Shown here: one piece after another, positions 1 through 64,000 of the stretch
Position numbering within the stretch: position 1 is the stretch's first letter
Layout of the letters: the number at the start of each line of letters is the position of its first letter
Origin: an uncultured euryarchaeote
GTDB lineage: Archaea > Thermoplasmatota > Poseidoniia > Poseidoniales > Poseidoniaceae
Assembly: GCA_937899865.1 (NCBI GenBank)
Contig: CALBRH010000063.1
Coordinates: 1,957-65,956, forward strand
Direction of reading: 5' to 3'
DNA length: 64,000 bases
The notes under the pieces: model-generated
Told to the model about the DNA's origin: nothing
The model's input: the letters and a program-made list of their open reading frames with translations, nothing else
The model's database searches: none
Program-made: the position numbers and the translations under genes

Positions 1-150
1 CCCTGGTAACATTACATCTGGGTCGGAGAAACCCCAAGCCATGCCAGGGATAAACAAAACCAAAATTGGAATCATTATTAACATCCGAGTAGAGGTTAAT
101 TTGTCAACAAAAATTCGCTTGGAGATAGAAAAAATTTGACTACTCAGCAT
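1..150 (-). CDS. Membrane protein, N-terminal fragment that runs off the window edge. It is probably the ABC-2-type permease partner of the adjacent ATPase.
   Basis: There is a reverse-strand ATG at 150-148, one nt after the ATPase stop (154-152). My translation, MLSSQIFSISKRIFVDKLTSTRMLIMIPILVLFIPGMAWGF..., contains a hydrophobic span. It is absent from the ORF track because it has no stop in the window. Confidence 0.4.
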   Translation of the reverse strand, partial: MLSSQIFSISKRIFVDKLTSTRMLIMIPILVLFIPGMAWGFSDPDVMLPG

Positions 151-151
151 G

Positions 152-1177
152 TCATTCCTCCTCCGTAGTCGACCTTAATGGCATCATATTTGATGCTTGA
201 ATTTCCATGCCGATATCTTCAATTTCTAATCCAGTAGCGTGACACAATAATTCGACAATATCAGGGGTCTTACGCTTCCATTCAGTAATCTTGTGACCAG
301 CATCAACAATTTTCTTTATGGCATCATCAGCTGGATTTTGAATAGTGCATAGCCAGGTATTTTCAGTTGAAACACAGTCAAGAATAGTACCGGAATTAAT
401 TAAATTTTCAAAATCAGGTATTTCTCCTTCACCATTTAATTCGATTCTATTATCTAAGCCAAGACTAGATTCAATATCTTCTATAGTACCATTTGCAACT
501 ACTTGTCCACGATGAATTAGCAATAACTTATCGATTAAACCAACCAATCCACTAACTTGATGTGATGAGATAATAATTGAAACACCTTTACTTGCTAATT
601 GTTTAATCATTTTCTCAACAGATTTGGCTGCTACTGGATCAAGTCCATTGAATGGTTCGTCAAGCAGCAATATTTTCGGTGAACCCATCAAAGCAATCGC
701 TAAACTCAATCTTTGACGCATTCCTTGACTTAATTCATCGAGTGATGAGTCTGATTTAGTAGTAAGCCCGACTAATTTTAGTAACTTTTCACATGAGATT
801 GATTCAGGTCTCATTTCTGCAAATTCGTTCATTGTTTGCATTACAGTAGTACTACCAGACCACCTTACCTGCTCTGGCATATGCCCAACATTAACTCTAA
901 GTTGATTATCTATGGACATGCCTGATTTTGTAAGATCTATGCCATTGAGTTTAATGGTTCCATTATCGATTGGTATAATTCCCGCTAAAACTCGTAGTAG
1001 AGTGGTTTTCCCAGCACCATTTGGCCCGACAAGTCCGAAAATTTGACCCTTCGTTAGTGAAAAATTCATTCCAAAAATACCAGGTCCCTTGCGTGTTTTC
1101 CAAGGATTAGTGAATTTTGGATTAGGGATTTTATGGCGAAATGTGATATCAATTAACTCGATAACCTTGTCTGCCAT
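152..1177 (-). CDS. ABC transporter ATP-binding protein (ABC-2/exporter type) with a C-terminal extension of about 100 aa
   Basis: Walker A GPNGAGKTT, ABC signature LSQGMRQRL, Walker B LLLDEP and H-loop SSHQ. Confidence 0.9.
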   Translation of the reverse strand: MADKVIELIDITFRHKIPNPKFTNPWKTRKGPGIFGMNFSLTKGQIFGLVGPNGAGKTTLLRVLAGIIPIDNGTIKLNGIDLTKSGMSIDNQLRVNVGHMPEQVRWSGSTTVMQTMNEFAEMRPESISCEKLLKLVGLTTKSDSSLDELSQGMRQRLSLAIALMGSPKILLLDEPFNGLDPVAAKSVEKMIKQLASKGVSIIISSHQVSGLVGLIDKLLLIHRGQVVANGTIEDIESSLGLDNRIELNGEGEIPDFENLINSGTILDCVSTENTWLCTIQNPADDAIKKIVDAGHKITEWKRKTPDIVELLCHATGLEIEDIGMEIQASNMMPLRSTTEEE

Positions 1178-1274
1178 GATGTGGCCTGTTGGTTCAACTA
1201 TGACAAATTAACTTGAAAATCAATATATTTGGCAAACATTATTGCTATGTTACTTAATCCTCAATCTGTTTAAG

Positions 1275-2159
1275 ATGCTTTTCTCGGTTATCATATCCTT
1301 TCTTATGGTAGCTGTTCTATTCTTGATAGTTTACATTTCAAAGCGAAATGAAACAGATGGCCAAATCGAATACAGACTTGCATATGGTGACAAAGGTTTG
1401 GAAATGCTAATTGCATGTGTGGCCCTTTTATGGTTAATTCCATGGGGCGTTTTGATAGTTTTACCACTGGCATTAATTCTCTCAATACTAAGTCCAGCGG
1501 GCAGGGAATCATGGCAAGAATTTGGTAAAATTCGAACATATGCGATTATTTCTATGATTATTGTATTATTAATCGGAGGCTTTGCTCCAACATCAATCCC
1601 TAAGTCTCCAGAAGAGTGGGGGGCGCCATTATTTGTTGAAAATCCAAACGCACCTTTGTACCCTGCCGGACAACAATACACATGGCTAATGCTGCCAACA
1701 GATGGAGGATTGAATGTTGAAATCGTACAATCACTCAGTCTTAGAACGCCTCATCAATTAGGTAAATTTGCATCAGCATCATCCACTCTAGCAATTGCAG
1801 ATATTTTCGATATGCAACAGTCTAGAATGGTACAAGCAATCCAGTTGCTAGATGAACAGATTGTCTTTGATATTGATGAAAATGAAATGCTATTATTACC
1901 GATCAAGGACAAGAAAACACATACTTACGAGGCAGGTGGAGAAAAACATGAATTGGATATAAGACTGTATGAATTAAGGAGTCTGACGTTGAGTTCTGAT
2001 CCTCAAGGAGTTAAAGTTGGTGAAGTGTTTTGTGCAGCAGAATCATCTTGGGGTGGTGAACTGGATATTCTTGTAGTGGTTAGGCCAATAGGACATACAG
2101 GCTTGTCGAGCGACAGGTATGCTGAAAGCCTCACAGTACAGTGGTTATCTGCAGAATAA
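1275..2159 (+). CDS. Hypothetical membrane protein with N-terminal TM helices and a soluble C-terminal half
   Basis: Long ORF (the track starts at a TTG at 1242; I prefer the ATG at 1275). It has several hydrophobic spans in the first 120 aa or so. No recognisable family motif. Confidence 0.45.
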   Translation: MLFSVIISFLMVAVLFLIVYISKRNETDGQIEYRLAYGDKGLEMLIACVALLWLIPWGVLIVLPLALILSILSPAGRESWQEFGKIRTYAIISMIIVLLIGGFAPTSIPKSPEEWGAPLFVENPNAPLYPAGQQYTWLMLPTDGGLNVEIVQSLSLRTPHQLGKFASASSTLAIADIFDMQQSRMVQAIQLLDEQIVFDIDENEMLLLPIKDKKTHTYEAGGEKHELDIRLYELRSLTLSSDPQGVKVGEVFCAAESSWGGELDILVVVRPIGHTGLSSDRYAESLTVQWLSAE

Positions 2160-2233
2160 GTGCGGAAATTGAAAATTTAGGTCAGCCTAAACAATATATA
2201 TGAGTCACTTTTCGGGCAACCTAAAGTGATATC

Positions 2234-4423
2234 ATGACTAAAGCAAAAATACCAGCAATAATGATACTGATAACCCTACTTTCTGCAAGTCTTGCAGGAT
2301 GTATAGGAAATGAAGAAGAATCCAACTCGTCAAACTGTAGTGGTGATGAGTTAAAGATCGCATTTGATCTTAAAGATGATTTGACTCCTGAATCTATTGA
2401 TAACCCAAGTAGAATAGCAGACTATCTTTGTGATGTCTTAGATATGGATGTCACTATCTATGATGTTGACAGTGCTGCCTTAGCAATGGAGGCATTGAGA
2501 TTCGGAAATGCTGACATAGCAATGAATATTGACGGAGGTCCTGCCTGGGTTGGATGGAATGCTTACAATTTAGAAGTTCTAGCAGCCGACACAAAAGATG
2601 ATGGAAGAGCCTTCTATAATGCCCATGCATGGGTACTCAAGGGTAGTGAAATGGAGTTGGCTTTGAATGACGATGATGAGAATACAGATCCATTCGCTCT
2701 ACTAGAAGGAAAAACCTCATGCCACACAGGATGGTTGAAATCTGCAGGCATGCTAATGCCAATGGGATATTTGATCGGGAATGGTTACGTTAATGTTGAA
2801 GGAGATTTATCTGATACTGAAACCCTAAGAACCACAATTAATGACTACTTTGACGGCTCAACTGGAAAAGGCAACCCTGCATCAATACCTGTTAGTGGCG
2901 GATTGTATTCTGGCTACGCAGGAGCATTGGAGTGCTTGAGTGATGGACATGGAGATGTAGCGTTTGCTAAGGATTCAACTGTTGGCAGTTATTGTGCAAA
3001 TGAGAATGCTACAGATAATGCTGAGTGGTGTTTAGACATTAGCCAATATGTGCCACTTCCAAAATTCGGCTCATCACCTTCTCACTCCGTAATGTATAAC
3101 GAAGATGTGTTGGCAGAAGACAAAGAACAGGCTATCAAGGATGCCTTGATTCAGATGAAGGATGATGAAGAGGGACTAGCAATTCTACAAGAGGTTCTTG
3201 GAACTGATGCAATGATTGCAACCAACTCTCAAGACCATCTTGGCACATATGGTGCTGCATTAGAAAATATACCTGGAATCTCCACAAAATATGGCAATGC
3301 ATTTGATGGTGGAACTGCTTTGTCTGATATCAAGTCAACAATAACCATAGCATATTATCTTGCAGAGGACTCATCCGCTAATGCCAACGCAATAGGAATG
3401 GCTGAAAGACTGGAGAATGACCTTGGAGTAAATGTTGAATTGTATGATGTATCTTCTGAAGGTATGATTATTCAGGCCCTAAGATTCGGTAATGCAGACA
3501 TTGGTTTCATGGAAGGCGGTCCAGCATGGATTGCTTGGAAAGAGTATAATCTACAAGTCTTAGCGGTTGAAACCACAACCGCTGAACGAGATACATATTA
3601 CAATGCAGCAGCATGGGTACTGGCAAACAGTACTATGGCTCAATATCACCTTGATGGAGATGATACAACTGATCCGTTTGCCGAATTGGCTGGAAAAACA
3701 TCATGCCACACTGGTTGGTTGAAATCTGCGGGAATGTTGATGCCAATGGGTTACATGATTGGTAATGGTTATGTAAATCCTGTAGGAGATACTGAAGATA
3801 TCAATTCTCTAAGGGATACCATAAATGGTCATTTTGATGGCTCAACCGGAGCAGGAAATCCAGCTTCCATACCAGAAAGTGGTGGACTGTATTCCGGATA
3901 TTCAGGCGCTCTCGAGTGTTTAAGCGAGGGTTATGGAGATGTCGCATTTGCTAAAGGTGATGAATTCAGTACTGTTCACAAATATTGTGATAATGAGGAT
4001 TCAAATGACAACTCTGATTGGTGTTTGCCTTTAGATCAATACGTCCAATTGCCTGCATGGGGTTCCTCTCCAAGCCATCCGATAATGTACAATCCGGAAA
4101 CACTTGATGTTAGGACTCGAAATGCAATATTGAATTCAATGTTAAGTTGGAATGATGAGATGTGGGTAGAAGATTATGAGATGAATGGAGAGACTTACAC
4201 AGGTTGCTACAATACTGTAACTCATTTCGTTGCTGACATACCTCAAGTTCAATGTGGTGGAGAGATTCTATCTAGCGTCACAAGCAAGGGCTACGGTTTA
4301 GCTGCAGGAAATAGTCAGAACCATTTGGGAAGTTATTCTGATCTGTTATCAGCAATACCTGGATTGTCAAAGTACTATCATGACGAAAAATATGGTATTA
4401 CTGAAGCACAAGACCAGTCCTAG
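2234..4423 (+). CDS. Bilobal transferrin-like substrate-binding lipoprotein of an ABC importer. It would probably be auto-annotated as PhnD-like.
   Basis: Signal peptide with lipobox LAGC (Cys23, nt 2300-2302). Two homologous halves each carry ADI..(D/E)GGPAW, (F/Y)YNA.AWVL, KTSCHTGWLKSAGMLMPMGY, GGLYSGY.GALECLS.G.GDVAFAK and SSPSH. These align by eye with the transferrin lobe ligand and anion-site motifs. The gene lies directly upstream of the ABC ATPase and permease. Confidence 0.8.
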   Translation: MTKAKIPAIMILITLLSASLAGCIGNEEESNSSNCSGDELKIAFDLKDDLTPESIDNPSRIADYLCDVLDMDVTIYDVDSAALAMEALRFGNADIAMNIDGGPAWVGWNAYNLEVLAADTKDDGRAFYNAHAWVLKGSEMELALNDDDENTDPFALLEGKTSCHTGWLKSAGMLMPMGYLIGNGYVNVEGDLSDTETLRTTINDYFDGSTGKGNPASIPVSGGLYSGYAGALECLSDGHGDVAFAKDSTVGSYCANENATDNAEWCLDISQYVPLPKFGSSPSHSVMYNEDVLAEDKEQAIKDALIQMKDDEEGLAILQEVLGTDAMIATNSQDHLGTYGAALENIPGISTKYGNAFDGGTALSDIKSTITIAYYLAEDSSANANAIGMAERLENDLGVNVELYDVSSEGMIIQALRFGNADIGFMEGGPAWIAWKEYNLQVLAVETTTAERDTYYNAAAWVLANSTMAQYHLDGDDTTDPFAELAGKTSCHTGWLKSAGMLMPMGYMIGNGYVNPVGDTEDINSLRDTINGHFDGSTGAGNPASIPESGGLYSGYSGALECLSEGYGDVAFAKGDEFSTVHKYCDNEDSNDNSDWCLPLDQYVQLPAWGSSPSHPIMYNPETLDVRTRNAILNSMLSWNDEMWVEDYEMNGETYTGCYNTVTHFVADIPQVQCGGEILSSVTSKGYGLAAGNSQNHLGSYSDLLSAIPGLSKYYHDEKYGITEAQDQS
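2348..3337 (+). repeat. Lobe 1 of the intragenic tandem duplication in the transferrin-like protein
   Basis: Roughly aa 39-368. It is collinear with lobe 2, and long motif blocks are identical (for example tcatgccacac.gg.tggttgaaatctgc at about 2717 and about 3700). Confidence 0.8.
3338..4423 (+). repeat. Lobe 2 of the intragenic tandem duplication in the transferrin-like protein
   Basis: Roughly aa 369-729, with the same motif order as lobe 1. It has an extra C-terminal segment of about 40 aa (WNDEMWVEDYEMNGETYTGCY...). Confidence 0.8.
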
Positions 4424-4458
4424 ATAGGGTAGTTCCTAAATACAATCTGCTTGCCGCA

Positions 4459-5193
4459 GTGGAATGGGGTGAATTTTTGGGGCGGCCTAAACCAGTGGAC
4501 GAAGTTACTGTTTGGGACGGTTTAACCGCTGGTTTAGAACCCATTATTCAACTACGTAGCCTAAATATTGGATATGGCAAATCTTTGGCAAAAGACATAA
4601 CTGCAGAAATTTACACTGGAGATAGAATTGCAATTATTGGTCCATCTGGTGTTGGTAAAACTACCTTACTTCGGACCATTGCCGGTCTAATAGCACCATT
4701 GTCAGGAGAAATCAATAACAATTGTTCTGGCAGAGGCGATATAGGTTACATTCCACAGAAACTAGGTTTAGTAAGGCATAGTAGCGCTAAGAGCAATGTT
4801 ATGCTTGGTGCAAGAACCAGAAAGTCTCGACTACACTTACCATTCTTTGGTATTGGTGAGGAGCTGAATAAAGAGGTCGATCAATTATTACAAAAATTAG
4901 GAATTAGCGAAATTTCTGATGAGCCAGTTAGGATTTTATCTGGTGGTCAACAAAGACGTGTAGCGATTGCAAGAGCCTTGATTCAGAAGCCGAAATTAAT
5001 TCTGGCAGATGAATTTCTTGGTGAACTTGATTCTGATAATATAGATTCAATCATAGATATTTTAGAGACTCAACTTAGTGAGATAAATGCCACTTTAGTG
5101 ATGGTTGAACATCAAGAAAATATTGCCCGAAGCATAGCGACAAGAATATGGCGCATTGTGGATAATCAAATCATTGAGGAGAGAGTTCAATGA
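4459..5193 (+). CDS. ABC importer ATP-binding protein (PhnC-like)
   Basis: Walker A GPSGVGKTT, signature LSGGQQRRV, Walker B LILADE and H-loop VEHQ. GTG start in the track. The stop overlaps the start of the next gene (ATGA). Confidence 0.85.
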   Translation: MEWGEFLGRPKPVDEVTVWDGLTAGLEPIIQLRSLNIGYGKSLAKDITAEIYTGDRIAIIGPSGVGKTTLLRTIAGLIAPLSGEINNNCSGRGDIGYIPQKLGLVRHSSAKSNVMLGARTRKSRLHLPFFGIGEELNKEVDQLLQKLGISEISDEPVRILSGGQQRRVAIARALIQKPKLILADEFLGELDSDNIDSIIDILETQLSEINATLVMVEHQENIARSIATRIWRIVDNQIIEERVQ

Positions 5194-6077
5194 ACAAAAA
5201 ACTCCTGCTATGGATTATTGCTACTGGGATTCTAACAATCCTAGCAATTGATGATATTGTAGAAGATTGGTCTACAATTGATGGTAGTTTTGAGAATATT
5301 TACATATTTTTTACCCAAGATTTGTTTCCTCCTGATTGGTCAATTTTATCATCAGAGCCTAACATAAAGTGTAACTCAGAGATTGGTTTTTTCTGTTCTC
5401 AAGCATGGAAAGGTATTTCGGAAACACTTCAAATGGCGTTTATTGCTACAGTTCTTGGATTTGTAATCTCATTGCCAATAGCATCTTTAGCAGCGAATAA
5501 CCTGTATCCTCTTCCAATCGCAATGGCAGCAAGAGTAGTATTAGCAGGCCTTCGAAGTTTGCCGAGTATTATTTGGGCACTAATTTTTACTATTGCGATT
5601 GGATTTGGCCCATTTTCAGGGGTTTTAGCAATGACACTGTACACTATTGGTTATTTGGGTAAACTTCAGTATGAAGCAATTGAGGGCATTGCTAACGAAC
5701 CTTTAGAAGCCTCGATGGCAATGGGGCTAACTAAATCTGAACGATTCTTATTCGTTGTAATTCCCGAGTCAAGTAATAATTTGATAAGTCAATTGCTGTT
5801 TATGTTTGAATACAATGTACGCCATGGAACAGTTCTAGGATTAGTTGGTGCTGGCGGTATAGGGCAATATATTGATACAAATCTAAAATTCTTCGTTTAT
5901 GACAAAGCTATGGCTTTCTTGATAGTGATATTTGTTGTGGTCGTGATTATCGATATATTGTCGATGGTTATCCGCTCCTATGTGACCGATGAAAGCGATT
6001 TCAAGCGACCAAAATGGTGGACGGTTTTACTACCTAGCGATGCCGCGATGAAAATTCACAGGCGAAATTTAGAGTAG
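5190..6077 (+). CDS. ABC importer permease (PhnE-like)
   Basis: Multi-TM protein with an EAA-type loop, EAIEGIANEPLEASMAMGLTKSERFLFVVIPE. It is translationally coupled to the ATPase. Confidence 0.8.
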   Translation: MNKKLLLWIIATGILTILAIDDIVEDWSTIDGSFENIYIFFTQDLFPPDWSILSSEPNIKCNSEIGFFCSQAWKGISETLQMAFIATVLGFVISLPIASLAANNLYPLPIAMAARVVLAGLRSLPSIIWALIFTIAIGFGPFSGVLAMTLYTIGYLGKLQYEAIEGIANEPLEASMAMGLTKSERFLFVVIPESSNNLISQLLFMFEYNVRHGTVLGLVGAGGIGQYIDTNLKFFVYDKAMAFLIVIFVVVVIIDILSMVIRSYVTDESDFKRPKWWTVLLPSDAAMKIHRRNLE

Positions 6078-6083
6078 GAGTAA

Positions 6084-6299
6084 TTACTCAGCAGCAATGT
6101 GAACTGCACCTGCTTTGTAGAATACCTGGATTCTATCTGGTACTTTTCTAGTTAGTCCAGCAACAGCCTCATAAATCTCATCTTTCTTTACTTTGAATGC
6201 TTTAGCTGCATTGGCGGTAGACCATGGAACAGTTTCAAAGTCAGACTGGCGAATCCACTCGAACAGTCTCGCTTCTAGTTCGCTCAATTCATCCGCCAT
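6084..6299 (-). CDS. Small hypothetical protein (71 aa), possibly winged-helix-like
   Basis: The ORF fits neatly between neighbouring genes and has a balanced composition. No motif recognised. Confidence 0.35.
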   Translation of the reverse strand: MADELSELEARLFEWIRQSDFETVPWSTANAAKAFKVKKDEIYEAVAGLTRKVPDRIQVFYKAGAVHIAAE

Positions 6300-6348
6300 G
6301 ATGTGCGGAAGGCAATATCATACAAAACAACACCGACGAATAAACAAT

Positions 6349-7347
6349 TCAATTCAAACCGACAATTCTACGACAGCATTCTTCTGCATCAATGTCGCCA
6401 TCAAGTAATTTGTTGATTGCTTTAGTGAATGGAACATTGATATTTTCATCTTCAGCTCGATTGATGAACATTCTTGCTGCTCTAACACCTTCTGCTACCA
6501 TGGTCATCTCTGCCAACGCTTCTTCAACTGATAATCCGGTACCTAACTTCTCGCCCATACTACGATTTCTTCCGTAGGGGGATGTGGCAGTAACGTATAG
6601 ATCGCCTAAGCCAGCCGGTCCAAATGCAACTTCTGCTTTCGCTCCAAGTTGCGGTAATAGTAGACAACCTTCCTTGAATCCAGCCATGAAAATTGCCGCT
6701 TTTAGATTGTCTCCGCCAAGTGTTCCGACTTTTTTGAGTCCATCAACAAGACCACAGGTTAATGCGATGACATTCTTGAATGCGCCCCATAATTCTGCAC
6801 CGACAGGATCTGATGCAGAATGTAGAATAAATGTTTGAGTGGTCAAAGTTTCTGCTAATCGTTTAGCAATAGATTCATCCTCACTCGCAACTAAGGCGGT
6901 CGTGATGACTCCACCTGCCGCTTCTGGTGCAATAGTTGGACCAGTAACTACAGCTAATGGATTGGATTTTTGTGCGGCATTGAGTTTTTCATGAATAGCT
7001 TGAGAGATTAACCGTTTGCCTGGGGCTAAACCTTTTGCAAGGTCAATAAGAACATGCCCAGGTCTCAAGTGTGGAATTACTTCATCAACAACATCTAAAA
7101 TAACTGAAGATGGAATTGCTAAAACGACTATTTCTACGCCATCTAAAGCCTCATCAAGCCGCATTGTTGCTTCCAATCCTTCGACAGAATGATTTGGGAG
7201 ATATTTTCTGTTTATACCATCCATAACAACAGACTCATACACTTCTTGTTCGATGGTCCATCCCTTTACCTTGTGGCCTTCTAACAACCACATTCTAGCC
7301 ACCGCAGTGCCCCAATTTCCAAGTCCAAGAATTGCAATATGTGCCAT
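6349..7347 (-). CDS. gpsA: NAD(P)H-dependent sn-glycerol-3-phosphate dehydrogenase
   Basis: N-terminal Rossmann motif ILGLGNWGTA, a length of 332 aa, and GpsA-like blocks (PSS..., GPT.A.E, NV.A...G..DGL). Confidence 0.85.
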   Translation of the reverse strand: MAHIAILGLGNWGTAVARMWLLEGHKVKGWTIEQEVYESVVMDGINRKYLPNHSVEGLEATMRLDEALDGVEIVVLAIPSSVILDVVDEVIPHLRPGHVLIDLAKGLAPGKRLISQAIHEKLNAAQKSNPLAVVTGPTIAPEAAGGVITTALVASEDESIAKRLAETLTTQTFILHSASDPVGAELWGAFKNVIALTCGLVDGLKKVGTLGGDNLKAAIFMAGFKEGCLLLPQLGAKAEVAFGPAGLGDLYVTATSPYGRNRSMGEKLGTGLSVEEALAEMTMVAEGVRAARMFINRAEDENINVPFTKAINKLLDGDIDAEECCRRIVGLN

Positions 7348-7441
7348 GTTGACCGAAACTGCGATTTGTATTGTCTTTATGTTAATTGCCGCTATATGAA
7401 GGTGAAATTATTGATTTGAGGATGTTATTCCAACAACGAGG

Positions 7442-8635
7442 TCAGAAAAGGTCTTCATCTTCTTCATCAAAGTCAAAGACATCAGTATCGTCTTTTTCTT
7501 CTTTCTTCTTTGCTTTAGTAGCCTTAGGCTTTGGTTTCGCTTTTTGCTTTGTTTCTTTAGCGGAATCATCTTTTTTGGCCTTTGCATCAGCCTCGGCCTT
7601 TTGCGCAGCAGCCTTCTTTTTCATCTCTTCAGTAGCAGCTTGAGTACGAGCATTAGCAATTTCAAGTTCTCTAGCTTTTATTTCTTCAGTAGACCTACCA
7701 GTTTGCGCTGCGAGACTTCTTCTTCTATCTTCTCTGGCTTTACGCTCGAGTTGCTTGTGTCTTGCCTTTTCGATATTTTGTAGCATGTACATAGCATCGT
7801 GCTCAAGCAATGGCGAATCTGAGATAAGTGTAATGTCTAACCATCCGCCCTCTTCTACAATAAATTCTGCTAGAGGTTCAAAGTTCAAGTCTGACTTCTT
7901 GATTTGAGTATAGTGCATTGCATTACCAGTTCTGTGTTCGACTCCAGAGAAATGGCAGTAGAATTCTTTGGTACCAATTGTTTCCCTCACTAAATCAAAC
8001 ATTTCTCCATAATCTTCAGAGGTCCTCATACTACCATGTCCTCTGGAATGTATGTGGGCAATGTTGAGTACCGGTACAGTTCCTTCAACATGGTTAACAA
8101 CTTCAAGAACTTCTTCAAGACTACCCCATAACTCTTGTCGACCTGAGGTTTCAATACCAATTTTTGATGGAGTTCCGTCCTTTAACCATGGGAATACAGG
8201 GTAAATATCTTCATCATCATGCCAAATTTCGTGGACTCTATCAACAATTCCGGCAAATACATTCGCTAATTGTTCGTTTGCTGCACGACCTCTGCCCATA
8301 TCGCCGTAATGTCCAGCATGGAGCGTTATGTGACGAGCATTGATTGTCTTAGCTGCTTGTAATGTAGATTCAATTTTGGTCAATGAACGTCCTCTTTCGA
8401 CTCTATCACCAAGTAATTCCGAATAATAAGGGCCGTGAATGTTCATTTCGAATTCAGTTTTATTAGCCAAAACTCCGGCTTGCCAGTATTGTTCAAAATG
8501 TTGTGGAGCAATCATTCTAACAGTCTGGACTTCCATGGTTTCCAAACCAAGAGAGATGATGTCGTCCATACCTTCTACGATAGTACGACCTTTGCATGAT
8601 AATGGAATACCTGCTGGACCCAATCTAATCGGCAA
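7442..8635 (-). CDS. Endonuclease IV family (AP endonuclease 2, TIM barrel) protein with a Lys/Glu/Ala-rich C-terminal tail of about 95 aa
   Basis: Blocks parallel E. coli Nfo metal-ligand regions: IHGPYYSEL, ITLHAGHYG, IGIETSGRQ, LNIAHIHSRGHG, YCHFSGVEH and LISDSP. The tail runs KKKAAAQKAEADAKAKKDDSAKETKQKAKPKPKATKAKKKEE...DEEDEDLF. Confidence 0.6.
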   Translation of the reverse strand: MPIRLGPAGIPLSCKGRTIVEGMDDIISLGLETMEVQTVRMIAPQHFEQYWQAGVLANKTEFEMNIHGPYYSELLGDRVERGRSLTKIESTLQAAKTINARHITLHAGHYGDMGRGRAANEQLANVFAGIVDRVHEIWHDDEDIYPVFPWLKDGTPSKIGIETSGRQELWGSLEEVLEVVNHVEGTVPVLNIAHIHSRGHGSMRTSEDYGEMFDLVRETIGTKEFYCHFSGVEHRTGNAMHYTQIKKSDLNFEPLAEFIVEEGGWLDITLISDSPLLEHDAMYMLQNIEKARHKQLERKAREDRRRSLAAQTGRSTEEIKARELEIANARTQAATEEMKKKAAAQKAEADAKAKKDDSAKETKQKAKPKPKATKAKKKEEKDDTDVFDFDEEDEDLF

Positions 8636-8778
8636 CTACATCCCCCCGCAGGTTCAAGCCAATGGTCACCTAATGATAAGACCTTTCCGTTATTCGGGCA
8701 AAAAGACCCGTAAAAAGGTAAATTTGGTTGCTATGATTTTATGCGACACTTCATCAATGAGAGGTTCAACCCGTAGGC

Positions 8779-9492
8779 ATGAGCAATTCAATTAAAGAGG
8801 CTATTGATGCATTTTCCAATGGCTTGCCAGTTTGTCTTTTTGATTCTGAAAAAAGAGAGGGAGAGACTGACCTTCTATTCTCTGCTCAACACGTTACTCC
8901 GGCAAATATGAGGCAATTACGTCAAGATTGTGGAGGATTACTTTTCTTAGCGATCGGGCACGAAGTTGGCGAAAAGTTTGGTTTACCATTTTTGCAAGAC
9001 CTTCATACGCATGAAGTTTTAACAAGTCAATATGATGTATTGAAAGAATTAGTAACCAATGATTTACGCTATGATTCGCGTTCTGCATTTACCTTGTCTT
9101 TAAATCACAGAGGAACATATACAGGGATTACCGACAAAGACCGTTGCCTAACAACAAGGAGATTTGCAGAATTAACCAATGAGGTTTTTAGTAACAATAT
9201 AAGTCCTAAAGAGGCTAAAAGATTACTTGGACAAGAATTTAGAACACCCGGTCATATCCCAGTTTGCAGAGAAACCGAGGGTGGTTTGTCACGCCGGCAA
9301 GGGCATACTGAATTAGCAGTTGGCTTAGCAAGATTAGCTAATGTTTCACCAGTAGTAATTGGTGCAGAAATGCTTGAACCAGATGGCGATTTAGCACTCT
9401 CTGTTGATGAAGCTAAATTATGGGCGAAATCAAGAGATATTCCATTTCTTGAGGGTGCTGATATCATCGAAGCATTAAACATGAAAAACTAA
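8779..9492 (+). CDS. ribB: 3,4-dihydroxy-2-butanone-4-phosphate synthase
   Basis: REGETDL motif and the PGHIPV/RRQGHTELAV blocks, in a riboflavin operon context. Confidence 0.85.
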   Translation: MSNSIKEAIDAFSNGLPVCLFDSEKREGETDLLFSAQHVTPANMRQLRQDCGGLLFLAIGHEVGEKFGLPFLQDLHTHEVLTSQYDVLKELVTNDLRYDSRSAFTLSLNHRGTYTGITDKDRCLTTRRFAELTNEVFSNNISPKEAKRLLGQEFRTPGHIPVCRETEGGLSRRQGHTELAVGLARLANVSPVVIGAEMLEPDGDLALSVDEAKLWAKSRDIPFLEGADIIEALNMKN

Positions 9493-9542
9493 ACGATAGA
9501 ATCATCAATATCATTGAACAGCATTACTTTGGAGAGGATTTA

Positions 9543-9977
9543 ATGAGAGTTATGGCCGTTGGAGTTTTCGATTTACTTCATGCTGGTCATCTTCATTATC
9601 TTGAACAGGCTAAAGCACTTGGAAATCATCTTACTGTCGTTGTTGCACATGATGATACAGTTAGAATTAGAAAGCATGAGCCGGTAACTAATCATGACTT
9701 GAGAAGACGTATGGTAGAGGGATTAAAGCCTGTTGATGAAGCAATAGTTGGTAACTCACCAGATGTATCAATTTTTGAAATTTTACCAGTGGTTAATCCA
9801 GAGATTATCGCATTAGGTTATGACCAAGAGCATGCTGAAGATTCAATACGACAAAAGTTGAATGAATTAGGTTATGGGGCAATTAAAGTTACTAGGGTCG
9901 AGGGATTGAGTGATGATTTAGATGGCACTAGGAAAATAATTGCACGAATTCTTGATTTGTCAAGAAATAAAGACTGA
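9543..9977 (+). CDS. ribL: Archaeal FAD synthase (CTP-dependent nucleotidyltransferase)
   Basis: GVFDLLHAGHLHYL nucleotidyltransferase motif, 144 aa, with the VVVAHDDTV and LKPVDEAIVG blocks typical of RibL. Confidence 0.8.
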   Translation: MRVMAVGVFDLLHAGHLHYLEQAKALGNHLTVVVAHDDTVRIRKHEPVTNHDLRRRMVEGLKPVDEAIVGNSPDVSIFEILPVVNPEIIALGYDQEHAEDSIRQKLNELGYGAIKVTRVEGLSDDLDGTRKIIARILDLSRNKD

Positions 9978-9987
9978 GGGAAGTAAA

Positions 9988-10593
9988 ATGTTTACTGGAA
10001 TAGTCCAAGGTATTGGTGAGATAATTTCAGTATCTACGGAAAATACTGTAACTTCTTTCGAAATAAAATTACCAAATGTTGATGATTTAGCAATTGGCGC
10101 TAGTGTCTCGGTAAACGGCGTATGTCTTACAGTAGTAACAATAACTTCTGATATAATCAAATTTGATATTATCGATGAAACTATTCAAAGAACAAACTTA
10201 GGCGATTTATCTGTTGGCGATTATGTCAATATAGAGCGCTCACTAAAGTTCGGCGATGAAGTAGGGGGACATATCTTATCAGGGCATATTTTTGATACTG
10301 GAATAATCAAAAAGAAAACCACTTCAGGCGATCAAATGTCATTGAATATTTTAGCACCTCCTTCAATTCACAAATATCTTACTGAGAAGGGTTACATTGC
10401 TGTAGATGGTATTTCACTAACCGTTGGCAAGGTTGTTGATGGTTGCTTTGATTTGCATATTATTCCAGAAACTATGAGATTAACTATTCTCGATACGAAA
10501 GAAGTTGGTGATATTGTCAATATTGAAATTGATAGTAATACTCAATTGATAGTTGAAACCATAGAGCGTTTGTTAAAGGATAAGGTGGCATGA
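9988..10593 (+). CDS. ribE: Riboflavin synthase, eubacterial/eukaryotic-type alpha chain
   Basis: Canonical N-terminus MFTGIVQGIGEI and an internal pseudo-repeat (GASVSVNGVCLTV / IAVDGISLTV). The track ORF starts at 9940; I use the ATG at 9988. Confidence 0.85.
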   Translation: MFTGIVQGIGEIISVSTENTVTSFEIKLPNVDDLAIGASVSVNGVCLTVVTITSDIIKFDIIDETIQRTNLGDLSVGDYVNIERSLKFGDEVGGHILSGHIFDTGIIKKKTTSGDQMSLNILAPPSIHKYLTEKGYIAVDGISLTVGKVVDGCFDLHIIPETMRLTILDTKEVGDIVNIEIDSNTQLIVETIERLLKDKVA

Positions 10594-10594
10594 A

Positions 10595-10987
10595 ATGAAA
10601 ATAGTAGCAGTTTGTGGTTCATTTCACAAAAAAGAAATTGAATTGATGCTTAAATTCGCTAAAGAAGAAGCAATGGCTCATTCTATAGAAATTGCAGAAG
10701 TGATTTGGGTGCCGGGTTCAATGGAAGTTCCACTTGCTTTAAATCGTGCAATAGGAGATTTTGATGGAGCAATTTGCTTGGGAATTATCGAAAAGGGTGA
10801 AACCTTACATGGAGCATCAATGGGTAATGCGGTTTTGAAATCAATTGTAGATCTACAACTTTCACATAACAAACCAATAGGTTTGGGAATTATCGGCCCT
10901 GGTGCAGAGCCACAACATATCGAGCCTCGTTTAGAGCCCCATGCCAGAGCCGCAGTCAATGCAGTTGTGGTCATGAATAATCAGTAG
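10595..10987 (+). CDS. ribH: 6,7-dimethyl-8-ribityllumazine synthase
   Basis: VPGSMEVPLA and DGAICLGIIEKGETLHG blocks, 130 aa, in an operon with ribE. Confidence 0.8.
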   Translation: MKIVAVCGSFHKKEIELMLKFAKEEAMAHSIEIAEVIWVPGSMEVPLALNRAIGDFDGAICLGIIEKGETLHGASMGNAVLKSIVDLQLSHNKPIGLGIIGPGAEPQHIEPRLEPHARAAVNAVVVMNNQ

Positions 10988-11076
10988 AGATATTTACTAA
11001 TTAGTCGAATCAATATCATTTATTGATGTAAAGATTCAATAGGTGAGTGTACCCTCTCAAATTTGCAGGCGATTAG

Positions 11077-12006
11077 ATGAGTAGTGTTAGGGATGTAGTG
11101 ATAATTGGTTCTGGGCCTGCAGGCTATACTGCTGGATTGTATACTGCTAGGGCTATGCTCAATCCATTGATGTTTGCAGGATACATGTCTGGCGGTCAAT
11201 TGATGTTAACATCAGATATCGAAAACTTCCCTGGTTACCCCCAAGGTATTGGTGGGCCAGAAATGATGATGCAGTTGCGTGAACAGGCTGAAAGATTTGG
11301 TCTAGAAGTACAAGATAGAAATGTCGAATCTGTTGATTTATCTCAACGACCCTACAAAGTGGTAGTTGAAGGTGAAGAATTTCTTACTAATGCCATAATT
11401 ATCTCCACTGGTGCCGAATCTATCTGGTTAAATGCACCGGGTGAAGCAGAACAAAAAGGTCGTGGAATCTCAACATGTGCTACCTGTGATGGTGCATTCT
11501 TTAGAGATGAAGAAGTACTGGTAATTGGTGGTGGAGATTCAGCTTGTGAAGAAGCAACATTTTTGACTCGATTTGCCTCAAAAGTAACTCTTGTTCATCG
11601 AAGAGATGTCTTTAGAGCTAGTACAATAATGTACGAGCGTGCTGCAAATAATGACAAGATTGAGATTAAAACTTTCAGACAAGTCAAAGAGTGGTTATCT
11701 GATGAAAACGGACTTACTGGAGCAGTACTTGAGGATCCAAGAGATGGTTCGATTGAAGAAATTGCTGCTAGTGGAGCGTTTATTGCGATTGGACACAAAC
11801 CAATCACTGGGTTCTTAGGTGGTCAAGTTGAGACTGATGATAATGGCTATATTATTCACAAACAACACACTATGACTTCTGTAGAAGGTGTATTTGCGGC
11901 TGGAGATGTAGTCGATACAAGGTACAAGCAAGCAATTACTGCTGCTGGAATGGGTTGTCAAGCGGCAATGGATGCTGAAAAATGGCTGGAAGAAAACCTC
12001 CATTGA
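11077..12006 (+). CDS. trxB: Thioredoxin reductase
   Basis: FAD motif GSGPAGYTA, redox-active CATCDG and the second Rossmann motif GGGDSACEEA. Confidence 0.9.
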   Translation: MSSVRDVVIIGSGPAGYTAGLYTARAMLNPLMFAGYMSGGQLMLTSDIENFPGYPQGIGGPEMMMQLREQAERFGLEVQDRNVESVDLSQRPYKVVVEGEEFLTNAIIISTGAESIWLNAPGEAEQKGRGISTCATCDGAFFRDEEVLVIGGGDSACEEATFLTRFASKVTLVHRRDVFRASTIMYERAANNDKIEIKTFRQVKEWLSDENGLTGAVLEDPRDGSIEEIAASGAFIAIGHKPITGFLGGQVETDDNGYIIHKQHTMTSVEGVFAAGDVVDTRYKQAITAAGMGCQAAMDAEKWLEENLH

Positions 12007-12041
12007 ACAACCTCTTAATTCATCAATTAGCATACTCTCGC

Positions 12042-13199
12042 ATGTTCATGGTCGACATCAATAGGTATGCAAGGCATATCTCGCTTCCTGATGTTGGCAT
12101 AGAGGGTCAGAAATTAATCACCCAATCAAAAGTACTCGTAGTTGGAGCCGGTGGATTAGGTAGCCCGGTACTGCTATACTTGGCTGCTGCAGGAATTGGC
12201 GAGATTGGAATTATTGATGATGACGTAGTTGATTTATCAAATTTGCAAAGACAGGTAATTCACAATGAATCGCATATTGGCATAGCAAAAGTCGAATCAG
12301 CTAAAGAGCGAATATTATCGGTAAATTCAGCAGTAAAGGTAACAATATGGAATGAGCGGTTATCGCCAGATAATGCTCAAAAAATATTTTCAGGTTGGGA
12401 CTTAATTATCGATGGAACTGATAATATTCCAACTAGATATTTAGTTGATGATATTTGCAAAATTCTTGGTATTCCTTGGGTATATGGTTCAATCTATCGA
12501 TTTGAAGGCCAAGTTAGTGTATTCAATTATAATGAAGGGCCCTGTTATAGAGATTTATTTCCTGAACCTCCACCAAGCAAAATGATTCCATCTTGTGCTG
12601 AGGGAGGTGTATTTGGTGTTCTTCCGGGGGTAATCGGATCATTACAAGCAACAGAAGCAATCAAAATTATACTTAATAGAGGTGAATCCCTGTCTGGTAA
12701 ATTATTGCTTTATGATGCTGAAGCCATGTCATTTAGAACGCTTAATTACTCAAAAAATGACAGTACTGAAACTAATTTGAGCGAGGTAAGGAAAATGTTT
12801 GAAGATAATGGGTGGTGCCAATCTTCAAACTTAAGTGATGGTGAAATTGAAGAACCGGCAACCGCTGGTAAGGTTATGTTCAACAATCTATCAGTTGCGC
12901 AGTATGAAGAGAAAAAATCGAATGGTTGGATGCCTTTTTTGATAGATGTTAGGTCTGATGGAGAATATGATCAAATGAGGGTATCGTTTACTGATTTACA
13001 AGTCCCTCACGAAGATATTCTAAGTAAGGTTGAGCAAATACCAAAAGATCGTGATATCATTTTGCTGTGCAGAAGCGGTATGCGTTCACAGATGGCTGCT
13101 ATGTTCTTAATGGATGCAGGATATGATGGACATAAATTGTACAATTTAGATGGTGGAATAATGGCATGGAGTAGTCATATTCCCGCAGATATTGAATGA
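12042..13199 (+). CDS. ThiF/MoeB/UbaA-family E1-like adenylyltransferase with a C-terminal rhodanese domain
   Basis: RYARHISL...VVGAGGLGSP...DLSNLQRQ E1 motifs and the rhodanese active-site loop LLCRSGMRS. The track start at 11982 overlaps trxB; I prefer the ATG at 12042. Confidence 0.8.
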   Translation: MFMVDINRYARHISLPDVGIEGQKLITQSKVLVVGAGGLGSPVLLYLAAAGIGEIGIIDDDVVDLSNLQRQVIHNESHIGIAKVESAKERILSVNSAVKVTIWNERLSPDNAQKIFSGWDLIIDGTDNIPTRYLVDDICKILGIPWVYGSIYRFEGQVSVFNYNEGPCYRDLFPEPPPSKMIPSCAEGGVFGVLPGVIGSLQATEAIKIILNRGESLSGKLLLYDAEAMSFRTLNYSKNDSTETNLSEVRKMFEDNGWCQSSNLSDGEIEEPATAGKVMFNNLSVAQYEEKKSNGWMPFLIDVRSDGEYDQMRVSFTDLQVPHEDILSKVEQIPKDRDIILLCRSGMRSQMAAMFLMDAGYDGHKLYNLDGGIMAWSSHIPADIE

Positions 13200-13207
13200 T
13201 TGGCAAA

Positions 13208-13224
13208 TTTTGTTTGGTTTTTTT
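13208..13224 (+). terminator. Candidate archaeal oligo-T terminator after the MoeB-like gene
   Basis: tttgtttggttttttt includes a T7 run at 13218-13224, directly downstream of the stop at 13199. Confidence 0.35.
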
Positions 13225-13331
13225 AATTCTCGGTAAACTAACCGTTAGGTAGTTTTCCGCATCTTTGGACAATTTACAGGATGAGGTTCAAATGTTGGAG
13301 TTAGTTTTCATCATATACGGGGGGGATAATT

Positions 13332-14429
13332 TTGGCCAAAGTAATCGTTGCAGATGAAAATGAAGGCAGAAGGACTCTTCTTGCAAATACTCTCGAACGA
13401 GAGGGTTTTGATATTACTAGAGCAGGTACTCTAAGGCAAGCTGAAGGCACTGCATTAGTTACAATGCCAGAAATTGTTTTGATGGAAGGGGAATGGAAAA
13501 ATGGCGATGCTATAGACGCTGCGCAAAGATTGATGGGCGACCCTGAATTTGCATTCAAGTGTAGAATTGTTGTTTTGTCAAGAAATTCAAGTCAAGAATA
13601 TTTGATTTCTGCAGCAAAGGCTGGCATCTCAGAAGTGATTGCCAAACCTATAGACATGAAAGTTCTAATTGAACAGTTGAATAAGCATGCGAGAAAGCAG
13701 TTTGTTCCTCCTCCTGCTGATGTTGAAGGGCCAAATTCTAGTGGCGGAAGTTTCGATGTATCGATGCTGATGGGTGATTCAACATGGGCACTTCCTATGC
13801 TGAAAGGTTTGGTAGGTCCAGAAAAAATCAATCCAAGTTTTATCGATGAGATCCTTGTTCAAATGGATGAAGAAGGAATAGAAGTTCAAGATATGTTCGA
13901 CCCTTCAACAATGGCAGCAATGTTGAGGATTGCATTGAATAATTTAGTTCAAGATGTAGACCCTGAGCAACTAAAAACCGGTCAAGAAAGTAGTGGAGAA
14001 GGCGAAGATGGGAAATCTAATACTTCATATGATCAAATGGCTAAAGGCGAGAAATTAGGTTCTGGAAAAGCTAGGTCGAGCAAATTGAAAGGCGGGATGA
14101 CTACAATGGAAGATATTCTCGAGCAACAGGCTTCATCAATTCAAGATGAAGTTGAATCTGTGATGGATGAGGTTTTGGATGAAAAGCCTGATTTGATTGC
14201 TTTGGTACCAGATGAAGTCTTGTTTGGAGTAGATCCTGAGGTTCTAAAATTAACCAGATTGACCAATGAACTAGTCTATGAGTTGATGTGGAGTTTGGGT
14301 CGCCCAGGAGCTGTTGAAGATATTACTTTAATCACTCAAATTGAAGATGTCACACAGATGATAGGTGATGTATTATCCTCATTCCCGACTGTCAAAACTA
14401 TTGATGGAATCGATGAAGAGGAGGAGTAA
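13332..14429 (+). CDS. Receiver-like (CheY-fold) protein with Glu at the phospho-acceptor position and an acidic C-terminal domain of unknown function
   Basis: KVIVADENEG...IVLMEGEW...VVLSRN...AKP follows the receiver layout, but the acceptor Asp is Glu52 (nt 13485-13487). TTG start. Confidence 0.6.
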   Translation: MAKVIVADENEGRRTLLANTLEREGFDITRAGTLRQAEGTALVTMPEIVLMEGEWKNGDAIDAAQRLMGDPEFAFKCRIVVLSRNSSQEYLISAAKAGISEVIAKPIDMKVLIEQLNKHARKQFVPPPADVEGPNSSGGSFDVSMLMGDSTWALPMLKGLVGPEKINPSFIDEILVQMDEEGIEVQDMFDPSTMAAMLRIALNNLVQDVDPEQLKTGQESSGEGEDGKSNTSYDQMAKGEKLGSGKARSSKLKGGMTTMEDILEQQASSIQDEVESVMDEVLDEKPDLIALVPDEVLFGVDPEVLKLTRLTNELVYELMWSLGRPGAVEDITLITQIEDVTQMIGDVLSSFPTVKTIDGIDEEEE

Positions 14430-14431
14430 AA

Positions 14432-15157
14432 TTGTCCGCTCAACCAAAAATCACAATTAAACAAGAGAAAGTTAGTCGTACGAGACTTTATTTTTCGTTA
14501 GGGGTTATTTCCATATGGTTGGTTGTGGGTTTTTTCTTTTTCCAAGACGTTGGGGGGTTTATCGAATGGTTTGATGAACTCGGACCATTATCATCTGTAG
14601 TATATTGTCTAGTGGTATCTTTAGCTATAGTGTTAGTTCTTCCTACACCTATACTAAAAGTTGGAGCAGGTGCTTTATTTCCATATTGGTTAGCTGTAAT
14701 GGTCAATTTCATTGCTTCTTTGATTGGCGGTTTGATTGCATTTTTACTTGGCAGATGGCTGTTTCGAGATTATATCTCACAAATAGTGGCTAGTGATGAG
14801 AGATTGGTAAAATTGGAATCAGCTATCAATGAGGAGGCTATGCAAATTTCTGTATTGGTCAGACTTTCACCCCTGTTGCCCGACGAGTTGTTGAATTATG
14901 TAATGTCAAGTAGTCCAATTTCTATTAGAGTATTCTGTTTGTCGAACCTTTCCAGTATTGTATATTCTCTTGCTTATGCTTATTTTGGATTGGCAGCAGG
15001 TAAATTGGTATTTAGTGGTGAAGGAATGGATGGTTTTGCAGAATCTCCAGTGGGCACGACTCTTTTGATTATTGGCGTAATAGCATCAATTTTAGTCACG
15101 ATGGTGATTGCTAGAATGACCAAGAATGCGGTAAATAACAGAGTTGAGTCTGTTTAA
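14432..15157 (+). CDS. TVP38/TMEM64 (DedA-related, SNARE-associated) family membrane protein
   Basis: Multi-TM protein with the LIGGLIAFLLGRWLFRDYI and RLSPLLPDELLNY blocks typical of the family. TTG start, 2 nt after the upstream stop. Confidence 0.65.
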   Translation: MSAQPKITIKQEKVSRTRLYFSLGVISIWLVVGFFFFQDVGGFIEWFDELGPLSSVVYCLVVSLAIVLVLPTPILKVGAGALFPYWLAVMVNFIASLIGGLIAFLLGRWLFRDYISQIVASDERLVKLESAINEEAMQISVLVRLSPLLPDELLNYVMSSSPISIRVFCLSNLSSIVYSLAYAYFGLAAGKLVFSGEGMDGFAESPVGTTLLIIGVIASILVTMVIARMTKNAVNNRVESV

Positions 15158-15176
15158 TCTACATCGTTCAATTTGT

Positions 15177-17798
15177 ATGGGTGTTTCCTGTGGCCAAACC
15201 ATGGCGCAGGGCGATTTACCGGAAATATTGGGTTCAAATTGGTCGCCTAAGGCCAAATTAGAATTCACTCAACCATTACTGGTCGATGCAGCAAAAAGAG
15301 AGGTTTTGTTATTTGTTGCTCAACAACATGACGGGAAAATTCCAATTGTTTCAGATATATGGGATCATGTTGTTGGTTCAGAAATAAAACAATTTGAAGG
15401 GCCCTCTTGGGATAAATTTTGTCAGCGATTTATCATCTCATTAGAAAACGCTTTAGTCGCACAAGTCGAAGCAAAAATGTCTAATGAAAAAGATGCTGAA
15501 GTTATTCCTCGAAGAAGTCTTGAATCATTTCTTGAAAGAAGAAATACTCATTTCATAATTGATATGAAATTGATGCTTAGAAGACTTGCTCACTATATGT
15601 CGGTTACTATTGAACAGAGACTTGAATGGCAGCGAAACATGACTCGTACAAGATATATGGATGAGGTGCTGAAAGAGATTTTTACCGAAGGAATTGCGAC
15701 GCCAGATGGAAGTAAATTTGGTGGTAAAGGATTCAGATCGACGTGGCAAGAGGGTGTAGTGGCAGTAGCCACCGCACTCAAAACAAATCCAAATTCGAAG
15801 CATGATTCAAAACCAGGAGCAGGTTATGATGGCGATTTAGTAGCGCCAATGATTCGTGATGTAGGGCTTTCTCTTGCAATGGGGGATACTCCGCTTGGAG
15901 TAATGGCGGCAAATTTAGGCAAAGTAGGTTCAAATCAAAATGGAGGTTGGGATGATGCTGGAGGTAGAGATTTACACATTGGCGCTTGGCACGTAGGGGT
16001 GCTTCCTCCAACTGCACCTTTACCTATTGCCAGTGCAACGATGACCGGATTAGCCTTTGGTGCTTGGCAGAAGAAAATAGATAGATTTCATGTTGCATGT
16101 ATTGGAGAGGGTGCTTCATCATCTGGTGAGTTCTGGGAAGCGCTAAATCTTGCAGGAACTAGAGGTCTTCCAATTACTTACATCTTACAAAACAATCAAA
16201 TTGCTTTGGATACTGCTACTATAAATCAATCCGGAGTTGAGATTTGGGCAGATAAAGCAAAAGCGATGGGATTCCCAAGTTGGACAATTGATGGCTCAGA
16301 CCCAGCATCATGGTATGCAAGTGTTGCATGTGCTAGAGAGTTTGCACTAGAAGGTGGCGGTCCCACATTAATTCATGTTGAAACCATGAGAGGTTGTGGA
16401 CATGCTCATCATCATGATGACCTTTATCTCGGTAATGAATCGGGTACGCCTCCCGGTTATGTCGACAGAAGTTTATTGGATTACTGGGCAGCTAAAGACC
16501 CAATTTCAACTCACAGGGAACTAATGCTGGACTTAGGAATTGATACTGAACTTATTGAATCAATTGAGGAAGAAGAGAGATTATTGGTTGATAATGACAG
16601 AGAAAAATTACTTGAAATGGAATGGCCAGATCCTAAAACTGTAACCAAGGGAGTAACCAGCATTACCGATGCAGAAACACATCAAGATCATCTTTCTCGT
16701 TTACAAAATGGCACCACAGATTTCTCAACAGCACCTCTCGATGTAGGTGAATCAACATTAGAATACGCCACAAAGGGTGGATGGACCTATGCTAGAGCAA
16801 TTCAACAAGCCATGGTAGATATTGCAAATCGATATGGAGATGATTGTGTGTTCATAGGTGAAGATATGGAGGTTGCAGGAGCATTTGGAATGAATATTGC
16901 ACTAAAAAATGCGGGTCATGACAATAAATTGGTTGATATGCCTTTATGTGAAGCAGTTATTGTTCATACTGGAACTGGTGCTGCGCTATCTGGTATGAGG
17001 CCGATGGTAGAGATTCAGTTTGGTGGATTCGCGGCTCTTGGATTTAATGCTCTAATCAATAATGCAGCTATGCTTAGGTGGCGTTGGGGTGCAGATTGTC
17101 CAATGACGATTAGAATTCCATTAGGTGCTAAAACTCGCTCTGGACCGTTCCATGCCAATATGATTGAATCTTGGTTTGCCAATGACCCGGGAATTATTTT
17201 ATTAGCACCAGGTACTCCACAAGATGCCTATGATTTGCTTGTAGAAGCTGCGGAAATTAAAGATCCAGTAATAATGTTGGAGCATATTGGTTTGTATGGC
17301 CTAAGAGGCGGTTTGACCGGATGGGGGCAGAATATTAACCAAAAGGTAGACACCAAGAAGGTAAATGATGCGATATCAAAGAATCAGAATTACAAAATTG
17401 GTAAAGCAGAAGTTGTTCGAGGTGGAAGAGATGTCACTCTTGTTACATGGGGTGCAATGTTACATCTCGCCAAACAAGCAGCCGACATTTTGTCTAGTGA
17501 AGGAATTGAAGTAGAGATAATTGATTTGCGGACAATTATTCCCTTTGATGCACAAACATGTGTTGACTCAGTAATGCGTACTGGTCGATTAGTAATCTTG
17601 CAAGAAGGCCAATGGAGCGGCGGTCTTGGCCACACGATACAAAGTCGCATATTGGAGTCATGCTTCTACGCGCTTGAATCAGCACCTTGCGTAATTGGCG
17701 CTCTTGATACACCAGTGCCGTTTTCACCTCCTCTTGAAAATCACACTATTCCATCACTCGAACATATCTTAGATATTCTTAGGACATCCTGTAATTAA
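15177..17798 (+). CDS. Fused 2-oxoacid dehydrogenase E1 component (alpha plus beta in one chain) with an N-terminal extension of about 190 aa
   Basis: ThDP-binding alpha region CIGEGASSSGEFWEALNLAG...LQNNQIA and beta region FIGEDMEVAGAFGMN...EAVIVHTGTGAA...PGTPQDAYDLL. The start is uncertain (track 15144 TTG; ATGs at 15177 and 15201). Confidence 0.8.
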   Translation: MGVSCGQTMAQGDLPEILGSNWSPKAKLEFTQPLLVDAAKREVLLFVAQQHDGKIPIVSDIWDHVVGSEIKQFEGPSWDKFCQRFIISLENALVAQVEAKMSNEKDAEVIPRRSLESFLERRNTHFIIDMKLMLRRLAHYMSVTIEQRLEWQRNMTRTRYMDEVLKEIFTEGIATPDGSKFGGKGFRSTWQEGVVAVATALKTNPNSKHDSKPGAGYDGDLVAPMIRDVGLSLAMGDTPLGVMAANLGKVGSNQNGGWDDAGGRDLHIGAWHVGVLPPTAPLPIASATMTGLAFGAWQKKIDRFHVACIGEGASSSGEFWEALNLAGTRGLPITYILQNNQIALDTATINQSGVEIWADKAKAMGFPSWTIDGSDPASWYASVACAREFALEGGGPTLIHVETMRGCGHAHHHDDLYLGNESGTPPGYVDRSLLDYWAAKDPISTHRELMLDLGIDTELIESIEEEERLLVDNDREKLLEMEWPDPKTVTKGVTSITDAETHQDHLSRLQNGTTDFSTAPLDVGESTLEYATKGGWTYARAIQQAMVDIANRYGDDCVFIGEDMEVAGAFGMNIALKNAGHDNKLVDMPLCEAVIVHTGTGAALSGMRPMVEIQFGGFAALGFNALINNAAMLRWRWGADCPMTIRIPLGAKTRSGPFHANMIESWFANDPGIILLAPGTPQDAYDLLVEAAEIKDPVIMLEHIGLYGLRGGLTGWGQNINQKVDTKKVNDAISKNQNYKIGKAEVVRGGRDVTLVTWGAMLHLAKQAADILSSEGIEVEIIDLRTIIPFDAQTCVDSVMRTGRLVILQEGQWSGGLGHTIQSRILESCFYALESAPCVIGALDTPVPFSPPLENHTIPSLEHILDILRTSCN

Positions 17799-17882
17799 AG
17801 GCGTTCTACTTTATAAATCAGCAATTTATTGGCTTTAAAGTAATACAGTTTCGTTCATTTACCAGTGTCTCATGGCACAATC

Positions 17883-19064
17883 ATGAGCGACTACAACATT
17901 GCGATACTACCTGGCGACGGGACTGGGCGAGAAGTCGCTCTTGAGGCTCAAAAAATCCTTGAAACAATTGTTCAAAATACCAATATTGGATTTGAATTTA
18001 CTGAAATTCCATGCGGTGGTCAAAACTACAAAGAAACAGGAGAAGAATGGGCAGAAGGGTCATTTGAATTTTGTCGCGATGAGGCTGATGCAATATTCTT
18101 AGGGGCTATTGGACATCCTGGTTCATATTTGCCGAATGGCGATTTAGCTGGTGGCTCGGTAATCTTGGGATTAAGATCTGGTTTAGATTTGTATGCCAAT
18201 GTTAGACCAGTAAAACTCTTTGATGGAGTTATGCACAAAGTACATGGAAAGTTTAGACAAATTTGGCAGCCAAATATGGTTGATATGACTATTTTGCGAG
18301 AAAATACTGAAGGGCTTTACCATTCCCTTTTGAAGCGAGCATCTAACCGTGCCCAAGGATTGGATGAATATGTCATTCCAGAAGTAGAATTCCCTGATTT
18401 ACAAGGTGAAGTTGTTTATGACCCAAGACCTATCTCATCACATGGTACTGAACGATTGGTGAAAATGGGTTTTGAAATTTCAAAGACTAGAAACGGAGCA
18501 CCTTCAGACGGAGTAAGTCGAGTATCTTGTATTGACAAAAGTAATGTTACAAGAGGCTGTCAGTTATTTAGAAGAACATTTGACAAGGTAGCAGCAAACT
18601 ATCCTGACATCTCTACAGATTATGGCTATATCGATGCATTTACTCAATGGATAACTAGAACTCCAGAACATTATGATGTTGTAGTTACTTCAAACATGTT
18701 CGGCGATATTGCTACAGATTTGGCATCGGTACTTCAAGGTGGAATGGGGATGGCAGGTTCAGGAAATATAGGTGATAAACATGCATTTTTTGAGCCAGTT
18801 CATGGCTCTGCACCAAAGTATTCTGGAATGAATAAGGTAAATCCAATCGCTTCGGTAAATTCAATTCAGATGATGATGGACTGGCTAGGTAGGAAAAACA
18901 ATAATCAAGAAATAATCAATGTTGCATCAGCAATTGAGCGAAGTGTTTCTGAGCATCTAAAAGAAGGCAAGCATCTAACTTATGACTTAGGTGGCGACTC
19001 AACATGTAGCATGGTTGGCGATTTAATTTCGCAAAGGTTAGCAAATATTCTCAAAGAAAATTGA
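17883..19064 (+). CDS. Isocitrate/isopropylmalate/tartrate dehydrogenase family beta-decarboxylating dehydrogenase
   Basis: IAILPGDGTGRE, ILRENTEGLY and NMFGDIATDLASVLQGGMGMAGSGNIG blocks. Substrate cannot be told by eye. Confidence 0.8.
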   Translation: MSDYNIAILPGDGTGREVALEAQKILETIVQNTNIGFEFTEIPCGGQNYKETGEEWAEGSFEFCRDEADAIFLGAIGHPGSYLPNGDLAGGSVILGLRSGLDLYANVRPVKLFDGVMHKVHGKFRQIWQPNMVDMTILRENTEGLYHSLLKRASNRAQGLDEYVIPEVEFPDLQGEVVYDPRPISSHGTERLVKMGFEISKTRNGAPSDGVSRVSCIDKSNVTRGCQLFRRTFDKVAANYPDISTDYGYIDAFTQWITRTPEHYDVVVTSNMFGDIATDLASVLQGGMGMAGSGNIGDKHAFFEPVHGSAPKYSGMNKVNPIASVNSIQMMMDWLGRKNNNQEIINVASAIERSVSEHLKEGKHLTYDLGGDSTCSMVGDLISQRLANILKEN

Positions 19065-19322
19065 CTAAAATTTTCTTGGAACGCTAACAGCACTGGAGTT
19101 TTCTAAGTCGATATCATCTTCTTCATCGTCTTCTACTATAACTGTGATTTCTTCAGAATCAGATTGGCTTTTCTCAGCCTTAGCTTCCAGTTTTTGGATA
19201 TGTTGTTGTAGAAGTTCAAATTCAATTTCAAGATCTTCTATTTCGTCTCTAACAGATTCCATTTTAGTATGGATTCTTGAAGCAAGCTTCTTCAATTTAC
19301 GAATGACACGCTTCTCGGACAT
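19065..19322 (-). CDS. Small acidic coiled-coil protein (85 aa), hypothetical
   Basis: The ORF fills the gap exactly and has heptad-like E/L/K-rich sequence. No family recognised. Confidence 0.35.
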   Translation of the reverse strand: MSEKRVIRKLKKLASRIHTKMESVRDEIEDLEIEFELLQQHIQKLEAKAEKSQSDSEEITVIVEDDEEDDIDLENSSAVSVPRKF

Positions 19323-19361
19323 GAATCTCCCAACCGCTATCAGTTTTTGAATTAAGCCCCT

Positions 19362-19973
19362 CTAATTTTTTGTATTATAGTGAATTTTTTTGGCAAAAAT
19401 CGCTGCTATTGAAGAACCCAATATTGTTGCTGCAAAGTATATTGGTATGGAATTAAAACTACTTGATGCAACATTTGGACCCAATGTTCTTGCTGGGTTC
19501 ATTGAAGCACCAGTATATTCACCAAAATAAAATGCCAATAATGCAACCATGACTCCAACTACAACTGCAACAAATAGGTCGTTATCGGTATGCCAAATAG
19601 TGAGATAAATACTCAACATTAGGGCGAACGTAATGAAAATTTCAATAAATATTCCAAAACCAAGATTGGTTGAGAACTCAGTAGCACCATATTCTCCAAT
19701 CAACAGTCCCGCAATTAGAGCGCCTAAAAATTGTCCAGCAAGGTATGCTGGCAGTAATTTTCGTTCTAATTCTCCGGTTATTGCGAATGCGATAGATACA
19801 GCAGGATTGATATGAGCGCCACTATACTTTCTTGAAATTAGTATCACTAAGCAAACTGCTAAGCCAAATGCAAAAGATACAATTGGTGCGCTATATCCAT
19901 TCTTGATGGCAAGACAACCAATGAAAACCATCGAAAATGTTCCAACTAATTCTGAAACAAATTCTTTGCGCAT
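19362..19973 (-). CDS. Aquaporin/MIP-family channel
   Basis: Two NPA boxes (HINPAVS and SMNPART) and six hydrophobic segments. At 203 aa it is short for the family. Confidence 0.85.
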   Translation of the reverse strand: MRKEFVSELVGTFSMVFIGCLAIKNGYSAPIVSFAFGLAVCLVILISRKYSGAHINPAVSIAFAITGELERKLLPAYLAGQFLGALIAGLLIGEYGATEFSTNLGFGIFIEIFITFALMLSIYLTIWHTDNDLFVAVVVGVMVALLAFYFGEYTGASMNPARTLGPNVASSSFNSIPIYFAATILGSSIAAIFAKKIHYNTKN

Positions 19974-20061
19974 GGACTGTCGTAAAGAAACTAGTTATTT
20001 CATTTATCTAAATAGTGTTAATTATCATAATTGTGAATAAGTCATTCTACTTAGGATTACC

Positions 20062-21186
20062 ATGACGCGGGAGGTTAAGTTGATGGGAATCCCTCAACTG
20101 CTCCAGTTTAACACATTACTGATTTTAGCAACTTTGTTTTTGGCTATAGTTGGTAGTCAAATAATGTCTGCAAACCTTGGTGGAAGTAATATCATTTATT
20201 CAGTCATAATTTTATTGCTTGCATTAGGATTGTTGGTCGTATCTGCTGACTTCTTTATTGAGGGTGCAAAGGGTTTGGCAAGGAGAGGTGGTATACCAGA
20301 AGTTGTAATTGGTCTGACCATTGTGTCCATTGGTACATCTTTACCAGAAATATTGGTTACCTCCACTTCAGCCTTAAATGTAGAAAGTAATCCCGAAGTA
20401 GCAGATTTCGCAATTGGCGGAATATTGGGTTCAGTTTTAGTTCAAATAACTTTGATATTGGGTTTTGTCGCCCTTGTAAAAGGTCTCAAAATTCGACCAT
20501 CATGGCTTAACCGTGATGGTTTAATCATGATGTTATCTTTGCTTTTGATGACCTTTTTCTTAATCACTGATGAAGGTATAACAAGAATCGAAGGAATTAT
20601 TCTTTCAAGTTTGTACATTTTCTATATTGGTTGGTTACTTTACAATAGGAAGGAGATAATGGACCAGGAATCTAGTGGTGAAGCAGAATCAATCGAATTG
20701 AAGAGTCTTTCATGGTCTGGTGCTGCTTATTTCGTGATGGTTCTTATTGGCCTTGCATTGGCTGTTTTTGCCGCGCACCATCTTGTGGTTAATGCTAGTG
20801 ATTTAGCATATGAAATGAATATCCCTCATTCTATAATAGGTACAGTAGTATCAGGTCTTGGAACATCATTACCAGAATTAACAATTGCCTTTATGGCTGC
20901 AAAACGTTCTCAAGGTGTTGCGATTGGTACATTGATCGGCTCAAATATCACAGATCCTCTATTGTCTATTGGTGTCGCCTCTATCGTACATCCTCTATAC
21001 TTGACTGAAGCAGGTTCTGACATGATAATGTTGGTTATCTTGCCAGCCTCAATTATCAGTACAGCAGTTGCACTACTATTGATGCGAACCTCATATGAAT
21101 TTAGAAAATGGGAAGGAATCGCTTTGATTATGTTATATTTCATTTTCTTAGCAGTTTGTGAATACTTTAGGCGAGTCGGTTTCTAA
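20062..21186 (+). CDS. Ca2+/Na+ antiporter (CaCA/YrbG family)
   Basis: Two alpha-repeat signatures (GTSLPEILV and GTSLPELTI) in a 10-TM-like protein. Confidence 0.8.
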   Translation: MTREVKLMGIPQLLQFNTLLILATLFLAIVGSQIMSANLGGSNIIYSVIILLLALGLLVVSADFFIEGAKGLARRGGIPEVVIGLTIVSIGTSLPEILVTSTSALNVESNPEVADFAIGGILGSVLVQITLILGFVALVKGLKIRPSWLNRDGLIMMLSLLLMTFFLITDEGITRIEGIILSSLYIFYIGWLLYNRKEIMDQESSGEAESIELKSLSWSGAAYFVMVLIGLALAVFAAHHLVVNASDLAYEMNIPHSIIGTVVSGLGTSLPELTIAFMAAKRSQGVAIGTLIGSNITDPLLSIGVASIVHPLYLTEAGSDMIMLVILPASIISTAVALLLMRTSYEFRKWEGIALIMLYFIFLAVCEYFRRVGF

Positions 21187-21223
21187 ACCATGAAATCTTA
21201 ACCCCCAACCTTGTCGGAGCATC

Positions 21224-22372
21224 ATGGTCAACTTCAAACTTGATGAAATGCAAGAAGGTCTAAGAGACCTTGCCCGTGAATTTGCCCTTGATGAAATAAG
21301 GCCAAATGCAGAACACTGGGACGAAAATTCACAGTATCCTAAAGATGCGATATCGGCTGCTCATGATCTCGGAATTCTCAATTTACATATCCCGGAGCAA
21401 TATGGTGGAATGGGTTTAGGTTGTATTGAGGAAGTTTTGGTTAATGAAGAACTTGCTTGGGGCGACCCGGGTTTTGCAACAGCTGCATATGCTACGGCTT
21501 TGGCATGTGCTCCATTGATTACTGGTGCTACCGATGAACAAAAAGAAATCTGGTTGAGAAAAGTTGCTGAAGAAGGACAACTTGCCTCGTACGCGGTTAC
21601 TGAACCAGGAGCAGGTTCTGATGTTGCTGCTTGCAAGACCACTGCAGTATTAGACGGAGATGAATATGTCATTAATGGAGAAAAAATGTGGATTACTGGT
21701 GCTGGTTATTCAGATTTCTTTTTTGTATTAGCTAAAACTGATCCAGATGCAGGATATCGTGGAATGTCAGGATTTATTGTCGAAAAAGATGCTGAAGGAT
21801 TTTCCTTAGGGAAAAAAGAAACCAATATGGGTCAAAGATGTTCTGATACAAGGTCGATTGTCTTTGATAATGTTAGAGTCAACAAGGACCAATTAGTTGG
21901 CGAAAGTGAATCTGGTGGTTGGATGAATGCTATGAAAGCATTTGATTTGAGTCGACCTAATATTGCTGCGCATGCAACTGGTTTAGCTAGAGCATCTTAC
22001 GAGCATGCTTTACAATATTCTAATGAAAGAATGACCTTTGGTAAGCCATTACACAAGCATCAAGCAATCCAATTCATGCTGGCGGATATGAAGACGAAAA
22101 TTGAAGCCTCAAGAATGTTAACTTGGAAATCAGCATTTGAATCAGATCAGGGAATTAGAAATACAGAATCTGCGGCTCATGCAAAGCGTTTTGCTGCTGA
22201 CACTGCTATGGAAGTATCTACTGATGCAGTACAGATTTTCGGAGGCTATGGCTACTCTGAGGAATATCCAGTTGCAAGACTTATGAGAGGCGCTAAGGTA
22301 ATGCAAATTTACGAAGGTTCTTCTCAGGTTCAGCGTATGATTATTGGACGTGAAATAACTAGAGATTTCTAA
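21224..22372 (+). CDS. Acyl-CoA dehydrogenase
   Basis: ACAD blocks YAVTEPGAGSD, KMWITGAG, QIFGGYGY and IYEGSSQVQR. Confidence 0.9.
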   Translation: MVNFKLDEMQEGLRDLAREFALDEIRPNAEHWDENSQYPKDAISAAHDLGILNLHIPEQYGGMGLGCIEEVLVNEELAWGDPGFATAAYATALACAPLITGATDEQKEIWLRKVAEEGQLASYAVTEPGAGSDVAACKTTAVLDGDEYVINGEKMWITGAGYSDFFFVLAKTDPDAGYRGMSGFIVEKDAEGFSLGKKETNMGQRCSDTRSIVFDNVRVNKDQLVGESESGGWMNAMKAFDLSRPNIAAHATGLARASYEHALQYSNERMTFGKPLHKHQAIQFMLADMKTKIEASRMLTWKSAFESDQGIRNTESAAHAKRFAADTAMEVSTDAVQIFGGYGYSEEYPVARLMRGAKVMQIYEGSSQVQRMIIGREITRDF

Positions 22373-22396
22373 GAAATAAGGCCTTGAGGTGTTTTC

Positions 22397-22987
22397 TTGG
22401 CAAAATCAATACCAGCGATAATTCTCAGTGGTGGATTAAGTAAGCGCCTTGGAAAGCCTAAGGCTTTGGTTGAAGTCAATGGAACAACATTGTTAGAACA
22501 TGCGATAGATAAGTTGCATAATGTTGGTTGTAATCCAATTGTAGTTGTAGTGAATAAAGACTTACAATTTGAGGCACTGATGAGATCTAAAGGTGCGGTT
22601 ATAGTAGTAAATAAAAACCCAGAAAAAGGGCGCACTGGTAGTCTAAAAATAGGTTTAAACTCAATTTTATCCGAACTTGGAAGAATGCCAAAATCAGTAA
22701 TCATGTCGCCGATAGATAGACCAGGTTGGAAATCAGGACATATAACAAAATTACTAGAATCAAATGTATCTTCTTGTCTTTTACAAAATGGCAAGAAAGG
22801 TCATCCAGTACATTTAGTAAAGAGTGACTTACTTAATGTGATAAACGCTTCAGATGATACTCCACTGAGAGATTTAGTTGATTTTGATACGGTTGAAATT
22901 CATGATGGCTTGTTATCATTAAATATCGATACACCGGATGATCTCACAATTTTGTTAGATAATTCACAATTTTTTGATAAACTTTGA
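22397..22987 (+). CDS. MobA/MocA-like nucleotidyltransferase (molybdenum cofactor cytidylyl/guanylyl-transferase)
   Basis: N-terminal AIILSGGLSKRLGKPKAL motif, 196 aa, next to xdhC. TTG start. Confidence 0.7.
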   Translation: MAKSIPAIILSGGLSKRLGKPKALVEVNGTTLLEHAIDKLHNVGCNPIVVVVNKDLQFEALMRSKGAVIVVNKNPEKGRTGSLKIGLNSILSELGRMPKSVIMSPIDRPGWKSGHITKLLESNVSSCLLQNGKKGHPVHLVKSDLLNVINASDDTPLRDLVDFDTVEIHDGLLSLNIDTPDDLTILLDNSQFFDKL

Positions 22988-23025
22988 TACGCAAATAGTA
23001 TGTGTAAAGAGGATTAGCCCAAGAC

Positions 23026-23901
23026 ATGACGAAGCAGACGCTGGCTTGGGCATTAGACAAGTTAGCGCTTAGAAGAAGGGTGGTTATAGCTAGTGTAGTT
23101 GATACATCTGGCAGTGTGCCTGGAAAAGTTGGTGCACGCTTGGCAGTAGCAGAATCAAGTGATGGTTTTCATGGTACTATCGGTGGTGCAGGATTGGAGT
23201 TAAAGGTACTAAATCGATGCATGGAGATTCTAGAAAACCATTTTGAACCATTTGGCGAAGTTCAAACATTTGGTTTAAACAAAAGTGCGAAGGGCTATGA
23301 AGTACAACCTCTGGATTCATTGTGCGGGGGCCGAGTAACAGTGTCTATTGAATTAATCATTCCACCACCTCATGTTCTAATGATGGGGGGCGGTCATTGT
23401 GCAAATTCTCTAGCTAAGACCATTAATTCACTTAATTGGCATCATTCAGTTACTGATTCTAGGCAAGAATATTGTAATGCTGAAGTATTTCCTAAAGCAT
23501 CAGAATTAATCCATTCATCGGTAAGCGAATTTCTAAATAAAGAGAATCACGACTCAATCAATCGATTTTCTGATATTTTATTACTTGGTCACGATTGGTC
23601 TGAAGACCAACAAAGATTGTTAGGTTTGCTGAAGTTGTGCCAAAATAACAATTCAAAACTGGATGGGAAAATTTTTCCACGTATCGGAGTGATTGGTAGC
23701 CGTAGTAAATGGCAATCATTTTGTAAAGCAGCAATTAAAGATGGAATAAATAGCCAACTTTTGGAAGAAGTCATTTGTCCAATTGGAATCAATATCGGTG
23801 CTGAATCGCCTGAAGAAATCGCTATAGCTGTAACTGCTCAAATCCTTTCATTATCTAAAGGAGTAACCGTGAGTGACAAAAATTGGCGTGAATCATTGTA
23901 A
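23026..23901 (+). CDS. xdhC: XdhC/CoxI-family molybdoenzyme maturation factor
   Basis: N-terminal XdhC_CoxI-like region (ASVVDTSGSVPGKVGARLAV) and a C-terminal Rossmann-like region (LMMGGGHCANSLA...IGAESPEEIAIAV). Confidence 0.75.
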   Translation: MTKQTLAWALDKLALRRRVVIASVVDTSGSVPGKVGARLAVAESSDGFHGTIGGAGLELKVLNRCMEILENHFEPFGEVQTFGLNKSAKGYEVQPLDSLCGGRVTVSIELIIPPPHVLMMGGGHCANSLAKTINSLNWHHSVTDSRQEYCNAEVFPKASELIHSSVSEFLNKENHDSINRFSDILLLGHDWSEDQQRLLGLLKLCQNNNSKLDGKIFPRIGVIGSRSKWQSFCKAAIKDGINSQLLEEVICPIGINIGAESPEEIAIAVTAQILSLSKGVTVSDKNWRESL

Positions 23902-24441
23902 TTACTGAAAGACTTTATTTCTAAAATATTGTAATTCTTCGATTGATTCTATAATGTCATCCAGAGCTAAATGGGACAACTTCTTTGGATATTTGTCTAC
24001 TTCAGGATACCATCTTTTTGCTAATTCTTTGACTGTAGATACATCAATCATTCTGTAATGCAAATAATCGGCTACAAGTGGCATTTCTTTGTCTAAGAAT
24101 CTACGGTCGTTCCATACACTATTTCCACATAATGGTGCTGAGTTTGGATTAACCCATTCTTGCAAAAATTCAATTGTTTGTTGTTGTGCTTCTTCAATTG
24201 AAACTCCTACTGTTCTTATTCTATCTACTAATCCACTTTGATGATGATGAGTAGTATTCCATTCATCCATGCCTTCAATAAGCTCTTCAGATACTTTAAT
24301 TGCCAAATTTGGCCCTTGGGCAAGAATATTTAATTCACTATCTGTAATAATGGTCGCAATTTCAATTATGGATTCTTTTTCAATGTCTAGTCCAGTCATT
24401 TCCAAATCGATCCAAACCATGCGCTGTTCTCTGCCGTCCAT
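23902..24441 (-). CDS. orn: Oligoribonuclease (DEDDh 3'-5' exonuclease)
   Basis: WIDLEMTGL, the IIEIA and NSVWNDRRFL blocks, and the terminal H...D (SHLALDDIIESI). Confidence 0.85.
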   Translation of the reverse strand: MDGREQRMVWIDLEMTGLDIEKESIIEIATIITDSELNILAQGPNLAIKVSEELIEGMDEWNTTHHHQSGLVDRIRTVGVSIEEAQQQTIEFLQEWVNPNSAPLCGNSVWNDRRFLDKEMPLVADYLHYRMIDVSTVKELAKRWYPEVDKYPKKLSHLALDDIIESIEELQYFRNKVFQ

Positions 24442-24509
24442 GAGTGCCCCTGGCGAGATTTACATTTCAAAACGGCGGCGTGATATTGGATTTTTTGCTA
24501 ATTTACAAA

Positions 24510-25640
24510 TCAATCTATTCTAAATGAACAAACCTTTGGTTGTTTGAAAATTTTATGTCTAAATCGAGCAACTATGCTATATGCTATGTTTCTAATTGGT
24601 AAAGGTACAATCCAGCAGATAGGGTAAAAAATCCTATAGTGCCATTTCATGTAAAGTAGACATCTAATTGCTGCACTTGATTTCATGTACGGCTTACCGT
24701 TTCTAATCAAATAAACTGTATCTGCATCAATAAATTTTTGCGGCATGGATGCAATCACTCTTTTTGCATCTGCAGAATTATTTGGCCTGTATCCTAAATT
24801 CGCATTTTTGCTCATTCTCTTATCAACAAATGTAGCAAGCCTGTGGCATAGTCCACAGTCCCCATCTAGGAATAAAAAATCTCGATTTATATCTTCGCCT
24901 ATTCGCTCTGCAATTTCTATAGAATAAGTCCTTACTCTAACACCCTCAGAGTAATGGACCAATTCAGGAGTTAGACAATCTTTAATCCCTAATTCGAAAC
25001 TTTCAGTCAGAGAATTGTTGTCTAATTCTACTTCTGCAGTTTGGAAATCCCACTTTTTGTGATGTGTATACCCTCTCATGACCTTGCCTTTTTGTTCAGT
25101 GTACAGGCTATATCTTTCGAATAAGAACTCCTCTAAACTACCTTTCTTTGCTTGTTGAGAAACACCATTAATTCTCGTCACTCCTTGAATATTATACTTG
25201 CCATTTTGTCTTGAACTTTTCCAAGTCACAATGCTGTTATGCTTTTTTAGCGATCCTTTGGCATATCGGTATGGCAATCCATATGCTTTAGGAGCAAAAT
25301 TACAAGTAATGAAACTCTTTGCTTCGAGAGTAAGAAAAAATACTCCAGCAATACCATCTTTTTTGACATAAGTCCTAATATTGAATTCTGGGAAAGTTGA
25401 GACAAAGGGTGTGCTTACAAACCAAGTAGGTCTTACATTTTTCATCATAAATGGTACGACGCCAATGTATGCTTTTCCTTCAAAGGTATCAATTTCTAAA
25501 TCCTCTGGCACATGCGGGCGTAATTTTTCCAAATCTACTTCCCAATGCATGAATGTTAAATTCCGCCATTCTTGAGAAAGTGTATGCTTTCTTGATGGCA
25601 TTGGAAATGGGAGATGTTCTGTTACGAAATCTCCCTCCAT
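24510..25640 (-). CDS. Fusion protein with an N-terminal DUF2071 (YqjF-like) domain and a C-terminal DCC-family thiol-disulfide oxidoreductase (DUF393) domain
   Basis: N-terminus WRNLTFMHWEV...GKAYIGVVPFMMKNVRP. C-terminus FLFLDGDCGLCHRLATFVDKR. Confidence 0.6.
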   Translation of the reverse strand: MEGDFVTEHLPFPMPSRKHTLSQEWRNLTFMHWEVDLEKLRPHVPEDLEIDTFEGKAYIGVVPFMMKNVRPTWFVSTPFVSTFPEFNIRTYVKKDGIAGVFFLTLEAKSFITCNFAPKAYGLPYRYAKGSLKKHNSIVTWKSSRQNGKYNIQGVTRINGVSQQAKKGSLEEFLFERYSLYTEQKGKVMRGYTHHKKWDFQTAEVELDNNSLTESFELGIKDCLTPELVHYSEGVRVRTYSIEIAERIGEDINRDFLFLDGDCGLCHRLATFVDKRMSKNANLGYRPNNSADAKRVIASMPQKFIDADTVYLIRNGKPYMKSSAAIRCLLYMKWHYRIFYPICWIVPLPIRNIAYSIVARFRHKIFKQPKVCSFRID

Positions 25641-25743
25641 GGTTGATGCACTAATCTCTCTTGCTTCAATATAACCAATTCCTTTACGATATACTTGTTC
25701 ATTAGGTAGTTATATTGATTTAACAAAGGTATTACAGTAAATC

Positions 25744-27078
25744 ATGGCGGAGACGTTGGAGGCTGAGTTAATTGGGGAAGAATCCTCAACCAATTTGCTT
25801 GCTGGTTTACTAATTGCCTCATTACTAATCAGTGCCTTATTCCTAGTGATTGCTTATTCCCCAGAGGAAAAAACCACAATGAATGCTATTTCTTCAGATA
25901 CATCAAATGAATGGCGAGCATTTTCAGTTGTTGCTCCAATCGATACTGGAATCAATGTTTATCATGACCATTTTCGAACCAATGAAACATATCCTCAGTG
26001 GTTATTGGATGAACTTGGAGTAAACAAAGTCTGTGATTTAACTTTCAATGGAACATGGCAAGAAAGGTACGATGCTGACAAAGCAGATTGTTGGGATAAT
26101 TTGACTACCTCTGATATTGTTTATTTTCCTGGAACTAAAATTATTGGTACATCTCCTGATGGAGATGGCGGGATTCTAATTTTGGACGATCCTAACGATG
26201 GCCACGGGACTGCTGTAACTGGTTCAGTAATCGATGCTAATTCAGATGCGGTAATTTTCTTTGTCGAGGGCTTTTCTGATAGTGCTGTTTTGGCTGCTGC
26301 TAACCAACCTTTAGTAGATGTCATCTCAACTTCCTTTGGGGCAATTGGCTCGATTCCAGTTCCTGGAATTGAAGATGCTACCAAAGTAGCTGTGGTCGAG
26401 AAAAATAAATTGCATACAGGTGCTGCAGATAATTCACCATCTCCTGCGATACAAGATGCAACAGCAGGGCCTCCATGGTCAATAGGTATCGCAGGATATG
26501 CCGAAGAAGGAGACGACCAAAAAGAAATAATGTCGGGTTCCTATCCAGATATTTCAGCAGATTGGACTCAATATCTGCCTAATCATGATGATATCGATGG
26601 TTATCATGAAACCTCAGGGACCTCATTTGCTACTCCAAGAACAGCTGGAATTATTTCCTATGTTCTTGAGAGTTTACGTCATGAATTTTCAGACAACAGG
26701 TCAGGAGCATCACAGGAGCGTGGCGGAATGATGGTCGTTGGAGATAATTTTACTGTGTCAAATGCACAAATTAGAGAAGCGATTAATCTATCTGCATGGT
26801 ATCCTGATTTTGGTTGGGATCCAACTTCTGGAACAATGCCTATTTCACCTATCTTGCCATGTACACAGACCGGCTGGGGTTTTGTCAACTTATCTAACAT
26901 TGAACCAATTATTGCACACTTAAACCAATCACAAATATTCGATGACAGGCCATCAGATGTCGAAGCATGTATGTCTGCCAATCAAGAGATGCGAGAATCA
27001 TATTGGGGTGCATATCCTAGTGCTTCTTTTTCATCAAATATTATTTTCTCAAAAGAATATGTAACTTGGAGAGATTGA
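25744..27078 (+). CDS. Subtilisin-like serine protease (S8 family), N-terminally membrane-anchored
   Basis: Catalytic triad contexts IDTGINVYH (Asp), GHGTAVTGS (His) and SGTSFATPRTAG (Ser). N-terminal TM LLAGLLIASLLISALFLVIAY. Confidence 0.75.
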   Translation: MAETLEAELIGEESSTNLLAGLLIASLLISALFLVIAYSPEEKTTMNAISSDTSNEWRAFSVVAPIDTGINVYHDHFRTNETYPQWLLDELGVNKVCDLTFNGTWQERYDADKADCWDNLTTSDIVYFPGTKIIGTSPDGDGGILILDDPNDGHGTAVTGSVIDANSDAVIFFVEGFSDSAVLAAANQPLVDVISTSFGAIGSIPVPGIEDATKVAVVEKNKLHTGAADNSPSPAIQDATAGPPWSIGIAGYAEEGDDQKEIMSGSYPDISADWTQYLPNHDDIDGYHETSGTSFATPRTAGIISYVLESLRHEFSDNRSGASQERGGMMVVGDNFTVSNAQIREAINLSAWYPDFGWDPTSGTMPISPILPCTQTGWGFVNLSNIEPIIAHLNQSQIFDDRPSDVEACMSANQEMRESYWGAYPSASFSSNIIFSKEYVTWRD

Positions 27079-27140
27079 CACTTTTCAATTTGGTACTAAG
27101 AAACCAATTATTGATTAATCAGTGTTGACTGGAGTTATGT

Positions 27141-29057
27141 ATGACAAGAATGAGTAATGCAGTATCAATTGTATTAATTTCGCTAATGCTACTACCTTCG
27201 CTTGGAGCGATTGTTCCTGCTGATGCGGAGCCTGTAACAGTTGAAGAAGAAGGTTGGTGGGTCGATACTACTGTTGACCGTAACAAAAATGGCATTGGCG
27301 ACATGATTGAGCGTCATATCGATAATCCAATTCTTCTAAAAGATGGAACATTGCCAATAATTGTAGATTTTGACCATACTCCAGATGAAGAAGATGTAAT
27401 TATGCTTGAACAACAAGTTGACTATGAACATCAGTTTTACCTTCCAGCGATCGATGCTGTCGCAGGCAGAGTTCCGGTTGCTCTATTAGACAAAGCAATT
27501 TCACTTCCTGGGGTTGTGATGCTCGAACTTGATGGTATAATGACTATCCAAAATGGAGACGCAGTTGCGCTTCACGGTGTAGATACAGCATGGCAAGAAA
27601 CAGGCTATGATGGATCTGGTACAACGGTTGCAATTATCGATACAGGTATCGATGGTTTACATTCTAGTCTTGATGATCAAGATGATGACCCTGAAACTAA
27701 TGACCCTAAAGTAGTGGCTTTTTATGATCCAGTAAATAATCCAAGTCTTACCAATGGAACAGAAGTATTTCCCTACGATGACCAAGGACATGGCTCTCAT
27801 TGTGCAGGAACTACAGCGGGAACTGGTGCTCCAACCTATGAAAACCCTGGAATGGCCCCACAAGCAAAATTAGTTGGAGTAAAGGTGTTAGATTCTGGAG
27901 GATCTGGTTCTTTTGCAGTTGTAATGGCTGGAATGCAGTGGACTATTGATAATAGATACCAGTTCAACATCAGGGTTGCCTCTATGTCTCTTGGAGCATT
28001 TGGTATAATTGAATGGACTTCTTCTGAAGAAGATAGTGTTAACAGAATGGCTAATGATATGGTGTACAATGATATTACGCTGTTTATCGCTGCAGGTAAT
28101 TCTGCTGGTAGAGGTACCATTGGGACTCCTGGTAGTGCCGAAGATGCAATTACAGTAGGTGCATTGGATAAAGATTCATCAATTGCTGCCTATTCAAGTC
28201 AAGGTCCAACAGAAGAGAACAGGGTCAAGCCAAATCTTGCTTATGTTGGCTCTGATGTCATGTCGGTTGCTCACAACACAGGAGATGGTTATACAGCCTT
28301 TTCAGGAACTTCAATGGCTACTCCTGGTGCTGCTGGAGTTGCTGCTCTTATGCTACAAGCAAACCCTGATTTAAGTCCGTTTGAAGTTAGAAATTTCATG
28401 CAAGAAACTGCCGAGTACCGTGCATGTACATACATGGGCGATCCTGCTGGAATTGATGGATGTGATGACAATGATGCTCAAAATATCATTACTAAAAACC
28501 GCCAAAACAATGTTTACGGACATGGTGAAGTACGTGCTTTAGAATCAGTTTTGGCAGCTGCTGAAAAATACTATGTTTTTGATTCCTCAATGCAAATTAC
28601 AATTGAAAATGATCCAACTCATGATAATTCGCACACTCACTTAACTCCAAAAGAAGCAATCGAGTTCACGACTTCTGGAGGAATTGAATCAATCCAGTGG
28701 CGAAGTAATCATATTGTTGACGATTGGACAAATCTGCAATCTTTTGAAAAGACTGATACCGAGGGTCATGTTTCTGCAATTGATATTATCAATCAACTTG
28801 AACACCTGCCAGGAATTGATTTAGATGGCAACCATACAATTTCAATTAGAGGCTTGAAATCTAATTCGAGTGGAGGTCACTCATCCTCACCACTTGTTAC
28901 TATCGATATCATGTTGATGGACACAGCATCTGCCTTCATGCAAGAGTCAGAGGAGACTCCTGGATTCACAATATTTGCAGTATCAGTCGCTTCTGCTATT
29001 GCATTATTTGTCAATCAGAGAAAGTTAGAATCGAATTCAATATATGAAGAAGATTAA
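27141..29057 (+). CDS. Subtilisin-like serine protease (S8 family) with a signal peptide and a PGF-CTERM-like C-terminal anchor
   Basis: AIIDTGIDGLH (Asp), HGSHCAGT (His) and SGTSMATPGAAG (Ser). The C-terminus is ...EETPGFTIFAVSVASAIALFVNQRK... Confidence 0.85.
   Translation: MTRMSNAVSIVLISLMLLPSLGAIVPADAEPVTVEEEGWWVDTTVDRNKNGIGDMIERHIDNPILLKDGTLPIIVDFDHTPDEEDVIMLEQQVDYEHQFYLPAIDAVAGRVPVALLDKAISLPGVVMLELDGIMTIQNGDAVALHGVDTAWQETGYDGSGTTVAIIDTGIDGLHSSLDDQDDDPETNDPKVVAFYDPVNNPSLTNGTEVFPYDDQGHGSHCAGTTAGTGAPTYENPGMAPQAKLVGVKVLDSGGSGSFAVVMAGMQWTIDNRYQFNIRVASMSLGAFGIIEWTSSEEDSVNRMANDMVYNDITLFIAAGNSAGRGTIGTPGSAEDAITVGALDKDSSIAAYSSQGPTEENRVKPNLAYVGSDVMSVAHNTGDGYTAFSGTSMATPGAAGVAALMLQANPDLSPFEVRNFMQETAEYRACTYMGDPAGIDGCDDNDAQNIITKNRQNNVYGHGEVRALESVLAAAEKYYVFDSSMQITIENDPTHDNSHTHLTPKEAIEFTTSGGIESIQWRSNHIVDDWTNLQSFEKTDTEGHVSAIDIINQLEHLPGIDLDGNHTISIRGLKSNSSGGHSSSPLVTIDIMLMDTASAFMQESEETPGFTIFAVSVASAIALFVNQRKLESNSIYEED
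28959..29057 (+). other. PGF-CTERM-like sorting signal (putative archaeosortase target)
   Basis: PGF tripeptide (nt 28959-28967), then a 15-aa hydrophobic helix, then basic residues. The tail after the helix is longer than I expect for the canonical signal. Confidence 0.5.
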
Positions 29058-29071
29058 TTTCATCATAAACT

Positions 29072-29081
29072 GATATTTTTT
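29072..29081 (+). terminator. Candidate oligo-T terminator after the protease gene
   Basis: A T6 run at 29076-29081, within 25 nt of the stop. Confidence 0.3.
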
Positions 29082-29131
29082 CCTTTGCCATCGGCGGTGA
29101 AGTAAAGAGTAATACGCATCGACCACGACAT

Positions 29132-30721
29132 ATGTCGTGGCTCAAAGACCCAGAGAGCCAAGGTAATCAAAAAATAGGTTTGACATATCGACTATTAAGG
29201 AGATTTAACCGCTCTCTTATGTCTGTGTGGTTTAGAGAGTTAGATATTGTTGATAATGAAAACATGCCACATGAAGGAGGAGTCATATTTGTTTCATGGC
29301 ATCCAAGTGGTTTGATTGATCCAATGCTACTACATGCTTCATTGCCTGGAAAATTATCAATTCTTGCCAAACATACATTGTTCGAAATACCGGTCTTAGG
29401 CCGGATGATTAGGGCAGGTGGTGCGTTGCCAATTTATCGTGCCAAAGATAGTGATAATCTGGAATTGTCTAAACAAAAAAACGCTGAAATGTTAGAAAAT
29501 GCCGGAATGGAAATTTCTTATGGGGGCCGATTATTACTGTTCCCAGAAGGAAAAACTCATACTGAAGCAAATGTAAACAGAGCAAAAACCGGTGCTGCAA
29601 GAATCATGTTAAACGCTTTACGCAATGCTCAAATTAACGAATTGCCAAAGCCAAATATAATTCCGGTAGGGCTTCATTATTCTAATTCTCAAAAATTTAG
29701 AGAACGTGGAGCAGTTATTCTTGAAAGGCCAATGAATTTACCCGAAATACCTCCATTGGTGGAAGATGAAACTCAACAAAAGGAAACTGACTATGAATGG
29801 GTTCAAAGTGTTACAAAATCTATAGAATCAGAACTGAAACGGGCAAGTCTGTCTAAAACTACTTGGGAAGAAAGGCGGTTGATTTGGTTGGCAAGAAGTG
29901 TTGTTCATGCCGAGAGGGCAATCCAGAGTGGAGAAAAAATCCAGCGTCCAAGTTATGCAGAATCGGTAATTGGTGCTAGGAGGATGAGAGCAGGGTGGGA
30001 GTTTTATAATGAAAATAATCCAGACAAGATTTCACCATTAGTAGAGAAATCAAAAGATCATTTTGCCGAATTAGAATCTATTGAAGCTACTCCTTATGAT
30101 GTTGCAGCAAAACCAGAGAAACCCAGTTTGTTTGGTTATTTAGGTGCATTAATCTCATGGTTATGGGTCGCTGCGTGGATGTTAGGTTTAGTGACTTGGA
30201 GTGCAATATTAGGAAATGTTCCACCATATCAAGCAAATTATCTTACAATGTGGCAACTAAAGAAAAGAGGTGTTTCAGATTCTATACATGGTACCTTAAA
30301 AATTGGAACTGCAGTCATAATGTTCCCTATTTGGTGGATTTTTGTTTCTCTATCCGTTACAGTCATCTTTCTGGCTACGGATAGTCCAGTATACATTTTA
30401 CTAAACAAACATTGGCTATTGGCTTACTTCACACAAATTAATCCAATAATAATGTTCTTTGTATTGCTTATTTGGTGGCCGACATCTGGAAAATTACATA
30501 TGAAACTCTATTCAAGATTGGTAAGAAATTGGCGGAATCTTAAGCGTTGGAAAAATTGGCGCAAGAATCAATTTTACTGGGATAAATTGCAAAAGAATCA
30601 AAGAGAAATCGGTGGACTGCTAATTAATTTAGGAGATGGATTAGTTTTGCCTGGAGATGAGGATTGGCAAGAACCAACAACTGGTAGCGATGACTTTACT
30701 TATGTTAAATCAAGAGTTTAA
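29132..30721 (+). CDS. Lysophospholipid/glycerol-phosphate acyltransferase (PlsC-like) with a C-terminal multi-TM region
   Basis: Acyltransferase block I FVSWHPSGLIDP, block III LLLFPEGKTH and a block IV-like IIPVGLHY. TM helices are in the C-terminal third. Confidence 0.7.
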   Translation: MSWLKDPESQGNQKIGLTYRLLRRFNRSLMSVWFRELDIVDNENMPHEGGVIFVSWHPSGLIDPMLLHASLPGKLSILAKHTLFEIPVLGRMIRAGGALPIYRAKDSDNLELSKQKNAEMLENAGMEISYGGRLLLFPEGKTHTEANVNRAKTGAARIMLNALRNAQINELPKPNIIPVGLHYSNSQKFRERGAVILERPMNLPEIPPLVEDETQQKETDYEWVQSVTKSIESELKRASLSKTTWEERRLIWLARSVVHAERAIQSGEKIQRPSYAESVIGARRMRAGWEFYNENNPDKISPLVEKSKDHFAELESIEATPYDVAAKPEKPSLFGYLGALISWLWVAAWMLGLVTWSAILGNVPPYQANYLTMWQLKKRGVSDSIHGTLKIGTAVIMFPIWWIFVSLSVTVIFLATDSPVYILLNKHWLLAYFTQINPIIMFFVLLIWWPTSGKLHMKLYSRLVRNWRNLKRWKNWRKNQFYWDKLQKNQREIGGLLINLGDGLVLPGDEDWQEPTTGSDDFTYVKSRV

Positions 30722-30769
30722 TTCTTGCATTTCATCCCTATATTGATATGCAACCATTGTTAGGATATA

Positions 30770-31384
30770 ATGGGTGAGCAGTTGGTAGGTTCTGAGTATG
30801 TCAAAATGACTCCGTCTGCTGACAAAACCGTATGGAGTGCAACAGTCAACAAAAAGGAAACAGAATTGTTAATCAATTCTAACGCAGTTTTACTTGATGT
30901 ACTTCGTGATCAAGTTGGTACATTAGGCGTTAAACGTGGATGTGATTTAGGGACATGTGGTTGTTGTACTGTAATGATTGATGGTGAGCCAAGGTTGTCT
31001 TGTCTATGTTTAGCAGGGCAGGTTTCAGGTACTGAAATTATCACTGTTGAAGGCCTTGCTGACGGGGCTCACTTGGCACCGATTCAAGCTTGTTTTGCAA
31101 AATATGGCGGCTCACAATGTGGTTTCTGCACTCCAGGATTTTTGGTCGCTTCTCAAGCCTTGTTAGAACATAATAATTCCCCTTCGGATGAACAAATTTC
31201 TGAAGCGATTGAAGGCAATTTGTGCCGCTGTACAGGATATCAGCAAATAATTGAATCAATTCAAGAAGCGGCAAAAATACACCGCGGTGAAAGTGCTGTA
31301 CCTCAACCTGCATCCTCTCCACATCCAGACCCTCATCCTGATGGGCCTGGAGAGCCATCTATGCCGCCCGGTCATGCGAAGTGA
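30770..31384 (+). CDS. [2Fe-2S]-binding small subunit of a xanthine dehydrogenase/aldehyde oxidoreductase-family molybdoenzyme
   Basis: CDLGTCGCCTV (plant-type cluster) and GFCTPGF...CRCTGY (second cluster). Pro/His-rich C-terminal tail. Confidence 0.9.
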   Translation: MGEQLVGSEYVKMTPSADKTVWSATVNKKETELLINSNAVLLDVLRDQVGTLGVKRGCDLGTCGCCTVMIDGEPRLSCLCLAGQVSGTEIITVEGLADGAHLAPIQACFAKYGGSQCGFCTPGFLVASQALLEHNNSPSDEQISEAIEGNLCRCTGYQQIIESIQEAAKIHRGESAVPQPASSPHPDPHPDGPGEPSMPPGHAK

Positions 31385-31389
31385 TAATC

Positions 31390-34191
31390 ATGTCAGCAGG
31401 ATATCGTCAGCAACCGGGCAAATCGTCAGAAAAGCGAACTGATGGTAAAAGAGTTGCTGGGAAGCAGGCATTTCCACCCCCTGGTTCGGGTGGTTCAAAT
31501 CCAACAATGAAGCCAAGAGACCTCAATTTCATACCGGAGTCGGTAGGTGGAAAAGAGCCACAACCTGCTGGTTCACATATACACGACCGTATTCGAACAG
31601 GAACAGTTGTTGGAAAACCCCTGCCTTTGGTTGATTCAAATGCTAAAGTTACTGGGCAGGCTTGGTATGGTGATGATATTAGATTACCCAATGAGGCAAT
31701 CGGCAAAATTTTGCGCTCACCTCATCATTATGCAAAGATAAAATCGATTGATACTTCAAGAGTTGAAGCATTACCTGGAGTCATTTCTGTTGCGACTGGT
31801 AAAGATGCCCCATCTCGTTTTGGTGTTTTACCAGTGACAAAAGATGAGCATGCAATGGCAGTTGAGAAAGTTAGACATATTGGTGATTTAGTTGCGTGTG
31901 TGTGTGCAGAAACAGAAGCGATTGCTATAGAGGCATTGTCCTTATTTGATATAGAATGGGAAATATTGGAGCCAGTTTTTGATAGAAAAAAGGGCTTAGA
32001 AGATGTTGATGAACCTATTCATTGGCGAGGCAAATATCATCTGTCAAAGACGAATGTACAAAAAAGAGTATTCCAGGAATTTGGTGACCGTTCTTTGGTG
32101 GACAATCCACATGCTTCTTCTCACGGCAAATGGAGTATGGAAGGAGTGCATCATGGGTTTACTGAACCACATGCTGTTGTTGCACATTGGGATCCTAATG
32201 GTAGATTACAGTTGTATACTCCTCAGCAAGTACCACATTATACTCACCGAGCGTTATCTACGGTTTTGGATGTACCCATGCATCAAATAAACGTAGTAAG
32301 GACCTTCGTTGGAGGTGGCTTTGGTGGCAAATCAGATCCGTTCCCTCATGAAATGTGTGCAGCAATACTTGCTAGAAAATCTGGTAGGCCAGTTAGAATT
32401 ACTTTTGATAGAGAAGAGGTTTACTGGATTAACCGAGGTAGACATCCTAGTGACATAGAAGTAAAGATGACTGCTGATGATGTTGGTAGAATTTCTGGAT
32501 TTGATATCGATGCACTAATCGATGGAGGAGGCTTTGCATCTTTTGGTCATGTTACATCATACTACAATGGAGTTCTAGCAACCGCCCCATATGAGTTAGG
32601 GTCATTTCACTATACTGGAGCAAGAGTTTGGACTAACAAACCGGCTTCAGGTGCGATGCGTGGACATGGGGCAGTCAATACCAGATGTGCTGTTGAAGTT
32701 GGTCTTGATGAAATGGCCGAACAGATGAATGTTGATCCAATAGACCTTAGATTAGCCAATTTATTGCCCCCACATAGTCGAACAATAACAGGTTTTAGAA
32801 TTACTTCAAATGGCATGCGGGAAGCTCTCGAGAAGGTGCGCGAAGGTTCAAATTGGGATGAGAAATTCCGTCAATTACCTCTTGGTAAAGGTATTGGAGT
32901 AGGTTGTGGATTCTTCATTTCTGGTTCAGGTTTACCTATTCACTGGGACCCTAACAGATTCCCACATGCTACTGTACACATTCAAGTTGACATGGACGGT
33001 GGTGTAACAGTCCATACAGGTGCAGCAGATATTGGACAAGGTTCAACTACTGCAGTAGCACAAGTAGTAGCAGAAGTTTTAGCATTACCAATAGAGATGA
33101 TTCATGTTAGAAGCCATGAAAGTGATACATCTCCAGTTGATTTGGGTTCATATTCAAGCAGAGTTACATTCATGAACGCAAATGCAGCAATAAGGGCTGC
33201 TTTAGAGATTAGAGATCAACTACTCAAAGCAGCATGGGACATACTTGGTTATCACCCAAATACCTTAATTTTGAATGATCGAAGAATCTATTACAAGCAT
33301 GATCCTTCAATTGGAGTTTCTTATCTAAAAGCATTACACAAAGCACAGGAAGACAAAGGTTCACTAATTGCTAGTGGAGCTTACCGCTCACCCCCTATGG
33401 GTGGTGTTCACAAAGGTGCTGCTGCGGGACTTGCTCCTGCTTATTCTTTCTCAGCATATGTTGCAGAAGTAGATGTTGACGTTGAGTTGGGATTGGTTAA
33501 ATGTACCAATGTGTGGGCTGCACATGACTGTGGAAAGGCACTCAATCCTTTAGCAGTGAAAGGTCAGATAATTGGTTCTTGTCACATGGGTCTTGGCCAG
33601 GTATTGTCTGAGAAAATGGTCTATGGAAGAACAGGTCATTTGCAAAATGCAAACTTGTTAGAATACAAAATCCCCTCCGTACATGAGATGCCTCATGTTG
33701 AACCTATAATCATTGAATCCTGTGACCCAGAAGGTCCATTTGGTGCTAAAGAAGCAGGTGAAGGCCCATTATTGCCAATTTTGCCAGCAGTTGTCAATGC
33801 TGTTTACGATGCTGTTGGTGTTAGGTTTAGAGATTTACCACTTACTCCAGATGTTGTATTCAAAGGCATTGAGAGAAAGCGAAAGTCACTCAAATTGGAT
33901 GATTGTATGGATTTGCCAAGCCCTAGACTGGAACATGGTCCAATGCAAGAAGTACTTTCTTCAAGAGCTGATGAACACAAATTACGTGACAAAGCAAGGC
34001 AAAGAACAGAAGATACCTCTCATTATGTCAATGGAGTGTTGTTTGGTTTTGATCCAAACGTCCCACTTGAGGACCAAGTTGATGGATGGCGAATGGCTAC
34101 CGAACCGGATCCAAAGCAATTAGCTGAATTGGGTCTAGCAGGCAAAGCATGGCTTAAGAAAACCCAACGAGAGATGGGAGGTGATTCATGA
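31390..34191 (+). CDS. Molybdopterin-binding large subunit of a xanthine dehydrogenase/aldehyde oxidoreductase-family enzyme
   Basis: FVGGGFGGKSD, SGAMRGHGAV, QGSTTAVAQV and FGAKEAGEGP blocks. The track start is the GTG at 31381, overlapping the upstream stop. There are N- and C-terminal extensions. Confidence 0.9.
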   Translation: MSAGYRQQPGKSSEKRTDGKRVAGKQAFPPPGSGGSNPTMKPRDLNFIPESVGGKEPQPAGSHIHDRIRTGTVVGKPLPLVDSNAKVTGQAWYGDDIRLPNEAIGKILRSPHHYAKIKSIDTSRVEALPGVISVATGKDAPSRFGVLPVTKDEHAMAVEKVRHIGDLVACVCAETEAIAIEALSLFDIEWEILEPVFDRKKGLEDVDEPIHWRGKYHLSKTNVQKRVFQEFGDRSLVDNPHASSHGKWSMEGVHHGFTEPHAVVAHWDPNGRLQLYTPQQVPHYTHRALSTVLDVPMHQINVVRTFVGGGFGGKSDPFPHEMCAAILARKSGRPVRITFDREEVYWINRGRHPSDIEVKMTADDVGRISGFDIDALIDGGGFASFGHVTSYYNGVLATAPYELGSFHYTGARVWTNKPASGAMRGHGAVNTRCAVEVGLDEMAEQMNVDPIDLRLANLLPPHSRTITGFRITSNGMREALEKVREGSNWDEKFRQLPLGKGIGVGCGFFISGSGLPIHWDPNRFPHATVHIQVDMDGGVTVHTGAADIGQGSTTAVAQVVAEVLALPIEMIHVRSHESDTSPVDLGSYSSRVTFMNANAAIRAALEIRDQLLKAAWDILGYHPNTLILNDRRIYYKHDPSIGVSYLKALHKAQEDKGSLIASGAYRSPPMGGVHKGAAAGLAPAYSFSAYVAEVDVDVELGLVKCTNVWAAHDCGKALNPLAVKGQIIGSCHMGLGQVLSEKMVYGRTGHLQNANLLEYKIPSVHEMPHVEPIIIESCDPEGPFGAKEAGEGPLLPILPAVVNAVYDAVGVRFRDLPLTPDVVFKGIERKRKSLKLDDCMDLPSPRLEHGPMQEVLSSRADEHKLRDKARQRTEDTSHYVNGVLFGFDPNVPLEDQVDGWRMATEPDPKQLAELGLAGKAWLKKTQREMGGDS

Positions 34192-35165
34192 TGCTAATGC
34201 CACCATTTACTCTTCATCATCCAAACACTATTGGAGAGGCGACATCGATAGCAGCTAATTTGATAGAACAAGAAGAGGATTTTGATTGGGTTGCTGGAGG
34301 TACAGATGTTCTGCCAAATTACAAATGGCGAATAAATCCAAAACCACATGTAATTTCATTGGCAAAAATACCAGAGGCAAACCAAATTAGCCCGTATGAA
34401 ATTGGTTGTATGACTAAACTTTCATCATTGACTCCAGAAAACGGAATACATCCTTTGATTGTAGAAGCAGCATCAAAAATAGCTTCATCTTTGATTAGAA
34501 AGAGTGCAACTGTAGGTGGAAATTTATGTCTTGATACCAGATGTTTTTGGTATAATCAAAGTGAAGATTGGCGACGTTCAATAGACTGGTGCCATAAAGC
34601 AGATTGTGGAACTGGAGCAGATTGTCGAGTAATTCCGAATCAAAACACACTTTGTGTTGCTACTTATCAAGGAGATTTAGCACCTAATTTCATGGCATTA
34701 GGGGCAAATGTTACTTTGATCGGTCCTAATGGAGAAAGAACAATGCCATTGAATGAATTTTATCAATTGGATGGTATGAAAAAGAATGTCTTACAACCAG
34801 GTGAATTCATGCTAAAGGTGACTTTGCCAAAAGACTCATTTGAATATTGCGGAAGCTATCAAAAGTTACGAGTTAGAGAATCTTGGGATTTCCCCGAAGC
34901 AGGCATTTCTGCAGTATGGAAAAAGGGTGACTATAATACATTGAAGATTGCTTCGACTGCGTTAGAATCGATACCTAAAACCCATGACGAACAAGTGTCA
35001 GAATTTACTTCATCTTGGGATAAAGGTTCTACAATCTCTCAATTATCCGAGGCTATTAGAAAATCGGTAAAACCAGTTAATAATACCGCTTTACCACCTA
35101 ATTATCGTCGGTCAGTAGTTAGAGTTCTTACTAAGCGAGCGTTGAAAAATATTGGATGTGAGTGA
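34188..35165 (+). CDS. FAD-binding medium subunit of the molybdoenzyme, with a Cys-rich insertion
   Basis: VAGGTDVLPN and ATVGGNL FAD-domain blocks. There is a six-Cys insertion between GGNL and GDLAPNFMALGA (nt 34527-34655). The start overlaps the large-subunit stop (ATGA). Confidence 0.85.
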   Translation: MMLMPPFTLHHPNTIGEATSIAANLIEQEEDFDWVAGGTDVLPNYKWRINPKPHVISLAKIPEANQISPYEIGCMTKLSSLTPENGIHPLIVEAASKIASSLIRKSATVGGNLCLDTRCFWYNQSEDWRRSIDWCHKADCGTGADCRVIPNQNTLCVATYQGDLAPNFMALGANVTLIGPNGERTMPLNEFYQLDGMKKNVLQPGEFMLKVTLPKDSFEYCGSYQKLRVRESWDFPEAGISAVWKKGDYNTLKIASTALESIPKTHDEQVSEFTSSWDKGSTISQLSEAIRKSVKPVNNTALPPNYRRSVVRVLTKRALKNIGCE

Positions 35166-36125
35166 ATGAAAAGAAGCAATACGAAATTGGTTGTAATTTT
35201 GTTCACATGTTTGTTGACTATCTCATTTTTACCGTTTAGTAGCGGACAAGACCAAGTTGAAATTCCATCATGGGAGGTAGGCTGGGAAACTAACATGGAC
35301 GGCGTCTATGAACTCCAATTATCAGGTGAAGAAGACATCACGGATTCAATAGAATTCTTTGTCGCAAATGATAGAATGGCTGACTTAAACTTGGAGATAA
35401 GCATTGAATGGGATGAATCAGAGAATATCCCTATCGAGTTGGATTATGATGAGTCAATTTCCGTATCTGCATCAGATAATCAAACATTTACTATCGAGAT
35501 TTCAGATGTTTCTGGTTATTCTTTTGAACGTTCGCCAAATGATTCTATGACTCTATTACTTACTGCACAAGAGATTTTGTTAGAACAACCACTTTCTACT
35601 CAAGAAATTGATGCTGAATTATCAGTTCCTGCAGTGTTTGATTTAACTTTGGAATCAGAATCTAAAGATGAGACTCTATTTGCAGGTTCATCGATAGAAT
35701 ACTCGCTTATTGTGACTAATGATGGTAATACAAAAGATGTCATAAAAATGCCAGAATCATCGATTAAATCCTGTCCAAGTGTTTCGGTTGAGGGGTTAGA
35801 TTCTATGAATGATATTGAGATCGAGAATTCCTCTACGAAAGATTTCGCAATTCGAATTTCAGCATCAGAATCACAACCAGAGAGGCTTTGTGAAATTACT
35901 ATTTCAATAAAATCAGCGGGTAATGGAAAAATATCTAGTATAGTTTTTGAAATAAATGTAAATTCAAATTCTGCTGAAAATGATGACAAAGGAGATTCTA
36001 ATGTTGAAGAATCACCTGATGATGATAATTCTGAACTTACTGAAACCAATACACTCAATTTCGTAATGGGTTATGAGATTATTTTGATGATAATGATTGC
36101 ATTGATATTTCGTTCTAGAAATTAA
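35166..36125 (+). CDS. Secreted acidic protein with a C-terminal TM anchor, possibly with CARDB/DUF11-like beta-sandwich repeats
   Basis: Signal peptide MKRSNTKLVVILFTCLLTISFLPF. The segment LFAGSSIEYSLIVTNDGNTKDV resembles CARDB-type strands. C-terminal helix YEIILMIMIALIF. The ATG directly abuts the upstream stop. Confidence 0.5.
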   Translation: MKRSNTKLVVILFTCLLTISFLPFSSGQDQVEIPSWEVGWETNMDGVYELQLSGEEDITDSIEFFVANDRMADLNLEISIEWDESENIPIELDYDESISVSASDNQTFTIEISDVSGYSFERSPNDSMTLLLTAQEILLEQPLSTQEIDAELSVPAVFDLTLESESKDETLFAGSSIEYSLIVTNDGNTKDVIKMPESSIKSCPSVSVEGLDSMNDIEIENSSTKDFAIRISASESQPERLCEITISIKSAGNGKISSIVFEINVNSNSAENDDKGDSNVEESPDDDNSELTETNTLNFVMGYEIILMIMIALIFRSRN

Positions 36126-36299
36126 TGTTAAAAAATAGCAATATGTGGCCTATTTTTAGTAATAATAACTGTTTGAAAATTGGTCATCATTGTCTATAAA
36201 CCATCGTATCAATTTGCTCACCAATGAGCAAGCATTATGAGTGGAGAGAATTTCGAGAGGATAGTAGTGCGCTATGCATTGTGCAAAAGGAGGAATAAT

Positions 36300-37889
36300 A
36301 TGGCGGATGAAGAGAAGAAAAAAATCAGTCTTGAGACTTGGCTCAAGGTTGGATTTATGGCTTCTCTACTAATTTCTGTTGTATTGATAGGTTTGTTCAG
36401 TCTAAACAAAGAAACTGTATTTTCACCCTACGAGCAAGATCCCGAATATTACAATATTCAGTTGACCGAAATGAGAGCTAATATGGGCGAAGACGGTACT
36501 GGGTACACAGTTGCTAACACAATGTCAACACCTATGTTAGTTAATGATTGGAAAGATCCTCATCGAACTTTACTAGTTATTGCTGCACCTGAGAAACCAT
36601 TCGATGCTGCAGAAGCTGCTGCGATTCACGACTTCGTGACTGAAAAAGGCGGAAAAGTTGTATTGGCTTCAAACTCTACCAATGCTCAACTTGTAGCTTC
36701 TGAATTTGGGGTAAAGTACTTTGATGCTCCAGTTGTTGATCCATTTCAATTTTATGAAGTAGCTGATGAAACAGGGCAGGCATTGAAACCCGATGAAAGA
36801 AAACTTTGGGCTGCTGCAAGCATTACTCGTGATGTCACTCAAATGGGTGATGAAAAGCATGTTCCTTGTTCGAATAACGATATAGATAATGCACGGGTTA
36901 ACGATTGTCGAATGCCTGTATTATTTCATAGAGCAACCGCAATCCAAGTATTAGATGAAGAGGTAGATGATGACAGGGAAGTCATGGTACTTGCACACGC
37001 ATCAACTCCTGCATTTATTGCAAGACAAGATACCAATATTGACAACCTAAACAATCCAACTCTTGGAGAAGGTAAAACCGGCCTGATAATCCGAATGGAT
37101 TATCCAGGAATAGAGGTTCTTGATGAGCAGCCAAACAACAACTTTGGTGAAGTTGATGTTACAGGTTCAATCGTATTTGTTTCAGATCATTCTGTTCTCG
37201 CTAACCATCTATGGAATCAAACAATAGGTGAAGAAACCGGTAAGCAACAATGCGAATCACCATATTATGTTTCAAATGCTTTGGGTAATTCTCACGCTTG
37301 TTGGGATAGTGCCTTATTCTCTTCTGATGGTAGAGAAGTGGAGTGGAATGGTAATGGTCCATATTTTGAAGCATTATTTTATGATATGATGGAATTCGAT
37401 AATGAGGAAATTACTACCAAGGTGACTAGAGATCCTTCAGAATTTAATTTGGTATTCGATGAAAGTAGACACGTTTCAAGTGCCCTTTCATCACCATTTA
37501 CCGAAGCGATTGGTGCGGTGGTTCTGCTTACAAGCGATAATGTGTTGAAGTGGTTAATTATCCTCAATCTCTTTGCATTGCTTGCCATAGCAATTATGGT
37601 AGTACCAGAAAAAGAGAATTGGCGCCATGTCTTTGACTTGACGAGATTTAGAGAAAGGCCAACAAAAATAGATACTTCCCAATATCAAATGCGAGTTAGG
37701 GAAGCGTTCTTGTCTAAAGTTAGACAATTTAACGATCTCACGAGAGATGAATTTGCTCGCAAAACCCCAGCGGAAATCATGTATATGGTAAAAGACCCGC
37801 GCTTAGTAGAACTGATTAGTTCTAACCGTTCCTACTCCAACGAAGAATTGAGGGAAGTGATTCCCCAAATACGTCGTTGGGGTAAATGA
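36300..37889 (+). CDS. Bitopic membrane protein (N-terminal and C-terminal TM helices around a large external domain), possibly DUF4350-like. First gene of the MoxR cluster.
   Basis: AGGAGG Shine-Dalgarno-like motif before the ATG at 36300 (track start 36237). TM helices at FMASLLISVVLIGLF and LIILNLFALLAIAIMVV. The family call rests on architecture and context only. Confidence 0.5.
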   Translation: MADEEKKKISLETWLKVGFMASLLISVVLIGLFSLNKETVFSPYEQDPEYYNIQLTEMRANMGEDGTGYTVANTMSTPMLVNDWKDPHRTLLVIAAPEKPFDAAEAAAIHDFVTEKGGKVVLASNSTNAQLVASEFGVKYFDAPVVDPFQFYEVADETGQALKPDERKLWAAASITRDVTQMGDEKHVPCSNNDIDNARVNDCRMPVLFHRATAIQVLDEEVDDDREVMVLAHASTPAFIARQDTNIDNLNNPTLGEGKTGLIIRMDYPGIEVLDEQPNNNFGEVDVTGSIVFVSDHSVLANHLWNQTIGEETGKQQCESPYYVSNALGNSHACWDSALFSSDGREVEWNGNGPYFEALFYDMMEFDNEEITTKVTRDPSEFNLVFDESRHVSSALSSPFTEAIGAVVLLTSDNVLKWLIILNLFALLAIAIMVVPEKENWRHVFDLTRFRERPTKIDTSQYQMRVREAFLSKVRQFNDLTRDEFARKTPAEIMYMVKDPRLVELISSNRSYSNEELREVIPQIRRWGK

Positions 37890-37907
37890 AATTAGGAGGA
37901 AAAAGAC

Positions 37908-38090
37908 ATGCAACCAGCCCCCCCACCCCAGCCTGCGCCAGCGCAGCCAGGGATGCCAGCAGCACCTGCACCAGCAGCGCCAATGCCAGCACCACCAATG
38001 CCAGCAGCACCAGCGCCAGCGGCTCCAATGCCAGCAGCACCTGCACCAGCAGCCCCAGCAGCACCGGCCGCTCCGGCAAAGCCGAAGCAC
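37908..38090 (+). repeat. GC-rich imperfect tandem repeat encoding a (P/A/M)-rich low-complexity tract
   Basis: Repeated atgccagcagcacc.gc.ccagc.gc.cca units encode MPAAPAPAAP-type repeats. Composition contrasts sharply with the AT-rich surroundings. Confidence 0.8.
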
Positions 38091-39059
38091 CAGAGTAGCC
38101 CAGAAGTTCGCGAGAGACTATCTGCAGTAGGAGCAATCGCTCAAGCGATTAGTGCCGAAGTTCAGAAAGTAATTATCGGTAAATCACACATTATTGATAA
38201 TGTACTCGTCAACATTCTTTCCAACGGAAATCTTCTGTTCGAAGATTACCCAGGTTTGGCAAAGACATTGATGACTAATACTTTCGCAGATGCACTTGGT
38301 TGTGATTTCAAGCGTGTACAATTTACACCTGACTTGTTACCTGCAGATATTACAGGTACCAATGTTTACGATGCCAAGAAGGGTGAATTTACATTCAAGC
38401 CAGGACCATTGTTCTGTAATCTACTTCTTGCTGACGAGATAAACCGTGCTCCGCCTAAGACTCAAGCGGCTTTGCTTGAGGCTATGCAGGAAAAGCAAGT
38501 AACAATCGGTACAGTAACTCACAAACTACCAGCACCGTTTATTGTTATGGCAACACAAAATCCAGTAGAGCAAGAAGGAACATATCCACTTCCTGAAGCA
38601 CAATTAGACCGATTTATGTTTAAGATGTCTGTAGGATATCCAGACCGTGCTGATGAGGACGAAATTTTAGCTCGTCGTATTACTCGTGGTAAGGATGCTG
38701 TTGATGTTGATGTTATTACTGATCCTCAGAGAGTTATTGCCATGCAACAAGCCTGTGAAGATGTATATGTTGACCCTGCACTTAGAATGTACATGGTTGA
38801 GATTGTAGCACGTACAAGAGAAGATCCAAGAGTACTTGTTGGTTCCTCACCTCGTGGTTCTCAAGCATTACTGAAGACTTCAAGAGCAGCAGCTGCACTT
38901 AGAGGCAGAGATTTCGTTACTCCAGATGATATCAAGGCTATTGCTGAATTGGCAATTGCTCACAGAATCATCTTAAAGCCGGAGCATCAAATCAAGGGAC
39001 TTGAAGCCGGTGAAGTAATTCAAACAATCCTGCGAGAAGTACCAGTACCAACAGTCTGA
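37908..39059 (+). CDS. MoxR-family AAA+ ATPase with a Pro/Ala-rich N-terminal extension of about 60 aa
   Basis: LFEDYPGLAKT (MoxR-type Walker A), LLADEINRAPPKTQAALLEAMQE (Walker B and sensor), and the VMATQNP and GSSPRG blocks. Confidence 0.9.
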   Translation: MQPAPPPQPAPAQPGMPAAPAPAAPMPAPPMPAAPAPAAPMPAAPAPAAPAAPAAPAKPKHQSSPEVRERLSAVGAIAQAISAEVQKVIIGKSHIIDNVLVNILSNGNLLFEDYPGLAKTLMTNTFADALGCDFKRVQFTPDLLPADITGTNVYDAKKGEFTFKPGPLFCNLLLADEINRAPPKTQAALLEAMQEKQVTIGTVTHKLPAPFIVMATQNPVEQEGTYPLPEAQLDRFMFKMSVGYPDRADEDEILARRITRGKDAVDVDVITDPQRVIAMQQACEDVYVDPALRMYMVEIVARTREDPRVLVGSSPRGSQALLKTSRAAAALRGRDFVTPDDIKAIAELAIAHRIILKPEHQIKGLEAGEVIQTILREVPVPTV

Positions 39060-39072
39060 TAATCTACTTACG

Positions 39073-40395
39073 GTGTTAATCATGTGGAGTCGCAAATCAG
39101 CAATGTTGGGGAGTTTAGCTATAGCAATGTATTTGCTAGGCTTGACTTTACGAAATGAGCAATTAGTAACTATTGCAGTTGTTATTTTCGTTTTCCTAAC
39201 TTGGGCTGCCTTATTTGGCGGACATGCTGATGTAGCTTCATCTGGAAGAAGAGCAGATGAATGGTCAGGAGAGGAAGGAATTGCCCTTGGTAGCGTAATT
39301 GCCATGCGCAAACTTTCCAGTGCTAGGCTGTTCGAAGATGGAGAGTTAAATGTCACACTACGTATGCAAAATAATTCACCTTTGCCTAGGATTCTAGAAG
39401 TCAAGGACAGAGTACCAGAAGTAATGAGAATAAAAGAAGGTTCAAATTACATTTTGATGGAGTTAGGGCCTAGAAGAGAGACTTTCATTGAATATACAAT
39501 CGAGTGCCCGCTTAGAGGATTTTACAGCATCGGGCCGGTTGCTGTAAGAATTCAGGATCCATTTGGTTTGTTTCACAAGGAAAAAGAAATGCATGTCTAC
39601 GATGATTTCCTTGTATTTCCAAAGATGGAAGATCTCAAAGAGACTTTTGTTAAGTCAAGAGTTCCAAAGATTTTCACTGGCGCAGTAAACATTAGGCAAC
39701 CAGGTCCAGGTTCAGAATTTTATTCTCTAAGAGAATATTTTGAAGGGGATTCGTTTAGATCTATCAATTGGTCAGCCTACGCTCGTTCTGGAAAGTTGAT
39801 GGTTAACGAGAGAGAAAGAGACGCAGTTTCTGATATTATCATAATTGTTGATTCAAGAGCAGTTTCTGAAACAGGTCCTGTGTCTAGAAACGCTTTAGTT
39901 TACTCAACTAGAGCTGCAGCATCATTGGCTAAGTATTTCCTCAGCAGAAGAGATTCAGTAGGCGTTATTGTTTATGGTGATGAGGTTGTAAGCGTTGACC
40001 GTGACACAGGTAAGAAGCAACTTTATGTGATCCTAACGAAACTTGCTGGCGCAGTTGCTAGAGGTAATATTCCATTACAAGTTGTAGTAAACCGTATCAT
40101 GCCTCATATCAACAAAGGAAGTCCGATTATTTTCCTATCAAACTTAGAGGATGATCCAACAATAGTTAGCGCATTAAGAGACTTTAGAGCAAGAAATTTC
40201 GATGTAACAGTTCTATCACCTTCATCACTTGAATTTGAGTTTGATGCAAAGAGAATTGATCGAACTGGATATGAAGTATTGAAGACTGAAAGAGATGTTT
40301 TGATTGGTGAATTGAGAGGTCTCGGTGTAAACATCATGGACTGGGAGCCAGATATGCTTCTATCAACAGCATTAGCAGGTGCAAGAGGATTCTGA
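39073..40395 (+). CDS. DUF58-family protein (vWA-like fold, usual MoxR partner) with N-terminal TM helices
   Basis: FYSLREYFEGDSFRSINW (the DUF58 hallmark is R.Y..GD....I.W) followed by IIIVDSRA. It lies immediately downstream of MoxR. Confidence 0.8.
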   Translation: MLIMWSRKSAMLGSLAIAMYLLGLTLRNEQLVTIAVVIFVFLTWAALFGGHADVASSGRRADEWSGEEGIALGSVIAMRKLSSARLFEDGELNVTLRMQNNSPLPRILEVKDRVPEVMRIKEGSNYILMELGPRRETFIEYTIECPLRGFYSIGPVAVRIQDPFGLFHKEKEMHVYDDFLVFPKMEDLKETFVKSRVPKIFTGAVNIRQPGPGSEFYSLREYFEGDSFRSINWSAYARSGKLMVNERERDAVSDIIIIVDSRAVSETGPVSRNALVYSTRAAASLAKYFLSRRDSVGVIVYGDEVVSVDRDTGKKQLYVILTKLAGAVARGNIPLQVVVNRIMPHINKGSPIIFLSNLEDDPTIVSALRDFRARNFDVTVLSPSSLEFEFDAKRIDRTGYEVLKTERDVLIGELRGLGVNIMDWEPDMLLSTALAGARGF

Positions 40396-40404
40396 GGTGA
40401 AAAA

Positions 40405-41328
40405 ATGACTATGAATAAACCATCTGGAGATACAAGAGTCCTCTATGAGGGGAAAACTGTAAGGTCTTCTGCACCATCAAGGAAAAAACTTGCAGGTCAA
40501 GCAGGTGCTGGCTCGGAAATACCAAAGGATGCAATTCCAACTGTTGAGATGCCGAGCTTTATTGAGAGTCTTTTAGGAGGCCCATTAGTGCCTAAAACAA
40601 AGTTTCTGCCACCAGATAAGATGGTACAAAATCTACAACTTGCAGTATATGGAGTTCTAGTAGCTCTTTCTTTACTTACCTACATGATTTCACCACCAGA
40701 AGGGACATTATGGTACATGATTACAGGAAGTCTAGGCATCTCATTCATAATGCAAATTGTCATCATAGTTGTTGCTGCAGGGACAGGATTCTGGGGTACT
40801 ATGCAAAGAGATGCTAGGTTTACCTTAGTAAGTAACTTCATGTTTATCTTGGCCATTTTACGTTTTGCTGCTTCTAAGGTTTCTCTTGCGAGTGATCCAT
40901 TTGATCTGCAAGATAGTCCAGCTTTACTCAATATCTTGGTAGTAAGTTATGCTGTTTTATTAGTCATGTATTTTGAATTGGCTAATGGCGTGATTAGGTA
41001 TTCAATGCTTGATACAAGCATTAGAACTAACGAAGTTTATGTAATGAATCCAAAGAAGATAGTTGGAAAATATCATCGCTCTTTAATTATCAATCCAATT
41101 TCAGCCGCTGTTTTAGCAATAATTGTATTATCTGCAAATACAATCTTGCCATTTATTGTTGGTATATTTTCTTCTGATACTGCAACTAGGATGGAAGAGT
41201 CTGTTGAACTAATTTCAGTATACGGAGTAGCACTTGGCACATTCTTTGTGTTTTGTGTAGTGGGCGGACTATTTGCACTTAATCTACCGAATCATTTGCA
41301 AAAGTTTAGAGAAAAGCGTGCTGAATAA
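40405..41328 (+). CDS. Polytopic membrane protein, hypothetical. Last gene of the MoxR cluster.
   Basis: About 6 hydrophobic helices. It starts 9 nt after the DUF58 stop. No family motif recognised. Confidence 0.5.
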   Translation: MTMNKPSGDTRVLYEGKTVRSSAPSRKKLAGQAGAGSEIPKDAIPTVEMPSFIESLLGGPLVPKTKFLPPDKMVQNLQLAVYGVLVALSLLTYMISPPEGTLWYMITGSLGISFIMQIVIIVVAAGTGFWGTMQRDARFTLVSNFMFILAILRFAASKVSLASDPFDLQDSPALLNILVVSYAVLLVMYFELANGVIRYSMLDTSIRTNEVYVMNPKKIVGKYHRSLIINPISAAVLAIIVLSANTILPFIVGIFSSDTATRMEESVELISVYGVALGTFFVFCVVGGLFALNLPNHLQKFREKRAE

Positions 41329-41329
41329 A

Positions 41330-42649
41330 TTAAGCACTCGATTTTTTAAACACAATTTGAGATAATGATTTCATTAATTTTTTGATATCTTCAGTGTTAG
41401 CAATATATTGAACTGAAAGGCTTGTTGAATTAAGGTAAGTTAACTCCATTTCTCTAGAATTAATATTTGATAATCTTTGATCAATAACTTGTTTATTATT
41501 GGTTCCGATAAATGAAATTAAGCAGGAATAAAATTCTACATTTGATATGTGCAATTTTTTGCCAATTATACTTTCTACAGTTTGAAGTTGTTGTTGAGAT
41601 ACTACAATATCAATTTTTGATGGACTAGATTCAACAGACCAACAAGTAATATTTTCCTGGTCTAGTAGAATCAAAATTTGTCCCAAGATTTTACTTTGGT
41701 TAGTATAATCTCCAACTTCTGCAGTGATTTTGGCTATACTTCTCATACAACCAATTGCTTTCAATTGATTCGATTCAATGATGTTTGGTCCAATCACAGT
41801 TGGAGCATTTGTTTCAAAAGCAGAATGTAGATTTCTAATTTCTATTGGGATTCCAATGTCTTTGACGGGAATAACAGTTGTATGGTGTATAACTGGAGCA
41901 TCCAATCTAGATAATTCTCTAGCTTCATCATAACCAAGGTATGGTATTGGTTTGGTATTTACACCCCATCTCGGGTTGATGGACAAAACACCATCAACAT
42001 CTTTCCAAAGAATTAATTTTTTAGCATCGAGAATCCTTGCGATAGCCGCGGCTGAATGGTCGCTACCGCCTCTACTTAGTAAAGCCAATTTTCCATCTTT
42101 ACCTTCACCAAACCATCCGGTAATTACAGGTATTCCAACAAATGCTGTTTTGTCAAGAGTTTGTATTGATTTTTCTATATCTACGCTTGAAGCAGTGTTA
42201 GAGCCATCCAAGCAAATTCCTATATCTTCAGAACCAACAGGATGTGTATCTAATCCTTGTTTCCTTAATTCATTTGCCACAACAAGTGCTGAAAGTCTCT
42301 CGCCAGCAGCGAGTAGTGTGTTTACATCAACATCATTGTGGGGATTTTTTGATAGATTAAATAGTGATTTTTCAATTCCTAAGAAGACATTATTGAATTT
42401 TTCAGAAAATATTGATTCATTGATTTTTGGTGAAAACCGCAGATGTTGTTTTCTAAGGTCTGATACCAGTCTTGTAGCATATCTCGGCTCATTAGCGGCT
42501 CTTAACAAACGATCAGTTGCCCCCCAAAGAGCTGATACAACAATTACAGTTTTACACCGTTGAGACTTTATTATCTTGGCAATTAATTCTATATCAGAAG
42601 AATCCCTTAAGCAAGAACCACCAAATTTGTGAATAGTAACATCATTCAA
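41330..42649 (-). CDS. Aspartate kinase
   Basis: IHKFGGSCL N-terminal motif, the amino-acid kinase blocks (VVSALWGATD, SRGGSDHSAA) and a C-terminal ACT-like region. Its start overlaps the aroC stop by 8 nt. Confidence 0.85.
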   Translation of the reverse strand: MNDVTIHKFGGSCLRDSSDIELIAKIIKSQRCKTVIVVSALWGATDRLLRAANEPRYATRLVSDLRKQHLRFSPKINESIFSEKFNNVFLGIEKSLFNLSKNPHNDVDVNTLLAAGERLSALVVANELRKQGLDTHPVGSEDIGICLDGSNTASSVDIEKSIQTLDKTAFVGIPVITGWFGEGKDGKLALLSRGGSDHSAAAIARILDAKKLILWKDVDGVLSINPRWGVNTKPIPYLGYDEARELSRLDAPVIHHTTVIPVKDIGIPIEIRNLHSAFETNAPTVIGPNIIESNQLKAIGCMRSIAKITAEVGDYTNQSKILGQILILLDQENITCWSVESSPSKIDIVVSQQQLQTVESIIGKKLHISNVEFYSCLISFIGTNNKQVIDQRLSNINSREMELTYLNSTSLSVQYIANTEDIKKLMKSLSQIVFKKSSA

Positions 42650-43745
42650 GGTAAAATCCTCCTCTAAGTGCTAAATCTCCTATGACAAATTTTGCCATTG
42701 CTTCAACTACTGCAACTGCTCTAGGTGCTAGAACAGGATCATGTCTTCCTTTGACAGTTAAAGGCTCTTGTTTATTTGTAGCCAAATTAAGAGTGACTTG
42801 TTCTTTCGGTATACTTGAAGGTGGCTTAAATGCTACTTTACAGAATAAATCTGAACCAGTTGATAGACCGGCAAGTGCTCCATCAGGTTTTTCTCCCAAC
42901 ATTACTGGATTATTTTTGTCACCGCCCCAAGGACTATTATGCTCGCTACCTTTCATTTCAACCACTGAAAAACCGTTACCAAATTCCACACCTCTTGCAG
43001 CAGGTATTGACATCATAGCGCGTGCTAGATATGGCTCAATTCCGTCAAACCACGGCTCACCTATTCCAATTGGCATTCCAGAAATTTGTAATTCTACTTC
43101 ACTTCCTATCGAGTCTAAACTCTTACGATGTGATTCTACTAGTTTTATCATTGCGATTGCTGAATCATAGTCTTGACATCTAATCTCTTGACATTCTTGA
43201 CTTTGCCATTTTTCAGGACAGGAAACTATTGGTTTTGCTTTAACATTACCAATCGAAGATACATGAGCATTAACTTTGATATTTAATTTTTTAATAATCG
43301 GAGAGATTATTGCAGCAGCAGCCACAATTGGTGCAGTAAGTCTGGCACTTGATGTTCCACCACCACGCAAATCTGCTTTTCCATCAGACTTTTTCATCAT
43401 AACCATGTCTTGATGACCAGGCCTTGGTTGATTTGGAAGAAATGAATAATCCTTTGATCTTACATCACTATTTTTGATTGAGATTTCTATAGTTTCTCCA
43501 GTTGTGGTAAAATTGTTTACTCCAGAGAGTAATTCAACAATATCGGCCTCTTTTCGCTTACTAGCATATTTTCCACCCGGCTTTCTATTGTCCATCGCCT
43601 TTTGAATTGCTTCCGAATCAATCTTTAATCCGGCTGGAACCCCTTCAAGAAAAGCACCAACTCTCGGCCCATGGCTAGTGCCAAATAGAGTAAGTCGCAA
43701 GACTTCACCAAGGCTCATCTGCATCGGTATCAGCAATTCCTGCAC
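42642..43745 (-). CDS. aroC: Chorismate synthase
   Basis: LTLFGTSHGPRVGAFLEGVPAGL, RPGHQD, GGGTSSARLTA and KGRHDPV blocks. Confidence 0.85.
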   Translation of the reverse strand: MQELLIPMQMSLGEVLRLTLFGTSHGPRVGAFLEGVPAGLKIDSEAIQKAMDNRKPGGKYASKRKEADIVELLSGVNNFTTTGETIEISIKNSDVRSKDYSFLPNQPRPGHQDMVMMKKSDGKADLRGGGTSSARLTAPIVAAAAIISPIIKKLNIKVNAHVSSIGNVKAKPIVSCPEKWQSQECQEIRCQDYDSAIAMIKLVESHRKSLDSIGSEVELQISGMPIGIGEPWFDGIEPYLARAMMSIPAARGVEFGNGFSVVEMKGSEHNSPWGGDKNNPVMLGEKPDGALAGLSTGSDLFCKVAFKPPSSIPKEQVTLNLATNKQEPLTVKGRHDPVLAPRAVAVVEAMAKFVIGDLALRGGFYLE

Positions 43746-43771
43746 GCTTTAGTTCAAGAACCTGCGCAAAG

Positions 43772-44671
43772 TTATTCCATTTCTAATTCATCAGAATCAA
43801 GAGATAAAAATTTAGTTTCAATAATTTGTTCTTTTGGCACCATTCTTACAATTACAGATTTTAATCTTTCAACTGAATTCTTGAGAATACTTGGTATTAC
43901 AATTACAACTGCAGGCCCTGAACCTGATAATCCTGAAGCTCTTGCGCCATTAATAAAAGCATCATTAGAAATTTTTCTACCTTGTATGTCATTAGTAACC
44001 GAGCAAACGGCTCTGCCATTCATGGTTAAACAATTGAACACCTCGCCTTGTTGTAAAGCAATTAACGCTTTTTCAAATTCTTGATACATTGGTACAAAGT
44101 CTTCTAATTGAGGCCTACTTGTTCTAGCATCTCGAGTGACGATTAAGACTATCCAGTCATCTGAGTTTGGTCCAGGTCCCTCCATAATAACTCCAGATGT
44201 TATATCTTCAGCATTAGCATCAATTAACTTCCATCCTTTGGTTAGACAAGCCCAGGAATCATCTATTGAACCGGTGATTGAAACTCCTGCATTAATTTGA
44301 GATTGTGAAGATAAACTTACAATTTCAGCATCTTCTAATTCTGTGCTAGTTGCTTCACAAAGAGCTTTAATTGCAGCAATTGAAACTGCTGCACTTGATT
44401 TAAGACCTCTATTTTGAGGTATTTTTGAGGCTACAGCCCAGTGAATATCTTGCATTTCTAATCCTTCAGGCAAGGATAAATTATTTCCAACCCATGTTTC
44501 AACTACAGATTTTAGTAGATTATCGGAGTCATTTAGTTCTCTCTTACTTGGTTTATCAAGGGCTTTGACTATTACTGGAAGGTCGAGTGACAATGATGCA
44601 CCATATCCTGTTCCAGCAGCATGTAATAAACTACAAGCGCCATGAGCTTGTCCAGTGCCTATTACTGCCAT
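43772..44671 (-). CDS. Archaeal-type shikimate kinase (GHMP kinase superfamily)
   Basis: GHMP motif II-like RGLKSSAAVSIAAIKAL and the SGSGPAV block. Its position is between aroC and DHQ synthase II. Confidence 0.7.
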   Translation of the reverse strand: MAVIGTGQAHGACSLLHAAGTGYGASLSLDLPVIVKALDKPSKRELNDSDNLLKSVVETWVGNNLSLPEGLEMQDIHWAVASKIPQNRGLKSSAAVSIAAIKALCEATSTELEDAEIVSLSSQSQINAGVSITGSIDDSWACLTKGWKLIDANAEDITSGVIMEGPGPNSDDWIVLIVTRDARTSRPQLEDFVPMYQEFEKALIALQQGEVFNCLTMNGRAVCSVTNDIQGRKISNDAFINGARASGLSGSGPAVVIVIPSILKNSVERLKSVIVRMVPKEQIIETKFLSLDSDELEME

Positions 44672-44672
44672 A

Positions 44673-45689
44673 TCATACCTCCTTTGAATTAATTGAAACT
44701 TTGTTACCTATGTGGCGTGTATGTTCTGAATCGTGACAAAGAATAGAGTCACCAGTTTTCAAATCTGTCACTGATTTCACCTCGCCAACTCGAGACAGGA
44801 TGCGTACGGTCTCCGCCTGTTGAAGAAAGATAGAATTAGATATGTGATAGTCATTTTCCCAACAAATACGTAAGAATGGGCGTTTTTCGATTTTTAGTCG
44901 GCCGATTATTGCAGGTCTAGTTGAGCCGTTTTCAGTAACTAGCATAACCTCATCTCCTGAAATTAATTCTGACAGGTATTTTGTATTCCCATTAGCCATT
45001 AAGATATAGGAGTGCGGAGGTCCTGCATTTACTCTAAATGGTCTTGAAGGAACAAATTCAGACTCCAAAACTTCACCGTGAACCAAAGCCAATGATGAGG
45101 AACTGGAACCAATTAACATACCTTCACCATGAGAGATTAAGCATGTGAGATCGATGCAGTATCTTTCTCCTGTCCCTCCAGATTCTATTTTAGTTATCTT
45201 TGATGTGGTCAGTTGTAATTCTGAAAAGGAATCTTCTACAATCTCTATTACGTTATTTTGACTTTCAAGTCTTTGAGATTTAGCAATTTCACAAGCTTGA
45301 ATTAAACTGGTTTCATTTTCAATTACGATTGCTCCAACACCTTTTTCGAGTGCAAATGCAATTCCATTGACCTCTTTTTCATCAGTTACTATTACAGCAA
45401 TACTTGTTCCAGTACCTTCACATTCAGAAATTAGATTTTCGACAGGAATCATTTTCCAACTAGAGAATTCAAGGATTATCCAACTTAACAAACCAATTTT
45501 TCCTCTAACAATATCGTATGTATTGCTGTCGTTAACAGAGAAAAGTTGTCCGGTTATCGAACCATCTTCAATCAATTTGTCATCAACCAAGCAAAAATTT
45601 GTATTACTGTCATTAGATAATATTTTGTCAAATACAGCATTTTTCTTTGATGGTGCCGAATTTACTCGACAGTCACACCAAACCTGCAT
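44673..45689 (-). CDS. 3-dehydroquinate synthase II (archaeal AroB')
   Basis: Size (338 aa) and position immediately downstream of ADH synthase in a tight operon (1-9 nt gaps). The call rests mostly on context and overall resemblance. Confidence 0.65.
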   Translation of the reverse strand: MQVWCDCRVNSAPSKKNAVFDKILSNDSNTNFCLVDDKLIEDGSITGQLFSVNDSNTYDIVRGKIGLLSWIILEFSSWKMIPVENLISECEGTGTSIAVIVTDEKEVNGIAFALEKGVGAIVIENETSLIQACEIAKSQRLESQNNVIEIVEDSFSELQLTTSKITKIESGGTGERYCIDLTCLISHGEGMLIGSSSSSLALVHGEVLESEFVPSRPFRVNAGPPHSYILMANGNTKYLSELISGDEVMLVTENGSTRPAIIGRLKIEKRPFLRICWENDYHISNSIFLQQAETVRILSRVGEVKSVTDLKTGDSILCHDSEHTRHIGNKVSINSKEV

Positions 45690-45698
45690 CTAATCACC

Positions 45699-46496
45699 TT
45701 ACAAAGAGCACTTTTCAATTGCCTGCTCAACCGATGAGTTTTGGTGCACAATCATTACAATCGCTTTGGCAATTGCAGTTATATTTTCGTGGGCAAAAAT
45801 TTGTCTACCCATACAAACACCGGCGCCACCTGATTCAATCGATTCTTTTACCATGGTGAGGATTTCTTTGCTATTGCCAGTAGATGGGCCTCCAGCAACA
45901 AGTAGAGGAATCGGTGCAGCCTTACAAACTTGAGAAAAACTATCTTTGTCACCTGTCCAAACGGTTTTTGCTACATCACATCCAAGTTCAAAAGCAATTC
46001 TTGCCGCATGAGCGTATCCTTTGGTAGAATCTGATTTCATTAAATTTACATTTTCACCTCGAACATATACCATGCCCAATACTGGAACATCATTAAGATA
46101 GGCTTCAGTAGTAATATGGCCCATTCTTTCAAGCATTGCTGACTCCTTTTTGCTGCCTATATTAAGTTGACAAGAAACCCCAACTGCTCCTCTCATAATT
46201 GCTTCATCTACATCTCCAACTAAGACTTTGTTACTCTGATTTTTCCCACCGTGTCGAGTGGATGCCGATAGATGAGCGATCATGCTGGTTTTCGTTCCTT
46301 CACAAAGGTGGCTGAATTTATCTACTACGCCTTTGTGAGCAACTATTACATCAACTTCTCCAGCGATAAGTGAATTGATTGTTGACTCAATATCTTCAAG
46401 TCCTCGACTTGGAAAATCAGTGACTCCATGGTCAATTGGCACCCAAACACCCCTGCCGTTCGGTAAAATTTCCGACAGGATTTCTTGCTTCCCCAT
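45699..46496 (-). CDS. 2-amino-3,7-dideoxy-D-threo-hept-6-ulosonate (ADH) synthase (archaeal AroA', class I aldolase fold)
   Basis: VPIDHGVTDFP...GLEDI...VIVAHKG and the Schiff-base lysine context GCDVAKTVWTGD. 265 aa. Confidence 0.8.
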   Translation of the reverse strand: MGKQEILSEILPNGRGVWVPIDHGVTDFPSRGLEDIESTINSLIAGEVDVIVAHKGVVDKFSHLCEGTKTSMIAHLSASTRHGGKNQSNKVLVGDVDEAIMRGAVGVSCQLNIGSKKESAMLERMGHITTEAYLNDVPVLGMVYVRGENVNLMKSDSTKGYAHAARIAFELGCDVAKTVWTGDKDSFSQVCKAAPIPLLVAGGPSTGNSKEILTMVKESIESGGAGVCMGRQIFAHENITAIAKAIVMIVHQNSSVEQAIEKCSL

Positions 46497-46572
46497 GCTA
46501 AGGCCTAAAATCTCTTATTTCTCAATACTTTGCATATCCTTCAAGCAATATTTCTAACATAAGCTATCTAAG

Positions 46573-46580
46573 TTTAATAT
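46573..46580 (+). promoter_or_regulatory. Candidate archaeal TATA box for the 46615 gene
   Basis: tttaatat lies about 38 nt upstream of the ATG, which would give a short 5' leader. Confidence 0.3.
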
Positions 46581-46614
46581 GATTTCAACCGATGCTTCAA
46601 AAGACTAGTTCGCT

Positions 46615-48378
46615 ATGGGTGGTATGATGGAACCGGTGACTATGGCCACAATGGGAGCCCTTGGTGGGGGTTTCTTATTTGGCATGTGGTATACATTAGT
46701 ACGCAGTGATGCGAAATTAAATATGCGCCCTGGAATGTCTGCTGAAGGTCTTAGACAAGACACAGGTGCTCCAAGTTTTGGTAAGACAAAACAGGAAATA
46801 GACCGAAAATTAGCAATTGTTGAGGCTCGAAGAAGAAGGGCGGAATTAGTTGAATCAAAACTAGCTGCTCAAGAAGCAGAACTTAGAGCTGCTGAGAATG
46901 CTAGAAAGTTAGCAGAAGAATCGGAAAAAGCGAGACTACGACGACAACAAGAACGGCTAAGAGCTGAGGAAGAAGAACTTTTGAGGCGAGAAACCGAAGA
47001 ACAGCAAAGAAAAGAGCAGGAAGAATCTGAACGTCAAAGACTTGAAGAAGAGGCTCGTATGTCAAAATTACGTTTGGAGGAGGAAGAAAGACTTGCCAAA
47101 GAACAGGAAGAGTTGCGTCAAGCAGAAATGGCGGCAGCTGAAGAGCAGAGACTTGCTGAGTTGGAGGCGGCTAAATTACAAGAAGAAATGGAATCTCGAG
47201 CGGCTGCTGAGGCTGCAATGGCTGAACTACAAGCCCGACTAGAAAGAGAAGGTGCAATGACTGGCGATGTTCAAATATCCTTGATGTGGGAGAATTACAA
47301 TGATTTGGATTTGCATGTAGTTTGTCCATCTGGTGAAAGAATTCATGGTGGTAACAAAAAATCAGAGTGTAATGGCGAATTAGATGTAGATGCTAATGTT
47401 AGGCCTGAAACTAAGAAACCTGTTGAGAATGTAGTTTGGCCAGGGGTTACCGCACCACCTGGTAATTACCAAGTTTATGTCCATCATTACAAGAAACATA
47501 GGAAGCGTAGAACCAAAGATCCTACAGGATTCCAAATCATAGTCAATAATGTTGGCGATTATCGAGAATATCATGGTGATTTGACTCACGGAGATCCAAT
47601 AAGATTAGTCTGTCAGTTTGAAGTTCCAGAAAGAGATGAGCAATCTGAAAATGTTAAGCGAAGTTTGGAAGAACAAATGCGTCTAGAAGCAGAAGAGTCT
47701 GCAAAAATAGAACAAGAAAGAGAAGCCGAGGAAAATCAAAGGCAAGCTGAACTCGCTGCAGCAGAAGAACAAAGATTGGCAGAGTTGGAAGCCGCTCGAC
47801 AAGAAGAAGAAATTGCGGCTAAGCAAGCGGCAGAAACTGCGATGCAAGAATTACAAGAGCGATTGGACAGAGAAGGCGCAAGGTCAGGGGATGTCCAGAT
47901 TTCTCTGATGTGGGATAACTACAATGATTTGGATTTGCATGTAGTTTGTCCTTCTGGCGAAAGAATTCATGGTGGCAACAAACTTTCACAATGTGGTGGC
48001 GAATTAGATGTAGATGCTAATGTTCGCCCAGAGACCAAAAAACCAGTTGAAAATGTAGTATGGGATGATGACACTGCTCAGGCGGGAGAGTATCAAGTAT
48101 ATGTTCATCATTACAAGAAACATAAGAAGCGTAGAACCAAAGATCCGACAAAATTCAAGGTTATCGTCAACAATATTGGTGAACTGCTAGAATTTGATGG
48201 TAAATTATCTCATGGTGACCCAATCAAATTAGTTGCCCAATTCGAAGTTCCAACTGCTGAAGAAAGGCAAGCAAGAATTGCTGCCATTCGTGCTGAAATG
48301 GAATTATTATCTTCAAGTAAAAAAGATACAGAGACTGAAGAGATAGAAGTTGAAGTTAAACTTGAAGATGATGAATGA
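46615..48378 (+). CDS. N-terminally anchored protein with ER/K-rich helical spacers and two copies of an uncharacterised Cys-containing domain of about 120 aa (DLDLHV signature)
   Basis: TM helix MGALGGGFLFGMWYTLV, then long E/R/K/A/Q-rich segments, then two near-identical modules ending in GDVQISLMW.NYNDLDLHVVCPSGERIHGGNK.S.C.GELDVDANVRPETKKPVENVVW...YQVYVHHYKKH.KRRTKDPT... Confidence 0.7.
   Translation: MGGMMEPVTMATMGALGGGFLFGMWYTLVRSDAKLNMRPGMSAEGLRQDTGAPSFGKTKQEIDRKLAIVEARRRRAELVESKLAAQEAELRAAENARKLAEESEKARLRRQQERLRAEEEELLRRETEEQQRKEQEESERQRLEEEARMSKLRLEEEERLAKEQEELRQAEMAAAEEQRLAELEAAKLQEEMESRAAAEAAMAELQARLEREGAMTGDVQISLMWENYNDLDLHVVCPSGERIHGGNKKSECNGELDVDANVRPETKKPVENVVWPGVTAPPGNYQVYVHHYKKHRKRRTKDPTGFQIIVNNVGDYREYHGDLTHGDPIRLVCQFEVPERDEQSENVKRSLEEQMRLEAEESAKIEQEREAEENQRQAELAAAEEQRLAELEAARQEEEIAAKQAAETAMQELQERLDREGARSGDVQISLMWDNYNDLDLHVVCPSGERIHGGNKLSQCGGELDVDANVRPETKKPVENVVWDDDTAQAGEYQVYVHHYKKHKKRRTKDPTKFKVIVNNIGELLEFDGKLSHGDPIKLVAQFEVPTAEERQARIAAIRAEMELLSSSKKDTETEEIEVEVKLEDDE
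47131..47632 (+). repeat. Intragenic tandem duplication, copy 1 (helix end plus DLDLHV domain)
   Basis: Begins at AAAEEQRLAELEAA and ends at QFEVP. Long stretches match copy 2 at the nucleotide level, for example caatgatttggatttgcatgtagtttgtcc and ggcgaattagatgtagatgctaatgtt. Confidence 0.85.
47755..48255 (+). repeat. Intragenic tandem duplication, copy 2
   Basis: Offset of 624 nt (208 codons) from copy 1. By my hand alignment the domain core is about four-fifths identical at the protein level. Confidence 0.85.
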
Positions 48379-48386
48379 AAATAATT

Positions 48387-49499
48387 TCATGATAGAATAT
48401 CTGTCAAGCGAGATTCATTTTTTGCTTTCTTTATTGACCTAGCAATTCTTCTACCAGTTGACATCCTTTCTTCGTTGATATCGGAATAAGGTGAACCTCC
48501 AACAAATGGATTGGAGCCTGCAACAATTCTTGCACTTATTTCAAAGACTTTGAATTCTAATTGATCAGTAACAATTGTTTCCAAGCAGAAAGGACCTATC
48601 ATGCCACGACTCCCCTCTTCAAGAACGAAAGATTCGGCTACAGTTCCCTCTGCCATTTCAAATGCTTTAGGAAGTAACGATTCTCTAATCACTACTGGTT
48701 GATTGCCAGTTACAACAAAAGAAGGCTCTAAGCTCATTTCACGCAAGTCTCTCAAAGAACCTAATTTGTAGAACTCATCAACATTAGATTCATCTCTTCT
48801 ATCCATTGATAGTAACTCAAGTCTTCCAAGATTTTTTCCTGCATGTTTGCCTTTCCCTTGAACTTGATATCCATCCTCAGCAATTGGGTCAAAGAAGAAA
48901 TGCAAATAATAACGGCAGCCAAGGACATATTCTTGGATAGTGAATTCTTCCTCTATGTCGACATTTCTACGGAAGTCACGATAATCTCTTGCGATAAAGT
49001 AACCTCTACCACCTTTTGCTCCAGCGTACTTGACAATTACTGGGCCATCGATATTGTGTGGGTCATCCAATACTTTAGGCATGTCACAACCACCAGCTTC
49101 TAACCAATCTCTTTGTCTTTGTCTACTACTTTCCCAGTGAAGGATTCCTCTATTCCCAAAAGTGGGGACTTGGAGATTTTTGAAATTTGTAGAGCCAAGA
49201 TATTCTACAAGAGAACCGTGTGGGATTATTATCACGTTACGCTTCCTAAACCATTCTGCATAATCTAACATTTCTCGATAATCTTCTAACATTAACCATT
49301 CATCTGGATCAGCGCCAGGAAATGCTTGGTAGAACTTTCTACGGTTTTCACCAACAGCTATTCCTAGAGTTCGAAAACCTTCTTTTCTTGCCCCATGAAG
49401 GATTTGTAAAGACGAGTGAGATGCGACAACTCCTATTGTTAAGTTGTCAAGGTCGTAGTCGGAAAGCCAAGATTCCAGAGTATCCGTGTCTACGCCCAT
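48387..49499 (-). CDS. purP: 5-formaminoimidazole-4-carboxamide ribonucleotide (FAICAR) synthetase, archaeal PurP
   Basis: IGVVASHSSLQILHGARKEGF N-terminal block and an ATP-grasp-like core. 370 aa. Confidence 0.85.
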   Translation of the reverse strand: MGVDTDTLESWLSDYDLDNLTIGVVASHSSLQILHGARKEGFRTLGIAVGENRRKFYQAFPGADPDEWLMLEDYREMLDYAEWFRKRNVIIIPHGSLVEYLGSTNFKNLQVPTFGNRGILHWESSRQRQRDWLEAGGCDMPKVLDDPHNIDGPVIVKYAGAKGGRGYFIARDYRDFRRNVDIEEEFTIQEYVLGCRYYLHFFFDPIAEDGYQVQGKGKHAGKNLGRLELLSMDRRDESNVDEFYKLGSLRDLREMSLEPSFVVTGNQPVVIRESLLPKAFEMAEGTVAESFVLEEGSRGMIGPFCLETIVTDQLEFKVFEISARIVAGSNPFVGGSPYSDINEERMSTGRRIARSIKKAKNESRLTDILS

Positions 49500-49609
49500 G
49501 TCGAGGGGTTTAGTGTCCCCCCTATGAGCATTATGGACTTATTTTTCATACTGCGATAAAAACAATCACCAAAAACTACCTCCAGTTTTTACATTTTGTC
49601 GAAAAGACA

Positions 49610-50740
49610 GTGAAAGTTCAAGTCTCTATTAGTCATCCGTTAAACATGGAAGATGTTGAGAGGTCTAGTCGAATGACTTATGGAAATTATCTCAGGTTAG
49701 AAGAAATGCTCACATTACAAGAGGGGCCTGAAGGTTATTTGCCAGAACCATGCAATGATGAGAAACATTTCATTATTGTTCATCAGGCATTTGAATTATG
49801 GTTTAAATTAGTCCTTTCAGAGTTAAAAGAAGTTCATTCTCTAATGAATAGTCAAAATATTGACGAAAATTCAATGCCTAAAATAGTTCACCATCTTAAC
49901 AGAGTGTCTACAGTATTCGGTTTAATGTCACAACAGTGGAAGGTAATGGAAACCTTAACGCCTCAAGATTTTCTGTCATTTAGAGATCGATTAGGTACCT
50001 CTTCTGGTTTTGAGTCATGGCAATTAAGACAAATCGAGATTATTCTTGGTCTTGAGCAGCAACAGAGAGATGCAGGCATGGATCCCTTGAGTCATATGAA
50101 AAAGTTGGAAAAAGAAGGTAAAATATCTTCAAACGTGCTTACTGAATTTGAAGAAATGATTAATTCACCATCGCTTAATAAATTGCTCAATGATTGGCTT
50201 TCTCGCACACCAATAAATGGTTCTTTACCTAGTGATTCAAACGACGAAAAAATAGTTTCAGATTATATAGAAAGCCACCTTGATGCTATGAAAACTCATT
50301 CTGGAATGGTAATTTCTCACTTTAAATCGATTGGACATGGTGATGAATCAACACTTGGCGATAGATTAAACAAATCAATATTGGGTGCAAGAGAATTCCT
50401 TCTTCCAAGTGAAAAACCAAATAGAGCAAGAGCAGGACTTTTATTCATTGAATCATATCGAGAATTACCTCTATTGTCTTGGCCAAGAGCACTCATTGAT
50501 TCATTTGTTGAACTTGAAGAATCTATATTGTTATTCAGAAATTCACACGCAAGAATGGTTGAGAGAATGATTGGTAGAAGGATGGGTACAGGTGGATCAA
50601 GTGGAGTTGATTATCTTGATGCAACCTTGAAATATCGTATATTCGTTGATTTATGGACCATTAGGACCATTTTGGTCAAAAGAGATTTGTTACCTGAAGT
50701 TACAAATTCAGCTTATTACGGATTTAACTCTCAAGTATGA
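49610..50740 (+). CDS. kynA: Tryptophan 2,3-dioxygenase
   Basis: YGNYLRLEEMLTLQ, HQAFELWFKL, FRDRLGTSSGFES, H.RMVERMIG.R.GTGGSSG blocks. GTG start in the track; the true start may be the ATG about 14 codons in. Confidence 0.85.
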   Translation: MKVQVSISHPLNMEDVERSSRMTYGNYLRLEEMLTLQEGPEGYLPEPCNDEKHFIIVHQAFELWFKLVLSELKEVHSLMNSQNIDENSMPKIVHHLNRVSTVFGLMSQQWKVMETLTPQDFLSFRDRLGTSSGFESWQLRQIEIILGLEQQQRDAGMDPLSHMKKLEKEGKISSNVLTEFEEMINSPSLNKLLNDWLSRTPINGSLPSDSNDEKIVSDYIESHLDAMKTHSGMVISHFKSIGHGDESTLGDRLNKSILGAREFLLPSEKPNRARAGLLFIESYRELPLLSWPRALIDSFVELEESILLFRNSHARMVERMIGRRMGTGGSSGVDYLDATLKYRIFVDLWTIRTILVKRDLLPEVTNSAYYGFNSQV

Positions 50741-50741
50741 C

Positions 50742-51005
50742 TTAGTCTTCGTGAGGGTCAATATCAATTGGAATTAATTCGTGCTCATATTCATAAAGAG
50801 CGATTTTTAGTGGGTCAAGAACAAATCTAACCGATGCTTCTTCGAATCCATAAAGAGAAATTAGTTCTTCTTTGAATGCCTCACGTAGAACATCTTCATT
50901 GGCATAGAGTGGAGCGCCCATTCCAATTTGAAGGGCTCTTGCCCCAATAATTCTAGCTCTTTCAAATCGGGTATGAAGACGAATCGGTTTTACCATAGCA
51001 ATCAC
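50742..51005 (-). CDS. rpoK: DNA-directed RNA polymerase subunit K (Rpo6)
   Basis: [21 protein letters not shown] core motif. 87 aa. Confidence 0.8.
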
Positions 51006-51061
51006 TTCGACACTCAGTCGTAGCCATGCCTAAGTGCAGTTGTTTTTCAAACTAACCCACA

Positions 51062-51946
51062 TTATTCCGATTCATAAGCATCTTGTTTTTGGAGTTTTCT
51101 AAACCAAATTAGTGCAGGCATTAAGCACAAAAGCAACCCGATAAATGCGATTAATGCAATGTCATATCCGCCATCGTATGCAAGTAAATCGTAATCTTCA
51201 TTAGATTCATAATTGAGATTTTTTTCTCCAGTAGGACTTGTCGATAATGATTGCAAAGGTTGGATTTTATCTTCTTGTAAGACAAAAATCAACCTACTGG
51301 TTGAATCATTTAACCACATACTGATGTTTTGCTCGCGGGAATAATTGGGAATTGTCATTTTGTCAACTGCGAGAAAGGGTAATGTTCGATTATCCAACTC
51401 ATGCTTGACAGATTCCAATTTCCATATTGTCAAATTGTAATTTGTTGTAGTATTCCAATAAACCATTCCTTTGGAAACTGATAAGTTATCAATGCCTGAA
51501 AAGTTGTTATCTATTTCGGCAAGACTTTGATTTAATTCCATTCCTTGACTTGACCCCGTTAGTAAACTATCACTATTGATTACTAAGGATGGAATAAATA
51601 ACAATCGATACGTATTTTCGAATTTATTTTTGGAATGATTTAGATAACTTTGATCAAGAACCGATGGGTGATGTTGCATCAATGCAATTTTTTCAAAGTC
51701 CAATGTTTCTAAAAGTAACTCCAGTGATTCACATGGTTCACACCAATCTGCGCCAAAATATTCAATCATATGTTCAGGTCTTGAAGGCTCACAAGTTTCA
51801 TTATCATTACATGGCAAATCAAGTACAAATACATCTAAAATATCAAGAGAATCGCTTTCTGAGTTAGTATTGTCAATTTCATTCTCTGCAGCAGAAAAAG
51901 GCATTATTAGCATTGAAGAAATCAAAAAAACCATCATCATTGGCAT
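51062..51946 (-). CDS. Exported thioredoxin-fold protein (WCxPC) with a C-terminal TM anchor
   Basis: YFGADWCEPCESLE redox motif, signal-like MPMMMVFLISSMLIMPFSAAE and C-terminal helix IALIAFIGLLLCLMPALIWF. The track start at 52021 would overlap the divergent ctaA start codon, so I use Met26. Confidence 0.55.
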   Translation of the reverse strand: MPMMMVFLISSMLIMPFSAAENEIDNTNSESDSLDILDVFVLDLPCNDNETCEPSRPEHMIEYFGADWCEPCESLELLLETLDFEKIALMQHHPSVLDQSYLNHSKNKFENTYRLLFIPSLVINSDSLLTGSSQGMELNQSLAEIDNNFSGIDNLSVSKGMVYWNTTTNYNLTIWKLESVKHELDNRTLPFLAVDKMTIPNYSREQNISMWLNDSTSRLIFVLQEDKIQPLQSLSTSPTGEKNLNYESNEDYDLLAYDGGYDIALIAFIGLLLCLMPALIWFRKLQKQDAYESE

Positions 51947-52019
51947 GCGTTTCTTTAAACCATCACTTGTCAAATTTCTAAGGCATGTGTTCAAAAGGGG
52001 CACTCTACTCCATTGAACC

Positions 52020-53081
52020 ATGGAGGAGGCTTGGTGGCGACGCCCTTCAACATTGCCTCTTTTTATGTTGATTTTTGCCGTGTTAATTATCTCTTTTGGC
52101 GGTGCGATAAGAATTCATGATGCAGGTGAATCTTGCCCTGATTGGCCTAAATGTTTTGGAACTTATGGCTTTGACATATCAGAAGATGAACAAGCGGCTT
52201 ACTGGGAAGAAAATCCCGATCAAATCGATTCAAGAGGCGTGGAACATCGCTATACAGTGTTTGAAATATTCTTAGAATGGTTTCATAGATTCTTAGTTGG
52301 TGTAATCGCAATTCCAGTATTATTGAATGTGTTTGTTGCAAAGCGTAAAATAGAATTTTATGGTAAACAAAATTTCTATGCCTCAGTATTCATTGCAATT
52401 TTATTATTTACCCAAGCATTTGTTGGCGCTATCACAGTATTCTATGATAATGTAGATTGGTCTGTTGCGCTTCATTTGTCATTAGCCTCGATATTTACTG
52501 CTTCGATAATATGGCAATACAAATTAACTCGAGTTAAGGAAGGAGCAAATTGGAGTTTCATCAAGGTTAAATCAGACTTTGTTCGACTTTATCGAAAGAA
52601 ATTTGACTTGATGGCAATGTCAGTATTGATTCTACTTATTTTGGGTGCTTGGGTTTCTTCAACAGCAGGAGGACAATACAATCAATCATGTTCGGTTGGA
52701 TTCCCCGATGCTTGGCCACAATGTAATGGTCAGTTCCTTCCATCACTTGACAATTCAGGCATATTGGTGCAGATGATTCATAGAATTGGAGCTTTGTTGG
52801 TTGGTCTGGTGTTGATTGTTTCATTATTGAGATTAAAAGAGGAAAAAGATGACTTTCAAAACTCTACACCATTTTACAATGCATTACTTCTAACCTCAAT
52901 TCTGTGGTTCAGTAATTTGATGATTGGGGCTGCTTACCTAATCAAAGCAAAGATAGGCGAATTTCCTGAATGGATATCTCTATTACACCTATTGTTCGGG
53001 GTATCAACATTCCTAGTTGCAGCAAGCGGCCCAATGATGTTTAGATTAAGCCAAAGCGATGCACAGGACAATGAAGAGTGA
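52020..53081 (+). CDS. ctaA: Heme A synthase (CtaA/COX15)
   Basis: GGAIRIHDAGESCPDWPKCFG N-terminal motif, conserved His-containing helices (HRF, HL, HRIGA, HLLFG) and 8 TM-like segments. Confidence 0.8.
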   Translation: MEEAWWRRPSTLPLFMLIFAVLIISFGGAIRIHDAGESCPDWPKCFGTYGFDISEDEQAAYWEENPDQIDSRGVEHRYTVFEIFLEWFHRFLVGVIAIPVLLNVFVAKRKIEFYGKQNFYASVFIAILLFTQAFVGAITVFYDNVDWSVALHLSLASIFTASIIWQYKLTRVKEGANWSFIKVKSDFVRLYRKKFDLMAMSVLILLILGAWVSSTAGGQYNQSCSVGFPDAWPQCNGQFLPSLDNSGILVQMIHRIGALLVGLVLIVSLLRLKEEKDDFQNSTPFYNALLLTSILWFSNLMIGAAYLIKAKIGEFPEWISLLHLLFGVSTFLVAASGPMMFRLSQSDAQDNEE

Positions 53082-53085
53082 TTTC

Positions 53086-54102
53086 ATGAGCGAAATAAAA
53101 CCGGCAATTCCTCATCCTGGATGGCCAAAAGTTTTCATCAAGTTAATGAAATTAAGAGTTATCGTTTTGTTACAAATAACTGCAATATGTGCTATATTAG
53201 TTCACGATATGTTATCCAGGCATGGATTGATAGATGTAGACAGGTCATGGGAAGATACATTTTTTGCATCTTTAATTACCTTAGTAGGGGGTACTTTGTC
53301 TGCTGGAGGCTCCAATGCCATCAATATGTGGTTCGATGCTGATATAGACCAACATATGAGAAGAACCCAAAACAGACCAGTTCCATTAGGACATATTTCG
53401 GCAAATGGTGCCTTAATTTTTGGAATTATAATTGCTGTAATAGGGTCTGCACTATTTTTGTTAGTGAGTTGGAAAGCAGCCTTTTGGTCATTTTTCTCAG
53501 TTTTGTTTTATGTTCTAATTTATACAATTTGGCTAAAAAGAAGAACGCCACAAAACATTGTCATCGGAGGTATAGCAGGATCAACTCCACCACTTATTGG
53601 CTGGGCAGTAGCAGCAGCAGATTACACTAGTAATTACAATCCACTAGACTTGGGTTCAGCAATACCTTGGATGTTATTTGCCCTGATTTTCCTTTGGACT
53701 CCACCTCATTTCTGGGCTCTAGCTTTGTATCGTTCTGGAGAATATGCTAAAGCAGAGGTTCCAATGATGAATGAAGTTAAAGGAACAGAACATACATTGT
53801 TTCAATCAAAAATTTATTGTGTTTTGTTATTTATGTTAGGCTCAGTACCTTGCTTTTGGCCAAATTCAGGCCTTCCTTTAATTTGGTCTTTCATCGCTGG
53901 TGGGCTAACATTGTGGTATTCAGCGTCAGTTTGGGCAATAGACCCCAATGAGCCTTTTGATGAAAATGGGAGAATGCCTAAGGCAGCAAAATCATTCTTC
54001 AGGTCATTGTATTATCTTGGCTACATGTTCCTACTATTGGTTTTAGTGTCAGCAATTCCACCAGAATCGTTAGGTTATTTCGGACCTTTATCGCAGAATT
54101 GA
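53086..54102 (+). CDS. ctaB: Protoheme IX farnesyltransferase (heme O synthase)
   Basis: UbiA-family motif NMWFDADIDQHMRRTQNRP and the second Asp-rich/YxxxK region. The start is uncertain (track 53059). Confidence 0.85.
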   Translation: MSEIKPAIPHPGWPKVFIKLMKLRVIVLLQITAICAILVHDMLSRHGLIDVDRSWEDTFFASLITLVGGTLSAGGSNAINMWFDADIDQHMRRTQNRPVPLGHISANGALIFGIIIAVIGSALFLLVSWKAAFWSFFSVLFYVLIYTIWLKRRTPQNIVIGGIAGSTPPLIGWAVAAADYTSNYNPLDLGSAIPWMLFALIFLWTPPHFWALALYRSGEYAKAEVPMMNEVKGTEHTLFQSKIYCVLLFMLGSVPCFWPNSGLPLIWSFIAGGLTLWYSASVWAIDPNEPFDENGRMPKAAKSFFRSLYYLGYMFLLLVLVSAIPPESLGYFGPLSQN

Positions 54103-54158
54103 ATGACATAATATCAACCGTCATATTCATGACTACATCTAATTTGGCAAGGCTTACT

Positions 54159-54245
54159 GCGGCAGTCGCATAGCCTGGCCATTGCGCCGGATTGCTAATC
54201 CGGTGGTGTCTCACCTCGGGAGTTCGAATCTCCCCTGCCGCGCCA
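54159..54245 (+). tRNA. tRNA-Ser (anticodon GCU) with a genomically encoded CCA
   Basis: Folded by hand. Acceptor GCGGCAG/CTGCCGC. Anticodon stem CCGGA/TCCGG with loop TTGCTAA. Long variable arm GGTG-TCT-CACC. T-arm GGGAG-TTCGAAT-CTCCC. Discriminator G, then CCA. Confidence 0.85.
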
Positions 54246-54246
54246 A

Positions 54247-57207
54247 TCATTCGTATAGGTCTTCGAATTCATTGGCCATTGATTCGGCCAATCTTCTATT
54301 TCTTGCACTGATAACTTTTCTAAGTCTTTTCAAGCGTTTTGAAATGAATGCTAACATAATAAATCCTAGACAAAGTGTAACCAAAGTTACTATTCCTGCC
54401 GTCTTGAATTCCTGTTTCTCTAAGCTATCCGAAAAATTACCTAGCCATTCACTGTTTAATGGTGGTTCAGGCTCAGGTTCAGGTTCTGGAATAATATGTT
54501 GATTGTATGACCACCAATCATCTTCTATGTACACTCTTTCGACATTTGGTGAAGGATAAATTGCTACAGTACGCTCATTACCATATTGATCGGTGGGGGT
54601 TAAGATATAGTAGAAAGTCTTCATTGGTCTAATACTATCATCATCAATACCATTTTCAGTATATTGATAATTCTCTCCTGCTGTATAAGCAATATTTTCT
54701 AACACTGGTTCAAGTAAATGTAAATTGATGCCATTAGGGTTTTGCTCAATACGATATAAGTTCCAAGTTTCATTTTCTTCACCTTCTGGCCAAGTCCATG
54801 AAATTGTTACTTCATAGCACATATTCCAATCTTTAAGAATATCAAAACATGCAGTATCATTGGTGAATCTCCAACTATTTTGCATATTTATTACAGAAGT
54901 GGATGGCGGTGTTGAATCACCACAGATAAATGTCGCGTTTCCATCGATCATTGAAACGTTTGCTAGATGATTAAATGTTTCACCAGTTCTATCAACTGGG
55001 ATTATAGCATATGATGAACAAAATCCGTCAGGAATTGCGATTGTGTCCTGCCAATTAGTCTGATCAATTGGGATGAATTCTCTAAATGATTCTTCAACTA
55101 GACTTTCCCAAACCGCTTCATTATAATCTAGTTGAGGTGATGGGAAAATTGTACCACCAAAATCAGGAACAAGTTTCTGATGTATGTTCCAACCAAGAAT
55201 ATAATCGCTTTCTGTATCACCATAAGGTTGCCAATTCAGATTAAAGTTCCCGTTAGCGATTAAATCAACTGAGAAATTTAAAGCCTCGATATTAGGTTCG
55301 CCAAGATCTCCAATAAATAGAATCGTGGTGGCTTCATAGACTTTGATTGACATTTTAGTTTGGTTGATATATCCAACATTATCAGAATTGAAGAATTCCC
55401 ACTCAGTGTCACTAAAGGAGTCTAATTTTCTTATTTCTATCGATGATAATGGTACTTGTGAAGGCATTAAATCGAAGAGACTTAATTCAATTTCAATCCA
55501 GTTCTGGCCATTGAAATCAGATTGATTAGTTTGGGAATTGATTAAGTCAAATTGCAATAAAAACAACGGACTTTTGCCACCTCCGATGTTATATCCTTCT
55601 CTCTCCATAGGTAATGTAGAATCATGTAAAATCTGTACGGTATCAGTTGCAGAAATCGCACTCGCTTCATACAATGGAAGATTTGAAATTTGTACTTCAG
55701 TATAAACTAATATGTTGAAATAAATAGTTTCACTATTGCCTAAGGAATCACTGGTAATTAATTTGAAATCATGACTTCCTAGGCCATAATCTGATGTGTT
55801 AATCTGTGTGGTTTGACCATAATCTATGTTTATTATTCCCGAATACCACCAAGAAAAATTTACAGGAGGTGATGAATATGGATTTATGTTTGCTGATATT
55901 GTAATTATTTCATTATCCGTATACCATTCCTTTTCATTATCAATTTCAATGCTACTCATTAGTTGAGGTATAATGACGCTTGTGGTTTCTTCTAATACAT
56001 TATCTAGTGGATTTGTATCTTGATTATTCATTACATTGTCTTGAAGTATAGCTTTTATCAAGATAGATTCGCCTTCGAAAGTCATGTCAAAAACACAATT
56101 TTTATTTTGTTCAGGAATTAGAATAGTTATTATACAAATTTGTGAATTGGTTTTCTCACCATTAGAAAGTTCCAATTCTAGTTGGACATTCTCTGCCGTC
56201 ATGTTGGCATTGTTACTTACTTGAACATTAATCATATTAACTCCATAAAAGTAACTTGTTGCAGATGGATTATGGCTTGGAGAAATACTATCTATTGAAA
56301 TATCTAACTCAGTATTGATTTTTACAATTACAGAATTTAGATTATTTGATTCAAATAAATCACTGAATGGGTTTCCAGTTGAATTAAAAATCCCATAAAT
56401 AAGTGTAAATGTGCCATCCTCCGAATGGTTGAATGTTGGTAGATTCATAGTGAAAGACTTATAGAACGAGAGTTTTGGATAATTTTCTTCAAAAATATAA
56501 TTTTCATTAACCATCTCAGTTTGATTTTCATCCCAAAGTTGCCATCCTAATGTAGTATTAACATTGCAAGAGGCGCAAATGTTGGCATATCCCGAAAATG
56601 ATATTTCGTATTCTGTATTATTGGAGAGTATTTTCTCTCCATCATAAATTGCTAAACCGTTCAATTGATCAATAATATCTTCATTATCTTCAATCATAAT
56701 ATCAGTATATTGCAACGAAGCATTAAGAATGAAATTAAATATATCATTGCTTGGATTAAAATCTAATTCTTCAAATTGGTATACTACAGTAATTGTTTCA
56801 TTAAGTCCATTTGGATAGAACGCGTCACCAGAAATAAAACTCGAGGATTCTCCTGGAAGCAAACTATTGATAGAGATTTCACCCTGTGCTATTTTGTTAT
56901 TAATACAAACATTTGAGACCTTTTCTCCAAGACAAACATACCAATCTATGATTCTGTTTGGAGATGTAAAAATGTCTTGATTAGTTACAGTTACTTCAAA
57001 ATTTGTTGCTGAATATGCCGGGATGTAATCATCATTACTTGGACTGGAACTGTCGATAGACAAATCTCCGCTAACAGAAGCTGTAACATTAGGGGAATAA
57101 TTGGTGATAATTAGTGTGCTAAATAATATCAAAAAAGCAACTAACATTGATGAAAATCTACCGACATCATTGTTAGCGCGGGCTACACTCATACAGTTGC
57201 CTGACAT
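54247..57207 (-). CDS. Large (986 aa) Asn/Ser/Thr-rich surface protein with an N-terminal signal and a C-terminal TM anchor (putative S-layer/adhesin-type glycoprotein)
   Basis: N-terminal hydrophobic MLVAFLILFSTLIIT. Many N-x-S/T sequons. A PEPEPEPEPP linker precedes the TM helix TAGIVTLVTLCLGFIMLAFI and a basic tail. No enzymatic motif. Confidence 0.6.
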   Translation of the reverse strand: MSGNCMSVARANNDVGRFSSMLVAFLILFSTLIITNYSPNVTASVSGDLSIDSSSPSNDDYIPAYSATNFEVTVTNQDIFTSPNRIIDWYVCLGEKVSNVCINNKIAQGEISINSLLPGESSSFISGDAFYPNGLNETITVVYQFEELDFNPSNDIFNFILNASLQYTDIMIEDNEDIIDQLNGLAIYDGEKILSNNTEYEISFSGYANICASCNVNTTLGWQLWDENQTEMVNENYIFEENYPKLSFYKSFTMNLPTFNHSEDGTFTLIYGIFNSTGNPFSDLFESNNLNSVIVKINTELDISIDSISPSHNPSATSYFYGVNMINVQVSNNANMTAENVQLELELSNGEKTNSQICIITILIPEQNKNCVFDMTFEGESILIKAILQDNVMNNQDTNPLDNVLEETTSVIIPQLMSSIEIDNEKEWYTDNEIITISANINPYSSPPVNFSWWYSGIINIDYGQTTQINTSDYGLGSHDFKLITSDSLGNSETIYFNILVYTEVQISNLPLYEASAISATDTVQILHDSTLPMEREGYNIGGGKSPLFLLQFDLINSQTNQSDFNGQNWIEIELSLFDLMPSQVPLSSIEIRKLDSFSDTEWEFFNSDNVGYINQTKMSIKVYEATTILFIGDLGEPNIEALNFSVDLIANGNFNLNWQPYGDTESDYILGWNIHQKLVPDFGGTIFPSPQLDYNEAVWESLVEESFREFIPIDQTNWQDTIAIPDGFCSSYAIIPVDRTGETFNHLANVSMIDGNATFICGDSTPPSTSVINMQNSWRFTNDTACFDILKDWNMCYEVTISWTWPEGEENETWNLYRIEQNPNGINLHLLEPVLENIAYTAGENYQYTENGIDDDSIRPMKTFYYILTPTDQYGNERTVAIYPSPNVERVYIEDDWWSYNQHIIPEPEPEPEPPLNSEWLGNFSDSLEKQEFKTAGIVTLVTLCLGFIMLAFISKRLKRLRKVISARNRRLAESMANEFEDLYE

Positions 57208-57314
57208 TTGGCATTCAAAGACTCATCGGCCATATTGGTCAAAATCTGCCAAATTTTGCAATCTTTATCATCTTCCATCGGTAGTCTATTGAGTCTCCTC
57301 CTCTTGGGAGTAGC

Positions 57315-58400
57315 ATGGTCTCCATGCAATCATCTTTGCAAAGAGATGAAAATGGTATGACAGCAGTTATTGAGTTCTTAGCAGCATTCACTCTTTTTTT
57401 GATGATATTAACTGCATTTTTATCATTAGCACAGCTGGAGATGGGTTCAAATGATACTTCGGTTGATAGATTAGATAGAGCCGCAGCGCAAGGTCTTGAC
57501 AGAATGACCTCAGACGGCGGTTGGTTTGTACCAGTATTTGATGATGGCTCTTTGGATTATGAAAATTCAACCTCACATTGGCACCTTCAGCCAATTGATG
57601 AGTTAAATCAAGGTATTGTTTTAGCAGGTTTGATGGGATCTAACACATTAGATTTTGATAAGATTGAAGCATTGAGTAATTTGACCGAGGATAATTTGGC
57701 AAGAGGTTTGGGTCTTAGTGATGAATTCAGTATAAATTTAGAGATTAAAATTACTGAATCAAATATTCCTTCTAGAGATGATTTAGTACTATTTTCAGGC
57801 GGTACTGAAAGAGGAACTGCTCAAGCATCATCGTCTTCATACAAAGAATTACAAGTTGGGCAAGAAAAATTCTTGATAATATTAGAAGTTCATAATGGCG
57901 GCAGGAAAGCCAATAATCTACACATTACCGAGATTAGTCCACGCTCAGTTTCTGGAGCTCCAGAGTGGATAGAATTGTATAATCCTAATAACTTCGCAAT
58001 AGACTTGAATGGCTGGAGTTTTTCACACACATCTTCTAATCAAGACACAAATCTATTGCTTAGAAAGGGTGTGATTTCGGGCAACTCTCTAACCTTGTTT
58101 AGCGGCGATCCAAATGTTCAACAGATTGGGGATGCCGACCATGTTATTGATTTAGGAAGTGAAGGATTCCTTGGAGTGGGGCAAATCGATTTATTGAATG
58201 ACGGCGGCGGAGAGTTAGTTTTATCATATACTCAATTAAGTGAATTTCAGCCGTTTGAAGTTATGCGAGTAACTTGGGGAGGGGATACAGGATTCTTTTT
58301 GACACCAAGCCAATCATTGCAATATGTGACCGATAATTTCCCTCCTGAACAGCAAGATTGGCAAATTTCTAACAACCCAAGCCCGGGAATCATTGAGTAG
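57315..58400 (+). CDS. Lamin-tail-domain (LTD) protein with a pilin/TadE-like N-terminal hydrophobic segment
   Basis: The N-terminus QRDENGMTAVIEFLAAFTLFLMILTAFLSL resembles class III/TadE-type signal sequences. The C-terminal ITEISPRSVSGAPEWIELYNPNNFAIDLNGWSF matches the LTD hallmark (EWIELYN...L.GW). Confidence 0.6.
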   Translation: MVSMQSSLQRDENGMTAVIEFLAAFTLFLMILTAFLSLAQLEMGSNDTSVDRLDRAAAQGLDRMTSDGGWFVPVFDDGSLDYENSTSHWHLQPIDELNQGIVLAGLMGSNTLDFDKIEALSNLTEDNLARGLGLSDEFSINLEIKITESNIPSRDDLVLFSGGTERGTAQASSSSYKELQVGQEKFLIILEVHNGGRKANNLHITEISPRSVSGAPEWIELYNPNNFAIDLNGWSFSHTSSNQDTNLLLRKGVISGNSLTLFSGDPNVQQIGDADHVIDLGSEGFLGVGQIDLLNDGGGELVLSYTQLSEFQPFEVMRVTWGGDTGFFLTPSQSLQYVTDNFPPEQQDWQISNNPSPGIIE

Positions 58401-58441
58401 TATTAATTTGCTATTTATTACATTCAATAATCGGATGCTTC

Positions 58442-59257
58442 ATGAACCTGCGTGATTTAGGGGTAGTGTTCCACATGCAGCCAGCTACTGTGTATTCACG
58501 TGACAGATGTGTTACAGGTGTTCACGGTCTTGATGAGATACTTAGAGGTGGAATACCTTACGGTTCGACAGTATTGGCCGCAGGTACTTGTGGTTCTGGA
58601 AAAACTACATTGGGAATGGAATTCTTGGTGAGAGGTGCTAATGCTGGTGAAGCATGTGCGCATTTTACTGCTACAGAACCATCAGTAAAATTGCTAGAAA
58701 ACATTCGTCAATTTGCATTTTTCGATATGAACATGGTAGATACTGGATTAATCAACGTATTCGATATGGATGTTCTATATTCTTGGCTAGGTTTGGAAAA
58801 ATCAACTTTTGATTTAGAAGATGTTCATTCACTAATCAAATCAATCGTAGATATTGTAAATACAATTGGAGTAACAAGATTAGTTATTGATTCGGTAACT
58901 ACATTATGTTACAAAATTAAATCAGAACAGTTGATAAGAGATTTCCTGTTCACTCTTGGTAAGAAATTAGCCACACTGGGTTGTACTACCATTCTGATTG
59001 CAGAGATTACTTCAGCAACTGAAAATGCTCACTGGTCTTCTTTTGGTGTAGAAGAAGCGATTTGTGATGGTATAATTGTTCTTGGCGATGTTGAAAGAAT
59101 GGGTCATCTACTTAGGTTCTTGCAAGTGGTTAAGATGCGAGGAACTCCTCATAGCAGGGCTAAGCATGCTATCGAATTGACACCTCTTGGTGTGATGCTG
59201 ACACCTATGCTTAAGTGGGGTGCAATAAGCGATAATGTAAATCGATGGGGTAGTTGA
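58442..59257 (+). CDS. KaiC/RecA-superfamily ATPase (single-domain, COG0467-like), motifs intact
   Basis: GLDEILRGGIPYGSTVLAAGTCGSGKTTLG (Walker A), RLVIDSVT (Walker B) and VVKMRGTPH. The true start may be the ATG at 58475. Confidence 0.8.
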   Translation: MNLRDLGVVFHMQPATVYSRDRCVTGVHGLDEILRGGIPYGSTVLAAGTCGSGKTTLGMEFLVRGANAGEACAHFTATEPSVKLLENIRQFAFFDMNMVDTGLINVFDMDVLYSWLGLEKSTFDLEDVHSLIKSIVDIVNTIGVTRLVIDSVTTLCYKIKSEQLIRDFLFTLGKKLATLGCTTILIAEITSATENAHWSSFGVEEAICDGIIVLGDVERMGHLLRFLQVVKMRGTPHSRAKHAIELTPLGVMLTPMLKWGAISDNVNRWGS

Positions 59258-59258
59258 G

Positions 59259-59843
59259 ATGTTTGAATTAGACCAAGGAATTGCAGATCAGTTAACCGAG
59301 GTTTCACTAAACAGTTCAGTTCAAGTTAGGTGTGGCAACTCAAATTCATTTATGGTTACCGCAAGCACCTTGATTCCTCTATTACAAATGTTTGAGATGA
59401 AAGGAGTTTACATATCGGCTAGTCGTGGTGCTGCTGAGATAATTCAAGCATTCGAATCGGTAGGTATTGATGTTTCACAGATTCAATTCATTGACTTAGT
59501 CTCATCAGGAATTCTTGGTGGCACTAATGTCCCATATTCTAACGTACATTTTGTAGATAGTCCCATTATGCTTGAGTCGATATTACTTCGAACATTGTAT
59601 ATTTTGCAGACCAACCAATCAGAAAGAAATTTTGTCTTTGTAGATAGCGTGAATGCACTAGCGATTTACAATGACGATAGGATGCTTGCTGAATATCTGC
59701 ACACTTTCATCAATACATTTAGACAACAGGAGGTTCTATCTGTTATTCTCAATGTACCAGACCAAACTCCGCCACTAGTCTTATCAAACTTAGATTTGTA
59801 TTGTACCGATTTGGTTGACAGAGGTCAAGTAGTAATTCATTGA
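59259..59843 (+). CDS. Degenerate KaiC/RecA-like protein lacking a P-loop
   Basis: It starts 1 nt after the upstream stop. It keeps a KaiC-like strand order (VYISASRG..., FVFVDSVNAL, VLSVILNV), but the P-loop position reads CGNSNSF. Confidence 0.45.
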   Translation: MFELDQGIADQLTEVSLNSSVQVRCGNSNSFMVTASTLIPLLQMFEMKGVYISASRGAAEIIQAFESVGIDVSQIQFIDLVSSGILGGTNVPYSNVHFVDSPIMLESILLRTLYILQTNQSERNFVFVDSVNALAIYNDDRMLAEYLHTFINTFRQQEVLSVILNVPDQTPPLVLSNLDLYCTDLVDRGQVVIH

Positions 59844-60658
59844 TGGGTGATTATATGTCTAAAGAGATTCAATTTGACTCAGAAGATGAGGAGTTTTTCG
59901 GCTCAGTTGGATCATTTGGTGTTCCCAAGTTTGACAATGAAATGAGAGGAGGAGTGCCTCGTGGTTTCACAATGATTGCGTTTACAGAAACAGGTTCAGG
60001 TAGTGAGTTGTTTGCCAAGCAATTTGTATCTCCTGCCGAAGAGGCTGAAAATACCATTTACATCTCAACTAACGAAGGTCAGGCAGAAATAGTTCGGATT
60101 TTTCAGAAATATGACTGGCCACTGGATATCAATGTACGTACAATAGGAGAAGAGTATAATTCTAACGTTTTGGAAAAAGAGTTACTTGCTAGCAGGTATC
60201 GTTTGGAAGGTTTCCGTTTGGAGGATATTCAAAGGTTAGCTCAAACAAGATTTGTTGAAGAAAATAACCAAGATTATCTTACTGAGGTAACCAATGAAGT
60301 CATGGCGCTTGGACCCTACTTTAGAGCAGTTGTTGACAGTCTCGATTTCTTTTTGCAAAGAGACGATCCTACAAGAGTAGTTGCTATGGTTAGAATGCTT
60401 CAAGCACATGCACAAATGTATCGAGGGTTGCTGTTTATTACTGTCTCAACCGATGGTCTTTCTCTAAGCATAAAACAAGAATTATCCTCTATTGCCGATA
60501 TGGTATTGTCGTTTCAAGTTAGAACGATAGGTAGCGATTTCGAAACTTCAATGATGGTTTCAAAGTTTAGAAACGCACCTGAAAATTTGAAAATCTTGGT
60601 ATTCAGAGTTACTCCGGAGGAAGGAATAACACCAGAAACCGTCGAGCGTATTGCTTGA
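59843..60658 (+). CDS. KaiC/RecA-like protein with a degenerate Walker A (GSGSE)
   Basis: The start overlaps the upstream stop (TGATG). Motifs are FDNEMRGGVPRGFTMIAFTETGSGSELFAKQF, AVVDSLDFF and MVSKFRNAP. Confidence 0.6.
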   Translation: MGDYMSKEIQFDSEDEEFFGSVGSFGVPKFDNEMRGGVPRGFTMIAFTETGSGSELFAKQFVSPAEEAENTIYISTNEGQAEIVRIFQKYDWPLDINVRTIGEEYNSNVLEKELLASRYRLEGFRLEDIQRLAQTRFVEENNQDYLTEVTNEVMALGPYFRAVVDSLDFFLQRDDPTRVVAMVRMLQAHAQMYRGLLFITVSTDGLSLSIKQELSSIADMVLSFQVRTIGSDFETSMMVSKFRNAPENLKILVFRVTPEEGITPETVERIA

Positions 60659-60702
60659 CAGTCAAACGATATGTCCAAAGAGGACGGGCTTGAGGATAGA
60701 AC

Positions 60703-61449
60703 ATGGCAGGTCGCAGTGCAACAGGCGGTTATGATCCGTCTGGAATTGATTTGCATGAATGGGAAATTCTAGAATCACAATTGGAAGAATCTATTCCAAA
60801 TTATGACCGTGTTAATCGGTTGATGACTTTTGGTCAAGACTCTGTTTGGCGCAAAAATGTCCGCAATCATGCCAAAGCAGGTATGAAAGTATTAGAAGTT
60901 GGATGCGGACCTGGGTCCTTTGCCGAAGATATCGAGAATGTGGATTTGACTTGTTTAGATCCATCTGAAGAAATGCTCAAAGTTGCAAGAAAAAGAGTCG
61001 AAGCAGCTCGTAAATCAAGAGGAGAAGAGCCGGCTGAATATGTTCAAGCAATAGCGGAATCGATACCTTTGCCTGACAATACCTTTGATAGAGTATTTTG
61101 TTTGTTTTCATTTAGGGATTTTCAAGACAAAGAAAAAGGGTTACAGGAAATCTTACGAGTCTTGAAACCAGGCGGGCAATTGGTAATTTGTGATGCAGGT
61201 AAGGCCAATTGGTTACATGGATTGGCTGGTAGGATTTGGATGTCAACTGTGGTTCAATTGATGGCTAGGTATGTGACAAAGAAAAAAGACCATCCTTGGA
61301 AAGGATTAGCGAAAACATACTCACACTATGGCACTAATGGATATTATAGAAAATTGCTAAGAAATGTTGGCTTTGAAAGAGTGCAAGGAAGGCTGTTAAT
61401 GCCCTTCGGCATGTCTAGCAGATTTAGGGGATGGAAGCCTAAAAATTAA
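60703..61449 (+). CDS. ubiE: UbiE/MenG-family quinone C-methyltransferase (class I SAM-dependent)
   Basis: YDRVNRLMTFGQDSVWRK (UbiE/COQ5 hallmark), SAM motif VLEVGCGPG and LKPGGQLVI. Confidence 0.75.
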   Translation: MAGRSATGGYDPSGIDLHEWEILESQLEESIPNYDRVNRLMTFGQDSVWRKNVRNHAKAGMKVLEVGCGPGSFAEDIENVDLTCLDPSEEMLKVARKRVEAARKSRGEEPAEYVQAIAESIPLPDNTFDRVFCLFSFRDFQDKEKGLQEILRVLKPGGQLVICDAGKANWLHGLAGRIWMSTVVQLMARYVTKKKDHPWKGLAKTYSHYGTNGYYRKLLRNVGFERVQGRLLMPFGMSSRFRGWKPKN

Positions 61450-61482
61450 TTAGAAATTTAGAATTCTCAAAAAATAATATCG

Positions 61483-61492
61483 ATTTTAAAAT
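61483..61492 (+). promoter_or_regulatory. Candidate TATA box for the atp operon
   Basis: attttaaaat lies about 50 nt upstream of atpH. A GGAG Shine-Dalgarno-like motif at 61520-61523 lies 13 nt before the ATG at 61537. Confidence 0.3.
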
Positions 61493-61533
61493 CATTACAC
61501 TCATAAACCCCCTTTAGTTGGAGTTTTTTGTAG

Positions 61534-61860
61534 GTGATGGCAGTGGCAATGTCAGATGTCTTAAGAAAAATCAAACAAACAGAAAGAGAGGCGGCCCGTC
61601 AACTGTCTGATGCTAAAGATGAAGCATCTAAAATCGTTACAGATGCACGTAAAAAATCAGCAGAATTGCTATCCAAGGCATCCGAAGAATCAGTTTCTAA
61701 TACTCAGGCAACTTTGGATTCTGCAAGAGAAGAGGCATCTAAATCAGCAGATAAAGTGCTCAAAGAAGGTTCAAAAACAGTAGATTCAATAAGTGCTACG
61801 GCAAATAAAAATGAATCAAAAGCGGTAGATCATATCCTCAAAACGATGTCTTCATTGTAG
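61534..61860 (+). CDS. atpH: A-type (archaeal V-type) ATP synthase subunit H
   Basis: Small charged helical protein (VLRKIKQTEREAARQLSDAKDEASKIV...) immediately upstream of subunit I, as in archaeal atpHIK... operons. Confidence 0.7.
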   Translation: MMAVAMSDVLRKIKQTEREAARQLSDAKDEASKIVTDARKKSAELLSKASEESVSNTQATLDSAREEASKSADKVLKEGSKTVDSISATANKNESKAVDHILKTMSSL

Positions 61861-61870
61861 GTGTTAATCA

Positions 61871-64000
61871 ATGTTTGAAACTGCTGAAATGTCCAGACTT
61901 ACTGTGGCATCTCCAGTTGATAAATTAGAGGAAGTAATTCGAATCTGCGCAGATTTAGGATGTGTACATATTGAAGAATATGGCAACTTCGAAGACGGAA
62001 TAGGAGTCGGGCAATCAATTTCTTCCGATGAATCAGCCAAGACCAGTCAATTGTTAACCAAAGCTCGTGCTCTTCAATCTGAAATTAGTGCGATTAATAC
62101 GGATGGTCCAAAATCTCTTGCTGAAGTGAAGAAGTTAGTAGATTCTATGGCTTCAAAGATCGATGACGCTTTAGCAAATATCGATGAGGTTAGAGATTCA
62201 GAGTCTGAGATCTCCAATCTTAATGAAAGAGTAAAAGCGCTTGAAAGAGTAGCTCCTCTTGGCATACCATTGGACTTAATGGCCGGTTTTGAGGGTTTAG
62301 AATTATTTATTGCTGAGACATCTAAGGCTTCTAAAGCATATTCAGAATTTTCCGACATTTTGTCCAACATTGAACTTCAGGTGGCAAAGGGAGTTATTGC
62401 TGTTGCTTGCAGGCCATCAGATAGCGCTGCTATTCAAATCGGATTAAGTGCACTAGGTGCAAAACCAATTCAAATTCCATCTGGTGAAGGTTCTGCTGAA
62501 ACAATGATCGCAGAGGCCAAATCAAATATTGAATCTCTTGAATCAAGTATTGACTCATCAAATAAAGCAATCAATCAATGGAGCAAGGAATACGGAAGAG
62601 ATTTAGTGATACTTCTTGAACATCTAGAAAGGGAAGAATCAATTTACACTGCCCCAACACTTTTTGCAGTTAGTAACAAAGCATTTGTTCTGGATGGATG
62701 GGTGCCGAGTTCAGATAAAAGCAAAGTGGAAAGTGCACTTGGAAAAGTCGCATCACATATTTCTATAGAACAGCATGTTGACGACCACCATCATCATGAT
62801 GACCATGATGATTCAAGCCATGTAAAAGAAGTTCCAGAAGAACTTCAAATGCTTTCAGACTATCTTGAAATGAAGAATATTACTGTATTCGAATTTTTCA
62901 AGAGCATGGACTTAGATGAGTCTGGTGAACTGGAATTTGCAGAGATTGAGGCAGCGATGAAAAAAGCAGACATCCCTGATATGCCGCCGCTAAATATGGC
63001 TAGATTTTTAGCCGCTATCGATTTGAATCGAGACGGGAAAATAAACCTCCCAGAGCTTGATTTAGCGATTGGTGCAATCCGTAATGGATCTTATACTACA
63101 GCGGAACACCATGATGACGCACAACCCCCAATCAAATTTGAAAATGGAGAATTTTCAGAACCATTCGAACTGTTAGTAGATTTAGTTGGAAGGCCGAAAT
63201 ATGGAACCTTTGATCCGACACTATTGATGACTTTTACATTCCCAATATTCTACGGTATGATTCTAGGAGACTGGGGTTACGGTCTAGTTCTATGTGCTAT
63301 TGCAGCATACTTTGGAAGTAAACCATTCGCAGTAGATCCACTGGCTCAAAATGGACTTACAATTTTGAGATGGATGGGGATTTGGTGTATAATATGGGGG
63401 CTAATATTCGCAGAAGGTTTTGGTTTCGTTTGGGACGATACGGGTCAAATGGGCAATTCTTCACCATTCGATTTCATCTATGATTGGACCTATGCTAATA
63501 TTCATGTTCCAGGTACATTAGCAGACTTACTAGCAATGGGAGGATTACACGTGCCTTTCCATAGAGCAACTCCTGGAGGCGGCCTTCAAGAGTATGTAGT
63601 GTTATCAGTTTATGTTGGAATATTACATATTTTTGTTGGACTATTTATCGGATTATACACCGTCTGGAAGGCACATGGTGCAGCAGCAGCATTCTTCGAA
63701 AAAGGCTCATGGTTACTGATTATGACTGGCGGTACAATGCAAGCAAGAAACATGGTTATGGGATTCAATGAATTATTTGAATTCCAAATTTGGACACTAT
63801 TGATTGCTGTTGGATTGGTTTCTCTTGTTATTGGATTGGCAGTCTACGAGAAGTTTGGATGGGTTGGAGGCCTTGTAATGGGTCCAATTGAAATATTTGG
63901 CCTATTGGCAAATACTCTCTCATATCTAAGAATAATGGGCGTAGGTGTTGCAGGCGTTAAAATCGCAGAGATCTCTATCAATATGGGTTGGGAAAAAATC
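61871..64000 (+). CDS. atpI: A-type ATP synthase subunit I (stator/proton-channel a subunit), 5' part that continues past the window. It contains an inserted EF-hand pair.
   Basis: My own translation from the ATG at 61871 is open to the window end. It begins MFETAEMSRLTVASPVDKLEEVIRICADLGCVHIEEY. The later section reads PPIKFENGEFSEPFELLVDLVGRPKYGTFDPT and is followed by TM helices. It is absent from the ORF track because there is no stop in the window. Confidence 0.85.
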   Translation, partial: MFETAEMSRLTVASPVDKLEEVIRICADLGCVHIEEYGNFEDGIGVGQSISSDESAKTSQLLTKARALQSEISAINTDGPKSLAEVKKLVDSMASKIDDALANIDEVRDSESEISNLNERVKALERVAPLGIPLDLMAGFEGLELFIAETSKASKAYSEFSDILSNIELQVAKGVIAVACRPSDSAAIQIGLSALGAKPIQIPSGEGSAETMIAEAKSNIESLESSIDSSNKAINQWSKEYGRDLVILLEHLEREESIYTAPTLFAVSNKAFVLDGWVPSSDKSKVESALGKVASHISIEQHVDDHHHHDDHDDSSHVKEVPEELQMLSDYLEMKNITVFEFFKSMDLDESGELEFAEIEAAMKKADIPDMPPLNMARFLAAIDLNRDGKINLPELDLAIGAIRNGSYTTAEHHDDAQPPIKFENGEFSEPFELLVDLVGRPKYGTFDPTLLMTFTFPIFYGMILGDWGYGLVLCAIAAYFGSKPFAVDPLAQNGLTILRWMGIWCIIWGLIFAEGFGFVWDDTGQMGNSSPFDFIYDWTYANIHVPGTLADLLAMGGLHVPFHRATPGGGLQEYVVLSVYVGILHIFVGLFIGLYTVWKAHGAAAAFFEKGSWLLIMTGGTMQARNMVMGFNELFEFQIWTLLIAVGLVSLVIGLAVYEKFGWVGGLVMGPIEIFGLLANTLSYLRIMGVGVAGVKIAEISINMGWEKI
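62777..63124 (+). other. Insertion in AtpI consisting of a His/Asp-rich tract, two EF-hand loops and a second His/Asp tract
   Basis: Translated as VDDHHHHDDHDDSSH...FFKSMDLDESGELEFAEIEAAM...FLAAIDLNRDGKINLPELDLAI...TTAEHHDDAQ. The EF loops are at nt 62909-62944 and 63020-63055. Confidence 0.75.

Follow-up and report, generated by a model that had tools for sequence, protein, structure and literature searches.

Linkage to type IV pilins of a coupled gene triad predicted to encode one intact and two inactivated KaiC-like proteins in Poseidoniales

Organization of the locus

The window, i.e., the whole stretch of DNA that was analysed, comprises 64,000 nucleotides of a metagenome-assembled genome from a member of the Poseidoniaceae (MGIIa). 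Based on the ORF listing, three consecutive open reading frames, here designated A, B, and C, span positions 58442–60658 on the plus strand. Together with the two genes upstream, the features of the region are:

54247..57207, minus strand, surface protein of 986 aa, divergent from the operon (ORF sequence)
57315..58400, plus strand, LTD pilin-like/TadE-like membrane protein of 361 aa, ending 41 nt upstream of A
58442–59257, plus strand, A, ORF of 271 aa
59259–59843, plus strand, B, ORF of 194 aa
59840 (TTG) or 59843 (ATG) to 60658, plus strand, C, 272 or 271 aa

A gap of 1 nt separates A from B (...agtTGAgATG...), while B and C share a TGATG overlap (...catTGATGggt...); the junction sequences thus bear out the three coupled genes reported in a preliminary description of this DNA. 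Translation of A probably begins at a conserved Met12 (position 58475), because the orthologues align from this residue onward only. A TATA-like, AT-rich stretch, ATTTATTA, is located about 25–30 nt 5' of the ATG of A, although this was noticed by eye and carries no weight.

The 986-aa surface protein includes an N-terminal signal or anchor and a large Asn-rich ectodomain, followed by a PEPEPEPEPP stalk, a C-terminal transmembrane helix, and a basic tail. The Pfam profile search returned no domain in this protein, and a weak CARDB match was obtained in one orthologue. At every Poseidoniales locus examined the divergent position holds a protein of 970–1117 aa. The 361-aa protein contains a lamin-tail domain (LTD; Pfam match above threshold, E value 2.4e-9), and its N-terminal motif DE-x-G/A-(L/M)TAV(I/V)EFL-x-AF-x-LFL is kept in 8 orthologues. 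A search with PADLOC for anti-phage defence functions gave a marginal mad8 match for A (E value 2e-4) and none for B, C, the LTD protein, or the surface protein, and this identity was rejected.

Fold and catalytic residues of the three proteins

The product of A matches the Pfam KaiC family (PF06745; curated threshold 26.6 bits) over its full length with 179.6 bits (E value 8.3e-53), and in a sequence search it aligns over its whole length with KaiC chains in the PDB (E value 1.4e-45). Its catalytic set is complete and includes the Walker A motif GTCGSGKTT, the catalytic Glu79 (in TATE), the Walker B motif RLVIDS, and the Arg-finger strand VKMRGT; among the three proteins only A retains the Walker A motif, the Glu, the Walker B Asp, and the Arg finger together. 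Between Poseidoniales families, A shares 77% amino acid identity. These sequence characteristics identify A as a predicted intact, single-domain KaiC-like ATPase. It is not a circadian KaiC, since its scores of 95.8 and 127.2 bits fall short of the respective NCBIfam cut-offs (546 for TIGR02655 and 408 for NF006799) and it consists of one domain in 271 aa, with no CI-CII tandem of ~500 aa.

The product of C also matches Pfam KaiC over its full length (57.4 bits, E value 1.8e-15), and the alignment of C to A with hhalign spans 220 columns. Although the AF2 model of C is of moderate confidence (pLDDT 67), its Foldseek matches are KaiC (E value 1.5e-13) and, second, FlaH (TM 0.70–0.71), and the profile and AlphaFold/Foldseek results together assign C a predicted KaiC/ArlH fold. 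The best PDB sequence match of C is SSO2452. In its P-loop, TGSGSE, a Ser stands for the Lys and a Glu for the Thr. The acidic residue at the Walker A Ser/Thr position was found in 8 of the 8 lineages aligned, as was the signature G-x-G-x-[ED]-[LF]F-x-KQF. Of the catalytic residues, Glu78 as well as the Walker-B Asp and Arg243 remain in C. A helical insertion, likewise conserved, occupies approximately residues 105–141.

B, a truncated protein, falls just below threshold with both Pfam KaiC (24.7 bits against 26.6; E value 1.8e-5) and DUF7090 (PF23365; 23.7 bits against a cut-off of 27; E value 4e-5). When the B profile was run against PDB sequences, no match was returned, and hhalign comparisons of B with A and with C, based on shallow profiles, gave insignificant scores, the Walker-B strands being in register in the local alignment with A. 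The AF2 model of B has a pLDDT of 87 and a pTM of 0.86, and Foldseek retrieved FlaH (4yds) as the top match, along with KaiC-CI and PH0284 (E values ~1e-6 to 1e-7, TM 0.6–0.7, probability 1.00). Taken together, Pfam and Foldseek indicate that B, as modelled, has the KaiC/ArlH fold. The position of the P-loop in B reads CGNSNSF. According to the invariants of its family, B is devoid of a P-loop, of a catalytic Glu, and of the C-terminal Arg-finger hairpin, and it retains the Walker-B Asp129 and an ESPxMLE motif. With the B profile, 1015 relatives were recovered at E ≤ 0.001, some of them of the DUF7504/DUF835 type or fused to TPR; relatives recovered in this way match DUF7504 (PF24336) above cut-off (34–49.6 bits) and also carry DUF835.

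The motifs quoted in the preliminary description are all present (GTCGSGKTT and RLVIDSV in A, CGNSNSF in B, and GSGSE in C). Its view that, of three paralogues with the KaiC/RecA fold, one is intact and two are degenerate agrees with the results from Pfam and AF2/Foldseek; it had named the fold of B and C as the point on which this view could fail, and both proteins match the KaiC/RecA fold by profile or structure. Across Poseidoniales families, the identity is 52–70% for B and 52–60% for C, as compared with 36–40% for the LTD protein. Because B and C are more conserved than the LTD protein and keep their family signatures phylum-wide, both are likely to be under purifying selection. On this sequence evidence, the degeneracy of B and C is ancient and conserved, and the two would be functional pseudo-enzymes, not decaying copies.

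Other identities within the RecA/KaiC superfamily were rejected. With the ArlH/FlaH model (NF052589; cut-off 215), C scores 57.7 bits (E value 1.3e-15, its best NCBIfam match), A scores 35.6 bits, and B has no match. Besides these sub-threshold scores, the genome possesses its own complete arl operon, including ArlH (243 aa), ArlI, and ArlJ, on a separate contig (C25, 78.4–86 kb), and ArlI is not distributed among genomes in the same way as the triad, which occurs without ArlI in three of them (G026, G028, and G034) while ArlI occurs without the triad in a fourth (G035). The earlier statement that no archaellum locus lies nearby was correct. Identity with RadB (22.2 bits against a cut-off of 172.4) or RadA (13–17 bits against cut-offs of 259–361) was likewise rejected. 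An Elongator-type function was ruled out by the absence of Elp3 (TIGR01211), which is missing from this genome and from 40 of 41 Poseidoniales relatives, whereas archaeal control genomes score with the same model.

Distribution of the triad and its linkage to pilin genes

Of 41 relatives, 31 possess the genes for B, C, and the LTD protein, which are always present or absent together, and in these 31 the LTD gene is located consistently ~1.9 kb upstream of B. The block composed of the giant surface protein, the LTD pilin-like protein, A, B, and C shows conserved synteny in all genera of Poseidoniales in which it occurs. The order A-B-C is unchanged at all triad loci examined, including those of distant Thermoplasmatota, while the LTD gene is absent beside the triads examined outside Poseidoniales. 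B-like genes were found in 44 of the 98 Thermoplasmatota genera sampled, with A-B pairs lacking C in some lineages, and the carriers include complete genomes, among them G084 and G145 (1.4–1.5 Mb), which may stem from cultured strains. Hence the synteny proposed earlier for the triad holds in 31 of the 31 relatives that have it and beyond the order. As to the neighbours named in that proposal, the upstream LTD-pilin gene is indeed kept in Poseidoniales triads; the downstream ubiE, however, is an incidental neighbour, because pilin, peptidase, or other genes fill its slot in other genera.

Several of these downstream genes belong to type IV pilus systems. A Pilin_N gene overlaps C or comes next in Poseidoniales genera g2 and g9, and a gene for an A24 prepilin peptidase is convergent with the triad in g3 and g11. 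Outside Poseidoniales, Pilin_N genes are located downstream of the triad or of an A-B pair at L114/L115, L116/L117, and L118/L119. Among 26 strong orthologues of B, at least 8 have a Pilin_N gene within 5 kb, as compared with a chance expectation that we estimate at about 2%. In the genome studied here the pilin and T2SSE/T2SSF genes are 74–80 kb from the triad, and at the loci examined the pilus ATPase gene never adjoins it.

Co-occurrence follows the same direction. The orthologous pilin and a T2SSE protein of 412 aa share the same 6 of 11 genera, and Pilin_N was detected in all four triad-positive Poseidoniales compared with none of the nine that are triad-negative. The latter are streamlined (1.3–1.6 Mb) and have lost all Pilin_N and most T2SSE paralogues; co-loss of the triad with the pilins could thus reflect general genome reduction, and the Poseidoniales comparison is not phylogenetically independent. 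In other orders, Pilin_N is present in 47 of 48 B-positive genomes and also in 8 of 11 B-negative genomes, which shows that pili are possible without the triad. By both linkage and co-occurrence, the triad tracks Pilin_N pilins and the T2SSE/T2SSF pilus core, although such linkage does not of itself prove a function. This link, which includes the prepilin peptidase, had been missed in the preliminary description.

Proposed function and relationship to known systems

The explanation that we favour, at about an even chance of being correct, is that A, B, and C form a hetero-oligomeric KaiC-type switch which is attached to a surface apparatus resembling a type IV pilus and which serves as a regulator or accessory of this pilus, as distinct from the archaellum motor. 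The three proteins would be subunits of one complex, whose formation and stoichiometry we infer from the genes. ATP would be bound and hydrolysed by A alone, while B and C, as ancient pseudo-ATPase paralogues, would have structural or partner-binding roles. In Poseidoniales, the apparatus would comprise the Pilin_N pilin, the LTD pilin-like protein, the large anchored surface protein, the A24 prepilin peptidase, the T2SSE ATPase, and two T2SSF platform proteins. If the action of ArlH on ArlI and that of CirA in Haloferax are taken as models, the complex might be switched by the state of A with respect to nucleotide or autophosphorylation, and in turn it could gate either the assembly of the pilus and adhesin or their expression, the regulatory target being deduced from the gene context. 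Points against this reading are the distance of the pilin and T2SSE/T2SSF genes from the triad in the genome studied here, the lack of a nearby pilin in the complete genome G084, the moderate confidence of the model of C, and the A-B pairs, owing to which a three-subunit stoichiometry is not universal.

Because the genes are translationally coupled and strictly co-inherited, a hetero-oligomeric, asymmetric ring can reasonably be inferred. C retains the trans-acting Arg, the Walker-B Asp, and the Glu, and B is fingerless, which fits specialised ring positions. A stricter version, in which an obligate hetero-hexamer (A-B-C)2 has its sole catalytic interface between the P-loop of A and the Arg of C supplied in trans, with B as a fingerless spacer, and docks under a non-archaellar type IV pilus T2SSE, is doubtful at present. 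There is a precedent for the docking of a KaiC-like ring on an ATPase of the T2SSE family in the binding of ArlH to ArlI (PMC5019145). Were the (A-B-C)2 arrangement true, ordinary archaeal pili would possess an ArlH-like clutch made up of pseudo-ATPases, and archaea would have a counterpart of the Elp456 and Rad51-paralogue rings of eukaryotes.

A possible though unlikely alternative is that the triad works as a general signalling hub of the KaiC type and is not mechanically connected with a pilus. In such a hub A would autophosphorylate, B and C would serve as adaptor or output, and several cell-envelope genes would be controlled transcriptionally or post-translationally, as by CirA in Haloferax, so that proximity to pilins would mark one regulon only. 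CirA represses the arl genes at the transcript level (PMC10983859), which is in keeping with this alternative. So is the fusion of B-type domains to TPR/SNAP/CARDB giants, as well as their occurrence beside DUF835, both typical of signalling scaffolds. A giant TPR protein faces the triad at L118 (it has no homology to the 986-aa surface protein, and a relationship between the two was rejected), and the triad is without a pilin neighbour at L111 and in G084, which is a complete genome. The missing adjacency to the pilus ATPase gene also favours a hub. On the other hand, pilin genes lie directly downstream, often overlapping, in many lineages, and the co-occurrence with Pilin_N within Poseidoniales is perfect. 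Moreover, none of the three proteins contains a DNA-binding or sensor domain according to Pfam.

It might also be supposed that the three proteins act separately, with A as a KaiC-like ATPase that works on its own as a homo-hexamer, and with B and C as independent, non-catalytic proteins that are merely co-transcribed. While the A-B pairs without C and the many other architectures in which B-like domains work are compatible with this supposition, the phylum-wide fixation of gene order and translational coupling and the identical phyletic sets of B, C, and the LTD protein make it decidedly improbable, and the Arg finger and Walker-B residues of C would be useful solely at a subunit interface. 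A recombination mediator of the RadA-paralogue type (aRadC/SSO2452, or Rad51-paralogue/Shu-like) or an Elp456-like ring for tRNA modification is to be expected least of all and appears very improbable. It is suggested by the SSO2452 match of C, by weak matches to RadB, RecA, and PAXNEB in A and to Elp5 in B, and by MutS and MutL a few genes away in family f2. However, the MutS/MutL neighbourhood is limited to that one family, the RadA/RadB scores (13–22 bits) are far from cut-offs of 172–361, and the Elongator version is largely refuted by the distribution of Elp3. Half of the genera are without the triad, which argues against housekeeping repair, and this model has no place for the pilin linkage.

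Few archaea are as abundant in the surface ocean as the Poseidoniales. To our knowledge none of them is in culture, and particle attachment, as well as switching between attached and free-living states, has been inferred from their genomes alone. The module is kept in particle-associated genera with larger genomes and lost in streamlined ones, and the connection that it provides between a KaiC-type switch, pilins, and a giant surface protein would make it a concrete candidate for the control of attached and free-living states. As a defined three-protein system, it also makes the proposal that KaiC-like proteins and their inactivated paralogues act as signalling hubs in archaea directly testable.

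Several known systems share features with the triad. The CI domain of the cyanobacterial clock protein KaiC aligns with the full length of A (1e-45), including Walker A, Walker B, the Glu, and the Arg finger. Nevertheless, A is one domain of ~260 aa while the cyanobacterial protein is a CI-CII tandem of ~520 aa, the first of its two catalytic Glu residues is replaced with Thr in A according to the alignment, and neither a kaiA nor a kaiB gene was found among the ORFs and Pfam matches of the neighbourhood examined. ArlH (FlaH) resembles A, B, and C in being a single-domain KaiC fold tied to a type IV filament machine; it is, however, one ATP-binding protein, whereas in the triad there are three paralogues, and a functional P-loop is missing from two. 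The Elp456 and Rad51-paralogue rings embody the same structural idea, i.e., paralogues of the RecA/KaiC fold, most of them catalytically dead, in one asymmetric ring. This likeness is an analogy only, since the sequence relationship is insignificant (E values 0.02–0.13), and those rings belong to tRNA or DNA metabolism, in contrast to the pilin context of the triad.

Closer to the present case, inactivated KaiC domains such as DUF835 have been named 'iKaiC' by Galperin et al. (2018, PMC5847659), citing Makarova 2017. B, as a putative relative of the iKaiC domains (DUF835, MEDS, and DUF7504/DUF7090), would follow the same idea of a KaiC fold minus the ATPase motifs that serves as an interaction module; unlike them, B stands alone (~190 aa), and its gene is translationally coupled on one side to that of an active KaiC and on the other to that of another paralogue, which is inactivated in a different way. 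KaiC-family ATPases (arCOG01171, arCOG01174, and arCOG01175) beside archaeal type IV pilus loci were predicted to be regulators by Makarova, Koonin and Albers (2016, PMC4858521), in passages which likewise place KaiC-like genes in or beside pilin or type IV pilus loci of Euryarchaeota and propose a regulatory role. Those passages describe neither a triad of one active and two inactive proteins, nor an LTD partner, nor a Poseidoniales module. The earlier suggestion that the triad is an undescribed system was therefore overstated, KaiC proteins near type IV pilus loci, at least in the passages cited, and iKaiC domains being known already. As judged from the sequences, the triad is probably a variation on these two themes.

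Gene layout and protein folds

Three consecutive KaiC-type genes, designated A, B and C and together referred to as the triad, are preceded by the gene for a pilin-like membrane protein with a lamin-tail domain (the LTD protein).

58442-59257, + strand: A, ORF of 271 aa
59259-59843, + strand: B, ORF of 194 aa
59840 (TTG) or 59843 (ATG) to 60658, + strand: C, ORF
41 nt upstream of A: LTD protein, 361 aa, with a Pfam LTD match (2.4e-9); its N-terminus is hydrophobic and TadE/pilin-like
Divergent from the LTD gene: surface protein of 986 aa; its features are a signal or anchor, a stalk (PEPEPEPEPP) and a TM helix at the C-terminus
Downstream of C: UbiE/MenG-type methyltransferase, then A-type ATP synthase genes

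In the window sequence, A and B are separated by a 1-nt gap (TGAgATG), and B and C overlap at TGATG. Within the 41-nt spacer between the LTD gene and A (58400-58441), the AT-rich stretch ATTTATTA precedes the ATG of A by about 25-30 nt. Judged by eye, it would fit an internal TATA box of the archaeal type and a leaderless transcript of A-B-C, alongside transcription reading through from the LTD gene. Further downstream, the ORF of subunit I of the A-type ATP synthase (61871-64000) has an insertion in which the translation shows a tract rich in His and Asp, HHHHDDHDDSSH, and after it two EF-hand-like loops, DLDESGELEFAE... and DLNRDGKINLPELD.

The product of A matches PF06745 (KaiC) in Pfam with an E value of 8e-53 and aligns over its whole length with KaiC chains in the PDB (1e-45). 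That alignment shows both Walker motifs (A and B), the KMRGT strand with the Arg finger, and a single one of the two catalytic Glu residues. On sequence grounds, A is classed as a complete single-domain KaiC-like ATPase. C matches KaiC at full length in Pfam (1.8e-15), has ArlH (FlaH) as its top NCBIfam model, and is in register with A across 220 columns in hhalign. In that alignment the P-loop residues Lys54 and Thr55 of A are replaced by Ser and Glu, and a Glu (STNE), the Walker-B Asp (VVDSLD) and an Arg (KFRN) are retained. The AF2 model of C is moderately confident overall (pLDDT 67), confidence being low in an insertion at approximately residues 105-141, and it matches KaiC (E value 1.5e-13) and FlaH (TM 0.70-0.71). 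B is sub-threshold in Pfam (KaiC, 24.7 bits; DUF7090, 23.7 bits), and no PDB match was obtained for it by sequence. Structure prediction by AF2 was confident for B (pLDDT 87, pTM 0.86), the best structural matches of the model being FlaH (4yds), KaiC-CI and PH0284; B ends before the C-terminal β-hairpin bearing the Arg finger, which is thus absent. All of the motifs quoted for the three proteins in the preliminary description were found in the window ORFs, and the RecA/KaiC fold that it assigned to B and C is borne out, by Pfam and the AF2 model for C and by structural matches of the model for B. With respect to the KaiC-like superfamily, A is a member, and B and C are fold members failing the catalytic criteria. 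Membership tests rejected ArlH, circadian KaiC and RadA/RadB as the identity of any of the three.

Conservation, synteny and separation from the archaellum

Family signatures were derived from eight lineages, half of them Poseidoniales genera and the other half distant Thermoplasmatota. All eight C proteins share G-x-G-x-[ED]-[LF]F-x-KQF, in which an acidic residue always occupies the Walker A Ser/Thr position and the Lys position is variable, being K, S, M, L or T. The B family is without any conserved P-loop in these lineages, and its invariants are Y51, F-x-D79, ESP-x-MLE106, D129 (Walker B), N138, and L-x-E145. As read from these alignments, the motif degeneracy of B and C is old and conserved. 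Between Poseidoniales families, A proteins are 77% identical, B proteins 52-70% and C proteins 52-60%, versus 36-40% for the LTD protein; B and C are therefore maintained pseudo-enzymes.

B, C and the LTD protein occur in an identical set of 31 of the 41 relatives, representing six of 11 genera, and are missing from genera with genomes of 1.3-1.6 Mb. The order was constant in each locus read: a divergent surface protein of 970-1117 aa, LTD, A, B, C. The triad is therefore syntenic in relatives; regarding the neighbours named in the preliminary description, the upstream LTD gene is kept in the Poseidoniales loci, whereas the downstream ubiE is found in the source genus and differs elsewhere. 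In genera g2 and g9 a Pilin_N pilin overlaps the end of C, and in g3 and g11 C is followed by a convergent A24-type prepilin peptidase gene. The orthologue of the g2/g9 pilin in the source genome, G000 (47-51% identity), is located on contig C63 (140639-141133), with a T2SSF-T2SSF-T2SSE pilus core 5 kb away (C63:133276-135847). Its MoaA and AroA-like neighbours are those found beside it in other genera, and a rearrangement in the source genus therefore probably parted it from the triad. In family f2, two genes of mismatch repair, mutS and mutL, are situated 2-3 genes from the triad-pilin block (L013 1742-6336; L018 3808-8438), a proximity not seen in other families and probably coincidental.

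The earlier view that this is not an archaellum locus is also upheld. G000 has a separate, complete arl operon on contig C25, which includes two archaellins, ArlF, ArlG, ArlH (243 aa), ArlI and ArlJ. Moreover, the distributions of ArlI and the triad differ: three genomes of 93-98% completeness (G026, G028, G034) have the triad, pilin and T2SSE without ArlI, and G035 has ArlI without the triad.

Association with pilins and the pilus core

The orthologous pilin and a 412-aa T2SSE are found in the same six Poseidoniales genera as the triad, with mismatches only in MAGs of 65-80% completeness. Pilin_N matches were found in none of nine triad-negative Poseidoniales genomes versus all four triad-positive ones (3-7 matches each), counts which, like the other co-occurrence counts here, are without phylogenetic independence. 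The triad-negative genomes are streamlined and, by candidate counts, have also lost most T2SSE paralogues; the co-loss of triad and pilin may come partly from general genome reduction.

The B profile matched 1015 representative proteins at E ≤ 0.001, and among 161 genomes sampled across the phylum, 74 carry B-like genes (44 of 98 genera). By coordinate comparison, at least eight of 26 strong non-Poseidoniales B orthologues have a Pilin_N gene no more than 5 kb away, against a chance expectation of about 2% (roughly estimated from how dense pilin genes are); as several B genes are at contig ends, this may be an undercount. In other orders, Pilin_N is present in 47 of 48 B-positive and eight of 11 B-negative genomes, which indicates that the triad goes with pilins and that pilins do not need the triad. 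A-B-C is followed by two Pilin_N genes at loci L114/L115 and L118/L119, A-B by one Pilin_N gene with no C at L116/L117, and A-B-C is without a pilin at L111 and in genome G084. An apparent A-B plus Pilin_N arrangement without intervening C was seen in several Thermoplasmatota (L116/L117, G115:C56, G168:C3, G079:C60, G044:C10); such lineages would make C a later or dispensable addition.

The pilus ATPase gene is nowhere adjacent to the triad, lying 50-80 kb off on the same contig in several genomes. Besides arl and the C63 core, no fewer than two other loci in G000 encode T2SSE-family ATPases (C1:37398-41659 and C28:43293-44639), so that the triad can be assigned to no single pilus system. Several large proteins (493-1063 aa) starting with a Pilin_N signal are encoded in G000 (C28:18528, C60:672, C65:32969); with these and the additional T2SSE loci, the genome has several pilus-like systems. 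A Pilin_N-like hydrophobic segment is also present in giant frames of 4500-5500 aa (G000 C55:49095-65639, G028:C3:51115, G033:C9:8636, G026:C12:15488). In the G000 frame, which is outside the window, the match is at the C-terminal end and may thus represent a pilin-like membrane anchor of a huge adhesin, not a class III signal peptide.

B-type inactivated KaiC domains were also observed at the C-terminus of 900-1800-aa proteins that carry TPR/SNAP repeats and Ig-like domains (CARDB/TRAP-beta), and fused to DUF835 (proteins P0174, P0177, P0200, P0190, P0223). A 2600-aa protein, P0149, has 18 stretches matching the B profile, and a 1435-aa all-TPR protein faces the triad at L118:1-4305.

Proposed role and relation to known systems

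We propose that A, B and C would assemble into a single hetero-oligomeric ring, or sub-ring, of the KaiC type. Such a complex, the formation of which we infer, fits the coupled translation and constant order of the genes, their shared phyletic sets, and the way in which the motifs kept by each protein complement one another: A is complete, C is without a working P-loop and has the Arg finger, Walker-B Asp and Glu, and B has neither P-loop nor Arg finger. ATP would be turned over by A only, and the complex might be a nucleotide- or phosphorylation-dependent switch on the assembly or expression of a T4P-like adhesion apparatus, which in Poseidoniales would include the LTD protein and the giant surface protein. 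This reading draws on three precedents: ArlH binds ArlI (PMC5019145), CirA represses arl genes and interacts genetically with pilins (PMC10983859), and KaiC-family ATPases at T4P loci are listed as predicted regulators (PMC4858521). By analogy with these, we give such a switch about an even chance of being correct, and far less credence to any specific stoichiometry or docking partner.

The occurrence of B-like domains in TPR, SNAP and DUF835 contexts would suit a signalling hub independent of the pilus, which we regard as unlikely yet the most credible of the alternatives; that the three proteins act independently of each other is more doubtful still. A recombination mediator or an Elongator-like ring is highly improbable, given that RadA and RadB scores are sub-threshold, Elp3 is absent from 40 of 41 genomes, and the distribution of the triad is patchy. 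The sole Elp3 gene among the 41 Poseidoniales genomes (G027:C10:14398-16002; 474 bits), from a MAG with 6% contamination, may be a foreign or rare acquisition. A role in defence was not supported.

The systems closest to the proposed switch are ArlH/FlaH, from which A, B and C are distinct, KaiC-family ATPases beside archaeal T4P loci, and the inactivated 'iKaiC' domains (PMC5847659); Elp456 and Rad51-paralogue rings resemble the triad by structural analogy only. The suggestion that the system was undescribed stands in part. In the portions of the literature available, the general idea that KaiC-like proteins regulate surface structures of archaea together with inactive partners already exists as a prediction, and the specific fixed triad was not found described there, although Makarova et al. 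2017 may catalogue such operons. Relative to the published descriptions compared, the new elements are the fixed triad with its conserved signatures, its spread across the phylum, and the module of LTD and surface protein in Poseidoniales.

Follow-up and report, generated by a model that had tools for sequence, protein, structure and literature searches.

Subunit I and its operon

The window (the whole stretch of DNA that was analysed, 64,000 nucleotides) comes from a Marine Group IIa archaeon (Ca. Poseidoniaceae) and ends within an operon for an A/V-type ATP synthase. The genes and large domains at this end are as follows:

61534..61860, + strand: atpH-like small peripheral-stalk subunit, 108 aa, directly upstream of atpI
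61871..64000, + strand: atpI, A/V-type ATP synthase subunit I (stator subunit a); the open reading frame runs past the window end
61871..62776, + strand: N-terminal cytoplasmic domain of atpI, aa 1-302, with proximal and distal lobes and coiled coil
63125..64000, + strand: start of the membrane (C-terminal) domain of atpI, with transmembrane helices, PPIKFENGEFSEPFELLVDLVGRPKYGTFDPT (phmmer matches to 8WCI, 5GAR and 5Y5X)

Translation of 61871-64000 (+) gives an unbroken 710-aa N-terminal part of a protein of about 782 aa, which is cut by the window end. The full-length protein P0001 (782 aa) shares 97% identity with it. The original prediction that the gene encodes subunit I is borne out by Pfam V_ATPase_I (PF01496; 70.5 bits against a cut-off of 30.7), by NCBIfam PRK05771.2-4 (E 2e-88) and by matches to subunit I/a chains in the PDB. 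NCBIfam equivalog cut-offs are missed (297.7 against 670), the window copy being truncated and the lineage divergent. The structure of the subunit I N-terminal domain, 3RRK, aligns by phmmer with residues 6-308 (E 1.2e-10). AlphaFold predicts strands at 7-15 and 296-301 in this domain, the latter (HISIEQ) being its final strand, with pLDDT mostly 70-90. In the membrane domain, the conserved arginine of LSYLRIM is R687 (nt 63929-63931); the stretch that holds it, LSYLRIMGVGVAG, pairs in the phmmer alignment with LSHIRIYAVGAAG of T. thermophilus. This essential arginine, which faces the c-ring, is invariant among 33 sequences.

The T. thermophilus A/V-ATPase subunit I (5GAR, 5Y5X, 6QUM; 3RRK) is colinear with atpI in both arm and membrane domain. 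Both proteins have the segment PFELLV..YG.FDPT and the motif with the essential Arg, and the Thermus protein has a short His/acidic junction, VDEHHEAD, at the place of the atpI linker. The chain 5gar_N, which is also the protein in 5Y5X, covers atpI residues 5-310 in the alignment and again 411-529. Since both stretches meet at chain residues 309-315, atpI carries about 100 extra residues at the junction. Thus the Thermus junction leads straight into the membrane domain, whereas that of the Marine Group IIa protein holds a predicted folded EF-hand pair of about 95 aa in its middle.

An EF-hand pair within an ancestral linker

The extra residues lie where the proximal lobe of the cytoplasmic domain is joined to the membrane domain. 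This part of atpI comprises these elements:

62777..62821, + strand: N-side half of the ancestral His/Asp-rich linker, VDDHHHHDDHDDSSH, aa 303-317, predicted to be disordered
62822..63100, + strand: inserted EF-hand pair module, aa 318-410 (EF-hand_7 pair, AlphaFold prediction, absent from sister clades)
62909..62944, + strand: EF loop 1, DLDESGELEFAE, aa 347-358 (PS00018 match)
63020..63055, + strand: EF loop 2, DLNRDGKINLPE, aa 384-395 (PS00018 match)
63101..63124, + strand: C-side half of the ancestral His/Asp-rich linker, AEHHDDAQ, aa 411-418 (alignment)

The cytoplasmic location that had been proposed agrees with this layout, as the insert follows the last beta-strand of the N-terminal domain and precedes the conserved PPIKF..PFELLV..DPT segment. 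It was first described as an insertion of about 115 aa, covering residues 303-418 (nt 62777-63124). The insertion is real but smaller: the net gain relative to the nearest relatives without the module is about 95-100 aa, about 20 aa of His/Asp-rich linker being ancestral. Similarly, the His/Asp tracts are present as described, but they flank the inserted module from outside and are the halves of a split ancestral linker. The view that they form part of the module was rejected because relatives that lack the module already have one unbroken His/Asp-rich linker (for example VDDHHGHDGHDDHHEPEPP, or VDDHHHAEGEHHASPP in the L063 type), in the middle of which the EF pair sits. The N-side half is homologous to the first half of that continuous linker; its H306 and H307 are invariant (33 sequences), and pLDDT is below 50 for residues 303-319. 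The C-side half, AEHHDDAQ, corresponds in the alignment to the HHEP(x) tail with which the linker of these relatives is written, and to DEHHEAD of T. thermophilus subunit I.

The two loops, each a canonical EF-hand loop in the original prediction, match PROSITE PS00018 at exactly the coordinates first given, and Pfam agrees. They are the sole matches to this pattern in the six-frame translation of the window (34,437 stop-free residues). When the atpI protein was shuffled 20,000 times, one match appeared in 0.37% of the shuffled sequences and two in none. The canonical EF-hand families of Pfam (PF00036, PF13202 and PF13499) score at or above their gathering cut-offs: EF-hand_1 at 29.2 bits (cut-off 25.4) and EF-hand_5 at 27.2 bits (cut-off 25.9) on the whole protein, and the domain pair EF-hand_7 at 30.0 bits (cut-off 30; aa 340-395) on the insert alone. 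Precomputed EF-hand Pfam marks are present on 120 of 120 atpI homologues among the matches listed. Both loops have ligands at positions 1, 3, 5 and 12, glycine at 6 and a hydrophobic residue at 8; the Ca2+-ligand geometry is intact.

The helices said to flank the loops are found in the AlphaFold prediction, in which the module is a four-helix EF-hand pair: two helix-loop-helix units, together with the paired short strands that characterise such pairs. Helices are predicted at 323-334, 339-344, 356-365, 373-383 and 393-404, and short strands at 353-355 and 390-392; pLDDT reaches about 70-80 in the core but stays under 50 in the tethers. The top PDB matches shown by Foldseek are EF-hand proteins or EF-hand-bearing components of large assemblies, with centrin, calmodulin lobes, troponin C, CaBP1, parvalbumin and a CDPK regulatory domain among the matches listed. 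Probabilities are mostly 0.9-1.0, but so small a domain gives weak E-values (0.01-0.2). In a sequence search of the PDB with the insert region, CDPK calmodulin-like domains came out best, with whole-sequence E-values of 2e-4 to 9e-3 and no single matched stretch under the E-value threshold by itself. Lobes of the calmodulin type (calmodulin, centrin, troponin C, CDPK) are thus the best matches of the module in both sequence and fold. They share with it two 12-residue loops, D/N/S ligands, Gly6, a hydrophobic residue at 8, Glu12 and four predicted helices. One difference is the setting, calmodulin being a free protein with four EF-hands and the module a single lobe inside the linker of a membrane protein. 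The full-length atpI model is poor (pLDDT 57, pTM 0.35), particularly in the membrane domain, so that it offers no prediction of how the module is placed with respect to rotor, stalks and channel.

Distribution and conservation of the module

The insertion had been predicted to be lineage-specific, and the survey agrees. Among species-representative Poseidoniales genomes (GTDB; the best 80 of 225 loci), 58 of 80 have the module at the same site and 21 lack it. The same architecture recurs in more than 100 independent 90%-identity protein clusters (ENA, JGI, Tara, Logan, NCBI). The segment is not common to ordinary subunit I sequences: none of 130 other full-length 50%-identity family representatives, from a library scan that covered the best 150 of 6,340 hits, has EF loops at this site, and independent EF-hand insertions in other subunit I lineages were rejected within that sample. 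In a neighbour-joining tree built with the linker masked, the EF-bearing sequences are monophyletic in 99% of 200 bootstraps. As they form one clade, their history is most simply explained by one gain and no loss. The sequences thus indicate one insertion, in the ancestor of one large Marine Group IIa clade that includes the genus MGIIa-L1, followed by vertical inheritance. As to a donor or paralogue, an HMM of the module found atpI alone in the six-frame open reading frames of the window and of the 80 loci (~1.1 Mb). The literature searched, on EF-hands in connection with Marine Group II, Poseidoniales, A1AO or ATP synthase, contains no description of the module; one paper remarks in general that Poseidoniales-specific protein families include calcium-binding domains (PMC9258230).

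The sister Poseidoniales (Poseidonia spp., L060-L066, P0121, P0122) have a subunit I that is 54-68% identical outside the linker, is encoded in the same operon and has the same His/Asp-rich linker. In these lineages, however, the linker is continuous, about 20-28 aa long and devoid of EF loops, and the protein has 676-699 aa against 777-802 aa. Some of them, Poseidonia and the L060-L066 clade, are close Poseidoniaceae relatives, and the module is therefore not essential to the enzyme. The gene order ubiE-atpH-atpI-atpK-atpE-atpC places atpH at the same position in L001 and other loci; the product of the window gene matches Pfam V-ATPase_G_2 (E 4.2e-5; 24.5 bits, under the 28-bit cut-off). The order atpH-I-K-E-C-F-A-B is found in L001 (100% identical to P0001) and across loci. 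The operon being unchanged between clades with and without the module, the module is their sole architectural difference. The CaCA exchanger gene (20062-21186) that had been noted in the same window is real, but it lends no specific support: it lies 40 kb from atpI and outside the operon, and is thus uninformative.

Conservation was followed in 33 diverse sequences. D347, D349, S351, G352 and E358 of loop 1 are invariant, as are D384, D388, G389, N392 and E395 of loop 2, position 3 of which is N or D. The proline at position 11 of loop 2, unusual for an EF loop, is also invariant. Outside the loops, the hydrophobic or Met residues M327, M376, F340, F342, F343 and L380 of the module are conserved. 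Mean conservation of EF loop 2 (0.93) exceeds that of the membrane domain (0.87). For the window and L001, the one pair in which synonymous sites are not saturated, dN/dS is 0.05 in the module and 0.069 in the N-terminal domain. For the other pairs dN alone is usable, and in most of the more distant pairs compared it is no higher in the module than in the N-terminal domain. These values show purifying selection on the module.

Possible roles of the module

That atpI contains a genuine, selected EF-hand insertion is very nearly certain. The chance that it is an artefact of chimeric assembly or of a frameshift, or that a mobile element or an intein sits in atpI, is negligible. Short CAT/GAT codon repeats do flank the insert, but the frame is uninterrupted, GC content shows no break across the insert, and the Pfam scan of atpI gave no intein or transposase signature. 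Hundreds of independent contigs, drawn from several sources and in some cases over 1 Mb long, show the same architecture; its recurrence in 58 species-level genomes and in the separate protein clusters, with purifying selection on the module, rules out the misassembly or frameshift that the original prediction had named as its own refutation.

What the module does is a matter of lesser confidence. The data suggest that calcium may act directly on the ATP synthase of this one Marine Group IIa clade. The whole explanation, a single inherited insertion resembling a calmodulin lobe and acting as a built-in Ca2+ sensor, has about an even chance of being correct, and for the narrower statement that the module is a Ca2+-responsive regulator the chance is even at best. 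On this sensor reading, the module would hang on two tethers, both predicted to be disordered, at the cytoplasmic face of the membrane, adjoining the pivot of the stator arm. The proximal lobe serves the arm as its pivot, and the arm is able to lock rotor subunit d (PMC7367684); the module would also adjoin the place where, in Thermus and yeast, this clamp can form. It would bind cytosolic Ca2+, which may change its conformation, the effective length of its tethers or its binding to a nearby helix, with rotor subunit C/d, the peripheral stalk and the interfacial PFELLV segment as candidates. Seawater contains about 10 mM Ca2+, and the outcome would be that coupling is tuned, or the enzyme braked, when this Ca2+ leaks in as ion gradients fail. 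A more specific form, in which the module is a Ca2+-gated brake or clutch, is tentative and rather unlikely: a rise in cytosolic Ca2+ would cause the tethered module to bind subunit C/d, the proximal peripheral stalk or a helix at the channel mouth, and so switch the enzyme between coupled, blocked and hydrolysing states.

The module could instead be a structural decoration, a stable spacer that is constitutively loaded with Ca2+ or Mg2+, or metal-free, and that lengthens or stiffens the linker without signalling; this is possible, though on balance doubtful. The junction is indeed a hot spot of length variation across archaea (23-95 aa), and sister lineages function without the module. A structural metal site would also conserve its ligand residues, so that ligand conservation, as read from the alignment, would fit a sensor and a permanently loaded structural domain alike. 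If the module were a mere spacer, however, selection would act on its folding alone, and EF loop 2 is conserved above the proton-translocating membrane domain, with neither loop lost or degenerate in any of the 58 module-bearing species representatives. Nor would two canonical 12-residue loops be needed, and other lineages expanded the site with low-complexity sequence (some representatives have acidic expansions of 75-91 aa). It is improbable, on the other hand, that the module is a docking or oligomerisation device, one that recruits another protein or a second ATP synthase, whether Ca2+-dependent or not, and serves localisation or supercomplex formation but not control of catalysis. This proposal likens the module to the calmodulin lobes or dockerins that bind partner helices, and EF-hand pairs do commonly bind amphipathic helices. 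The module gives matches to Dockerin_1 (E 0.033) and to the XopAW family (E 5.9e-6), but the former is weak and under its cut-off and the latter far under. The N-terminal domain of the eukaryotic a subunit is a known interaction hub (PMC3987144). Yet neither the operon nor its 6-kb flanks contain a clade-specific extra or partner gene or altered stalk subunits, and there is no paralogous module in the ~1.1 Mb of neighbouring Poseidoniales DNA.

Two known systems bear comparison with the built-in sensor. Mitochondrial carriers such as the ATP-Mg/Pi carrier SCaMC and the aspartate/glutamate carrier are membrane proteins of energy metabolism with an EF-hand Ca2+ sensor of their own, but they are eukaryotic, belong to an unrelated family and carry the EF-hand domain at the N-terminus, whereas the atpI module is an internal insertion. 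In Drosophila, Ca2+-calmodulin binds the N-terminal domain of the V-ATPase a1 subunit V100 at W318/F319/I328 of the 407-aa domain; this binding affects SNARE assembly and is not required for acidification (PMC3987144). The Drosophila sensor works in trans, as a protein of its own, whereas the archaeal ATP synthase has its EF-hand lobe in cis, fused into the subunit.

Few molecular machines have been studied as closely as the rotary ATP synthases, which are known to be regulated by inhibitor proteins, subunit conformations, nucleotide inhibition and reversible disassembly. To our knowledge, and in the literature searched, no rotary enzyme has been described with its own EF-hand Ca2+ sensor. The photoheterotrophic Marine Group II archaea count among the most abundant archaea of the surface ocean; none, as far as we know, has been cultured. 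Biochemistry is nevertheless straightforward without a culture, because the module is small and soluble and the sister lineages provide natural "deletion" alleles. If the module does act as a brake or clutch, it would be the first intrinsic second-messenger sensor in a rotary ATPase, and it would provide direct evidence that Ca2+ is an intracellular signal of energy status in abundant planktonic archaea. The conserved module thus offers a testable handle on archaeal cytosolic Ca2+ signalling and on how Marine Group II archaea handle ATP synthesis and hydrolysis under fluctuating ion gradients.

The atpI gene and the EF-hand pair within its product

The long reading frame that opens with the ATG at 61871 is an A/V-type ATP synthase subunit I gene. 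The window holds 710 residues of its product (full-length relatives have 777-802 aa), which match Pfam V_ATPase_I with 70.5 bits (cut-off 30.7) and the NCBIfam V-type ATP synthase subunit I models with E-values down to 2e-88. The protein is 97% identical to P0001, the subunit I of L001, a MAG of Ca. Poseidoniaceae labelled MGIIa-L1, in which atpI is followed by atpK-atpE-atpC-atpF-atpA-atpB. The gene and its upstream surroundings are as follows.

54247-57207, minus strand: 986-aa ORF with no Pfam match at E <= 0.001
57315-58400: ORF beside the preceding one, with a Lamin Tail Domain match (38 bits)
58442-60658, plus strand: three consecutive ORFs of 271, 194 and 272 aa, KaiC/RecA-like ATPase (PF06745; E 8e-53, 1.8e-5 and 1.8e-15)
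61534-61860: small atpH-like gene directly upstream of atpI
61871 to beyond the window end: long ORF, atpI, subunit I

The PF06745 trio lies just upstream of a ubiE-like methyltransferase gene and the ATP synthase operon. Just past the window end, atpK (8380-8700 in L001) encodes a c subunit of 106 aa with an N-terminal extension of ~40 aa, made of a signal-peptide-like hydrophobic stretch and then an acidic run. The Q of helix 1 and the P-E-S of helix 2 in its single hairpin recall part of a Na+-binding motif, so that the coupling ion of the enzyme is uncertain.

Two stretches of the window protein, residues 5-310 and 411-529, align with the T. thermophilus subunit I chain from the PDB; they abut at chain residues 309-315 (VDEHHEAD), which means that ~100 extra residues lie at one point of the query. 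The solved N-terminal domain, 3RRK, matches residues 6-308. Both the identity of the protein and the position of the insertion had been read correctly in the original prediction. The two EF-hand loops that it placed at 62909-62944 and 63020-63055 are exact in position and, as claimed, fit the consensus, both matching PROSITE PS00018. These are the only PS00018 matches in the stop-free six-frame translation of the whole window (34,437 residues); among 20,000 shuffles of the window protein, 0.37% contained one match and none contained two. Pfam EF-hand_1 and EF-hand_5 score above their gathering cut-offs on the whole window protein, and the pair model, EF-hand_7, attains its cut-off when the insert is scored by itself.

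AlphaFold models 296-301 (HISIEQ) as the final strand of the N-terminal domain and folds residues 323-404 into four main helices plus two short strands within the loops, a classical EF-hand pair. Confidence is low at 303-319 and 408-430, which are probably disordered. When the domain model was compared with the PDB by Foldseek, the top 50 matches listed included centrin, calmodulin lobes, troponin C, CaBP1, parvalbumin and CDPK, together with chains of large doublet-microtubule assemblies; probabilities were mostly 0.9-1.0, with E-values of only 0.01-0.2 because the domain is small.

The His/Asp-rich linker and the distribution of the module

The junction was compared in 130 full-length representatives of the family at 50% identity (from the best 150 of 6,340) and in the Poseidoniales loci. 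Its length varies across archaea from 23 to 95 aa. All module-less Poseidoniales and their nearest relatives have one unbroken His/Asp-rich linker, e.g. HVDDHHGHDGHDDHHEPEPPVAY, which in the window protein is split by the EF module (aa 318-410) into VDDHHHHDDHDDSSH and AEHHDDAQ. The His/Asp tracts are therefore ancestral. The original prediction had counted them as part of the inserted module; the insertion is real, but its net length is ~95-100 aa rather than ~115.

The linker itself (window 62777-62821 and 63101-63124, with homologues in L060-L080 and P0121-P0133) is kept at the arm/membrane-domain junction in all Poseidoniales and their nearest relatives, with or without the module. T. thermophilus has VDEHHEAD at this position, and an H-x-D motif precedes (V/P)P in many archaeal representatives. 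The linker might bind metal, sense pH or act as a proton antenna close to the cytoplasmic mouth of the channel. Several long representatives (P0185, P0193, P0202, P0204, P0239, P0241 and P0256) carry acidic low-complexity expansions of 75-91 aa here, which by their composition look halobacterial; the junction has thus been expanded repeatedly and independently.

In the sequences compared, the EF-consensus insert is not general to subunit I and is confined to one group. The best 120 of 606 homologues (identity down to 61%) all have EF-hand Pfam marks and a length of ~780 aa; they derive from assemblies of ENA, JGI, Tara, Logan and NCBI, some on contigs above 1 Mb. Among the best 80 of 225 loci from GTDB species representatives, 58 have both loops at the same position. 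The loops are absent from 21, whose proteins are 676-699 aa long and which include Poseidonia spp., Ca. Poseidonia alphae and the L060-L066 clade. Operon order and the lengths of the stalk subunits are equal with and without the module. At 50% identity, a single representative stands for the entire EF-bearing group, and the junction is free of EF loops in each of the other 130. A neighbour-joining tree computed with masked linker groups the EF-bearing sequences in one clade (bootstrap 99%), whose sister clade is module-less. For these sequences, the simplest history is one gain with no later loss. One EF-bearing subclade (L031-L049, e.g. L046 and CM001443.1, the first published MG-II genome) has a subunit I of 800-802 aa, vs ~782 aa in the others; the additional residues are not in the linker, which keeps its length of 118-120 aa.

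Constraint on the module and a possible role for calcium

In 33 diverse sequences, the ligand positions D347, D349, S351, G352, E358, D384, D388, G389, N392 and E395 are invariant, and position 386 is N or D. Mean conservation is higher in EF loop 2 (0.93) than in the membrane domain (0.87). Between the window and L001, the one pair with unsaturated synonymous sites, dN/dS is 0.05 for the module, 0.069 for the N-terminal domain and 0.004 for the membrane domain. Among the more distant pairs, the module mostly has a dN no higher than the N-terminal domain; a few, L009-L012 for example, depart from this. Therefore, from distribution, tree, conservation, dN/dS and operon data, artefact explanations are excluded, and the module is, as judged by these comparisons, under functional constraint. 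Chimeric assembly in particular, against which the original prediction had advised a check, is ruled out by the spread of the module over many assemblies and species.

Thus a canonical EF-hand pair by predicted fold, its Ca2+-coordinating residues intact, hangs on two flexible His/Asp-rich tethers and lies in series with the sole covalent connection from the stator arm to the membrane domain. Homology with T. thermophilus places it on the cytoplasmic face, with the arm's proximal lobe on one side and the membrane domain on the other. In published Thermus structures, the proximal lobe serves as the pivot of the arm, which can clamp onto rotor subunit d and so block rotation (PMC7367684). We suspect that the module binds Ca2+, and that the loaded form would shift its conformation or grip a helix close by; cytosolic Ca2+ might in this way act on the position of the arm, on coupling or on contact between rotor and stator.

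Seawater contains ~10 mM Ca2+. A low cytosolic level would be maintained by gradient-driven exporters, such as the CaCA-family Na+/Ca2+ exchanger, which is indeed present, as predicted, at 20062-21186 on the plus strand (PF01699, 167 bits, two repeats), 40 kb from atpI and not operonic with it. Since low Ca2+ depends on such exporters, a rise would report failing ion gradients; the enzyme might respond by curbing wasteful ATP hydrolysis, or in another way. This physiological logic is plausible. Eukaryotes offer a precedent for a Ca2+-loaded EF-hand protein that acts on this subunit: in Drosophila, Ca2+-calmodulin binds the N-terminal domain of V-ATPase a1, but it does so in trans and in SNARE regulation, not pumping (PMC3987144). 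The module could instead be a purely structural spacer, or a docking or oligomerisation device, and the sequence data do not separate a Ca2+ sensor from either.

A full-text literature search turned up no account of an EF-hand in any rotary ATPase subunit I or a, nor in a Poseidoniales ATP synthase; the one related item says in general terms that calcium-binding domains occur among the protein families specific to Poseidoniales (PMC9258230). In public records, the EF-bearing proteins are named "hypothetical protein" or "V-type ATP synthase subunit I". Within the literature searched, the built-in EF-hand module is unprecedented; the A-type ATP synthase subunit I that carries it is otherwise ordinary. 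The module is a real and conserved feature of globally abundant organisms, and the function we infer for it is readily testable.
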